Source: Phoronis australis (taxonomy: Eukaryota > Animalia > Phoronida). From it: a DNA stretch of 64,000 nt. Each line of letters begins with the position of its first letter. Positions within the stretch are counted from its first letter, which is position 1. A program made the position numbers and the translations under genes. The stretch lies in contig NMRA01000131.1 in the NCBI GenBank assembly GCA_002633005.1, positions 421,798 through 485,797 of the forward strand, written 5' to 3'. The notes under the pieces are model-generated. The model made no database searches and was not told where the DNA came from. It saw only the letters and a program-made list of their open reading frames with translations. Below, piece by piece: positions 1-64,000 of the stretch.

Positions 1-1251
1 ATTTACAAAACAGTGGACTGAGAAAGCTGACTTGGATATTCTCCCCTGGGCATGCCGGAGAAAGCTGACAAGTTAGCAGGAAATGCACCAATACAGTGCG
101 CCCTCAGATTGGGAGAGAGTGAGATTCTTGGAGGATATGGAGAGGTGGAGCCAAAGGAGAAGGGAGATGCAATTGACAGAATGCAGCTGTTTGGATGATA
201 TGAGAGAGGCCGCGGAGTTGATAGCTGGTTGCATGGCCAGGCAAGACGACTGTGTGTCAGAATAAATATTGATTAAGTAATTAGTAAGAATAGATCCATT
301 TTAAGTTGCCCAAAATTTGTTCATATGTACTTTTAAATCATGGGGTCAGACTTGTTGACATTTATTTTAACGTCAAAATCTATTTTTAGATGGTGTTTAC
401 AACTTTGGGTTCTGGGGTCAAAGTATTCTAGAGATTCTAGAATATTCTGAGAACAAATTGTAATAGCCAATAATATGAGTGGATATGATCATGTGGTTTT
501 TATTAGCCAATCACTAAATAAGTGGAATGTTATATTATGGGCTGAAATCACCAAGATAATTAGATGCACTATAGTAGTTGAAGCATAAGGACTTGCTACA
601 GTGTACAGAAGCAATTGTATGACAGAGCCATCTCGTGGAAGATTCTAGAAAGGATCTTGGCAAGGGCAAGGGTTAACGAACAGGAAGTTAACTAAAAGCT
701 TGTCACTTGTATTGTGGGTAGTAAGATACTACCTGAAGTGTTGCGTCATCAGCCCGAGACTGTGACCAGCAAGAAGATTCGCGGGTAGAAGAAATTGCCT
801 GCAAGTGTTGCGTCACCAAAGACGGTGACCAGCAAGTACACTGTCGCTATACAGTGTGTGTAGTTCGAAGATTCACCAACAGGACAGACATCCAACAAGT
901 GGAGAGTCCTAGCTTGGACAGCAGATAAGACATTTGATCGTTTTGGTTGTTTGATTAAAGTAATCTTTAAAGAGGGCTCTAGTGTAGTTACTCTTTGTAG
1001 TTGATTACTTAATTAACAATAGGTTTCATTTGTCTAATTAGGGGTTATCATATAATAAATTAATTACTGGATTTGATTATTCACTCTCCATCTACGCACA
1101 ATCTCAAAGCATAGCTACCTTTTAAACAAACCCACAGTCAAACATCTGACACTGTGTAATCCGCCACTGGTTGGAGTGATTAGTCAAAGGACCTTGTCTG
1201 ACCTGATGGCATGGAAAGCTGAGCATCTATGGGTCTGCCTCGAGTGTGACA
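1..1251. mobile_element. Possible LTR-like element end
   Basis: Compositionally distinct block with internal duplications (AAGTGTTGCGTCA...GTGACCAGCAAG twice), ending ...GTGTGACA. No partner LTR or coding domain is visible. Confidence 0.25.
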
Positions 1252-1319
1252 ACACTGGTTCTGCACCCAAGTTATACCCAAGTAATGCAAAATATTTACA
1301 ATCAAACCTTGTACCAGTG

Positions 1320-1985
1320 ATAAAAATACATGTCTCACAAGCTCATTACACGAAATGAAAAGGAGACCGAGGCTGTTGAAATAAGATCATTTATAATAAC
1401 AGTTAGAATATAAATACAAAGAATAGGGATGAAAATAAAATATAACATGTAAAAAATAATAACCTTTGGTAAGATGGGCAATAAAAAAACAACACATAGG
1501 TACGACCATATGCCAAAAGTAATCTGGCAGGTAGAGGGTGAGTAAAATTAACGAGTGTTTGGACACGTACTATCTGTGAAGGTGACACAAGGAAATTGAA
1601 CTGAAACGTGTGAGATAACAAACAATATATAGACATGTGACAATCATCAGCCTGTTGTGACAATCATCAGCCTGTGAGAGCAAGAACTGACCAAACCCAT
1701 GACGTGACAACATGGACCAATAAGAAGGTTGGGAATAAATATCTTAACCATAGCCCTGGACAAAGGAATAACTGGATCATTCCAAATAGAGGAAAAAGGG
1801 GTGTGAAAGGTAAGATCCATCTACACACTCCTATCAATACAATTATTTAACACGTGAAATATCATTTGTGATCAAGATAATTGTGTACCAACAATAAAAA
1901 TATATGCGTCACTAGAGATCAGGAGACCAAGTTTGGCGAAATAGGGTCACTAAAATGACAAAATAAGATGGGCAGTAAAAAAGCA
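1320..1985 (+). repeat. Interspersed repeat; inverted copy at about 13050-13640
   Basis: Shared blocks such as ATGAAAAGGAGACCGAGG and GTGACAATCATCAGCC occur as reverse complements at 13062-13080 and 13323-13339. Confidence 0.7.
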
Positions 1986-2359
1986 CCACAAGAGAAATTG
2001 AAAACACAGCTAATGTCCATTACTATGCATGACCAAGTTCGGAACATCGTATCTTAGCAATTGATCATCGGATTCCCATGAAACTTGCAGATACCACGGT
2101 GACACTTTATACAAAGTTCTCTACTTTTATCAGAAATAGTACTTTTGTGATTTTTATGAAAAACTCAAAATTTGCACAAAACGAAAAAATTTTAACAGAA
2201 TTTCTACAATTTTATGTTGAAAATTAATAGCAAACGAAATTTACCCAGTTCTTGATACCATTGTTTTCCTGTGAATGTACCTCATTTGTTTTTTGTTTAA
2301 GTTTGCTAACAACATATGGTCACATGACTTAATTAATGTCACATTGGTAAAAAGTTAAA

Positions 2360-2667
2360 AATCAAAATCTATATGCTTTCAACTTGCAGAATATATTACA
2401 TTATGTTTAATGTTACTGAATCAAAATCTGTATGCTTTCAACTTGCAGAATATATTACATTATGTTTAATGTTACTGAATCAAATTCTATATGCTTTCAA
2501 CTTGCAGAATATATTACATTATGTTTAATGTTACTGAATCAAAATCTGTATGCTTTCAACTTGCAGAATATATTACATTATGTTTAATGTTATTGAATCA
2601 AAATCTATATGCTTTCAACTTGCAGAATATATTACATTATGTTTAATGTTATTGAATCAAAATCTAT
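2360..2667. repeat. Minisatellite, about 59-bp unit x5
   Basis: AATCAAAATCTATATGCTTTCAACTTGCAGAATATATTACATTATGTTTAATGTTACTG repeated. Confidence 0.95.
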
Positions 2668-3839
2668 TGTTTTGCTAATTACACAGACTTGTCTGTAAGT
2701 TCCTGCATAACTTTAATTATAATTTGCATTATGATGACCAATATCAAGATCAAAGGAGGTTTTGAATTATGTGGTTGTAGTGCAAGAGACGACAGTCAGG
2801 AACTTCAGACTTCTGATATCCAGCTGCACAACACTTACTACAGATCAGACCCGTGAAATCAGCAATCACACCCAACTACTTGTCAGGTCATCTCGTGCAA
2901 AATTTCCACAAGGCCATCCCTTAAATGACAAATTTGGGATTCTCCGATTGCGGAGGTATAGTTATGTAGTAGTATTTAGTTATGTTTAAAATAATGTTCG
3001 CGGCTTTTGTTTCAACAACATGGTTCCATAGCTGAAACGTATTGTATCATTAGTCATGTTAACACGAGATGGGTCACGTTCATGACGTACTGGCTTTTGG
3101 AATTCATAATTTAAAGTGAACATCAAACTTTTGTAAAGTGTACCGGAAGCCTGACTTGTCCTGATGGAGCTCTGAATAGGATGGATACCCATTGTACCTC
3201 TTAGGAATGGTGCATATTTAGTGAAACCGTAGCATACAAAAGCAAAAAATGTCCCCCAGCAGCAGCAGCAGCAGCAGCAAGGTCCTCAAGGACTAAGAAA
3301 ACATCCCTTTACAGTGAGGTAAAATTATGTCTGCAACCCACTTACGTAAAGTGTAAAGCTTGACACGTGACTCGTTGATTGGAAGGAGGTTACCACTCAA
3401 TCAGCAAGTGTATCATGCTGAGACAGTAACGTTGTCTGTTCTATAATTCAACATCAAGTAGTATCACTACACCACCATATACAGACCGTAAGTTTCTGCA
3501 GACAAGCTCGAGACGCACCTTTGGAAAATATCAGTTTAGGGACCAGAGGTCAAATCCAAACATACACCTAAGGCACGTATTTAGAAGTAACCAATATATA
3601 CTGTAGGTGGCACACAAATTGAAAGCAAGAATTTTAACAAACAACATTGACGATGTATGATTGTTTACAGGTCAAATAACAGTTTATAGTTGAAAACTAT
3701 TTTAGGATTCAACCATGCACATTTTCCCCAAATGTATGCCTTGGGTGTATCTGTGGAAAATGATTCTTATATAAACCATTGGGTGATGTGCTTGTCCAAA
3801 GAAAACGCCAGTAACACTGAATATTAATGTGACCCTTAC

Positions 3840-3962
3840 CTTCATACCTTCCCATCTGGACACAGCCCGTAAAGGTCTGAGTGCACGCAGAGTCCTCATT
3901 GCCTTCATTGCAGCAATGTTGCCCAAATTCATGGCTTCCATGGTTAAGCCAACAATAGAGAT
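3840..3962 (-). CDS. Nav1: Nav1 DIII S3-S4 exon ([41 protein letters not shown])
   Basis: TTTTCAG acceptor, AAG|GTAAGG donor, 123 nt. Confidence 0.96.
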
Positions 3963-6900
3963 CTGAAAAGAGGCCACTCAGGTTAATTGCAAGATGACAC
4001 TAGTGAACCACAACATCTCACCAGGGTTTTCAAACACAAGTGAAATTTCTGTTGCGTACGCTAAGATTTCTCACCACAAGCATCTCATGCCAAGTGTTAT
4101 GCAAAAAATTGGCAAAAACTGACACCAACAATGACAGTCTAATTGGTGATACATAAATTTTAACAACAGTTAAACTTAAATTCATTTGATAATTACGCCA
4201 ACAATGACCAAGTCTAACTGATCATACTCTTATCGCGACAATTAAAAAGTCTAACCGGTTACTTCAGGGCTTGGAATGACCAATGACAAAAAACGCGGAA
4301 ACTTTTACGGCCCAAATCATGCCCGATAACCAGCCTTGAAATGGTCAATGTGAACCTTTCCCCGACAAAAATCGGGAGGACTAAAAAAAAAAAACGTTAC
4401 CACCATCAGTAGCATGCGTCTGCATCCTTTTAGCTCGTCCGTCCACTTCCAACCCACACATTTTTGGCTGCAGAGCGGTAGTATTTGTCGCCGCGCTTAA
4501 CAATAACACGAGACGCCATTGAAAATCCCACCACGATGTCCCAGATGCCCCGGCAATGTTGACAATTTACGTTCCTCCGAAACATAAAGAGCAACTTCCG
4601 CTTTTTGAGGTGAACGTAGTTTGCAACGCCGCGGTAAGAAAGGAATTTGCCGCGGAAATTTTATATCAAATCCGATTTTTTTACGCGGAAATATCATAAA
4701 AAAAGCGGAAAGCACATTTGAAAAAAGCGGAAATCCGCGTTTCCGTGGAAAATTCCAAGCCCTGTTACTTACACCAACGATGATAAAGTCTATCTGGTCA
4801 TAGATTTATTCCAATAATGACAAAGTCTATCTGGTCATAGACTTATTCCAATAATGACAAAGTCTAACTGGTCATACACTTATTCCAACAATGACTAAGT
4901 CTATCTGGTCATAGACTTATTCCAACAATGACAAAGTCCAACTGGTCGTACACTCATTCCAACAATGACAAAGTCTAACTGGTCAACAATGACAAAGTCT
5001 AACTGGTCGTACACTCATTCCAACAATGACAAAGTCTAACTGGCCATACACTCATTCCAACAATGACAAAGTCTAACTGGTCAACACTCATACCAACAAT
5101 GACAAAGTCTAACTGGTCACACACTCATACCAACAATGACTAAGTCTAACTGGTCAACACTCATACCAACAATGACTAAGTCTAACTGGTCATACACTTA
5201 TTCCAATGACAAAGTCTAACTGGTCAACACTCATACCAACAATGACTAAGTCTAACTGGTCATACACTTATTCCAATGACAAAGTCTAACTGGTCACACA
5301 CTCATTCCAACAATGACTAAGTCTAACTGGTCATACACTCTTTCCAACAATGACAAAGTGTTACAGGTGACTTACGCCAACAATGATAAAGTCAAGCCAG
5401 CACCAGCCATCCGTGAAATAAAACTTGAAACCAAAGGCAAGCCACTTGATCAACATCTCCAGGATGAATACGATAGTAAAGAACTTGTCAAAGTAATACA
5501 GGACGTCCATCAATGTTGGCCTTTCTTCAAGGTAAATATCTTCACAAGCCTGCAATATCAGTTGACTAGTGATAGAAGCTGACATTTTCAGAATGATCAA
5601 CATTTATTAGGTCTTTACCATTATTCAAGGTAGATGTTTTCACACAATCTTAGTCATATTACAGTAGTGTTAGAGATTGACGGATTCAAGATGTCATTTA
5701 TTGGGACATAGGTCAGAGATTTGAATATAATTCAAAATTATAAGTTGGGATATTACACAGTTTCTGTGGAGTCATGTTAAGATTTAAGCAAAGACCAGTA
5801 TGAAGAGTGACTTTGGAAGCTAAGATGCAACTCCAGGAGAACAGGTGATTAATTGACTTCAAAAGTCATTGCTTCAGTTTTCTTAAGGCAAGGAAAATAG
5901 TACAAATTTCCACACTTATGCAGAGTTATCTTAGGAGGATTTAACCCCCTCCTCAATAAATGAGCAAAATCTAAGGCCAAAACACGACACTATTTTTAGA
6001 CTACCAAAATCCCACAGCACATATGAACATAGTTCCAAACTTGTGAATAAAGCTCACAGGCTGGTAAACTCAAGACATTGACTGACACACTTGTTCGTGT
6101 AATCACAAAAACACAGCTTACATACCCAGCAAGCACTGCTCACGGATTAAACATCCAATAGCAAACACATGCACCAGTAAACACCGCCCACAAACTTTTT
6201 GCTACTCATCCGTATTTGTTAATGAATGTGAGTCTGTGAGTGCATAAGCCATGCTTATTTAGTGTCAGTATGAGTCTACAAGTCTATGAACTGAGTTTAC
6301 AGCACCATGAGCATTGCTCATAACTAAAGAGCTATGTTGTACTTAAGTATCAGTCCACGGATCCACCGACCACTGTACAGCCAACAAGCGGCAAGGTGGG
6401 GGGTCAGCCATTCAGATCCATGTTTAGCCTGATAAATCACATTAGAGATGAGAGAAATTGGGTGAAGTATGACGCCACAAAGTTTGGTGGTTTAGGAGAT
6501 ACAAGGGAAGTGTTCTTGGNTACTTAAGAGCGAAAGCTGTGTAGTTTTGGCAGCCTGTATTTGTACCAACTAAAAAGGTTAGTATATAATGGTGTGATGT
6601 GGCACGCAAACTATGATTCCCAAATAACAAACAGTTGTAGGAGCCCTAATCTGAGAAGGTTTGTCAGATGGGCCCATCAAGAATGACAAAACCCTTGTGA
6701 ATAAAATCATAGATAGGCTACTGACCAAGGATAGTTGGTTTACATAGCAACTGAATTAACAGGCTCAAATGGTATCATCAGATAATACCCTATAATGACT
6801 AGAACAAAACAGCCCAGTTGACACAGCCAGCTCTAACAACAGTACAAGTTGCCTCAACTTTGGGGTTAGTCTATTGGCAGCTCACTCTACCCAAACCCAA

Positions 6901-9900
6901 AAGCTGTGATACTGAGACAGGCTACAGTCTATCAAGATGACTCACCAGTGCCCCACTACTCATCAGGATACAAATGATGATGAACGTTTCAAAGTAGTTG
7001 TGTTCCACCAGTAACTTGGCTTGACAGCGCAGCCAGTAGAACCGCCTATAGAAGGCAGACTGGAATACACTTTCACAACGGTTGCCTGGCCGACAGCAAA
7101 AGGCGGGTAAACAGTCCTCGGGTTGTTTCAGATAGATGACTTCCACCTCGTTGATGGGCGGTCCATGCTCGGACGTGTTCTCAATGGGCACCGCCACATC
7201 CCCGTTGGTGGAGTGAACCAGTGATGTCTCGCTGGCATTTCTTGTCGGAGCCTCATGACACTGAGCATAGAATTGAAACCACAAGTTACAAAACGGTTGA
7301 CTATGATATCACAGGCGTTATAGTGAGAAGAAGTCCCACACAAGAGCCATTAAAAGACCAACGTGGAGCGTTGAAATGCGCCCACGACTGCACCGCAAAC
7401 ATTGTGCTTCTAAGAGACGGTGTTTATTTGTATCATAAAAATGTCCATTAGATGGCTCAGAATACATTGAACAATGAACCCATCCAAATATGGGAAGGTG
7501 TAGTCGTCTCTCAAAATTATTTGCCAAATTTTATGAAAATCTGTCATAGAACTCTAAAGACACAAAGGCAAACGTAAATTAAATAAAACAAACTTCATTA
7601 GGAACCACAGCTGCAGTAGTCAAATCTATCCACCTGCCTTCAAGTTAAAAGTGCAAAATTTCAAAAACATCTTGCATCTTAGGAGATACAGCCGTAGATG
7701 CAAGGGGGCACCACAGTAGACGGACCTGTTTGAAAATCTACATCAATCATGCTCTTGTCCGTAGGAACACATCTGACAATTTTCATAATGTTTCTCTATG
7801 CTGTTTGGCAGATACAGAAGAAAACAACAAAAAAAATAAAACATATCAATTAAAATGGCCACCAGTTGGTAGAGAATACGTCGAATCCAACACAAAATGG
7901 AAAGAACCTGTCGTCTTACTCATAGAAATTTGTTTGCCTAATTTCACCACGAAGCATCAAGAAGTTACAGAGGCAAACGTAAAAAATAAAATTGCCACTA
8001 GGGAGCACAACTGTAGTTGAATTGGTCTGAAGCTGGTCCTCAACTGTTGCCATCTCCATAGGAACACATCTGCTAAATTTCAGAAAGATCTTGCACAGGG
8101 TAAAGGAGATACAGCCGTGGACACAAAAAAAAATTAAATTGCCACTAGAGGGTGCCAGAGTAGTTGAACATGCCTGAAAATCAACGTCAGCCTTGGTGTT
8201 CTCAACACGAACACATCTCCAAATTTTAATAATGATTCAAGTGGTTTGGTGGACGAAGTGGGTGATGTCAAAAACGTAAACTACTCAAATTATTTTTAAA
8301 TGGCCACCGAGTAGCGCAGAATAGGTCAAATCTGCCCAAAAATGAGAAGGCCTCATCATCTCCTTAATAGAAAACTATTTGCAAAATTTCATGATAATAA
8401 AAACAGCCACTATATGTCAAATCTATCTACAAATGGGAACCTGTCGACTCTATAATAAAAACCTAATGTTCCTGAAGTACAAAAACATGCATTTTTAATG
8501 TAATTAAACTAGTTTATGAATAAAGTCTATATCAGAAATCACATCTTTGTGATTCGTTCAAATTTTTGTAAAAAGTAATATTTTTCCAATGTTAATTTCT
8601 ATTGCTTAATACGCATCTGATGTCACTGAGGCTGTAGCGTGGGTGAAGGCAATAAGGTGAATCAAGCTTATTTTGTATATAGCTCATTGACTACAGAACT
8701 GTGCTTAATGTGTAACTTGTCTACGATCTCGGTTCTCAAAAGTTCACAATACAAGTTTACTGCGGCAGCCGTGTAATGTTGACTATTAGTGGAATGATGC
8801 CATTTTACATCATGCCAGGCCGGGGGCCCACCTGCGTAGCCTTGCCTTGGTGCAAAGCTGTAAATATAGAACCGTTGCGTCGAAGTGGCTAAAAACTGAT
8901 CAAGTAAAATATGACACAAAATTAGTGTCTTCCTTAAGTAAACTAAATTATTTACCCGTGTTAAGAAAATTGGCATTCTACCATTGACTCTGTTGCTAAA
9001 ATTGGGGTGGCTCTTTTGGATCAGCTTGATGGCCAGTTTCGTTCCCCGAGTTCTTCTTCCAAGTGCAAACGATCGAACTGCTCTTCTCTTCCACGAAGTT
9101 GTGAACATGTCACAACAAATTATTTGAACTGGTTTTATTTCAATTGAAGTTTTTTGTATTTTAATACCAGCAAACTTAATTTCAGAACAAATTTTTCTCC
9201 TGCTAAGCTGTCATCATCTCCCCAGATGTCACAAAATTTTAGGAAATGGCGTATGCGAGTGTCACGAGCATACTGTTTTCGAAGCGACGACTGACTTTTC
9301 TTAGTTACAAAAGGTGGAGAATTATGTGAGAAGATGACGTTTATTGCTTTTCACTTAAACGGTTCCAGCAGGCACTGAGGTGAGTGTCGGTTGACACCTA
9401 GATTTTGCATACACCCCTGCCACTTTATAGCTCTACATGTTGATATAAGTTTTACGATGAGGTGACGAGCAGAACTACCCGGACTGGGTGAAATTTTCAG
9501 GGTCTAACAGAGCTCAACACGCAGTGGTACTGATACCTAGCTGTATTTTCACAATAGTCTGCATACAGCTAGCTGGCTGGCTAGGCCCCGGGATGAACCA
9601 GCATTACAGGGAAGAGAAATACAAAAGGCTGTGAGTATGCACAGGCTTATCTGTTGACTGGAATATGTACTCACACTGTCAATGACCTATATATCTTTGT
9701 GCTGTACAGCCTAAGTGACGTCACAAGAAACAGCGCTCGCAGTTGGGCTTTACGGAACTAATAAACTTTTATTTTTCAAAGTATGTCAGTAACTAACCTT
9801 TATAGTTTCAAAATTCATACTAAAATGCTTAAACACGTAGTTCAGCTAGGTCTCTTTTAAAGTTCATAAAAATCTGCCAAGGAGTTTCAAAGATACAGTG

Positions 9901-12900
9901 GACAAATTAGGGGGCATAACAGCTGTCGGATCCATCCAGATGTCATTGTTGTCCATTCTCAAATACTTTTTCCAGTTTTAATAAAAATCCTGAAGAGGGT
10001 TTGGGGATATACAGCCATAGTTGCAAAAAAACTGCCACTAGGAGGCACCACAGTAGTCTGAGCCGTCTTCTTCACAGCAAAAACATAAACACCAACTTTC
10101 AAAATAATACTTAGAGTGGATTGGTTGACAAAGAGGCAGACGCCAAAAACAGACTTGAAAATAGTAAAAATGGCCACTAAATGGTGCAAAATACCTGAAA
10201 TCCATCCAAAAACGGGAGGATAGCATCATCTCACTAACAGATGCCTATCCGTCAAATTTTATGAAAATCCGTCACAAACCTTAAGTTTGAAGACACAGAG
10301 GCATATATAAAAAATAAAGTTGTCTCTAGGGTACACACCTGCATGTGGATCTGTCCGAAACTTCGCTCATGCCGTCCCATCTATGAAAGGGACACATAAT
10401 TATGCAAAATTTCATGGACACAATCAAAGGGTTTTGCAGATAAGGCAGCGGACGACAGACGGACGGACGGACAGACGGACAGATGGACAAGGATGATGGC
10501 ACAATGCACCCATATATAAATATGTGGGCACATAAAAGTGCAGCAGATTGAAAAATAAAGACTGTCGACACAAAGTCCCATTTCTGATGTTTGAAAGAAG
10601 TCTGAGAATGCAACTTGTATGACTTGCAGTTATCAAAGTTTGCATTGCAAACAATCTACACAACTAGCGCTAACTCGTGAGGTGACCATTCGAGGTTGTG
10701 CAATCCGGAAGTGGAGTAGCGTTTCATTTTGCAGACATAATCGCTGACATCAGAGATCTGAAATTGTCCCCATTCGCACTTGCGGTATAATCCGTGATTC
10801 CTTGACGTAAGGGACATGCGCCCCTTGCCAGTCAACACCTTCTCGGCACCCCGGTCAGTCATCAAAGGCTCTTTGGTGCACACCCCGGTCAGTAGCTATG
10901 CGACCCTCCCCCTCCCAGGTTAATAGTTGCCTAACGCCCACCCCCCACTGGTCGACACCTGTTTGTGCCCCCCACTTACAGTCAGCTAACACTCCCCCTT
11001 CTGATATCTTTTTGGTGCGCCACCTCCGATTTACACCTGTTTGGTGTCCCCGGGCACCCATGTGGGGCCCTCTCGGCTGCCTCCTTTACGCTGGCGCACG
11101 GGAACAGCTGCCCTTCCCTGACCCCCACTTGCTACGCCACAGTTCACCATACCAACTAGGACACAAAGCCCACAGTCTGACCACCCCTCAAACTGTAATA
11201 GACTATTCTGAGACGCAAGGGATCAACTGGTCAAGGGGAGTGATCAAAGGTAAACTTGAACGAAAACCACAAAGTTTGGGGCTTGCCATGGTGTAAACTA
11301 CGTTGCGAATACAAACGTTGATGACAGCATGTAGATAGGCAGTCATTTTTATGACGCTTAGCTACACAACGCAAAACACCCGGAAGAGCCTCCAGCGCTA
11401 CGACCAAAAATCGTTTGTAATTACGGTTAGTTACCGAATAAAAGAGAATAACGATTGCGCTTAATGAAATGAAGACAGTTGCAATGATACCTGTCAGAGA
11501 GAATACAGCCTACCACTACAACTATTATTAAAATCTCTTGGTCTATTTACACCAAACCTCTAGTCTATATACACTGTCACGACGTTTCGGTCGGTCTCTT
11601 CTCCTGCCGTAGTTGTAATACGCCACCACCTCAGAGCGGTTTTAGGAAGTCAGCCTACCACTAGTCCATATACACTGTACACAGTAATACAGCCTACCAC
11701 CAGTCAGTGTACACTGTACACAGTAATATAGCCTACCATTAGTCCGTGTACACTGTACACAGTAATACAGCCTACCACCAATCTGTGTACAGTGTACACA
11801 GAAATACAGCCTACCAGCAGTCTGTCTAACCTAGTATATACAATAATACAACCCAGCAGTCCATCTACACCAAATACAATAATACAACCTACCAGCAATC
11901 CGTCTACACTGTCCACCTTTGTACCACCAATGATGCTCTCCTGGACACTTCCATTACTGACCACCCCCTGCTGATCTGTCTTGCCACCGTCCACCTTACA
12001 CAACACTGCATCTCCACCGTCCACCTTACACAACACTGCATCTCCACCATTCACATCAACTCTATTTGGTGTCAACTCAACACTCAAGTTGTCTTTTGAG
12101 TTCTTCTTCCTGCTGAATGTCTGCCGAGCAAGTCTGATGACATTTCTTTTGATCCATTCAAACAGGCGCGAGAAACGACCGATGGCCATGGCCAGTTTGT
12201 TGGGTTCACCACTGTCTCCTGTTGGCTGCATGCTGTCTGCACTGAATGAGTTTAACAGCAGTGCCAAGAACAGATTCAATACCTAAAAGTAGTGCATGTA
12301 TACAGGGTTAAAACAGACACTTATCTCTCTCCATTCCGTACCTTACTTAAGAGTACACTAGAATTTTCTGCATCACAGTCACTTAGTGTGTGGGAAAATT
12401 AAAAAGTGTGACCAAACAAACATTTCCAAAATAACTGTCTAACTCCTTCCATGGGTCTTTGGTTACAAGAAATAATTTTGTTCTCTCAGACTTGTAATTA
12501 AACCAAGAATAAAATAAAATGTCGAAAAAATAAAAAACAGTAAAGCGCTTCCCATTTAAAAAGGGACTTTCCCATTTTGTCCCAAACTGAAATGTAATAT
12601 TACAGTCATTAAAGTCATTAAATATCAACATTTTGTCTTTAAATTTGGTTTGTAATCGACCATTACCCCCTCCTTAATGCATTTCAAGTTCTACTTTTGA
12701 AAAACTCCATTTAGTCTTCCGTTAATTAGTCATTGAAATTTGCGTGCGTAAGTCACCAAATATGTTATCACTGGTTTCTTTCAAATTCTATTAACCTAAT
12801 TACAAGCAAAATCATTTAATATGGCAAACAGAGCTCATCCCATATTCCTAAATTCTTTGGTTTATTCCACTCTAGAATGAGTTGGACAAGATCCGTTCCT

Positions 12901-15900
12901 GAACCAGTGAAGTGATATCTGAAGGAAATGCCTGACATTTTACACATATCACAAGAAGTGGACTTACTCACCCTAGAGACAAATCAAAAAAGACAAGTTT
13001 AAGGTGAGTTCATGGTCCCAAACACTATCTATTAGTCATAACAAATAACCTGATATCGCCTACCTCGGTCTCCTTTTCATCTCTGGTACTAAGCTTGTGA
13101 TGCACGTATCATTGATATATTATTTGGGACATATGTCGATCATCAATGGTATTTCACTCGTTAAATATATTTATGTGAGCATATAGACCCGTCTTACTCC
13201 TTTTCCCCTCATATCGGGCTAACCCATTATTCCTTTATGTAGGACTACTCGTCGTTTTCCCAGCCTTCTTATTGGTCTGTAGTTATCACATGCCTTGAGG
13301 TTGGTCAGCTACAAGCTCTCATAGGCTGATGATTGTCACGTCTTCAGACGTTTTCTTTGTTATTGTAATCTCGTTTTCAGTTCACCTTTGTTCCGGCCAC
13401 ATTGTCATACGTTCCAAAACTTATCAATTTTTCCTACCCTCGACCACCCTTTTTTCATCATTCTCTCATACTTACATGTAGCCGGTGCTTTTTTATCGCC
13501 CATCTAATCAGAGATTATCATTTTTTATTTTACTTGTCTGTATTCCCTGTCTTGTAATTCTAATAGTCATAATAAATGACCTTATATCATCTACCTCGAT
13601 CTCCTTTTCATCTCTGGTAACAAGCTTGAGACACGCGTATTGTTCAGTTTGGCGATTATTTTTGTACGAAACAAGGGGTGACATGCCGCGAACACAAATC
13701 GGACGATCAAATACATGACGATATACCGTAGCGGTAAAACTAATAGCTGACAAGCATAATGGCCATTAAAAGTGGTGGAAATTCGTTTAATGCAAGACCA
13801 TAAAAATTATATCCGCCATGGTCCCCACTAATGGTGTCTAATCATTTTACATGAAGTTTTCCACAAGTTTTCTAGGACTATCATTTTCCATGAGGTATTT
13901 TCCAGCAAAGTCGAAAAATTAACTTTTGTTATTGCTTGTTGCTTAGAATTAAGAATGAATTAATAAATTTCTGACATGACTAACAAAACAGAAGTTTTTG
14001 CTTTATCTTCAATTACGAAATTTTCGTTTTACCCATTTATCACTTTTGAGTTTTCCATGCACGGACAGAAACTATTTTTGTCCTTTTATAGATGTACCAA
14101 ATTTTGTTTTTCACAACAAGCAAGAGCCAAAGTCAAGACATGAACCGGTAAAATTAATACTTTATCGTTAAAATACGACCATGATTGTGGGATAGTTGCA
14201 TGAGCACTTACCACCAGATAACCTATGATGATGGTAAGCATAAAGAAGGGTACACACGCCCATCCAAAGGGTACAAGCAGCATACATCTCCACATTGACT
14301 CGATCCATTCACCGCAGAGCACACGGAAAACAACCATAAATGAACGGAAGAAGTTCATGAAACCCCACCGGGGGACACCAGGTGGGTCCAACCTGAAAAT
14401 AGGGGTGGATGGAGGGAGAGAATGTCAATGAAGGCTCAATTAGGTGTTGTGTAACCAACCTGTACTCAACCCGTGTGAATTTTGATAGGAAGCAAATTAT
14501 GTACTTTCTGTACTCTGAATTTCAAATTGACACAGACATTACTGAAAAAAAGAGAAAAAAACACCATGTACATGACTGTAATGTTAAACACAAATCAGTT
14601 CCCATAATTAAAACTGCTACTTCATGGTCTACATCAATAATTTCTTTCTCAAACATTTAGTTTTGACAAATTATAACAATTTCACAATTGACAAATAACA
14701 GCTCACATCACATTACACCAGACCAGACTCACAACACAATGGTCAGACAGTAGGTTAAAATGCAGACAACACACTTTGAGTGTTAAACTAAGGGAACTAA
14801 CTACACATTTTTCAGCACTGCCACAAAATGTTCAACTCAAGAAGCATGCAAATAAATGGAGACATGGAAATAATATTTAACAACATTCAACAATTCATGA
14901 AAAGCATTGACTTACAAGGTAAGCAAGCAAAGTTTTGGTAAAAAGCATCGACTTACAATGTAAATGAGCAATCACAATTGACACATAAAACTGACACACA
15001 GTAAGTGCCAAAAATAATCGGCTAAAATGACTTGGAATTCCACCATCACAACAGATTAGTGTGAGCGGAATTCCCAGCATGACGACTGAGTGAAAGCAGA
15101 ATTCACCGTCAGACTAGCTGTAATGACCCCCCATGATTGGGAATGGGATTTTGTCAGATTACTTTTCTTGTTTGCATACTTGACTTGAATGCTTGTATGC
15201 AAAGTTTGCTAAAAGGAGCACAAAGTTCACTATGCATTTGCATGTACTGAAGGATAATGACATCTCACATGAGAGCAGTACACTACACTGAAATAAAAAA
15301 TAACTAAAAATCCTTCATTGGCTTCAACCAGAATTTAGTCAAAGCAGAATCTACATGGCTATAAACAATATATTTTCCAGATAACTAAAAAAGTTGTGAC
15401 GTGAATTTTTCCAAATAAAGAGCCAACTAAGCTAAAAATGATAACTTTATCTCTACTAATCAACGACCAAAAACGTCTAGTATTCACAGCTACGCATAGC
15501 CAACAAACTTACTACGACTTACAAACAGTTCCTGCTTTCGTCTAAATAGAATGGCCCGAACAGTTGGTTGCCCATCACAGCGAAAATGAAGACAACGATC
15601 ATAAGAATGAAGGTGAGATTTCCAAGGGCGCCCAGCGTGTCTGCTATAATGCCCATTAACATGTTGAGGGTAGGCCAAGATTTAGCTAGCTTAAAGACAC
15701 GTAACTGGAAAGTACAACAGAGGACACATAGTGACATCTAGTGACACACAGAGAAACAGACAAAGGGTGACATACAGAACCCAGTGGACCTCACGTGTTG
15801 GTGCTGCTTCATAGCTGTGCTGAATAAGGTTTCAACTCATGGCTCAGCAAACAGTACCAAGCACCCAGTCATGCAGCTACGTGTTGTAAAACAACTGAAC

Positions 15901-18900
15901 TCACAAGCATTACATAGCGTATGTTTTTAACGATGCAGTTATCAATAGTCACTCCTTCCAGTAAACAAAACTGGTTTACAAAATTCAAACTTAGAAGTCC
16001 CAATGTAAATAAACTAGAAGTTGGCCTAAAGAGAACAAGAGATTTTAGAAATGTTACTGCATCACCACCTCAAGGCCATTTTAGGATGTCAAATTCAAAC
16101 ATGGTAAAAACTATTTGACTCACAACAGCATGTCACATGAGACAAAAAATATGAGGGCAAACCAACATGTGAGACTCACTGAGACAATGGTTAAAAAGCG
16201 CACACAAAAATGGCAGACCGTAGACAGCGGGGTCTGGCTTACACATTCAACTCACTTGTCCAGGTATGGAGACGATTCAGAGTAGTATTCTCCAAAAAGT
16301 TGGTTGCCCATGACGGCAAAAATGAAGACGATTATGATGAGAATGAGTGTTAGGTTGCCAAGGGCACCCAGAGTCTTGGCTACGATGCCCATCAGCATGT
16401 TGAGAGTCTGCCAGGACTTGGCTAATTTGAACACACGTAACTGAAATCAACAGGTTAGCAACACGTCTATGAAAAACCAACCTATGCATGTCAAGACACA
16501 TATTCACAATGGCCTATAGCTAGGACTATATACTCCCAGCCTATAGTGAAGTTCAGATGGTTTATAGCCCTAGTGCAAGATCCCCAGGGGCACCTTGTCC
16601 TTATCAGTTGAACATCCACTCAATGATTCTGCTGCTAGCTCACATGGTCACCTTATTCAAATGGTCATCTTATTCACATGGTCACCTTGTTCAAATGGGC
16701 ATCTTGTTCACATCACATGGTCATCTTGTTCCAGGGGCAACTTGCACTGGGGCCACTACCCATGACTGAACACAGATTTGTGACTAGAACTCATTCGATA
16801 AACTCAGAGGTATTTTGAAGTTATGGTAAGTCTGAAATGGGTTGGTATAACGTATGGTAAGTCTGAAAGGGGTTGGTATGCATGACTCCTTTTCGTCTCT
16901 GAATTAGGATCTTATTTACTGCATATAACTATGAATGATTAAAGAAGTTTGGCTAAAAAACCAAAAATCAAATTAGGCCTTCTATTCTCAAAAATTTGTC
17001 TCATGATATTTCTTTATCAAGATAGGATTCAACTTACCAAGAAGAAAATCAAAATCATCAGAATCAGTTCAGAATTTATTGGGGTTGGACAACCATGAAA
17101 CTTCAAAAACTACAAAATTGCACAATATAGGCACTGCCTCTCACTTCAAGTTGGTGGTGGAAATGGAATCCCATGACGGTAAGAAATATTACGAGACCAA
17201 GGCCTAATACTACTTTTGTTTTTAGTCCGCTAAGCTGGGCGAAAAGTAGTTTCAAATGCTAGCAATTCAAGGATTTGCACAATTTTCAACATACCAGTGA
17301 TGATTAGGAATGATGCAGCTACAGTACACTTGAACGAAACATAACTTGCACACAGTATGTGAAAATAGAACTCGACAAGAAAATATAATATAATTTAGAG
17401 CTGATGAAATCAACAAAATGAAACTCAAACAATGTAAAAAATGTACTAACTCAACTGTATAGGCCAATGCCAGGTTACTTGTACATTATCATCCCTAGCA
17501 CAAACCAATTATAATAGAGACAGACTCGTCATCACTGACATGACAACACCAAACCTCACCAAACGGAAGGACCGTAGAACAGACAGCCCCTTGACACCTT
17601 CAAGCCCAAACTCAGCCAAACTGATGGTGACAATGAAAGCATCAAAACAGTTCCAAGGATCTTTCACATAACCAGATGGGTTCAACGCTATTAATTTCAA
17701 CACAGCTTCTACAGTGAATATAGTGGTGAAGACCTAAAATGAAAGAATAATTTATTTTACTTTGTGATGTGGAAGACTCTGTCAGCATTCAAAATTAATG
17801 GGTTACACGTGAAAACTAGAACAGCAATAGGTATAGAAGGACAAGGTTGCAATAAGAAGATATTTTCAGTGGCAATTATGAACTTTACTCAATAACAAGG
17901 CCTTACAGTAAATTTCATTTCAACCTTTAATATTTATGCAGAATTATGTCGCACAACAAAAAAGAATGCTGAATAGCAATGCTTTTGAAAATACTTCTAT
18001 TAAACAATTAGCAACAGCAATGCTGAGCATTAAAATCCACCCACGGCTGCACCAGAAATATAAGGCTTCTCAGGGTATTTATAAGTTTCATAAAAGTGGC
18101 CAATGGATGGCGCAGAATACGTCGGACCTGTTCACAAATGGGAAAGTATCGTCGTCTTCCAAATAGAAATGTATTTCTTAAATTTCATGAAAATCCATCA
18201 AGGAACTTCAAAGATTACAGAGGCACACGTGAAATAACAAATTGCCAATAGGAGGCATAGCAGTGGTCCGATTCGTCCATCTGTTGTCATGTTAATAGGA
18301 AAACTGTTGTTGTAAAACTTCCAAAAGATCTTGCACAGGGGCTTAGGGGATACAACCGCAGATGCAAAAAATGTCACTAGGGGGCATCACAGTAGTTGAA
18401 CCCATCTGAAAATCCTCATCAGTCATGCTTGCCAGCGGAAACACATCTGTCAGTTTTCATAATGATCCTGTGAGCAGTTAGGAGCATACAGAAGCAGGTG
18501 ACTAGAAAGTAATAAGAATGATCAATAGGTGGCGCAGATTATGAGGAATCCATCCAAAATGGAAAAATGCTGCCTTCTTCATAATAGAAACTTGTTTGTC
18601 AAATTTTATGAAAAAACATCAAAGAACACTTAAAATACAGAGATAAACGTAAAAACTCAAATTGCCACTAGGGAACACAGTGGTGGTCAGGGTCATCCAA
18701 AAGTTGTGGGCAAACGTTTGACTTATTCATAGGGTAACACTTGTACAACTTCATTAAGATTCTACAAGGGATTAAAGGAGATACAAACATGAACGTAAAA
18801 AATCAAAATTGCCACTAGGGGGCACCAGAGTTCTCAGATGTGTCCAAAAATCAATGGCAGCCACGGTTTTTTAAATGATCCTTAGAGCGGTATGACAGAT

Positions 18901-21900
18901 AAAGAACCGAAAACCAAAAGCGGACACGAAAAAACAAAAATAGCCACTGCGAGGTGCAAAAATACATTGAATCCATACAAAAATGAACTGCATCATTGAC
19001 TCGTAAATAGGAACCTATAAGCCAAATTTCATCAAAATCTATCAAGGAACTCCGAAGATACAGAGGTGAATAAAAATAAAACTAAAACTACCACTAAGGC
19101 GTACAGCAGTAGTTAGATTGGTCTGAAATGTGTTTTCACCAGTTATCAGCTTCATAGGAACACCACCTGCCAAATTTCACAAAGATTCTGCAAAGCTTTA
19201 AGGAGATACAGAGTCGTAGACACGAAAAATGCACTAGAGGGTAACAAAGTAGTCGAACCCGGTCTTCTCTTCAGAAACACATATGCCAATTTTCAAAGTG
19301 ATCATTTGCGCAGTTTGGGGGATAGAAAGGTGGACACTTAAATCAATGCGAAAATATCTAAAATGGCCACCAGGTGGCGCAGAATATGTCAAATCCATCC
19401 AAAAATGGGAAGGGGCTGTTGACGCCTCAATAATTACCGATTTGCTAAATTTCATAAAAATACATCGAGGAACTCCAAAGATACAGAGGCAAACATAAAA
19501 TACTAAAACTGCTACTAGGGGACAAAGCCATAGTCACATTGGTCCAAAATTCGCTGTCACCTGTGATCAGCTTTATGAGAACATATCTGCCAAATATCAT
19601 TAAGATCCAGCAAGAGGTTTAGGAGATAGAGCAGCAGTAACCGGACGCCAAGACGCACAGTCAGAGATGAAAGTAATATGCACCTACATATGAAAGGTGA
19701 ATATTAATACGTAAAATATCCAACATTAAAAATGATCAAGCTCCATAACAGAACACATGAATGTTTTAGCCACTTATCATCTGAAAAGTAGAATATTAAG
19801 TACCACAAGTGTAGACATACAGGCCGTATATACCACAAGTGTAGACATACAGGCCGTATATCAAGAACCACCTGCGTCTGCGCTTTACTACTCTGAACAT
19901 GACTCTAAGACTGAAAGCACAGAAGAAAATAGATGATTCAACAGTGAAATCTAAAGACTTACATAGTTGCCATATATGAGAACTTCCTTAAAGCTATCCT
20001 CCATTGGATGGTGATCAGCTGTCATGAATGCCGTGTTGGCAACGATGGCCAGGGTGATGAAGAGATCCATGAAAGGATCCATGACAAACAGGTCGATGTA
20101 CTTCTGGAAGACCAGATACGGTGTGCAGCAGGTCCACGAGCAAAAGATCTTGTACAGCTTGGCTTTAATCGCACCCTTCTTGTCTGCCTCACTCTCACGC
20201 ACATAGCCAGAGTAAAGACCTGCCACATTGTGTTTACAGAATTAAAACCATGGAGCTGAAACCATCGTTGACAAGGGCAGTGCAGTAGACGGCTAATTAT
20301 ATATGAAAAATGTTTAGGTAATAGCGCTTCACACAATGACACAGATAAGATTCTGACGTAAAATGATTAAGCTTGTGAAGATCGCAAAGTCATCGTGAAA
20401 TTAGGCAACTTAATACGTTCTGTTCCATTGGCTATACTGTGGTCGGATTGGAGCCCATAAGTATTATTTTGGCTTTTACGGATTTGTTCTTAGTTGATCT
20501 TGCCTTGAAATTGGCCCTTCTGACCTGTCCACGTAGAGCTCAATAGAACTTCAAGAGATGATTGTGTCAGTAAACTACAAATACCACCTACAAGTGCCAC
20601 CTGAGACATATCATTATCATATCATTATCATGGACTGATATCAGAACTTGAATTACTGTTGTGTCGTGTATTAGTGCCCGAGCGCTTATTTTTTAGGACA
20701 TTTTTTGACCCGTCAGTTATTCCAAACCAGCGCTCACTTAAAACCTGGCACTTATTCAACAAAGCCAGTTCTGCAAACCCGGCACTCACAGCTGTTGACT
20801 GTTGTCACCAACTGCATGGTATGCTTGATAAGTTGTTTTGAATACTGTTCGTTTCACTTGACAACCATATCCAGATGAGTGTGGGAGGGGCTGATTCATG
20901 TTATATATGTTTTTAAAACAGCCATTATGTCACTCGTGATTTTCAATGCATGCAATGCACCTATTCATCAATTTCCACATGTTATGTCGATTCACATTCA
21001 GTTAACAGTAACCCCTAGACTATCCAATAAAACAATGAATTGCTGTCAGAGTTGTTCTTTCATTTAGTCTTGAATTACAACAAACGGCGCTTATTTGAGA
21101 CCCGGCGCTTATTTAACAATGGTATTTTAACTAGATGTTACCCAGTGCATATTCGAGCCCAGCGCATATTAAAGGGCCACAACACTATAAACTGCAGTAC
21201 TTCCCACAAATGCAAAACTAATACAAAACACTCCTAGTTAAAGCATTTGTCCCACACAGTGGTGACATCATCTGTGAGTTACATTTGTACACACCCAATC
21301 TCATTTCAATATTGCTTGCACATAGTTTACGAAGTGATGACAAAACAGCAGTTAACTTACTAGCTCGACTGGCTCGACTCATAGGTCTGTCCGTCTGATC
21401 AATAAGATCACGTAATACCAACACGTCTGAGAAAACAGTAAGAAAATCCATCAGTGAGAGAGACATGCAATCAAGTTTGATTTTTATAGCAATTATAATT
21501 TCAAGAAGACACGTTACATACACTGACAAGGTGATGGTGTAATTTCACCCAGATGCGTTGCACCATGAACAGTACACATCAAAAAAGAATCGGACAAAAT
21601 GATCCTGAATTCGCCATCAAGACAGCAGAGCTCAAGCATAGTTCACCATCGGATTTGCCAAGATCTGCCAAGACAGTCGAGTTCAAGCCTAATTCACAAT
21701 CAGAGTTGCTAGAATGACCTGTCATGACAGTTGAATTCAAGCAGTTCACCATCAGAGTAGCTAAAATGACCTGTCATGACAGTTGAGTTCAAGCTTAATT
21801 CACCATCAGAGTACCTAGAATGACCTGTCATGACAGCCGAGTTCAAACAGTTCACCATCAGAGTAGCTAGAATGACACATCATGACAGCTGAGTTCAAGC

Positions 21901-24900
21901 ATAATTCACAATCAGAGTAGCTAGAATGACACGTCATGACAGGGAAACGGTATTTTGGCTGATTACTTTTTTCGTGTACTGTAACCTTTTATCACTCTTA
22001 CATGAGAATAAATAATACTGTCAAAACCATCACCAGATGTATTAAAAATTTGGCAGTCTAAAAATAGAAAGCCTTTAGTTTGGTTACAGTGTTGACATAC
22101 GTACCATTCACATCAATTTTATTGCCACTTGCAGTGCGGTACAGAAATGGGTCAACGTTCTTCTTGTCGCCATCTTCAGAACCACTGGAGGACTCCTTGA
22201 CGTCAAATGTATAAATAATTAAAACATCATTCAAAAGAAACATTTGGTATGTAGTATAAACATATTTCTCACTGTGTAGAATTGTAAAGATTTTATTTAA
22301 AATACAGTAGGTATCACTTCCAAATGTGAAAATATTACAGCAGCACTTCTAAGTACAAATCCCAGGGTTTGTGCTGTTTTGACAAACAAATTCCATAATG
22401 AGTCTGAATTGCCCAATACTTTCACTACTCACAAAAATTTAAAAGCCAACACAATTCCCAACAACTTGTAACAGCTGAACCACATGTCTCGCGATCAGAG
22501 TCTCAATTCTCCCAGTCAAGCACATGACAGAGAGATGATGGCAATATGCACCCACATACATGTACATGTACATGTGGGCATATAAAAATGATAGTTAGCT
22601 GGTTACACGTTCATTTAGACATGCCATTTACACCAGTTACAGTTATCACCTATTGACCATTACATAAGAGATGAAACTCTCCATATCTGGTAGACAAATT
22701 AGCGAGTCCAGGACTGAAGTAAACATTTGGAGGAATCTGGAATAATGCCAACCACAAGGCCAATGTCAAAACAACGCAATCAGCCGAGAATTTCCCTGGT
22801 CACTCATAGCTGATACACTACTAGTAACATCAACTGGGTGACCTTTCCATCAAATTGCAAATAATTATGGGAGAACAGCTGGACTTTAAGAGTGTCAACT
22901 GGGTTTATTGGTGCTAGGAAATAGTAAACCAAGTAATGAAGTGCTTGTTTTACAAGCATTGACTATGGGAGTTCCACTTTAAGTGATCAATTTTGAAGCA
23001 TTAAGTGACCTAGATAGGATTTGGATTTTTCGGACAGCAAAACAACAGGAAAATAGATGCAGTGTTACAAGGACCATTTTATATAATTTACACAAACATA
23101 TAAAAAATACATTGATTCATTCACATTTTGAAGAAGCTTTGAACATAGATGCTTACGTTTTCAGCTTTATTTTTGTCAACAACGACTTCTGGCAGAAGAT
23201 GGCCGCCCGGTTTGTTTTCCTTTTTGTAGAAATCGTATGACAACTTGCTGGAAGCTCTACTTCGAAATGACCTGTTGTGACGCGGCGACCCCTGTAGCAT
23301 AACCTGTGAGTTGCGGCTTGCCCTTCGACTGTCACTCAAGTTGTACAGATCAACTGAAGATGGCGTGGCTGCATTAGAGTCGTCTGCAAAAGGTAGTTGC
23401 ACAGCCTCCAGCTGTGGCAAGCGGAGTTGTTTACGGTCAGCAGGTGGAGCATGACGAGGGTGGTGATGGCCAGGCGTGCCGTGGTGATGGTGATGGTGAT
23501 GAGGATGATGACGTGACCCACGACGTGACGGTCGACGATAGCTGCTGTGACTTTTTGTGCTGCCGCTCCGCTTCAAGTAAGGTGATGGAGGAAGACTTAG
23601 GCTTGCCTGAAAGGGAAACTCTCAAAATGCTAGTGTGCATTTAGCATCTTGATCAACCCAAAAATGATTAAAATTAAAGCAAAAAGTTTACTCGTTCAGT
23701 ATCCGCAGTCACATTCCATATTTGTCGTTAATAGTAAGGGAAGACTGCATTCAACCAAATATTTACAAACAATATATTATTGTAATTCAGCAAAAGTATA
23801 CATTTTCAGGAAGTAGTAAGAATGTAGAATTTAATTTCTGTCTTTATATCAATGTGTCATTAACTGGGACTCATGAGAGTAAAATTAAGGAAAAAAGGAG
23901 GCTACGTTCATAGCAAAACACGGTCTCTTTGAAATGAACAAATTTTATTGGACAAACATTCAAGATAAAATCTCCAAAACAGTCCATTTGATTTAAGTTT
24001 CATAAAGATGCTGAAACGCCTCTGATATCTTTCAATAGCAACCTACTCACCAGTGAAACACGGCAAAATTGAGGACATAATTTGGAGAACAAAAGAAATT
24101 TTATTTTCTTGTTTTCTCATAAAAGATGTGGCCATTTTTCAATATCTGTATCATAGCAGCACTAGTCTTGAAAAACATTTTGAAAAAAATTTGTGCGCAA
24201 TCGCACTAATGTTAGAAGATCTTGTAAACTGGAATAAATCATGATTTTGTTAATTATTTTTTACCAAACTTTGTGAGATTTTAATGTATTGCATTTGAAA
24301 AACATTATTCTTAACAGAAATTTGGGAACACAAGCAAATTATTTAGTAACTGTTCCATTTGAAAGAATCAGCCATTTCAGAGACATGGTGTTCCAAAGGA
24401 GAGGCCCAAATTTTTACACTTTCTTAATAGATTAACTCATCATACTACACTAGCAATTCTAATTTAGTACAAGTTCAAGCTATATCAGTTACATAATTAT
24501 CAAAGTTTCCATTTCAAGCAGGAAACATGTCGAATACACTCACAGTCAATTTAACATCATAACTACACTGAGCTGCAACTAATCAATGTTGTTTCTCACC
24601 GTAACTTTTGGCTTTTCCAGTAGATTCCCATTTTTCCTACCCTCTGACTGTATGCTAATTCTGTCCTTATCTGGGTCATCTTGTCCTGCCCGCACCACCT
24701 CCTCAATGCTGGCCAATGATGTTGGAGACATTGACTTGGCTATACTGATTGACAGCTCTGCTTCTTGCCGTTCATCCTCCTCCTGTCAATCCAAAGTTCA
24801 ACTTCATCGGTAACCACAAAAACTCATTGAAATTTTCAAACCATGTAAATTGACAAGCCAGCTGTACTTAAAAATATTCCAAGACAAGACCAAACATTAA

Positions 24901-27900
24901 ATTTTCTCAGTTGAGATGTAAATCAAGGGAAGCTTGCTTTTTGTACAAGAACAGTGACTCAATTCTCATAACAATGTAAATGCGAATGTTAACATAACAA
25001 ATACCCATGACACTAGCATGCTGTGTATCTGACGAAGAATCAAGTGACAACATACAACACACGACATGAAGCATGTAAAATGAAAATACTATTTTTAGCA
25101 TTATTCCACACTTAGGTAAAAATACAGTTATATTTTTATGAAACGACAACATCTTCCGTGAAAGAGTAGACATCAGCAAAAGAAAATAAAAATAAAACTA
25201 CAGCAACAGAAGTCATAACCAAAACTTGTGCACGGAGTTTGGCAATTTCCATCTAAGAGAAAAGTAGAAAATGAAATACACTCGTCCACAAAATAATGAG
25301 ATTTAATGAACATTGCATCTAGTGACATCTAGTGACAACTCAATCCTCATTCCCATAATCCTACCTTCTGAAGTGCAGCTTCCTCCTCCTTAGAAACAAC
25401 AAACAAACAACTTCTGTCAATACCAGTGCTATACTATGACAAAATGTAATTCACCCAGCACATCAGACATCTATATAGTTTTCTGAGCTCAGCAAAATGA
25501 GACACATAAATCACACAAATGAGCAAGAGAAACCCAGAAATGTAGATTCAGTTTCAACATTATACTTCACTGACATTTTGCATTATGTTCATTCAAAATG
25601 CTATTTGTGGGTTAATCATTTCGTTTCTAATTATTATCTTGTGGCAAATAGTTTGTAAGGTACTAACTACACACTTTGCTCCTTCCACTGACATCATCAG
25701 CGCCATCTACATGTTGGAAGGCATAGAATTAGAGTGACATTACACACTCATAACAGGAACGATGGCAAAAAGTACCACCTAATTGGTCACTAGATGGGGC
25801 TCAAATTTACCAACAAGTAGCCTTGTGCGAATTAGATAACAGACAATAAATTAGTTTTCCAAATAATATCAAGTGTACAAAATGTAGCGAGAGATTGAAA
25901 TAGACGGAGAATTACTGTAACTTCTAATTTGCATAACAACTCCGATTTATTTTCTGCCAGTAATCAAATACCTCAAAAGCTTAAGTAACGCAGCTGTAAA
26001 ATTTCCTTGGTTTCAATTCTCGATAAAATGAGTCCCAAATTCAATTAAGAGTGTGTCTGAGAGTGAGTACCATAACTATATGACCACAGTCAACAACAAT
26101 CTCTGTCACATAAAATCAATATGAACGTCACATGCTACAAGCATCATGGGCAAACTGCACGGAAATCCTTCAAGTACGAATAGATTCAGGTCATGCTCAA
26201 AGATCTCACACAATGTAATATTCATGGAAAGAGACATTTCAACAGCAGTTACTGTTATTTTAATCTTCTCTTGTCAAAATAATGATTTTATAATGATCAA
26301 AACAATAACAATACCAGCCTGACATAAAATTGATATGTAAATCAAGGCAACTAAGCTTCATCAAGAAAGTCAGTCAGCCGTGATGGTCACTTCATTAAAC
26401 ACTTTACTAATGCCCCAAGAGATAGACATGTGACTGGCAAAATATGATTCTGTCAAGTAGCTTGACTAGCCAGGCATGCTAACATTATATGACTGCGCTA
26501 GACAGCATACACTGATGTCTCCCAAACACAATGAACCTCTTTCTTGTGAGGAATTACGATGTTCACATGCAGTGAGATTTCAGTTACAGATTTTGTCAGG
26601 GAACTCTACCAACAGTTGAACTCAAAACCAGGATGGCTACTGACAAAATATGATCTCACAGGTGAATTTATTTCATGGAAATTTGGGGACAACCTCAGCA
26701 TATGATTCCTTGGCTTATATATTTTTTCCTCTCAAAATTGAACCTCTAAAATGAAGATGGAAAACAGTTGAAATGTGCAATTTATTAAAATCAAAATTCC
26801 CACACCAAGGGACTTCATCAGTGCAAAGCCAAATCATTAGCGTAGAGTTGACGCAGTTCAATGACCATACGCAAATCAGGTCAATACTGCACAGTAGTTT
26901 TCAAAATAAACTACTAGTAGACAGACTTCAACAGAACTCTGTCAGACTCTGCTAAATTTGTACAAACTTCTCGTCAGACACGTATAGCAATTTAGTCAAG
27001 CATTTGTCACAATACAAATGGCAATTTTGTTGAATTTAAGTGGGAGTTTAATTTGATATTATAGCACCGAGCCATAAATAGTTTATTTGTAAACCATGAT
27101 TTAGACACAAAATGCATGGAGCGCCACCTGTTGGTTCAGAGTTTGCCATAATTGAAACATATTCTAGCCAAAAAGAACTATACTGGATATTATTTAGTCG
27201 CCGTTTTGTGCACTGAAATTTTTAATTGTCAAATTTAGAGACCGTCCAGTTTAATTTGAAAACTGTATAAAGCAGTAAGACCAAGTCAAATGTTGACCAT
27301 GTTTGGTTTCAATAATACACTCACTAGCTTTAGATTTACTTCTACTAACTTTTAGTCAGTAACCCATAGTGACATTATTTGACATCTAAAAACTGTGAGA
27401 GCCCTAGATGAGAGTGGCAAGTAAGACAGCTGCCTATGAACAGGTCGCTTCAGTTGATCATAATACATACAGCATCAGCTTGCTCCTGCTTCTGGGTGTC
27501 TTCGTACGACATGGAGACAATGGCCAGTATAAGGTTGATGAGATAGAACGAACCGAGAAAGATGACCAGCACGAAGAAGATAACATACCAAGGACCGTTG
27601 GCACGCAGTGTCTGCAACCAAAAAGCATGGATAGTCTGTAAGTGATCTTCGATTTAGCATGCTAGATGTGTAAATTATTTTGGCAAAATTCTCAGCAAAA
27701 ACAAATATTGGGAAAAACTTAACTTCACCATTAACATGATTAGTACTGAGCATCAATCGTAAAATAAAACTTTTGTAAAATGCTGAGCATTTTTTGAAGA
27801 ACATAATGAGTCCTAGAATATTTAAAAAATCCTACTTTGGCAATTATTTTTGTGCAAAATTGAAGATTACAATACCTAAGCTTGCAACTTTTCAAAGATC

Positions 27901-30900
27901 CTGCAAAGCACTAAAGGAGAGACCACCACGGATGCAAAAAATAAAAACTGCCAAAAAGTGACACCACAATACTCAAACTTGTCCAAAATCTACCATTAGC
28001 CAGTCTTCTCATCAGGAACAAAGTCATTTGCTAAGAAAGTTAAAATTGATCCTCAGAGTAGTTTGGTATATTGAGAAGCGAACGCCAATAAACGGACTAC
28101 AAAAAAAATGACCACTAGGTGGCGCAATATCGAATCCATCATAAAATTAATGGCATCATCATCTCCTTAATTGAAACCTATTAATTTTTGTTAAATTTCA
28201 TCATAGATTACAGACAACAGATTCGCAACTCCGACATTTTGTTTGCAAAATATCCTAGAGGAGGCGCCACCCTCTAAACATAGCAAGCTCAGCTTCCAGT
28301 TAGTGTATTATGACGGGAAATTCTTCCATCTATTTTACTCTCTAGTACATGAAAAAATAATAATTTCGGCATTGAAATGTTGTTTGAGGTCTTCCAACAG
28401 TAGAATCCAGAAATTTTGAGCGGCATCGTCAAGTAAGCTGCTGTTGAGGTATGAGATTGGTTTTTGAGTAGGCCTGGTGGTTATTTCTGGAGTATGAATA
28501 TGAGCTTTATTTATTAGTTAAACGTTTTACGAGCATTCAATTTATTTAAACACGGATGTGAGTTGGGCAAAATCGCCAATCCAAATCCCGACGAAATGAC
28601 CAGGATTAGCAGATGATGTACTTGCTGGAAGCAATGCGTGCTATATCTGCCAGGTGTCACTAGTGAATAATGACTTCACGGCTTATGCGTAAGATCACAG
28701 ATTTCATCCATCGTAAATATACGGAGTTGGCAGTCCATGTAACAGTCTATGATTTCATTAAAATAGATTAAGAAACTCCAAAGATACAGAGGCAAATGTA
28801 CATAAACTAGAATCGCCAACATCCTCCTTTGTCAGCTCCATAGCAACACATTGCCAAATTTCAAGATCTTGCAAAGTGTTAAGGAGATACGCCCATAGAT
28901 GCAAAAAATCAAAACCACTAAGGGGTGCCAAAGTAGTTGAACCCTTTCCAAAAACCAACGTCACCAGTGATCTTCACATCAAAAACACAATTTTCACAAT
29001 GATTCTTGAAGCAGTGTGGTGGATAGAGAGGTGGAAGTAAAAACCGACTCGAAAATTTTCAGAATGCTCACTAGGTGGCACAGAATACGTCAAATCTGTC
29101 CAAAATGGGAAGGTGTTGTCATCTCCTTAATAGATACTCATCTGCCAAATTTCATGAAAATTTATCCAGGAACTACGAAAATATTAAGTCGCACAAAAAA
29201 ACTGAAATTTCTACTGTGGACACAGCAATAGTCGAAACAGTCCTCAGTTCATGGTCGTGAGTTTTCAAGCTTAATCGAAACACATCTAAAAATCTCATCA
29301 AGATTAAGCAAGGGGTTTTGGTTATACAGTGTTTGCTTTCATGCATAGTAAATAACGCATGAAAAATAAGCACTGTCTTTAAAACAGTGCCCAGTCTTGA
29401 CTAATGCGTCTTCTTCAGAGGTTGAGGTCGATAATGGGTAAGAATAAAACAATGGAGCCATCCCGAATTACACGACAATAGAACTCTCCTTTGTCCCAGA
29501 GAAAAAAAAAGCGTGTGACCTTGTTTTTGAAATCAGCCACATTTTCGAGTCCATCATTGATGTTGGGAAGGTGAAGCATTTCACATTACGCATCCGCGGA
29601 TATGTGTCCAGTATATCAAACTTTCCCACCTCAGAGTTGCAGCCCACAGCACAGCAGTAATAACTTATTAGCATTGGAACGATGAATAGATTAATGCAAT
29701 CAAGAAAAACTAGTAAAGAATCAGACAACAAGAAACAACACGATGAAACTTCAATGGCACAAAAAGGAGGCAGCAAATTTGCCTGACGGATGTTTACGGC
29801 ATTGTGGGTAAATACATTGAGATTCGAGTGTCGTGTTGTAATCCGCGACAGCCCTATTAGAACATTATTGCTACTGCCTAGAATGGGAAATTCTGTTGTT
29901 CTGTTGAATAAAAAATGAGCACAAGACTCTACAAGTACAACCAGGCGTTGTATCCTAGCTAGCTTACAGTCACCGCTCATGATCCATTCAAGACACTATC
30001 ACCAAAATCTTATTTTCCAAACAAACTTGGAAACTTTCTTCACTCGAGTTATGATTGAATCAGTGGTTACATTTATTTAGAAGCAACAGACTTGATTGCA
30101 ATGGCAATGGCTTTTTCAACAAAATTCTGGCTCATCTAAAAAAGATTGAGTAGCCAGTTCTATAGCCAAGAAGTGACACTGCATTACCGGATGTTGCTAC
30201 ATACCAAGTAGTAAAGGTTCTCCCAATAATCTTGAGTCATCAGCCGGAATGCGCAGAGGAATGCCCAGCCGAAGCTATCATAGTTTGTGTATCCGTAGTC
30301 AGGGTTGAGAGAGTGGTGGTGATCGTTGGGTATTTCTACATGCGGGAAGCATGTGTAGTTCTTAGGACACTGGCTGTAATGAGATAAGCAGATCTGGTAA
30401 GCATGATCAGTACACGGAACCTTGTGAACCTCACGTCAAACTTCTTAAATGCAGCAGCAAAATAAAAAATTTGACATATTAATTGTTTTATAAACGCTGT
30501 GAAAACTATTTGAATCTTGCAATTATCATGTGAATGTCTTAATGGATTGGAGGTGCCTCTCACGACATCATGGGGGACCATCTGTCTAAAACTTAGGTTA
30601 CGTGTCAGCTGCCAAAAGCTATACCATCTAACCCCATCAGGTGTCGCTAGTGAGAAATCAATGGGAAAAAGAGTGTTGGGCAATATTTCCACATGTCATG
30701 AGCTAAGAATCTAGAGCTGGCAGTGCATCAGCTGTACTTTATGATATTCTTCAACCTCTTCAGTGAGGGTAAGTTTCCAACACCAACAGTGATATAATTC
30801 AACAATAAAAGCAAGGCCAGTCTTCAAAACTGTTACTTACTATGCCTCAGAGTTATTTCCACACAATACGGATTTTCCATCGGGCCAATTACCTAAACAG

Positions 30901-33900
30901 AAAGAAAGTGCTCCATAGTATGAAACAACTATCATCATTACAAACACTGTAACTTTGAGATTTATTGGGTCTGGTACATCAGCAAAATATTTTGAACAAT
31001 TTCTAAATTTAAGACAATCCATACAATTCATTACACTAATTTTTTTTCAGAAAGTGTGAAATTTTCTCACTTTTTGTTAAACAGATGACACTATGAATAG
31101 CTTTAGACAACCAAGTACAGTAACCAAGAGTTCAAAAGTAGAAATAGTTTCTTAGGTGAAGTTATTGACTCCATGACTTTTGGAATGTGAATAGACACAG
31201 AATAGGAATATCAATCTGGATAAAGTGAAGTTTATGACACAAACTAAATAAGCCTTGATGTTAGTACTGTGCAATCATCAATAACTAATTTTGCAAGTAT
31301 TGCAAATTTAATGCATAAATCTAGTGAGCAGTTACAATTATTACAAAGTTAAGTACTTAGGTCTTGTGTGTAGTTGATGTACTCTTCATGATTGGAGAAA
31401 TTGAAATCTGGCGTTTTGACACATTTGCTGGACAATGAACCCATAAATAACTGAAGGCCAATCAATGCAAATATAGACAAAATGAATGTTGTGAGAATCA
31501 TGACATCCCGCAAACGACGAACAGCTTCCAGTAAGGCGCCAACAATGGTCTTTAAACCTGCAATAAAGCAGTTGTAGTAATATGTTAAGGAAACAGCCAA
31601 GCCTACTCAAACACGAAATGATAACATGGACTGCTCTTTCATTCCTATTAGAGTTATAAAAGAAATGTTCGCCATATGAAATGACAAGCCAGCTGAAGCC
31701 AATATTTTGTCCCTGGCCTTGAGCAATAACAGACAGGCAGTTCTTTGTCTTTGACTTTGACCAGGCAGTTCTTCTCCAAGTCCAGTCATTACTAATACAA
31801 GAGAGGAACAATTTGAGACCAGTTTTATACTTTATACCGGCCTTAAGGTGTTCCTGAATTGGATTTTTGCAATTTTTGAGATTTTCGATTGTGCATAATA
31901 AATTTATAACACAAAAACTAACTAAACAAGCACTAATTTTGGGAAATAATTGAGGATTTTTGAATTTTAACAAAATTTAATGATTTTTTGGTTTCCCGCC
32001 ATGTGATGTCATCAGTGGAAGACAGTGTATATGCAATGGCGGATGTGGTAATTAAAACCTGTTATTGAATTACGATTTAATAACCACTTAAGTGTCAAGT
32101 AATATGGGTCTCGAACTTTAAATCTAACTGAAGTTTTTACTCCGACTGCCAAAGCCCAGTCGCGAATAGTGGACACTGATTTCATTTAGGAGAATGCCGA
32201 GTGTATTTGGAACAATATCTGATTATAGTGACGCTAATTGGGTTTTAATTCTGGTTAATTATACTGTCTCATTTCTGTCTTGCCGGTTGCAAAATTATGA
32301 AAGCTTTGTACCGTTCTGACTTATCGTTTATCATGGGAGATCTTGGGGTTTTTTGAAAACGCAAAAACTGAAATGTTGTCCGTCGGATTGCTCTCAGTCA
32401 AACTAGATTTTTGAGACCACTGCGGCTCACAGCTCGTGTAGAACAACACAATGTCAGAGATCAGATCCACTGATGACATCACACGAAAACTTTATTTTTA
32501 ATTTTTTTGTTTATTTCTTGACAAATACTTTAAATGTCATACCAATTTTTTGGTAACCTAATTCAAGCATTTATGACCATGATCTGAACCATTTAATCAT
32601 AATTTTTGTACGGAAGGAGTATATAGCTGCTGCATATTGTGCTGGACTCGCGCTGCACTCTCAAATGCTCATGTGCGTTATAAAGTTCGTGCTTTGCAGA
32701 AAAATAACCAATCGTGTTTGAAAGGATGTCTTTCTCTTATCAGATCGACTTGTTCAAATACTAGAAAGGGATAAATCATTGTTTTTGAATCCTAGGCAAG
32801 GTAAAGTCCACCAACTTAGGACACAATAAAAAATAGTGCAAGCAACCTGATAAACACTGCAGCAGACGTGCGCAGCCAGGCCCAACACCTAAAATTATTT
32901 TCTGTTTGTTAATACGTACAAGACAGCTAAGACCGAATTGACTCAATGGGATGTGAACCCACGACCTGAAGAACAGCAGACATACCCTTAACCTACTAGG
33001 CCAGAATGCCTCCCCTCCTTGGACAAAATATGGCCAACCAGAGAATTTTTATTTTTTTATTTTAATCATAAAAATGCATAACACATTCAAGCACTGTACC
33101 ATAGGTACTACCTATCAATATTTTCAAAACTGTAAACATTCATACCAGAGGACCCTCAAAACTGAACAAGAGCAACACAGAATGTTGAAATGCTCCCACG
33201 AATGCACCGCTAATGGTGTGCTTCTAGGAGTGTTTATTTCTGTCATAAAAATTGCCCCTAGATGGCAAAAAATATGTTAAATCCATCCAAAAATAGGAAC
33301 ATGTCATTGTCTTTTAATAGAAAGCTATTTTGCCAAATTTCACAAAAATCAATGACAGAACTTCAGAGAAACAGAGAAAAACGAAAAAATGAAATTGCCA
33401 TTAGTGGGTACAGCAATGGTCAGATAGGTCTGAAAGTCATAGTCATCGTCCGTTGTCAACTTCATATACCGGTAAACACATTTGCTAAATTTCATAAAGA
33501 TCCTGCAGTGGGTTTAGAAGATACAGAATGATAGGTGCAAAATACAAAACCGTCACTAGGGGGCACCACAGTAGGCGAAGTAGTCAGATAATCATCGTTA
33601 ACCATCTTTTTCACACTAAGAATAAATGCCAATTTTCCCAAAAATCCTTACAGTAGTCTGGTTGATAGAAGGGCGGACGCCAAAAACAGACAAGAAATCA
33701 GTAATTAGAAAATAGTAAAAATGGCCACTACATGGAGCAAAATACTCCGAATCCATCCGGAAATGGGAACATGTCATTGTTTCTTGAACAGAAAGCTATT
33801 TTACCCAATTTCATAAAAATCCATCAAGGAACTTCAGAGGAACAGAAGAAAACGAAAAAAATGAAAACAGTAAAAATGGCCACTAGGTGGCACAAAATAC

Positions 33901-36900
33901 CTCAAATCCATCTGAAAACTGGAGAATAGCATCATCTCACTAATTGATGACTATGTGCCAAATTTCATGCAAATCCATTGAGGACCCTTGAAGAGAAAAC
34001 TAAAATTGCCACTAGGGGGCACACTGGTAGTCCAATATGTCTGAAACTCGTTATCATCCGTCGTCAGCTTCATAGGAACACCTCTGTCAAATTTCATCAA
34101 GATCCTATGAGGGGTTTAGAAGATAAAGCTGCAGATGACAGACACCGGACACCAAGACAGAGATGACGGCAATATGCAGCCACATTTAAATAATTATGTG
34201 GGCGCATAAAAAGGACAATTTTTGCTACTATTTCTGTCCCAAATTGGCAAGATTTTACCATAATCATAAACATTGACTGTTAATATATTGAAACAATATT
34301 ACGTTTAATTTAAAAAGCCTCTTTAATTCGAGCTGAGACGATTCAAATTGATGCAGTCTCATTCTCTACAAACCTGGTATGACAGCAACTGTTTTTAAAG
34401 CTCGCAGAACACGGAAAGTCCTCAAGGCTGACAGATTTCCTAATTCTGATATAAACTCAGTAAGATACCTGGAAAATTAAAATGATATACTTTCACATGT
34501 TAAGAGGTCACAGACAGAAAATAAACATGGCCTGACAGCACATAACAATACAATCTGTAAGTAAAAGTAAATTCTTCAAATCAAAACACAACAATGTGCA
34601 TGAATACAAAAATGCCAGTTAATCTAAAAATTTGACACTAAGAACGACTTTAGAAAATAACACTCTGTAATAATGAGTCAAGTGTCATGGTTTTTTGTTT
34701 TATGTTATCTTTAAAACTTGTGACATTTTACTAAGAGTGCCATTGTAATAGTTTCTGTAATTCCAAGTAAGGTACGTGTATTTTTTCTGTAAATTCCATT
34801 ATTGTGCTGCATGCATTGTATTTTATTTTCTTTTTACATTTGTACCCACATGGATAATACTGGAAAACCATGTTATCGCTGATCAGGTTATAAATTAATT
34901 ATAATTTTAAATTAACTATAAATAGCTGGGACACAACCTACTAAAAGCTGCATTTCATCCCCTTTAGCTGGGACACAACCTACTAAAAGCTGCATTTCAC
35001 CCCCTTTAGCTGGGACACAACCCACTAAAAGCTGCATTTCATCCACTTTAGCTGGGACACAACCTACTAAAAGCTGCATTTCATCCCCTTTAGCTGGGAC
35101 ACAACCTACTAAAAGCTGCATTTCATCCCCTTTAGCTGGGACACAACCTACTAAAAGCTGCATTTCATCCCCTTTAGCTGGGACACAACCTACTAAAAGC
35201 TGCATTTCACCAACTTTAGCTAAAAAACAAAAATCGGCCTGGGCCTTTCACTTTAATAAAATCAGTCTCACAATGTTCCTGTGCATAGACTTTATTTCCA
35301 TTAACAACCAGAAAATCAAAAATGTCTCAGATGAAAGCGTACATGCGCCATCGTCAAACTGAATCATTTCCAATGTTCTTGTTGGTAATGGAAGTAGAAT
35401 CTTATTATGGTAAAAAATAATGTGAGACCAATTTTATGAGCATAAAATGCGAAATTCAATTTTTGTATTCTAGCCAGCTGAACAGGGTGAAGTGTACTTT
35501 AAATACTAATTACATGATGTGGTTTGTGACCAATACTCACGCTAAACTGATAACCATGAAGTCCAGCCAGTTCCAAGCATCTCTAAGATAAGTGAAAGGT
35601 TTCAATATAAAGCCGCGGGCGAGCATCTTCACTAAAGCTTCAAAAGTGTAAATTGCTGTGAACACATATCTGAAATGACAAGCAGACTTAAGACAGTTTA
35701 TCAAGAAAGAAATTAATTTTAAACAAAATGTCTACAATTTCTTACATACTGAACAATACAATATAAATTACCTTTTTCTCTGAGAAATTCCAGACAACGT
35801 AAATAAATCTCCGGTTTCACAAAAAAGGAATATACTCATGTCTACTGCTTCATAGCGAGAGGTTTCTCAAAATGTCAATATAAGCTAAGGCTGAATGGTA
35901 ATTCCATTATGGTAATTCTTTGCTTATTTTGCAGAGAAATAATTGCTGAAATTGTCGTTTTCCATGTTTAAGAGACTAATTACCTTGCCGCATATAATGG
36001 AAACTTACCAAATATTGTTTTGTAACATTTACAGAGCACAGACCAAGTCACAAAAATTTGATAAAATAAAATTTTACTTGTGAACCATATTGACAGCTAA
36101 AATAGTCAAGAATTGAGAAGTGTGGTAGACACTTAGTTAAAATGTCTGTGTGTAGCAGTCACAGTGTCTGTGTGTAGCAGTCACAGTGTCTGTGTGTGCA
36201 GTCACAGTGTCTGTGTGTAGCAGTCACAGTGTCTGTGTGTAGCAGTCACAGTGTCTGTGTGTAGCAGTCACAGTGTCAGTGTGTAGCAGTCACANNNNNN
36301 NNNNNNNNNNNNNNNNNNNNNNNNNNNNNNNNNNNNNNNNNNNNNNNNNNNNNNNNNNNNNNNNNNNNNNNNNNNNNNNNNNNNNNNNNNNNNNNNNNNN
36401 NNNNNNNNNNNNNNNNNNNNNNNNNNNNNNNNNGTGTAGCAGTCAAATGTCTGTGTGTAGCAGTCACAATGTCTGAGTGTAGCAGTCGCAATGTCTGAGA
36501 GTAGCAGTCACAATGGCTGTGTGTAGCAGTCACAATGGCTGTGTGTAGAAGTCACAATGTCTGAGTGTAGAAGTCACAATGTCTGTGTGTAGCAGTCACA
36601 GTGTCTGTGTGTAGCAGTCATAGTGTCTGTGTGTAGCAGTCACAGTGTCTGTGTGTAGCAGTCACAATGGCTGTGTGTAGCAGTCACAATGGCTGTGTGT
36701 AGCAGTCACAATGTCTGTGTGTAGCAGTCACAATGGCTGTGAGTGTTGAGAAATGGATCAATGTGAACAAAAATCATTTGCAAACATGAAGTGTCGTCTT
36801 CCATATTCACTAGTTTTTTATCCGTCCTACCAAGGTCAGCCTCAAACTCATCAACAGGACTCTTCGGGGTTTTTTTTAAAAGCAGGAACAAATCTTGTAA

Positions 36901-39900
36901 ACACTGACTAATTTTTGGGCATTATCAGTTTTGCAGATAAAAAATGCTATTTTGTGATTATTGTATGAAAGAATACTCCTTGAAGATTTTGGCTTTGACG
37001 AGAAATAAATTGTCACTGCTGTCTGCCACACATTCTCTCAAGGCCAGTTCTTTACCAGTATATGGTTAAAATATTCTGTACTTATTGTATGGGATTTAGT
37101 TCCTCCAGCAGAGATTGCAACCACAGGCATCGCAGGTTCGATTCCTCGCTAAGACTGATCTCAAAAAATCAATTTTCTAACTGATAATGTCTCTTTAAGT
37201 ATTGTTTTCAATGACTTAAATTATTTGTTTTCCACTCACACTTTGTTGGCTCTCATTGAAAACATGGTTTTATTCAATCTGAAAATCTTCTGTTTCCAAT
37301 GAAAGTAGTGAATGAAAATCAAACAAAATAGATTAGATTATTTGTGATTGGAGCTGTGCTCATCTGAACAGATTACAATATAATACGACACGTGACAATG
37401 TGATGAATAGACATTTAACACATTTTTACAAGATCAAAATTTCATGTCTGGAAATCTAAAAATGAACATTCATTGAAGCCAAGACCAACAGATTGAACAT
37501 TTGTGTTTATAATAAAGGTTGACCGCAACAACAAAGAAAGCAGTCATAGGCTTTGAAGCCCTTAGAGAAACAAGCATTTTAAACTATATGTAAATTGCTT
37601 CTGTCACAATCATTGAAAATGCAACATTATTCATTTTACAATGAATATTTGTCTTTAATGAATTTTGGCTGCTTGTAACAAAACAAGTAGTTGATCAAAA
37701 AAACAGAATGTCAGTCACAAATGCAAACATAACCGCTTACTCGGACATCTCAGGTGGCTCTGACATGGTCATAAACACACAGTTGGTGAGAATAGTGAGA
37801 ATGACTAATACACTGAAAACTTTGTACCAAGTTAAGGAAACGAAGCAAAGATACAAGAACAGACTAAATAAAACGTTAAATAAAACGGAAAAACTTTGTT
37901 GCAAGCTGTAGACTAAAAAGTGTAAGAATGTCACATCAAAGTTATTTCTTGATACTACATGTGCAATGCATATAGCTTGTATATGGATAAATCAGAACTG
38001 TCATGTGGCCAAATCAGACTGCCATATGGACGAATCAAAACTGCCATGAAGACAACCGTCATGTGGATAAATCAAAATTGTCACGAGAACAAATTAAAAC
38101 GGTCATGTGGACAAATCAAATCGTCACGAGGGCAAATCAAAACAGTCATATGAACAAATCAAAACTGTCATGTGGACAAATCAAAAGTGCCGTGTGAACA
38201 AATCAAAACTGTCCTAGCACGACATACTGACTCACTACTGAGTCAACACAATTGACATTCAGTGCCCATGACAACATCAAAGGTCCAACACAAATACAAG
38301 ATTGGCAAGACAGTTGAAAATATGGCATCGTGTAGATCTAACAAAGACTACTGAAAATTGAAATAACAACAAGTCTGATGTGGTTCATCAGATGACAAAA
38401 ATAATCGTTCAACTCGACTTGGTTCCCTGTATTGTCATGAAAAGTTACGGAAGCTAACTCTGAAAAGTCAGAAAACCATAACAAATCAATGGCTACATTT
38501 CAAAGGGTTCTGTGTTTTTCACAACATAATTATCAAGAAGAAAAACAACGACAAGCAAAGTCCCACCAACAACTATGGGGGTAAACGATGAATGTTTGAA
38601 AATTCAACTTGAAACATTTCAAAACAATGTGATCAGTAACATTTCCAGTAGAAATTTTGCTAAATTTAAATTTAATGATGATGACAAAAAGTCAACCACA
38701 ACAATGTTGCCAAACTCATTGTTTGCATGACAAAACTGTTTCATTACATTGGATCTCACTTACAGAAAAAGATGGATGTAAAAATAGCTATAAAAACTGA
38801 GAGCCTTTAAAATGTAAATAAGAATAAACAACTTGGATAAAAGATGATAGCATGCATGTAGGGTGGAATGAGCCACAGAGTTTTAAATACACTTTTGGTC
38901 ACGTATTTCAGGAACAAAAAACGAGATGTTTTAACAGCTTTGACAGCAATCAATCATTCAGTTAGAAGTCATAACATCCATCTATTATACTTACTCAGAA
39001 ACCTCTGGTGTCTTTTCCAGGGTCATGAAAATGCAATTAACTAGAATTGTTAAAATAACAATAGCATTAAAAGCTGTGAGTAAAGGTTAAGGATTCAAAC
39101 AGGGTTGTACACATCACACTCTCCACTAAACTGTACAGTAATACCATTTACCATACAGCCAATTGGGAAGGAAGGTGATTATTTCACAGCAACTACTCCA
39201 AACTGGAGACGAGCAATACAGCACTAAACATATTTGTTCTAACTAGCAAAATTCAACAAACCTAACTTTTTTAAATATGAAGTTCGTGCCATAGGATCTG
39301 TGAAGCATACAAATTAGCATATAGGTGTGTTCTAAAAGAGATGAAATGGTGATTTTCCATTCTCAGCTTTGACCCAATGTTATTTCCCATAGAAAAGTGG
39401 CAAGGGTTAGAACCAAGATAGCAGAATCTCTTAGATGATCCAAGTACGATGACGTCACGCTTCCCATCACTAATTTTTCATCAACAGCTTTATTAGCACT
39501 GCTCATCACAACGGGAAGTCTAGTTCATACCAAATGGTAAACAGCAAGCATTTGTTTTCTACAATTACTGGAGGAAATTAGAGAAAATAAAACATGATAT
39601 TACTAAAATCATGCATTAGATAAGTACGTTAGTAACCATCAGGTGTCCGAATTGCAACAGCAATATTAGCGTATTAATTGAAATACAGAGCAGCTTAGGG
39701 AAACAAGAATGTTCCTGTTGATGAAAATCATTGTACATTCAATTGGTAATTTATGCACTATTCAAACATGCAAAACTACTCCTAGGTCAGCACTTCAGTT
39801 TCAGTGAAACCCTAAAATGAGTTTTTGCAATACTTGGCTGTTTTTAAGATAATCAATTTCCACGAAAAGGATATGGATGGACTAGAGTGTACAAAGCCAC

Positions 39901-42900
39901 CCTACGCAGTGGGTTTGTGGGTGTGAGGCAAAACAAGGCGTTGTGGGCGCTGAACCTGAATATCGTTTTGTCTCGACCAATAACAACAAAGACCTGCAAG
40001 GGAAGAAGAAACAAATTTACTCATTGACGAACTGGCTATCATCAAATTCCCACTGAACTCTTAATACAAAGATCTTGACCACTACTGAGTTTTAACTTTG
40101 CAAGAAAACTCCATACCTTGTGTTAGCAATCCAATTTTGAAACTTAAAAATTGGGATAATAATGAAGACGTAACGTTGGAAAATCTTCATATTGTCCCCC
40201 AGTTCACCTACGTATATTTTAAAGTTTAAATTCCCACCAACTTCCTCGGGTTTTCTTTCCTTTTTGCAGAATTTACATAGAAAAGCCTACAACTAGAAAA
40301 TTGACATGAATAATTTTTGGAGGGGTAGAATTCAAGTTTCAGTACTAGCCAGGCTTAGCCTAATTCACAATAGAAAATCCTTGCTCATGCACAATATACA
40401 ACCGAGAAATTGTTTGTTGTAGTACAGTTAGCAACCAAGAAACTGTTTGTTCATGTACAGTACCCAATCATTCATGCACAATGTACAACTAAGAAACTGT
40501 TCACATATACTTTAGATCCAAAAAAAAATTGTTTGTTCATGTACAGTATATAACCAAGAAACTGTTTATTCATGTACAGTATATAACCAAGAAACTGTTT
40601 GTTCATGTACAGTATATAACCAAGAAACTGTTTGTTCATGTACAGTATATAACCAAGAAACTGTTTGTTCATGTACAGTATATAACCAAGAAACTGTTTG
40701 TACGTGTATGTACATGTTGTCAACAAGCTGTTTGACCATGAACAATATTCTGTCAAAAAGCTTTTAGTTCATGTATATTTTACAACCAAGAAACCGTTTG
40801 TTGATGTATAGTATGCTATCAAGAAACTGTTTTTTCATGAATAGTATGCAGCTAAGAAACTGTCTGTTTATTACAGTAAACAGGTAAAACTGTTCATGTA
40901 CAGTGTATAGCCAAAGCACTCTGTTCATGAAAAGTATACAGCCAAGACACTGTTTGTCCTTGAGCATTATACAATCAATAAACTGTTGGTTCATGCACAA
41001 TAACATGCCAGGTCCTTGACCAGTTTCACCTCTTTGTCGTGATAGTAAGGGTCCAGATCCTCTAGTGGTTTCCCCGCTATCTCCAGCGTAAATTCACTGT
41101 CCAGACGTGGTGGAAGTTTCTTGCCCACCTCTAGATGAGGGTCGGGCTTCAATGGCTCTTCCTCCTCTTCTTCTTCTTCTTCCTCTTCACTGTCTTCATC
41201 TTCATCAACCTAACAACATTACAGCTATCAACTTTAGATTTCCTCCCAGTCTGTTGGCTGCACTATCATTGAAAATCCGAGTGTGCTCAATGATTACAGG
41301 CTTTAAATTATAACACCGGCAGTGAAAAATAAAACATGTCAAAAATTTTAAGTGGTGTGCGTTAAAGACCTTGTGGCTAAAATCGAGAGGTGAGAAGACA
41401 CTTTACAAATTCACACATGGAGACACAGACAGTGCATAACCTGCAGTGACTTCAGCAACAGTGTATCCACGATTGACGGCACATCCCTGATAGACACTTA
41501 TACGATTTTTGATCTTCCCTATACTACCAGTGCTCTCCATGATAGAAAATTCAAATACAACAAAAAAATTGCCTGTGTCCAACGTCTTGATATCAAAGGA
41601 AGTGTGTATAAAACATTGGAAGAAGATGATAGTGAAAATAAATTGTGGATTTGAAGCAGGAACATAAAATATTCTCTGTCTCACTAAAACAACACTATTT
41701 CTATAATCACAGCAGTATCATTCCAGAGACGTTCTTTCAGAGATGTTGAGTGTTGACAGTGGGTGTAAACACATCTTTAAGCCAACTTTATTGTTTATCA
41801 TTCCATTTTTTATCATATGATTTAAAACCACAGGAACATATTATTTTTATTACATCACGTACAACACCGAGCTGGACAACAAGCCAATTATCATCTTTTC
41901 CAATAACCAAGCATCAATAAGGGCCCTTAAGTAACCAAGGGTCAACTCTCGCTGCCTCAATGCTTGTATTAATGAGCTTAACAAGCTTGCAATCGAAAGA
42001 ACTGTCAATATGCACTAGGTCAGGGCCCATATAAAAACTGACAGCAATGAAAGTACAGGTAGAGTAGCAAAGATTGGAGCTGGCATTCTAAATTGTGTAC
42101 CTGAACCTATACCGACACACTACAAGTACTGCTGAATGAGTATACACAATTGAGTACACACCAGGTCAGCAGCCCAGAGGGCATCGCTTAACACTTGCTG
42201 AGAAACCCATGAGATTTTTCCCAATGTGATCAAACCAAAAGGTTCAAAAAAGACAGCACCTTCACAGAATGGGTATAAGGGATTTTGCAAAATTTTGGAA
42301 ATGATGCGTGCACGTGTCACGAGCGTACTGCTTTCCAAATGACTGTGGACTTTTCTTTATTACAAAAGTCAGAGAATTATGCAAGAAAATTACATTTATG
42401 AGTTTGTTTTTCACTTAAACAACTGCAAAGGGCATGGTGTCTGTTGACTCCCAGATTTTGCATGCATTCCTGTCAGTCATTAGCTCTAGATGTTGATTAT
42501 AAGTTTCACATCAAGGTGAGAAGCAGAACTACTGGGAGTCCAGTGTGAAATTTCAGGCTCTAACGAAGCTCAACACACAGTGGTACCTAGCTGTATTTGG
42601 ATAGCAGTTGTATACCTTTCTCTATTGTAAACACTTCAAAAAAAAGTTCTGTCCCCTTCAGATAATTGTAGTATTTTTTTCAAATTACCATCAATTCGCA
42701 TAAGATACACATTATTGCAAAGCTTATTAATTAATGCGTCGAAGGTTGGAAAATGTTTTATTATTCATAAACATAACATTATACAGGGTGTCCAGAAAGG
42801 GCACAGGAGTCAATTTCAAAAATTACAAAATGGTACACTGCGCAGTAAACACTCGTACAAAGTTAAATTTGACAAACTTGTCCCCAATGAGTGATTTCTT

Positions 42901-45900
42901 TGGTAGTGAAATTAACTTTAACATGAGATATTCAATAAGATCTTTATATTTCCAAAAGATTTGATCACATGGCTGAGTGCTTTAGTACACTGTGCATTGA
43001 TGGATACATTTATGGTGCATGGAACAAATCAAATGATGCATGCTGTTCTGACCAGTGGTATTCCATTCCTAGGACTTCTCTCAGTTGTGCCAGAGTGGTG
43101 TTAGCCAAGATCTGTGACTGGGTAGCTGGCACCAACGGGTCCCACAACAACTCAATGGGCTTAAGGTCTGGTGAGCAGGAGGTCCATTTCATGCACATTC
43201 TCTTGTAAAAACGCATCCACAATGCGGGCTCTGTGAGGGCGGGCGTTATAATCTTGGAGCACGAAACCATTGCCTACTTGCAAAACACGTGCGGCTACAG
43301 TATCTCTGCAATGTACCGTGGACTGTTGAGGTTCCCAGCTGTGGGGACAAGCTGAGTTCATCCAGCTAAACATATGCCAACCCATTCCATCACACTTCCA
43401 CCTTAGAACAGTCTAACTGGCTGGACGCAGTTGTCGGCAAATCGCTCACCTCTCCTCCTCCATACCCTTAAACGACCATCAACATCACTCAAACAGAATC
43501 TTGACTATGAAGAGCTTTTTCTCTAATTTTGAAGTGTCCAATACCTGTGCTGCCTGGCCCATTGTAATCTGGCAACTCTGTGTGCTGCTGTCAGTGTCAA
43601 GACTAGATGGCAAGCAGGGCACCAGGCTGTGAGACCTGTCTGATGCAGTCTATTCCGGACTGTTTGGTCTGATATCATATACGTCTTGCCCCTGGTCCAG
43701 CGGCCCTTTGGACATCAAGCTGTATGGTACGTGGAACACAGAAACGCCTCCTGGCAGTAGCAGTTTCGATGTATCGGTTAGCAGGTAAGGAGTTAGGCAA
43801 TGACCATCGCCTCTGTTGGCCCGAACCAGAGGCGATGTAGAGGCTATAGGCGCTCTGTACGCCGGAAGCTTTTCGGCGAATTATGCCTCGCACCGACTAA
43901 ACCATCAAAGTCACGTTGTTACAAATACCTTTTGCGCATAGAGGAACACCTTAGGAGGTTGTCGATGTGATTAATTCCTTCCAACTCGAACAAATACTCC
44001 CGTTATGAAACTTTTTCTTCGAGCAGTCCCTATTTCAGTTCCCAAAATCGTGAACTCACCATTTTTATACTGCGCACGCTCCAATTCATGACCTCAATCT
44101 TTAAATAGGCCAAAGGTGAGCCATTGCGGTCTTGTCAGTCAAATGTTCGTTTCCAAAATGCCACCACTTATACTTGTCTTTAATTGGCGTTACTTGAAAC
44201 TGATTGTATTTCAATGAATCATTGTTTGTATTTGATAAAAATAAATGCTGTTGATATGACATTTAATAGTCTTTGTGCACATATTTGACATTTTAATGTT
44301 TAACAACACGGCAAATGCACGGCTGGTTCCCGGCAGCACGTACGCGAAGGGCGGGAACTTCAGCTTTCAAAGTTCGCCGGTAGGTCCGCAACTTCTGACC
44401 TTCGGCCTGGTTAAAAAAAATGAAAATGTTGATTTCACGATTTTGGGAACTGAAATAGGGACTGCTCGAAGAAAAAGTTTCATAACGGGAGTATTTGTTC
44501 GAGTTGGAAGAACTTAAACACATCGACAACCTCCTAAGGTGTTCGTCTATGCGCAAAAGGTAGTTATAACAACGTGGCTTTGATGGTTTAGTCGGTGCGA
44601 GGCATAATTCGCCGAAAAGCTTCCGGCGTACAGAGCGCGTATAGCCTCTACATCGCCTCTGGTTCGGGCCAACAGAGGCGATGGTCATTGCCTAGTAAGG
44701 AGTGAACTTGCAATTTTGTGATTTTTGAAATCGACCTCTGCGCGCTTTTGGGACACCCTGTACAATCCAATATGCATGAACAATAAAAATTTCCCAGCAT
44801 TTGACGCATAAATAAATAAGAATTGAAATGGTTAGAATTTATGCGCATTGAGGGTAATTTGAAGAAAATACCACAAATTATGTGAAGGGGACAGAAGTTT
44901 GAGGGGTTCAGTAATCGAGACAGGCGCTCAGATAGAAGTGTGTGAGATCAATAGGCAATTCAGTACCCTCACTTGCTTTAGAGACAATCAGCAATGCAAC
45001 ATAATGCGCTAACTGAACAATCTATCACATACATGTTACGAATCGCTTACGCACAACTCGTATTTCCTTCTTTTTTTCTTTATGAATCTCTCAACCATAA
45101 AGAGCACGAACGGCTGTTACCTCCAACAGTGAAGAGCATTTTTCAATTTTTCAAGGCGATAGATTCAGATTTAACATTACCGCATTTCATTTGCAACGTA
45201 AGCTAACACAATCGCCGGCACAGGCAGGTATGCCCAACAGGTAAAACTAATTCCCAATCGAAAGTAATGTGTTTTATTTGACAATTCACCTGTCCACTAA
45301 TCAACCGGAGTCAGATCCCAAGGATCTATTCTTGTTCCCTCCTTTTTACGTAAATGACCCCCACAAATCCACTTTTCCAGAAACCCTTATGTATCTTGAT
45401 GATGCCTGTCCTATATACACGTCTAAGTCTACAAAACCAATAGACAACGAGACAGAAAACAAGCTATGGCAGACCGTGGCATATTCACGTGGTTATTAAT
45501 TAACAAATTGTCATTAAATGTCACCTACACTAAATACATTACATTACACTTCCCTCAAAAAATTAATACCTAAGGTTACTATAAGCAGCCAAAACTTAAC
45601 TTTTTTCGTCTGGCGATTTTTATCCTGCTCTGAACATTCTGGTGGGAACAACTAAAATTGCACAAACCTGTGGCGTATCCAATAAACTCAAGAAATATCT
45701 GCATTTATTCACACTGACAACGATATAATACTCCTTGATCCACACTCATTTAACTTTTGGCATCACAATACTGGTGATTTTAAAATGTCAACAGATTACA
45801 ATTCTTTCAGAAACAAGCCTTACGAATAATCACAAACTCAAATTATTTTGCCTGCAAATTACTAAAAATACTTCGGCTTGAAGGCACTCTTATTATGTCC

Positions 45901-48900
45901 TGGTTGAAAATATCTTACAAGTTTTTACACAAACAACTTCCTCATTACTTTCCTCTTGTTTGGCACTTGTGTGGTGTTCAGAAAACACGAAAAATGGAAA
46001 AGATTCAACATGGGGCCTTAAAATTTGTTTTCAATGACCACCAGCCGTCGTATTCCATCTTACTGTCTAAATCAAACTCCACTCCTCTTTTTGTTGAAAG
46101 GCTGCAATGTCTTGGGGTGACTGTTTTCAAGCATATGAATCAGATAGGCCCTTGCCCTCTCCAGTGTCTTACCCTCAGACGTTTGCCTTATGAGGTACGG
46201 GTGAAAAACACTCTATTTGTTGCAATGTTCGCCGCTACATCCTATGGGCTTAATTCTATTCACCACTAAGGTATATCTTTATGGAACAAGTTACCTGAAT
46301 GTATAATATGTTGCCAAGATCTCAATACCTGTACTAATGAGTTAAGTCGCCATATACGCCAAGCCTGTGAATCCCAACTTTGCCTACACTGTCAAATACT
46401 GTCTTTTAATGCTTGATAAGTCATTTATGTTTGTATACTTTTTGTACATAGCCCTTGTACATATTAATTTCTCATTTCGCTCACTAGCACTTGTACTACT
46501 GTTTTGCTGTTAATCTATTCTATACCGATGTAAAATAAACATTTTACTTACTTACTTAATAGTTACATACTTATTTACTTTCTCAGTACTTCAAAACAAT
46601 TTCATTTGCTATAACAAACTAAACAACAGACCAATTAGAAATTATCGTTCGCAGGATCTCTTAGGAAACTTTATATTGTTACTTATCGCAACTACAATCC
46701 TACACTCAAGACTCAATTTACAAATCAATCACGGCAACTCATTGTTTACGTTTTCCCGTTCCTAGAATTATCAATAAAAATAAAATCCCCTCTTCAGTGC
46801 TATATAAGATAAACACGCCTCACTTGATGGACTATCAAGATATTACTGGAACGAAATTTTAGATACTTAGGCCCTACTCACTACCTACAGTGACTCAAGC
46901 TGCTTCTCTGGTACCTATGTCCACCCTGAATAACCACATACAAATTTTACTATTACACAGATGCACTATTAATATATTCACACAGACGCACGCACACACA
47001 TCCACACACAAATGTAGTTATTACTTACGCGCAATCAACTTTCTTATCACGTTGTAATTAATCTGTGTGGATATGTATCACCTCTTTATTTATTGTCAGG
47101 TTTATTTATTTAATCGTTTATTAACTGAAGTACTTATATCGTAGATTGTTTATGTCAGTCTTCTAATTGTATGTCAAATGTATGAATATTAAATAATTTC
47201 TGTCTCATTTCCATTACCAACTCATGTAATCCATGCAGCAATTGAGGAGTTTAATGCTGGCCAACCACAGTGGCTCTGAAGCGGTTTTCTTGTGGTTGAT
47301 GGTTGTATTTTGTTGGTAATGGAAGTGGGATTCTACCATCATATTATGAGAACGAGTTTATCGGTGTCAAAGGCCTAATTCAATTTTCGTTTGAAACAGC
47401 TGCAGTATAAACAGGGCGAAATGCACTGAGCTTTAGCAGTATCACTGATGGTTTCATGTTCTTGTTGGTATTGGGAATAGAATCCTATCACGTAGGCCTA
47501 AGGAATATGGTGAGATCGAGTTTATGAGAGTGAATGGCCTTTTATTCAAATTTTGTTTTTAAACAACTGTAGGCAGGGTGAAATGCACTGAGCTTTTAAA
47601 GATGGCAAGTGCAAAACATTCCTACCAATACCTTCTTTTCCTCGTCTTTCTTTTCTTCTCCTTCCTCAGCTTTTCTTTGTTCCCGCTCTAAGCGCTGTTG
47701 TTTTTTCTGTTCACGCCTTTGCTCCTTTTCCTAAACCAATTCAAAAATAAGCTTGAAGCATTGATAATATTTTTAAAATAAGGTCTACTTCATTGCCACG
47801 AATTGTAATAGCGCTGCAGTCGCGGCCGCCATCATTGCCAACATGATAAGAAGAACGGTAACAGAGTAGATATCGAAGTAAAGATTAATTGCAAATAATA
47901 TCGTAAATTTAGGTCAATGAGGTATGAACTGTGGTTGGTGGATAACTACAAAAGATGAGACCAAACGAACTAAACGAAACAACTTGAGACATATACGTAC
48001 AGGATGTCCCAAAAATAGTGACACTCTAGTTTGAATACATACTGTAACTGGGGGCGTGAATATTCATAACTCAAAATCCTGGATCCGCCCCTGATTAGAA
48101 ATTATCAAGGTCATGAGTGACGGAGAATATTGCATTTATTATTACTGTCTCGAAACAGATTTTATTTTGTGTTTTCTAATTTCATTCACTTATGTCCTTC
48201 CACATTAGGTTTGATTTGTATCTGTGCTTGAATTCCTGGAAACATGAGACCAGCCTAAATGCATGGATACTGTGTATAATTGATCGGGTACTGAGCTATC
48301 TATGAACAAACAGAAAATTGCCCCACTTCAACCAATTTACCAAAGTTGTGATTCGTGACACGTGGGAGGATGCCATTGGGGAACGTTCATTTAAACAATA
48401 AACATTACAATTATACACTTGTACGATATACAAACGTGAGTATTGGCCATCAGTTGTTCAAATTGTAGATTCCTCTTAGGCATCGAATAGATCATTTCTG
48501 CAGTAGCACTTGCTCAATAACTGAGAGGGCACTGCAGAATGGACATTTCTGAAATAGTAACTGCTCAATAACTGAGCGGGCACATCAGAATGGAAAAGTA
48601 GGCACAACAATGACACAATCATAGATATTTACATTTTTAGAATTGATGAGTGTAAAAGATACATTTGCTAGTCGTTACCAGCCTCTTTCGTACCTCTTTA
48701 CCCGGTTTCGATGTGCAAGCGTTAAAATAAGAGACTGTCTTTACTTTTGGCACAGCCTTTTAATACACGTATAATATACTATAATACGTATAAAATTATA
48801 GATATATTAAAGTGGTGCTATGTGTCACAATAAACTAAAAATAGTTTTCGTCATCGAAACTGTGGTTTACTCAACTATCGTATAATATACAAATGCATGG

Positions 48901-51900
48901 GAAATTACAATTAGTTTGACATTGCAATGGTCGTCGAGGTTGATATTTTGGGTCCTTATGTTTTTCAGCCAGTTAACGCGCTCCGCAGCAGACGATAATA
49001 ATTTTTTGCAATGTAACATAAACTTTACACTTGCTGTTTCTTCCTTCCAATATTTTTGCGTCAGTCTCACTGCATTACGCTAAAAATGATACAAAAAATC
49101 AATCTTATACGGAAATCAAACTACCCTACAGACTACGACCGGATTTCCCGCACTATGCCAGTAGCCAGGTGGTCGAGTCCTGCTTTAGAAATATTTGTCG
49201 GAGATTTCCGAAAGACCTCTCAGTAACCTAAATTTTAAGGAGTTAAGAACTACCCACTTTTAAAGGTTGGGGAAATTAGACCAGGCTACGTTCTTCGAAA
49301 AATGTAGCCACCTTTCCGAGAGTTTCTAATGATAAACACGACTTCAGCAATATATATCTAAACTTGATTGAAAACGGTACTGCACTTTCTGTTGGACAGC
49401 GTGATGTACATTTACTCGTATTCTCTGTACAATTTCCGTTCTTCTGGAGTACAGTTATAAAGCAAATTGCCAATAGACATTACTAAAAACAACTCATCCA
49501 TTCAATTGGCACTCGGTAAAATGAACACTGAAACAACTGCACTCCGGAAGATCCGAGAGAGTAATATAAGCGAGCGCACATCACGCTGCCCAATAGAAAG
49601 TACAGCTATATTTAAATGAAGTCTTTGTTAATAAGGGCTTGCTACCGAACTATACTAATATTATGCAGAGAAAGTCGTCAATTACCCATGGGCGATCATT
49701 CGGGAGATAATTAAGTCCGCCTTCAATGCAGTAGCTTAGAAATGTAATGCCTACCCGGAGGGAGAGAAATGATCCGGAAATGCTGAAACAGAAGCCAGCT
49801 GTTCGTCAATTTCAGATTTCGCACAACCCCCCTCACCCCCCTCACCCCNATTTCTGTGCTTGGCTAAGGGCTAACGCATGTGGAACTATGAGTGACATGC
49901 ATTCTCAGTAGGAACTTCACCCCCGTTACATGAACAATCGAGACAATACATACACAAGGGCGCAACTAGAGTTTTGAAGAATGAAGGCGAATTTCGTTTT
50001 GCCAAACAAGCCCTGCGCCCTACATCAGGGGTTATAAAGCAGTTGTGCCTTACGTGCAATAGGGTCATTTTTAGAAAGGTCCTTGTTCCCATCTCTCTTC
50101 GTTACCACCCAATTTTCACTGCAAATCACGAATTCACTAATGCAAAATTAACATTTTCTCTACTAATTTAACCATCTACCCAACTAAATCGTCGATTACT
50201 AGGGTCCTTCCAACCCAACCCCCCGTTCGCAAGTTAAAGCCCTATAGAAACTGCTATTTTAAGAGAACACTTTGCTCAAATATTTCGTGGGGTAGTCAGA
50301 CATTTTGTCTGCAAAGCAGGTTGCTGTGGATTTGGTTTGTATGTCGCGACTCAAGATAGCCACATGAACTAGTAACGCCGTGTGAATAACGTTTAAAACA
50401 GATACACAAATGAATGAATTGATGCATTTTGTTCGCAGAAATGTACTTAATTTATACAAAATCTTTTAGACACTCATTCCGAAAGATTAAGAAAACTGAC
50501 TTTATGTAGAATCTAATGATTATCATTAATTGTTCTTGGAACAGAGAGACAAACGAAACATTAACATGTCATACCGAAATAACTTGCTGGTCTAGAAAAT
50601 ATCGATTTAGTAAAATTTCAATAGTGATGTTAACAATCCTATCTTGAAAAGCAAACCAATAACACTCAGTTAGACCTATCATCCCTGTAGGATTCCATCT
50701 TGTGTGTGCTCCCCGACTGTACGGCATGATTTCTTGTATCATGACTAAGCTTTAGGGACCATTTTTGTGATTGTCACTTAATTCTTACACTATACAATAC
50801 GTAATTTGGGTTGCTGCCACCCAATGTGATATTAGAGAGGTTTCGCAAAGCGACGTGAACGTGAATTACCACACATTTATAATTCCACGTCATACATGCC
50901 ATTGTTGGCCGTGGCGTAATCCCAATAGTGTTTGAGTACTTTACGCAAGTACAGCGAAATTCGCATCTCTTTAAACGCCAAACCTGTGTCCCCTTTTAAT
51001 CCTTATTTGGTAAGACATAGAAGCGATTTTTTATTTTAATAGAGTTCTCAACCTTTCTTCTTTGCTTCAGTATAGAATGAACACGATTCTGTTGTCTGTG
51101 TATGTTCTTAAAGTTTAGTTGCATGAAAGCACTTTTTCCAAAATCCTTATTCTGCCGGGGTTCACTGGATATCATCGAACTAGAACGGATTTTTAGCAGA
51201 TGTGATTTTGAGTTGTCAAATTTTTACGTGATTAATTTACATCCACCTATTGATTTTAAACCGTAAATAAATTTTGCAATCTAAGAGTTGATCATTTTTT
51301 GCAGGAGTTCGTAGAAACGACATTCAACATGTATTTCTATCTTGCATATCTGTAGCGGATATGTACTACTTTAACTGAACATCCTAAACTTAGTTATTCA
51401 GTTCACGTTTACTTTCACGTTTACGTAAAAATTTAGCCAGGGTTGGACTCCAGTGCACTGATGCGTGCAAGTGTAAGAACTCTTAGACACATTGGCAGAA
51501 TGTCAGTGATTGAGAAATCATTGAGTTGTTGGTTAACATAACACTCGAAGCTTTTGTTGTTGCTTTTTGTGAAATGCCATTACCCTGTAAGCTGATCTCA
51601 TAATAATGATAATAAAATCAAGAAGAGTTCGACTCTGACACTTTCACTCAAAAAGCAAGATCGCTCCATGAGGAACCACATTTGTCACGCTTTCTTTATT
51701 ATTTAATGTTTTTTAAACTTTTTACAAAACATATTCCGTTTGACTTGCTATAATCTTTATAAGAAACATGTTATTGTAGAAAAAGATGTTCGTGCAGCTG
51801 TAATAAAAATGAAACTGAAATAGAAATGGCTTGTTTGCTGGTAACCCATTGCACCTGATATTTTTGTGTGGTCAAGTCATCACACATTTGCAAAATTCAA

Positions 51901-53073
51901 TCTTTGAACACAATTTTGACACCCAATCACGAAAATAGTGCTAAAATGAGCTTCCAGTGCATGAGAGCCTAATTTATTGAATCATCGCTCCAGAGCCAAG
52001 AATACTTCCTTAGGCATTACAATTCCACGATGGCGGCTGGCGGCCATCTTAGATTTATCGATGACGTAAGCAAAATTCATTTTGTCATACACTGTTATGC
52101 CTGAAACACTCCTAGATTAGTCTGAATTTATGTATAAAGATGTCCTGAAATACATGACCTCACTGTATATCCAATGGAACATGTGAGGCATAATGTGACC
52201 TTGAACTTGATCTTTTCGCGTGACCTTGACCTCAAATCACAAAAATAGTATCAGAATTTTTTTTATCATACCTGAAAACCTATAGTTTAATGCATCATAC
52301 TCATTTTTTTGGATCCAGTCCCCAAAAATTTGTGAAAATCAATCGTCAGAACTGCATTACCCCCAGTTGCCCTCGACACCATTTTCTGAGGCCTTTTTTG
52401 AAAATTATAACCTGACTACTAGAAGGATCTTCAGGTTTTGGGAGAGCGGTCGCCCCAAGTGGTATATTTAACTCGCTCGAGTGTTAGCCACGCTTGCCAA
52501 TTCAACACACTTTGTAAGGAGGGTTTCAAATTCATTTCGCACTTTTTAGGGTTGACAATGGTTACAAAGCAGCATTTGTTGTTATCGTTTTCGTATCGTC
52601 CGGTAAGGACTAAAATGGAGTTTAGCAGCGTGTCATGATGACCAGTACTGAAAATTTGAATAGTTTGATAAACGTGTGTTCATAGATACCTGTAATTTTG
52701 ATTTCTCCTGTAAAGCCTCTGTCGCTCCCGTTTTATAAATGTATACATTTCTTAGTACATAAATAACAGCAATATTTTTAATTTGTCTTCAATATTCAGA
52801 CGGCAAAGTGGAAAATGCTGTTCAATAAATCTTTAACTATAATTAACTATAACGAATATTTCTGCTCTTAGTTGAGCTATGTACCATGGTGAAGTGTGGA
52901 TGAATATGTTTTACCTTTTCTAACTGTTCTTTCAGCAGTTTGGCCGCTTTATTTTCGGCAACTCGTTGCTGTATTTTGAGCAGAGACTCGCGCGTGAAGG
53001 GACGAAAAGGAATAAATAACTCTTCCTCCTCTTCTTCATAGTCGGTTTCATAAAGCCTATCCTCGCCAGCCAT
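3840..53073 (-). CDS. Nav1: Voltage-gated sodium channel alpha subunit, Nav1/para-type (multi-exon, 3' part lies outside the window)
   Basis: Exons join in phase and give hallmark motifs: [25 protein letters not shown]4 helices ([36 protein letters not shown]), and pore loops TQDYWEN (DI, D) and CGEWIES (DII, E). Linker motifs [13 protein letters not shown] and [11 protein letters not shown] resemble protostome Nav1. Confidence 0.97.
4265..4764. mobile_element. MITE with short TIRs (hAT-like CAGGG ends)
   Basis: CAGGGCTTGGAAT...ATTCCAAGCCCTG, with TTACTT on both flanks and GCGGAA subterminal repeats; inserted in a minisatellite. Confidence 0.75.
4770..5360. repeat. Minisatellite, about 37-bp unit (degenerate copies also at about 4125-4260)
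   Basis: CCAACAATGACAAAGTCTAACTGGTCATACACTCATT repeated about 16 times. Confidence 0.95.
5376..5549 (-). CDS. Nav1: Nav1 DIII S2-S3 exon ([11 protein letters not shown]...[14 protein letters not shown])
   Basis: TTGCAG acceptor, GGC|GTAAGT donor, 174 nt. Confidence 0.96.
6946..7260 (-). CDS. Nav1: Nav1 II-III linker/DIII-S1 exon (CHEAPTRN...[10 protein letters not shown]...[22 protein letters not shown])
   Basis: GCTCAG acceptor (5' boundary less certain), CTG|GTGAGT donor, 315 nt. Confidence 0.9.
7338..8450 (+). mobile_element. Helentron/HINE-like non-autonomous repeat (5' part)
   Basis: Starts ACAAGAGC...GTTGAAATGCGCCCACGACTGCACCGC, like the copy at 33165; degenerate internal subunits contain CCACTAGRGGG. 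Confidence 0.6.
9225..9550 (+). repeat. Interspersed repeat; second copy at about 42288-42598
   Basis: Collinear similarity (GTGTCACGAGC...TTTCACTTAAAC...AGCAGAACTAC...GCTCAACAC...TACCTAGCTGTATTT). Confidence 0.8.
9840..10537 (+). mobile_element. Helentron/HINE-like repeat (3' part)
   Basis: Same subunits, then a (GACG/GACA)n microsatellite, a CCCATAT...ATGTGGG stem-loop and ATAAAA. Confidence 0.65.
11650..11915. repeat. 39-bp tandem repeat overlapping the exon donor
   Basis: TACACTGTACACAGTAATACAGCCTACCAC-type unit; minus-strand GTAGG recurs at 11892, 11814, 11775, 11736, 11697 and 11658. Confidence 0.85.
11893..12282 (-). CDS. Nav1: Nav1 DII-S6/II-III linker exon ([16 protein letters not shown]...EPNKL...DSVDGLL)
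   Basis: The TTTTAG acceptor is secure. The 3' end at CTG|GTAGGT (phase 0) is the best donor, but alternatives exist. Confidence 0.82.
13050..13640 (-). repeat. Interspersed repeat bounded by about 50-bp direct repeats; inverted relative to 1320-1985
   Basis: CTACCTCG(G/A)TCTCCTTTTCATCTCTGGTA..AAGCTTG at about 13059 and about 13591. Confidence 0.7.
14212..14392 (-). CDS. Nav1: Nav1 DII pore-loop/S6 exon ([36 protein letters not shown]...IIIGYLV)
   Basis: TTTCAG acceptor, GTG|GTAAGT donor, 181 nt; DII filter Glu. Confidence 0.96.
15523..15704 (-). CDS. Nav1: Nav1 DII S4/S4-S5/S5 exon, copy B ([60 protein letters not shown])
   Basis: TTCCAG acceptor, TT|GTAAGT donor, 182 nt, phase 0-2. Confidence 0.93.
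16256..16440 (-). CDS. Nav1: Nav1 DII S4/S4-S5/S5 exon, copy A ([61 protein letters not shown])
   Basis: TTTCAG acceptor, AA|GTGAGT donor, 185 nt, phase 0-2. Confidence 0.93.
17560..17733 (-). CDS. Nav1: Nav1 DII S2-S4 exon ([17 protein letters not shown]...[32 protein letters not shown])
   Basis: TTTTAG acceptor, TTG|GTGAGG donor, 174 nt. Confidence 0.96.
18080..19700 (+). mobile_element. Helentron/HINE-like repeat, long copy
   Basis: Tandem degenerate subunits (AAATTTCATGAAAATCCATCAAGGAAC; GCCACTAGGGGGCACC), ending GAGATGA..TAATATGCACC. Confidence 0.65.
19963..20219 (-). CDS. Nav1: Nav1 DII-S1 exon (LYSGYVRE...[11 protein letters not shown]...[26 protein letters not shown]...YGNY)
   Basis: GGCAG acceptor, TAT|GTAAGT donor, 257 nt. 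Confidence 0.93.
20655..21190. mobile_element. Degenerate MITE
   Basis: Imperfect inverted ends (TACTGTTGTG / CACAACACTATA) with repeated GCGCTTATTT subterminal motifs. Confidence 0.4.
21361..21426 (-). CDS. Nav1: Nav1 I-II linker exon ([22 protein letters not shown])
   Basis: TTCTCAG acceptor, A|GTAAGT donor, 66 nt, phase 1-1; resembles insect para DVMVLNDIIEQA...SRAS. Confidence 0.87.
21600..21942. repeat. Minisatellite, about 55-60-bp unit x6
   Basis: TTCACCATCAGAGTAGCTAGAATGACCTGTCATGACAGTTGAGTTCAAGC repeated. Confidence 0.9.
22105..22195 (-). CDS. Nav1: Nav1 I-II linker exon ([30 protein letters not shown])
   Basis: Weak AAG acceptor, G|GTACGT donor, 91 nt; its phase 0-1 is needed to join the neighbouring exons. 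Confidence 0.75.
23157..23606 (-). CDS. Nav1: Nav1 I-II linker exon with poly-His tract ([10 protein letters not shown]...[10 protein letters not shown]...[14 protein letters not shown]...[13 protein letters not shown])
   Basis: TTTCAG acceptor, AAC|GTAAGC donor, 450 nt; conserved SLSLP, FADD and LPEVVVDK motifs. Confidence 0.93.
24600..24782 (-). CDS. Nav1: Nav1 I-II linker exon ([22 protein letters not shown]...[11 protein letters not shown]...EKPKVT)
   Basis: GACAG acceptor, ACG|GTGAGA donor, 183 nt open frame. Confidence 0.88.
25365..25388 (-). CDS. Nav1: Candidate 24-nt microexon (EEEAALQK), I-II linker
   Basis: TTGTTTCTAAG acceptor, AAG|GTAGGA donor, phase 0-0; fits the post-IS6 acidic helix. 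Confidence 0.65.
27471..27611 (-). CDS. Nav1: Nav1 DI-S6 exon ([47 protein letters not shown])
   Basis: TTGCAG acceptor, GCT|GTATGT donor, 141 nt. Confidence 0.96.
27860..29330 (+). mobile_element. Helentron/HINE-like repeat fragments (about 27860-28200 and 28770-29330), interrupted
   Basis: Same subunits as 18080-19700 and 33165-34212. Confidence 0.55.
30205..30373 (-). CDS. Nav1: Nav1 DI pore-loop exon (QCPKNYTC...[34 protein letters not shown])
   Basis: TTACAG acceptor, TTG|GTATGT donor, 169 nt; DI filter Asp followed by Tyr. Confidence 0.96.
30841..30892 (-). CDS. Nav1: Nav1 DI turret exon ([16 protein letters not shown])
   Basis: TTTAG acceptor, TA|GTAAGT donor, 52 nt, LCGN motif. Confidence 0.9.
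31357..31557 (-). CDS. Nav1: Nav1 DI S4-S5 linker/S5 exon ([22 protein letters not shown]...[15 protein letters not shown]...TQDL)
   Basis: TTGCAG acceptor. The 3' end at A|GTACTT was chosen because its phase fits the next exon. 201 nt. Confidence 0.9.
32944..33003 (-). mobile_element. tRNA-derived SINE head or tRNA pseudogene fragment
   Basis: A-box-like TGGCCTAGTAGG and B-box-like GGTTCACATCCC at tRNA spacing; no intact cloverleaf. Confidence 0.45.
33165..34212 (+). mobile_element. Helentron/HINE-like repeat, apparently full-length
   Basis: AACAAGAGC start, internal degenerate tandem subunits, GACA-type tract, CCACAT...ATGTGG stem-loop and ATAAAAA end. Confidence 0.7.
34374..34468 (-). 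CDS. Nav1: Nav1 DI S3-S4 exon ([32 protein letters not shown])
   Basis: TTCCAG acceptor, CAG|GTTTGT donor, 95 nt, S4 arginine periodicity. Confidence 0.96.
34925..35221. repeat. Minisatellite, 39-bp unit x about 7.5
   Basis: AGCTGGGACACAACCTACTAAAAGCTGCATTTCATCCCCTTT-type unit, seen as the repeating 13-aa ORF 34912-35205. Confidence 0.93.
35200..35500. mobile_element. Degenerate palindromic MITE; related copies at about 47200-47595
   Basis: TTCCATTAACAACCAGAA / TTCTTGTTGGTAATGGAA and TCTCACA / TGTGAGA inverted arms. Confidence 0.55.
35541..35669 (-). CDS. Nav1: Nav1 DI S2-S3 exon ([43 protein letters not shown])
   Basis: TTTCAG acceptor, GC|GTGAGT donor, 129 nt. Confidence 0.96.
36140..36742. 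repeat. Minisatellite, 21-bp unit, containing an assembly gap (N at 36295-36433)
   Basis: TGTCTGTGTGTAGCAGTCACA(A/G) repeated. Confidence 0.95.
37741..37821 (-). CDS. Nav1: Nav1 DI-S1 exon, copy B ([27 protein letters not shown])
   Basis: U12 branch point TTCCTTAAC-TTGGTACAA| (the in-frame acceptor is AA); U2 donor GA|GTAAGC; 81 nt, phase 2-2; paralogous to copy A. Confidence 0.85.
37983..38212. repeat. Degenerate minisatellite, about 22-bp unit
   Basis: GTCATGTGGACAAATCAAAACT repeated; lies between the two DI-S1 exon copies. Confidence 0.88.
38995..39075 (-). CDS. Nav1: Nav1 DI-S1 exon, copy A ([27 protein letters not shown])
   Basis: U12 branch point and acceptor TCCTTAAC-CTTTACTCAC| (AC); U2 donor GA|GTAAGT; 81 nt, phase 2-2. 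Confidence 0.93.
39866..39874 (-). promoter_or_regulatory. U12-type (minor spliceosome) 5' splice site ATATCCTTT
   Basis: Exact consensus, at the position of the AT-AC intron known just before DI-S1 in vertebrate SCN genes. Confidence 0.92.
39875..39993 (-). CDS. Nav1: Nav1 exon ([40 protein letters not shown]) ending at a U12 AT donor
   Basis: TTGCAG acceptor; ends CATCC|ATATCCTTTT, the U12 5' splice-site consensus; phase 2. Confidence 0.95.
40375..41000. repeat. Minisatellite, 33-bp unit
   Basis: AACCAAGAAACTGTTTGTTCATGTACAGTATAT; homogeneous core at 40530-40700 with degenerate flanks. Confidence 0.93.
41030..41209 (-). CDS. Nav1: Nav1 N-terminal exon ([11 protein letters not shown]...[15 protein letters not shown]...[14 protein letters not shown])
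   Basis: TTAG acceptor, GAG|GTGAAA donor, 180 nt, conserved PLEDLDPYY motif. Confidence 0.93.
43010..43780 (-). pseudogene. Tc1-family DDE transposase remnant (frameshifted)
   Basis: [14 protein letters not shown] and [16 protein letters not shown] in different frames correspond to the Tc1 motifs QQDNAxxH and WPxxSPDLNPIENLW. Confidence 0.88.
43794..44694. mobile_element. Mutator-like MITE (about 260-bp TIRs, 9-bp TSD) nested in the Tc1 element
   Basis: TAGGCAATGACCATCGCC...GGCGATGGTCATTGCCTA; GTAAGGAGT duplicated at 43785-43793 and 44695-44703. Confidence 0.88.
45880..46558 (+). mobile_element. 5'-truncated LINE (CR1/L2-like) 3' end
   Basis: [28 protein letters not shown] and ..SYGLNS..G.SLWNKLP are typical of the region C-terminal to RT; AATAAA followed by a (TTAC)n tail. 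Confidence 0.75.
47632..47730 (-). CDS. Nav1: Nav1 N-terminal charged exon ([33 protein letters not shown])
   Basis: TTTAG acceptor, AAG|GTATTG donor, 99 nt, phase 0-0, open frame continuing the E/K-rich helix. Not in the ORF track. Confidence 0.75.
52915..53073 (-). CDS. Nav1: Nav1 first coding exon ([53 protein letters not shown])
   Basis: ATG at 53073; 159 nt; donor AAG|GTAAAA. An upstream acceptor TTTTTTTCACAG at 53123 implies a non-coding 5' exon elsewhere. Confidence 0.9.
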
Positions 53074-56000
53074 AGGTTGAAACACGTCACGTGGTACTAC
53101 CTAAACCATGTAGACAACCGTCCTGTGAAAAAAAGTTAAATTCGGTAATAAAAATAAGGAGAAGATTCAATAGTTTATATTTGAAGAGAAGATTATTTGT
53201 TCTGCTATTGACTTCAAGTTCAAAGCAAATATAGATCTTCCAACGCTATCGTTTCTGAGCTCAAGCATATGTTTGTGTCATCCAGGAAACCTCAATTATC
53301 ATGAACAAATGAAGTTGTTATAAATCTAAGCCTTCAGTCAAAAACGGACTTCGGATTTAGACCACTCACGGTTATAGAATTGGCCTAAGATTTTCTTTCC
53401 TCGGATTGAAAATACTTTTTGTATTCCGAAGAATAAGTTCGTTAGTGCCCGTCATTCATGCTGAGTGTATAAAATGACCCACCGGGTGAAGTCACTTCAT
53501 TCAGGCTGGCCTCTAGCATTAAGGAAATGATAGTTCAATAATCCATTCAAATTCAGTTGGTGGTCTAAATCAACAGCAATTTTTTTTAATTAAAGTGAAT
53601 ATATAACACATTAAAGTGACATAATCGGCGAGAAAAATCTGAGTCTCACTGGACACAATCGTGTCGCATCCGAGCGCTCCGCCGGATGAGCCAAACCCCA
53701 CTCAATATGTGGCTTGGTAAATGTCGGACGATTGTAATATAGACCCAAAAACACAACGGATTTTATTATTTTTTATAACTGTTGTCAAAGCTAATAACTC
53801 CAAAAACTCTGTCCCAATAAACCAGTCTTCCGTCATAAAATACAACTTATGGTTTAGATTAGTTAGTGTCAAGGAATTGGTCTCAAAATATACTTTTTCC
53901 AAAATGGCTGTGATATGTGGTCTAAGAGAAAACTGGCTTGTGACCAGACTCTACAATTTGACTTGTAACGTCTTGTCATTCAATTCACCGAACATGCACT
54001 ACCAAAAACCACTTCTCAACTGAATAAGGGAGTTTCGACCAATTTGATAATGATGGACGGTTTAAATGCTTTTTTCATTGACGCGGCCTTAAAGTCGCTT
54101 CATAGAAAAAACACATCCAAACTGGTATCTTATTGATTTCACAAATATAAAGATTCTCAATGTCTGTGAATAACATATGAAAATAATGAAAGGTTTTGAT
54201 CGTATTATAGATGCCATGAGCCGGACAGTTTATCTGAGCAGAATCAAGTTTGGCAACATGAAGTTTTTCCCAGCTAGTAACGATATTAACGATACCAGGC
54301 TCTTCCTGACGATACGTTAGTTTCTACTTGACTGTCGTTTATCCCTCTTTTCTGAAATTTCTATTCTGGGACGGGTAATTTCATGTTTAATCCTGTGGAA
54401 TACGTTACTGTTATACAAACCGAGGCAACAACCCCTTAATTACGTTATCGGTTGAAAAGGCTTATGGTCATTGATTTTTCAATAGCCTTTCTGAGAAGGT
54501 TCCTGGCTTAATTTAATAAACAAGTTTGATTTGATAAATAACGCCACTGATGATGATGCCTTCATTAGACAAATACACGGACTGACCGTGAAACGTCACG
54601 TGACTGGAAAGTGTGACCACATAGATTTAATTGGAGACAAGGCAGTCAGCGACGAAGTGTTAGCAATAATTGTGCTACAAGTTTACTTCCCCATTTTCCT
54701 GAAGTCATGCAAAAAATTTCACTCGACAAACTGGTTTAAGTTTTTCAAAAAGGAATGTCGAAAAGCAAAAAATATGACGCAGAAATTTGCGTTTATATTC
54801 GGTGCAGGTATTCCCATCAAGAACCAGTTCCCCTTACAACACTTTCAACAGAACAGAACAGTCGCTAAGGTTTTAAGTATACGACGCCTTTTCTTATTCA
54901 TTGGATGCTGCTCTTCCGTTTAGTTTCTAGAGTATTTGAAACGTGCTTTGGTTTTTATTCTCACAACTTCTCCAAGCAACATTTCATCTGTATCAAATGC
55001 ATCTTCTCCCGTTAATACCCTCTGACACAGCGCCACCTATACTGCAAACTTTCGTTTAGCACTGTGATAGAGTGTACTCCCGTTTAAGGATTGTCTCTAA
55101 AATGGAGTTCTTGTTCTATTTATAACTTGATAGGCAGGAATAGAACCCGAAAATACATGTCTACATTGAAGTTGCAAGGCAACGTTTCATGGTACTTCTA
55201 ACTAATTTCCTACTTTAGTAAAACACGTTGCATTTAAACACAGATCTCGTAATCACATCAAATGAACAGGGAGACACCACTTCGTTTGGTTTCATTACAA
55301 GATGGCTTATAAATAATTATATATCGTATGTTATTACTATCCAGGAAATTGTTTTATCTGCTCTAACTGACGTCACACAACACTCGCGGGACTTATGGTA
55401 TCTGAACACAGCAATGAAAACCAACAAAACCCCGACAGCCAAAACCAACTCACGCATGTTAAAATTTCCATTCCTTGAATATGTTGTCCATAGTGTACTT
55501 CTTAAATTTGTTTACAGTGTGGGTATGATTGCAGCAGAATTCTACAACTTCGTTCTTGGAGCTTGTAAGGTAGACTCTACCTTTGTGCGTACATGCGTGT
55601 TTGGGCAGGTCACGTGATCTGCAAGTGGCGTTAAAAGAGGTGCAACGTTGCATTTCGATATCGACTGAAAAACCGGACTAGAAAGTATCCCATCTAAGCA
55701 TAACTGGACTGTTTTAATGAATGCTTGGTCTGTTTTGGCAAAATATATAGGAATTGTTAGTCGCAGACAAATTTTGAAGTTGTTTGTACGAAAGGGAAAA
55801 ATGTAGAGCATGGACAAGATAAAGACGAGGAAACCAAGAAGATAAAAAATCAGTGGTGCGGTGGGGCGTAGATGCACGTAGACCCATGTCAGTGCATTAC
55901 ACCACCTTTTATCTTTTTCACTTAGCGTATACTCACCGTAACGTACTGTTGATCATGTGCGGCAAAACACTGAAAAAGTGGGGCTATAGCCCCGTCCCCA

Positions 56001-56823
56001 CTTTTTTCACTGCTGCGCCTCTCATGGTCAATGGGCGGTGCACCACAGGGGGGCTGGGGGGCCCCTGTGGTGCGACGCCCATGTTGATACGCTAGTTTAG
56101 CTAGAGCAGTTGCGTTTTTCGTCACACGACTTGTAAAAGGTGTTGGACAAAGCTGACAAACCGATTCAATGTAACGTTATATAATATTTATTGAGTGAAC
56201 TGAGACTCAGGACTGGGAGCTGTTGTATTTTGACTGGTGCCTAACGGTCTACGGCCGGCTTAGTCTGCCAGCCGTTCAGTAACGTTAGGACCTCGCTAAA
56301 AAGTAAGACTTCGCGACATTACGTGAGATATTGCAGTGTGTTTGAAATGAGAACACCTGATTTTGGCTAGATTTTAGTGTAGCGTAGGTCCTACGTTACT
56401 GAACTCTACCCAGTTCTTCGATATCAACCTAAGGCTCAAAGCCATACAAACTATCTACAACTAGAAGCCAAAAGACAAAAAAACATTTTTTGGCTATTGA
56501 CTCTTCGAGAAATAGACCTCTGAGATCTGTTTCATGAGAAATGACTCAGTGCGGCAGAAATTTGATCTTACACTCCCACTTCTCAATTTTAGCCAAATAA
56601 TTATCGGGGGCATCACAGTCTAGTAGAAATAATTATCTCAGTAACTTACAATTACGTAAATATTCTCAATAATATTGCACTTTTGTTCACGTGAGATTTA
56701 ATTATTTTTCAGAAATGGTGGTGTGGCGCATAACACCAAATTTCTGAATTGAATATTAAGTCATGTTTCACGAAAAAGATCAATTGTCTTCCTACATCTT
56801 CTGCTTCATCCACAAAACATGAA

Positions 56824-57069
56824 TCTCTCTTGGTGAAGTGCGTTGAGATATTGTGACATCTCTATTGGTGAAGTGCGTTGAGATATTGTGATATCTCTAT
56901 TGGTGAAGTGCGTTGAGATATTGTGATATCTCTATTGGTGAAGTGCGTTGAGAAATTGTGATATCTCTATTGGTGAAGTGCGTTGAGAAATTGTGATATC
57001 TCTATTGGTGAAGTGCGTTGAGAAATTGTGATATCTCTCTTGGTGAAGTGCGCTGAGATATTGTGATCT
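56824..57069. repeat. Minisatellite, 35-bp unit x7
   Basis: TCTCTATTGGTGAAGTGCGTTGAGATATTGTGATA repeated with no spacers. Confidence 0.95.
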
Positions 57070-60000
57070 GTAGAAACTATATCTATTTGCGCCGGCCAAT
57101 TTAACTGTGCATCATGTATCATGCTTCAAAGACAAAAACACATCTGAAATGAATTTATGAATTTCGTATGTGCATATGATGTGACTGAAGAGAAAATAGA
57201 TGAAATTTGTGGAACGTTTTAAGGTAAAGTTCATGATGCACCGGGATATCTGTGTTCTAGTTTAAGGTATGAATGTTAGTTCAATCAGTGTTTGGCATGT
57301 GTTTGTTGACAATTGTCGTTTGCAGAACATTTTACATAAGGTATTTGTACCTCGCCTCTGGTTGAACTTAACGACAAACATCATTGAGCGCTTAACAGTT
57401 TGTGTATTCAAAGCAAAATGAAAAAGGTAATCTAATATTTATCCTTATTAATATTGTTGGACGGAGGAGAACTGTAAGTTGTTGCACATTTTTTAAAATG
57501 TGCAACAACTTTAAAAAGTTTTTATTAACTAAAACTGAATTGCCTGCTAAGGTAAAACAACTTTGAAACAGTTTAACTTGCCAAAACTTGCACGCCTGTG
57601 TCCTACATTCAACAATTCGCGACAAGATGTCATTGAGCGTTCTCGATACACATTTGAAATACTGGACAGATACACTGGCCCTCGGGCGTGTACTAAATTT
57701 AGCACTACACCACTGAAAAGGATAAAAAGAAGAAAAAGTAAAAAGAACAATGTAAAGAAGAAGAAAAGAAGAAGAAGAAGAAGAAGAAACGGTAAATTCC
57801 TTTCACTGAAAATTTCGATGTTAACGGTAGTCGAGACTACCCTTTGAGTTACCTTATCAGTTGCTCCAATCTAAGCCAAATTATGTCTACCTGTCTCTTT
57901 CGTTATATAATAAATAACATCTCTCAACAAGCGAAATTTTCTTTTAAGGGGGTTTGACACAGTTATAATTTATCATTGAGCCTATTTTAAGTTCTCATGT
58001 TACGTATTCTGGTCTTTGCTTAGTGCAATAATTTTTTTCGTTACAGTCGCTTAACCAGCGACAAATCTGACAAAAATGTCATGAGATGTCTCGCGCTATA
58101 TTATCAAACTTCAAAATAACAAAAAGTCAACGCACAAAGAACGTTTTTCAATTTGAATAATCTGCTATTTGGATTAAAGATTATATTCACATGTTTTGCA
58201 AGTTAGACAATGTAAAACAACGACTGCTGTGCGACGTTTGGCAAAGTGTGTGCCACTATAGGTTCCTCTAGAGCACGTGACTATCAATTATAAACAAAAT
58301 GAAAACATTTTTGTTCAACTGAGAAATTAGAAAAGGAAAAATTGTATTATTAAACTTGTGTTATTTACGTCTACAAGTATGCTCTACCAATTTGGCCTGG
58401 CAACAGATGACCTGGTGAGAACAATTCGCAAAACACAACGGTCTGAGTCATGAAAGAAACTAAGTCGCTCTGAACACAGCTTTCAGGGGGATCAATAAAT
58501 TTTGGTCGAATGAAATATGCCAGATAGTTTGTAGTATGACAAATCAATATAGATTATTTCGGCAAAACTGGTGGCAACTAATTTGATAAGACATTTGCGG
58601 CTTTCAGCAAACTTCAGATATATTCAGCCAAAATCATGATAACCACCTCCGTCAGTCTGTTACCGGTCATCATTATGGTTTCATAAACGATAATATTTTT
58701 ATTTTTATCAAAGATTATTTTTAGACATTCTACAGTGAGTACCCCAGATGGCACCTGGTATGATACTAATAGATTGTTATAAGTGATGCCAAGACTGATT
58801 TAATTTATTTCCAACTGCATACATGCAAAATACGTGCAACTTTCAAGACATTTTGTTATCTCGTATATAATGAACTTCATTTTGCATCACGTGGTCTTGG
58901 AGCCATTTTTTCTACTTAATGACAAGTCTTCATTTGAATTTAAGCCGATCAACCTGTCTCGCTTAAGATTTTGGCTTAATCAATAAACAATGTTAAAAAT
59001 GTTATGTAAAAAACTCAATTTTAAGAATGAGTTTCATAGAAGGAACTCCCGTGGCTGAGCCTAGGTGGTTTCGTGGAAATCGGGGAACGTAAGACCAGGT
59101 GTATGCATTAGCCAAAAAGCTCCAAGTGTGCCTTCTGGGAAACGCATCTAGGCGCTTATACGGAAACTGATATGAACCCCTTTACGATAACTGCCCGAAC
59201 AATTTTGAAAGAGATGTTTTCTCTGGTAATTTGCGCTGTGTTCAGTGGACGTAGTAATCTCACAACACAAAATCACACAAAATTCCGCGAAAGGCGAGTG
59301 TTTCGTGAGCATACTAGCGTGCACTAGCTACATGACGGTCACTGAAATGTTTGGTCAGTGAAGTTGGGATGATAAATTTCATGGAATAAAATTCACCGTT
59401 TCTGTTACACAAGCAAAGATTTCTCGCCGCAAATGCTTCGTTAGTGTCTTGGGTATACGAGACGTAGTCCAGTTTTACGAACAAAACAAAAGGACAACGC
59501 ATGACGCATGCATTTGTGGTCGACACGCATGCGTGAAGAGAATTTCCTCATGACATGCAACAGTGACCGAGATGAAAGTTTAACACAAATAACTATTTTC
59601 AAGTTAAAAAGATAATATACTGATCCATTAAAAATGCGTCGGTGATTACATTGTTTTGGCTGGCAGACGACACAGCGGTTCAGGTGTTGTTCATTGGCTT
59701 GAGCGATCAAATCAGTGGTGGCTATCGAGTCACGTCCAAATTGCTAATGGATTTTCTTTTACGAAAAAGTGACTGGATTAGGTTATTTTTAGTTCAATAA
59801 TGTATACCATTTTCGATAATTTAGGATCAGAAATTTTCCAGTTTTGTTATCCAAATTTTGAAAGAAAGAACGAAGAAAGAATTTTTAACGATGTGGTTTC
59901 ACTGATAAAAATTTTGAGGAAGATTACCATAAAATTCTCAAGAAGTGTCGACCGAGCATGCACATTCCAAAAGTTAATGGTGGCCATGGCAGCCAAACAT

Positions 60001-61074
60001 TTCACCGATTTAAAATAGACTTTTTGTTGTTTTGGTCCTAACTGCATGTGATTACTCATCGTCATCATCGTCGTCGTTGTCACTATTTCATTGTGCTCAA
60101 CATTGTTACGAATATCACCGTTGTTTTTTTTTTTTAGTCATTTTAATCAAAATTACCAGGAAGACGTTCTTATAATGTTATAAGTGTCACCTCCATCATT
60201 ACTTTTATAATGGATGTCTGTTGATTAGACACCTTGTACCCGTTCATGCCAATGTTCCTAACTTCGCATGGGAGAGCAGTCTGCTATGATGTTTCCCTAT
60301 GCCCAAGGGTACCGTCTCTGCTATCGCACGGGTTAAACGCGCTGAATCAATATTTTCCTAATAAAGGATCTGCATAATTACATCCAAATGTTTTGATAAT
60401 GAAAGAATTGAGACGAGAATGTCTGGAAAGTGCACAGATTGTTTCTCACCAAATGTTAAACCGTTCCGTTGACGTAGAAGAGTGATTGCTCCTTTCTGGT
60501 TTTCGAACCATCATAAGTATATACGTGTGCGTCAGTGTTTTTGTGGTGTGCGTGTGCGCGTGCGTGTTCGCGTGTATCTGTGTGTGTGTGTATATATTCT
60601 GACTATTTCAATTAAGAAAAATATTACACAGTTCCATAGCAATTGCAAACGAGAAAATTCAGAAATATCGCGTTACATTCAAAGAAATGCCGCAGTTGGT
60701 ATTTATTTGCAAGCTTACTAAATGAATAATTTAGCACTTGACTTTTCCGACTGTCGTTGCATACCATTTTAAACCAACTCCCTGCATTTGTATTCTGACT
60801 TGTGATTGGCAATGTCTGACAATCCGAACGCAGTGGCCTTTCTTCAAAAGATGCAGTTTACCATGTGTTGCGGATTATAATATTCCTACGTCTGATAGGA
60901 TTCTATCTCCCTTGTCAACTCAAGTCACAGGCAATGTGTTCATGCGCCACAGACAATGCCTAAATGTGCCACAGACAATGCCTACATGCGCCATTTTCGA
61001 ACTTGCAATTTTAGGGTTGGCCAACCCCTCAAACGTCTTTTGATTTTGACTTACTGGAAAGACAAATCATAAAA

Positions 61075-61500
61075 ATCCAGGACACAAATTTTCTACACTC
61101 TCTCTAGGACCAAAAAATATACTCAAAGCCAAAATTTTTCGCCCCAGGACTTTTAATTTATCGCGTCAGGAGCAAAATTTAATACGCCAGGACCGAAAAT
61201 TTATCAACCCAGGACAGAAAATGTATTACGTCAGGAAAACTTCACATGTCAAAAAAATTTCACACTTCAGCAGGAAAATTTCATGCCAGGAGACAACAGA
61301 AATTCAACCTCATTGTCACGATAGTGTGATTGTCGTCGGCGAGACATTGTGTACCTATTACTTCATCTCTGTGAGGGGTCACGTGGGGCATGAAAAAATC
61401 CTGATGTGAAATTTTCCTGACGTGTGAAATTTTCCTGACGTATTAAATTTTGTGTCCTGGCGTGATAAATTTTGGTCTTGGTGCAATATAAATTTGATAA
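61075..61500. mobile_element. Foldback-like element with inverted arrays of about 20-bp subrepeats
   Basis: CAGGAC..AAATTT / CAGGAAAATTTCA units on the left; TGAAATTTTCCTGA / AAATTTTG.GTCCTGG units on the right. Confidence 0.6.
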
Positions 61501-64000
61501 ATTTCCTACGTCTATATCATTTTCAACCCCGCTCTTACCTTTGCACAACTTGTAAACAAAGATCATTTCACTCAGGTTTTGTGTGACGTCATGAATATTA
61601 TTACTGACTAGCATTAATGAATAAGACTTTCCCCATTCTGATTGGACCGACCATGAAATAGCTATCCAATCACTTAAGACTTTTCGAGAAAGTGAGTTAT
61701 TTGTTTTACAAAAATACCTTGGTCTTTGTATTAACTATTGCTGCTGTTTGTATGTTCCGGAAAAGGCTCAAATTGTATTTCGACCGAATCTACACGGTCT
61801 ACTGCATGAAACTAATACTTGGTAAGCTTAGAGAAAAAACAGCATATGGTTACAGTTTCAGTTCTGGCTCACGAATTTGGCTTGTTACAGCGGTTTAGTT
61901 TCAGCCTTACGTCTGTTAGGGAGAGGCTAAGCGTTTTGTTGCGACCAGTTTCAATTCAACTAAAGGACAAGAATATGATGGAGTTGTTTTGGTAGATCAT
62001 ATACGCATGTACTTTTAAGAAAATCGATTTTGACACCAGAGCGTGGCGTGTAGGCGCCTTAATTCAAAACAATTGGCACTCGACAGTGAATGAAACGGGA
62101 TGTCCCCACGGGTAATTGTGGTGTTATCTAAACAGCGCTCAGTAAATACATGATATGAACAAAGTTAACATTCACAGTAAGTTTCCAATTTAGTTTACCC
62201 AGAGACAGAGTAAAAGCAGAAAACACCAAACACCGTTGTTTTAGAATCTTTTGGCGGTAATTTCACTTTCGCTTGGTCTGTTCACAAAATTGTAAAATAT
62301 CTACAAAATAGTAGAGTAAATTTAGTCAAGGCTTGTTTACACGTGTACATGTACAGTTTTCTTGCATGGAATTGCCTCGTTGATCCCACTGCAGTGTCTG
62401 GATTGTTGATAAGTCTCACTAGTTGGCCCTATCTTAACAACAACACAAATTGGAGTGACATTTTACTTCTTGTTGATTGATTCATGAAATATGCACCTCA
62501 GCTCGACCTAATTGATACCTATCAGTTCAGTATATATTTGAAATTAAAAAATAGCGCTTTGACACACAGTATACAACAATGACTACTTTCACCACGTAAA
62601 ACTGAAAAAAGAGGTTATATGTATTTGCATTGCGTCAGTCAGTTTGCAGCTGGGATGGATGGGCAAAAAAATGTATTTCCTGTTGTTCTCAAACTGCCAT
62701 CTGGAAATGAATGTTTTTACAGAGTGTTACGAACATACAACGGTCATTCCAATGCAAGGCACACACCCTAACAATGGCGCAATTATGAATTGTAACAATC
62801 AGAGATCAACAAGACCTTGCACCGACGTATGCTAGCAAAACCTAGAAAACGCACGTGTTTTTCACATACATTGAAAATGATTTAACTTATGAAGACACAT
62901 TATGTGCATACTGTGAGGGAAACTGCGATATCAAGTTGATGGAAATCGGAGCCCAACGACTGAGAGCTATTGTATGTGCACACCATTCCGGTGTTCAGGC
63001 ATAAGCCTACTTGGCAGAAACCAATGTACACTAGCAGCACCAACCGCTTTTTATCAACCATGGGTAGATGAAGCTAGTCAAGGAGCAGTAAAATTTTTGT
63101 TTAATCATTTGAAACTAAAGTGCCAACTGCATTATATTTGGATTGAACGCTACATTTCCGCTGGTTAACGGAGATCCTGCCAGGCAGACTGACACGGCTC
63201 CAGTGAACCACATACCGTAGGCGATCGATACAATGTAAAAGTATTGAGAAAATTTCCTTGCGATACAGGTCAAGATGTTCAAACAGCAGACATTTGTCGA
63301 AGCCAATGCTTGTGAAACTAAGCCATGTGTGAAGAAAACGATGTTAGACATTACTAAGGCATAGAACACGTTCTTTGCTCAGAGCGACGCCTCGTGGAAT
63401 GGACTGCTGGGTACTGGTCGACTTCTCGAGAATCGTATTTCTTCCTTCACAAGTAGCAAAAACCTATCAGTGTGTTAATCAATCGTTGATAAAAATGGTG
63501 TAGCAACGTGTCCAAAACGTCGAATTGAATCTAACGTCACCTCAAATTTTGTTCAATTTTTCATTTACTGCTGAAGTTAACATTGATGTGTTTAAAAGCA
63601 GATCATAAATGTGGATAACACAACAAAAAATTAATAACTAATAAAAAATTCAGTAGTAGTGTAGCACAAACTAATATCTTATGATTCTTGTTGACTGGTC
63701 AACTGGTTAGCTTTCGAGGTTACCAATTTTCACATAAGCCGACTTAATCTACTTATTTTATGTCTATTTTTAGTTTTGTACTTCATTTTACTTGCTAAGA
63801 AACGAATCTCTATACGTCCAAATATCTGTCAATTGGTGAACTATTATGAAACGTAGACAATCAGTGTTTTGATGCCGCGGTTATAAAGACATGACGCTGC
63901 AAATATCACGTGTTATAACCCCCCCCCCCTTATTTTCGTAAAAGGTTAGGCTACGCTTCACGTGCCCTGGCAACACATCCGGGTCAGAAACAACGAACAT

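Follow-up and report, generated by a model that had tools for sequence, protein, structure and literature searches.

Two copies of the domain I S1 exon in a phoronid Nav1 gene: a probable mutually exclusive pair, presumably held apart mainly by minor and major splice sites

How does a gene with two paralogous copies of one exon see to it that each message carries exactly one of them, when either copy alone, both copies together and neither copy can all leave the reading frame open? This question is raised by a sodium channel gene of Phoronis australis, in which the exon for the S1 helix of domain I (DI) and the outer S1-S2 loop stands twice in tandem behind a single U12-type 5' splice site. 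The reading favoured here is that the copies probably form a functional, old and mutually exclusive pair, which would be locked mainly by the incompatibility of the minor and the major spliceosome, in an orientation that mirrors the known cases.

The features described are located on the minus strand of the stretch of 64,000 nt that was analysed (the window), which contains a sodium channel gene of four domains over its 5' two thirds: the gene starts near 53073 and can be followed as far as the S4 segment of domain III near 3840. With regard to the DEKA filter of Nav1, the D in domain I and the E in domain II were found in the translations; exons for the pore loops of domains III and IV (filter residues K and A) were not found within the window. 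Two trees placed the gene among lophotrochozoan Nav1 sequences, the translated channel grouping with Lingula (bootstrap 99 and 91 on 764 and 770 columns, respectively), these protein trees being built from few taxa with long branches and no Nav2 sequence. Protein searches found no spliced protein from the same species or a close relative, the best match being 73% for the upstream exon and 88% for the downstream exon at 35669 (Owenia, 88%, followed by Capitella, 83%). The first large intron carries a broken Tc1/mariner-type transposase remnant (43013-43896, minus strand; HTH_Tnp_Tc3_2 with E 4.9e-10 on one of three pieces).

Upstream of the duplicated segment, a constitutive coding exon of the N-terminal domain (41030..41209) was located by tblastn to Nav1 homologues. 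In run X1, three RNA reads extend past the boundary of the following exon at 39993, and their loose ends agree with the 3' end of the exon at 41030, which shows transcription and splicing of the gene at 41030/39993. This following constitutive exon (39875..39993), which is covered by few RNA reads and is single-copy in the window, has its phase-2 end on the conserved His-Pro that precedes DI S1 and is directly adjoined by a 5' splice site of the U12 type, ATATCCTTT (39866..39874, starting at 39874). That there is a single U12 donor, as had been claimed, was borne out, since it is the sole perfect match in the window, with ATATCCTT/GTATCCTT occurring nowhere else on either strand. In both consensus and position, it agrees with the D1S1 U12 site that is conserved in Nav and Cav genes (PMC6259924), in line with the statement that this AT-AC intron is ancient in Nav/SCN genes. 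Among database fragments with the His-Pro motif, unspliced or spliced, 75 of 132 continue with Tyr-Pro, i.e., the translated U12 donor.

Behind this donor follow two paralogous exons of 81 nt, copy A (38995..39075) and copy B (37741..37821), which both end in GA, match the start of Pfam Ion_trans and encode the DI S1 helix together with the S1-S2 loop (LEKTPEVSE in A, MSEPPEMSE in B). Copy A, to which an annotated Lingula exon is nearest (18/27 residues), is preceded by the U12 branch point motif TCCTTAAC (39086..39093) and by the acceptor dinucleotide AC (39076..39077), which closes an AT-AC intron of 799 nt and is the only in-frame entry tested for A; the U2 donor GTAAGT (38989..38994) follows it. 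Copy B, which aligns with S1 of human Nav1.7 (residues 127-151), has a TCCTTAAC branch point of its own (37831..37838), the acceptor dinucleotide AA (37822..37823), which is predicted from the reading frame to end an AT-AA intron of 2053 nt, and the U2 donor GTAAGC (37735..37740). By its motifs, the intron of 1173 nt between the copies (37822..38994) is a hybrid with a U2 5' end, a U12 branch point and a non-AG 3' end. Further downstream lies the constitutive exon for DI S2-S3 (35541..35669), assigned by homology and sequence, with its ordinary U2 acceptor at 35670. When the sequence was re-read, all elements named in the earlier note, including the twin exons, a branch point for each of them and the hybrid intron, were recovered at their minus-strand positions. 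Neither a hidden duplicate of the upstream exon nor a third S1 copy nor a U12 donor within the hybrid intron was found in the window. Intronic tandem repeats occur at 36143-36741 (22 nt), 34923-35221 (42 nt), 37984-38213 (22 nt) and 40526-40999 (33 nt); an N gap (~36293-36433) lies inside the first-named array, between copy B and the next exon. A U12-donor-like GTATCTTT (37854-37847, minus strand), 16 nt upstream of the branch point of B, is too near to it for an intron and could be due to chance or represent a U11-binding silencer.

If the second A of TCCTTAAC is taken as the branch A, the motifs starting at 39093 and 37838 put 11 nt (copy A) and 10 nt (copy B) between it and the intron end, which, together with the perfect ATATCCTT donor, corresponds to introns of the U12-type AT-AN class. 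The optimum reported for the distance between branch point and 3' end of U12 introns is 11-13 nt (PMC3584512); the spacing of copy B is at or slightly below it. The TCCTTAAC octamer occurs four times in the window, each time on the minus strand, versus ~1.3 expected per strand, and the chance of meeting it in a given 5-nt slot is ~1e-4. Its two other occurrences were rejected as further U12 sites, the one at 31591 preceding an ordinary U2 acceptor and the one at 28885 being intronic.

The U12 acceptors proposed for both copies have to be regarded separately. The canonical AC end, and with it the AT-AC intron, holds for A, whereas B lacks it and needs AA, so its intron would be of the rare AT-AA type. 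Of the acceptors that lie 8-12 nt past the branch A, the AA at 37823-37822 alone keeps B in frame; entry through an AC two bases upstream (37823) or an AG two bases downstream (37819) stops prematurely. AT-AA U12 introns are rare, but documented (8 of 66 non-canonical U12 introns; Table 2, PMC1557818); generally, non-canonical U12 ends often splice less efficiently, and AT-AG pairs are disfavoured (PMC3584512). Given the AA end of B, the U12 donor would have two ends to choose from, a canonical one close by and a weak one farther away; likely, A is the default and B the regulated form.

The locus presents tandem paralogous exons that share one phase and can each give rise to an intact protein, with a U12-type flank on one side, a U2-type flank on the other and, by sequence motif, a hybrid intron in between. 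An old tandem duplication would have included, besides the DI-S1 exon of Nav1, the U12 branch point and the U2 donor belonging to it. The minor spliceosome would then pair the donor at 39874 either with branch point A (AT-AC) or with branch point B (AT-AA), upon which the U2 donor of the chosen exon would join the U2 acceptor at 35670. Copy A would not readily be joined to B, because its U2 donor would need the non-AG, U12-type end of B; if the nearest AG in B were used instead, the frame would be shifted and the product would go to NMD. Likewise, both copies would not readily be skipped, because the U12 donor would meet no well-placed U12 branch point at 35670. U12 and U2 splice sites are generally incompatible (PMC3584512). 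From this arrangement of signals, it is likely that each message carries exactly one copy. Between the two proteins, 11 of 27 residues would be different, which in voltage sensor I belong to S1 and the outer S1-S2 loop; that the swap affects gating, trafficking or toxin binding is a guess.

Other guards of exclusivity appear less suited. With A alone or with B alone, an open frame of 442 residues through DI is obtained. Skipping of both copies, inclusion of both and inclusion of both with B entered at TTTTCAG are all free of stops, which upholds the frame symmetry of the exons asserted earlier. For this reason, NMD would not be the main guard and, as judged from the frames, could not act as one against skipping or in-frame double inclusion. 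Steric interference was rejected as the lock, the hybrid intron, with 1173 nt, being too long for it. Docking-site RNA pairing between the intron segments tested (repeat and gap excluded) yielded only local matches of 12-20 nt or matches at chance level. With NMD unsuited as the main guard, steric interference rejected and no strong long-range pairing found in the segments tested, the incompatibility of the splice-site classes remains, and it is likely to be the lock as far as sequence can tell.

This genome is not alone in having two versions of the exon; there are counterparts in Lymnaea and in annotated versions from four other molluscs. The earlier note had called for twin exons to be sought in relatives, and a comparison of the isoform sets of 30 clusters (at most 15 listed members each) revealed two versions of the S1 segment in five molluscs, as cDNA and annotated protein records. 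The Lymnaea LNav1 cDNAs 4a and 4b (AKH03687, AKH03688) contain two versions of exactly the DI S1 plus S1-S2 segment, Biomphalaria glabrata X1 and X2 contain two versions of the DI S1 segment, one per protein, and in Ruditapes philippinarum the versions are split 9 versus 4 among the 13 listed isoforms having the segment; in the pairs compared from these three species, differences within the first 420 residues are confined to the S1 segment. In Mercenaria mercenaria (1/10 isoforms listed) and Crassostrea virginica (2/15), the second version is found in N-truncated models, which begin inside the second S1 exon version and otherwise match full-length isoforms. In these RefSeq models, a non-canonical U12 joint upstream may have defeated annotation, as is predicted for copy B. 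A Lymnaea genome model runs through His-Pro-Tyr-Pro-Phe, corresponding to the translated U12 donor, by which a U12 donor ahead of the Lymnaea segment is implied.

Proteins with two S1 motifs were absent among 545 examined (regular-expression test, fragments included), a count to be read with the reservation that annotation pipelines may under-report double inclusion. For Octopus, Lingula, two Owenia genes, Saccostrea, Magallana, Mytilus, Branchiostoma, rotifers and eight arthropod clusters, the isoforms listed (at most 15 per cluster) show no second S1 version; within these limited isoform sets, this agrees with the supposition that the duplication is absent from vertebrate and insect Nav genes. 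While A is closest to Lingula, B is closest to rotifer and chordate exons (16-20/27). In AU tests of the exon tree on 32 columns, p was 0.55 for a clade of A and B, 0.21 for one ancient duplication (A with 4a, B with 4b) and 0.06 for duplications that arose three times independently; the sole arrangement rejected was the crossed pairing (p 0.033). As both snails and bivalves have two versions of the segment, the Nav1 DI-S1 switch is probably wider than this gene, i.e., a little-described switch rather than a one-off, and by analogy with the mollusc orthologues, the use of exactly one copy in the phoronid gene is indirectly supported. Two further observations concern related segments. In Babylonia, Nav1 exists as two paralogues on separate contigs, the first annotated with a 4b-like S1 exon and the second with a 4a-like one, for which a partition of the two S1 versions after gene duplication is possible. 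The DI S3-S4 segment, at the position of vertebrate 5N/5A, exists in two versions in Magallana, C. virginica and Mytilus; its exon is single-copy in the window (34468-34374).

How tight the proposed lock would be depends on the start of copy B, which includes two AGs (37813..37821), 12 and 19 nt past the branch A. From the donor of A, the first of these (37821-37820) leads to a frameshift and a stop, whereas the second, within TTTTCAG (37819-37813), is in frame; with 11 pyrimidines in 20 nt, the latter is in the range of the real acceptors of this gene (9-17). U12 3' ends with AG can be borrowed by the major spliceosome, the branch sequence of a U12 intron can also serve as the pyrimidine tract for U2 splicing, and MAPK12 and CENATAC are cases in which U12 3' ends are taken by U2 donors (PMC8329584). 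In view of the in-frame TTTTCAG with acceptor-range pyrimidines and of such documented sharing of 3' ends, the lock may be leaky through the AG inside B. It is conceivable, albeit on the unlikely side, that both exons are functional and mostly exclusive, with a leaky class mismatch, while splicing regulators, the removal of the frameshifted AG product by NMD and quality control of channel proteins that contain two S1 helices do most of the work; in line with this, exon choice in JNK2 depends on the pyrimidine tract and on Nova (PMC1874599). What speaks against such a division of labour is that the true acceptors are both non-AG (AC and AA), that strong docking-type long-range complementarity was not seen in the intron segments tested, and that none of the 545 proteins has a double S1. 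Non-AG acceptors are the case least open to the major spliceosome.

The preferred reading of a functional, exclusive pair further requires that both copies are alive, and several lines of evidence bear on this. The peptides of A and B are identical at 16 of 27 positions and the exons at 52 of 81 nucleotides; 15 of 26 full codons encode the same residue, 10 of these 15 by a different codon. Synonymous divergence is saturated (pS 0.74; pN 0.26), the flanks cannot be aligned past the branch point and the donor, and 15 of the 29 differences fall on third positions (P 0.008). When 29 changes were placed at random in 20,000 simulated trials, 0.125% of these retained 15 or more identical residues and stayed free of stops. 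Under neutral decay, simulated with substitutions only, branch point, donor and frame were jointly kept in ~6%, ~0.5% and <0.1% of cases at 0.2, 0.4 and 0.6 substitutions per site, respectively. On a profile of 30 homologous exons, B scored 55.3 bits and A 50.8 bits, the training exons ranging from 46 to 65. Both copies look selected; given the intact signals, the saturated synonymous sites, the simulations and the profile scores, B is unlikely to be a long-dead pseudo-exon. The claim that the twin exons are functional, for which a pseudo-exon had been named as the refuting case, is supported in that both look functional, splice signals and frame having been kept at saturated synonymous divergence.

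It is improbable, too, that one copy, most likely B with its AA acceptor, sees little use or has died recently, which would leave the gene effectively single-exon at this place. Lingula, with five full-length isoforms, has one version, most like A, and B is without reads at ~1x depth; A, however, is without reads as well, and B, at saturated synonymous divergence, has retained its length and frame as well as a perfect branch point and donor, with a profile score within the range of real exons. The three RNA runs contributed 11, 11 and 1 reads over 36760-40390 (~1x depth, about a fifth of each run sampled); of these 23 reads, none lies on A or B, no joint is listed, and 12 fit, at 90-95% identity, a short repeat within the intron near 39368-39411.

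Very improbable is the use of B through its internal TTTTCAG, be it as a cassette after A or by an AT-AG intron from the U12 donor that drops three residues. Both products would be in frame; however, a second S1 helix would be expected to invert the topology of the remaining domain, the AT-AG route removes a Phe conserved in 32 of 32 aligned exons, and the site is 19 nt from the branch A, with AT-AG pairs being disfavoured (PMC3584512). An assembly artefact, in which two alleles or paralogous genes were collapsed in tandem, can practically be dismissed in spite of the N gap (~36293-36433) in this draft region, as the copies, identical at 52 of 81 nucleotides, are far past allelic distance, their flanks are unalignable, the neighbouring exons are single and molluscs likewise have two versions.

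The same gene contains a second duplicated exon pair, located in domain II (16440-16256 and 15704-15523, minus strand; 185 and 182 nt), which covers the S4-S5 linker, S5 and the start of the turret and has ordinary U2 ends. Here, each exon is in frame alone, and double inclusion or skipping results in a frameshift. The first 50 codons specify the same residue in 44 cases, and 28 of 35 differences are at third positions. A second version of this segment was not found in the mollusc or Lingula isoforms listed. We take the S4-S5/S5 segment of domain II to pack on voltage sensor I, according to the domain-swapped architecture of Nav channels. The region is the same as that of the Drosophila para C/D exons (PMC4309913). 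A more far-reaching reading, put forward as one joint claim, is unlikely: a single duplication would have predated the split of molluscs and lophophorates and given rise to a switch maintained for ~500 My, the minor spliceosome itself would pick between the two branch points, the AC and AA ends would set the default ratio, and the switch would retune voltage sensor I in concert with the domain II pair.

In the reviews considered, alternative splicing by the minor spliceosome is described as almost absent, with few hybrid-intron cases, which have the other orientation where described. One U12 donor choosing between two U12 branch points in a gene of the action potential would offer a clean test of whether isoform ratios are controlled by minor-spliceosome activity or by AT-AN-specific factors. 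Lymnaea, for which both cDNAs exist, is a direct test system. Furthermore, there may be a blind spot in annotation, in that N-truncated models such as those of Mercenaria and C. virginica may be the form in which second copies behind non-canonical ends show up. The class of mechanism itself is known, and the layout follows simply from exon duplication behind a U12 intron.

Among known Nav genes, vertebrate 5N/5A and 18N/18A as well as Drosophila para C/D and K/L are likewise duplicated membrane-segment exons of which one is used at a time; in contrast to the present pair, they affect S3-S4 or IIS4-S5, not DI S1, and no minor intron is named for them in the consulted parts of PMC4309913. The D1S1 intron is treated as constitutive and conserved in PMC6259924, in whose accessible text the terms 'mutually', 'exon 4' and 'splice variant' do not occur. 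For oyster Nav1, variants are reported in linkers only (PMC5295241). The Lymnaea 4a/4b cDNAs and the mollusc isoforms concern the same segment as the Nav1 pair, with one version per protein, while their records carry no splice mechanism; the accessions AKH03687 and AKH03688 are not mentioned in the papers searched. The literature searched, with theses and subscription papers outside its scope, contained no paper on a Nav1 DI-S1 exon pair or a layout with two branch points, and the passages seen of PMC11347168, PMC6865273, PMC3557258, PMC4436565, PMC8883539 and PMC9459249 have nothing on this layout.

With respect to mechanism, the closest systems are exons 6a/6b of vertebrate JNK (MAPK8/9/10) and 11/11a of TMEM87A/B, which are likewise tandem paralogues with a U12 flank, a U2 flank and a hybrid intron (PMC1874599, PMC6717393, PMC8329584); for these, duplication of an exon with parts of both introns has been proposed, as would apply to the Nav1 pair. 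They have, however, two U12 donors and two U2 acceptors, and their hybrid intron is of U12 type at the 5' end and of U2 type at the 3' end, whereas the Nav1 pair has one U12 donor and two U12 branch points with the acceptors AC and AA, its hybrid intron being of U2 type at the 5' end. By this opposite orientation, the Nav1 pair is set apart from the JNK/TMEM87 subtype. The mirror image of the JNK arrangement, as it was called in the earlier note, is therefore an apt description with regard to JNK and TMEM87 as presented in PMC1874599 and PMC8329584. Five human clusters of mutually exclusive exons with U2/U12 incompatibility (PMC5740500) belong to the same mechanism class; donors before and after the clusters were screened there, and the mirror layout could be among the five, with human MAPK14 finding no confirmation as such a case in the literature passages seen. 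Compared with these systems, the phoronid exon pair is probably a mirror-orientation variant of the known mechanism of U2/U12 incompatibility, and the two versions of the segment in molluscs are an unnoticed database precedent for the exon pair itself.
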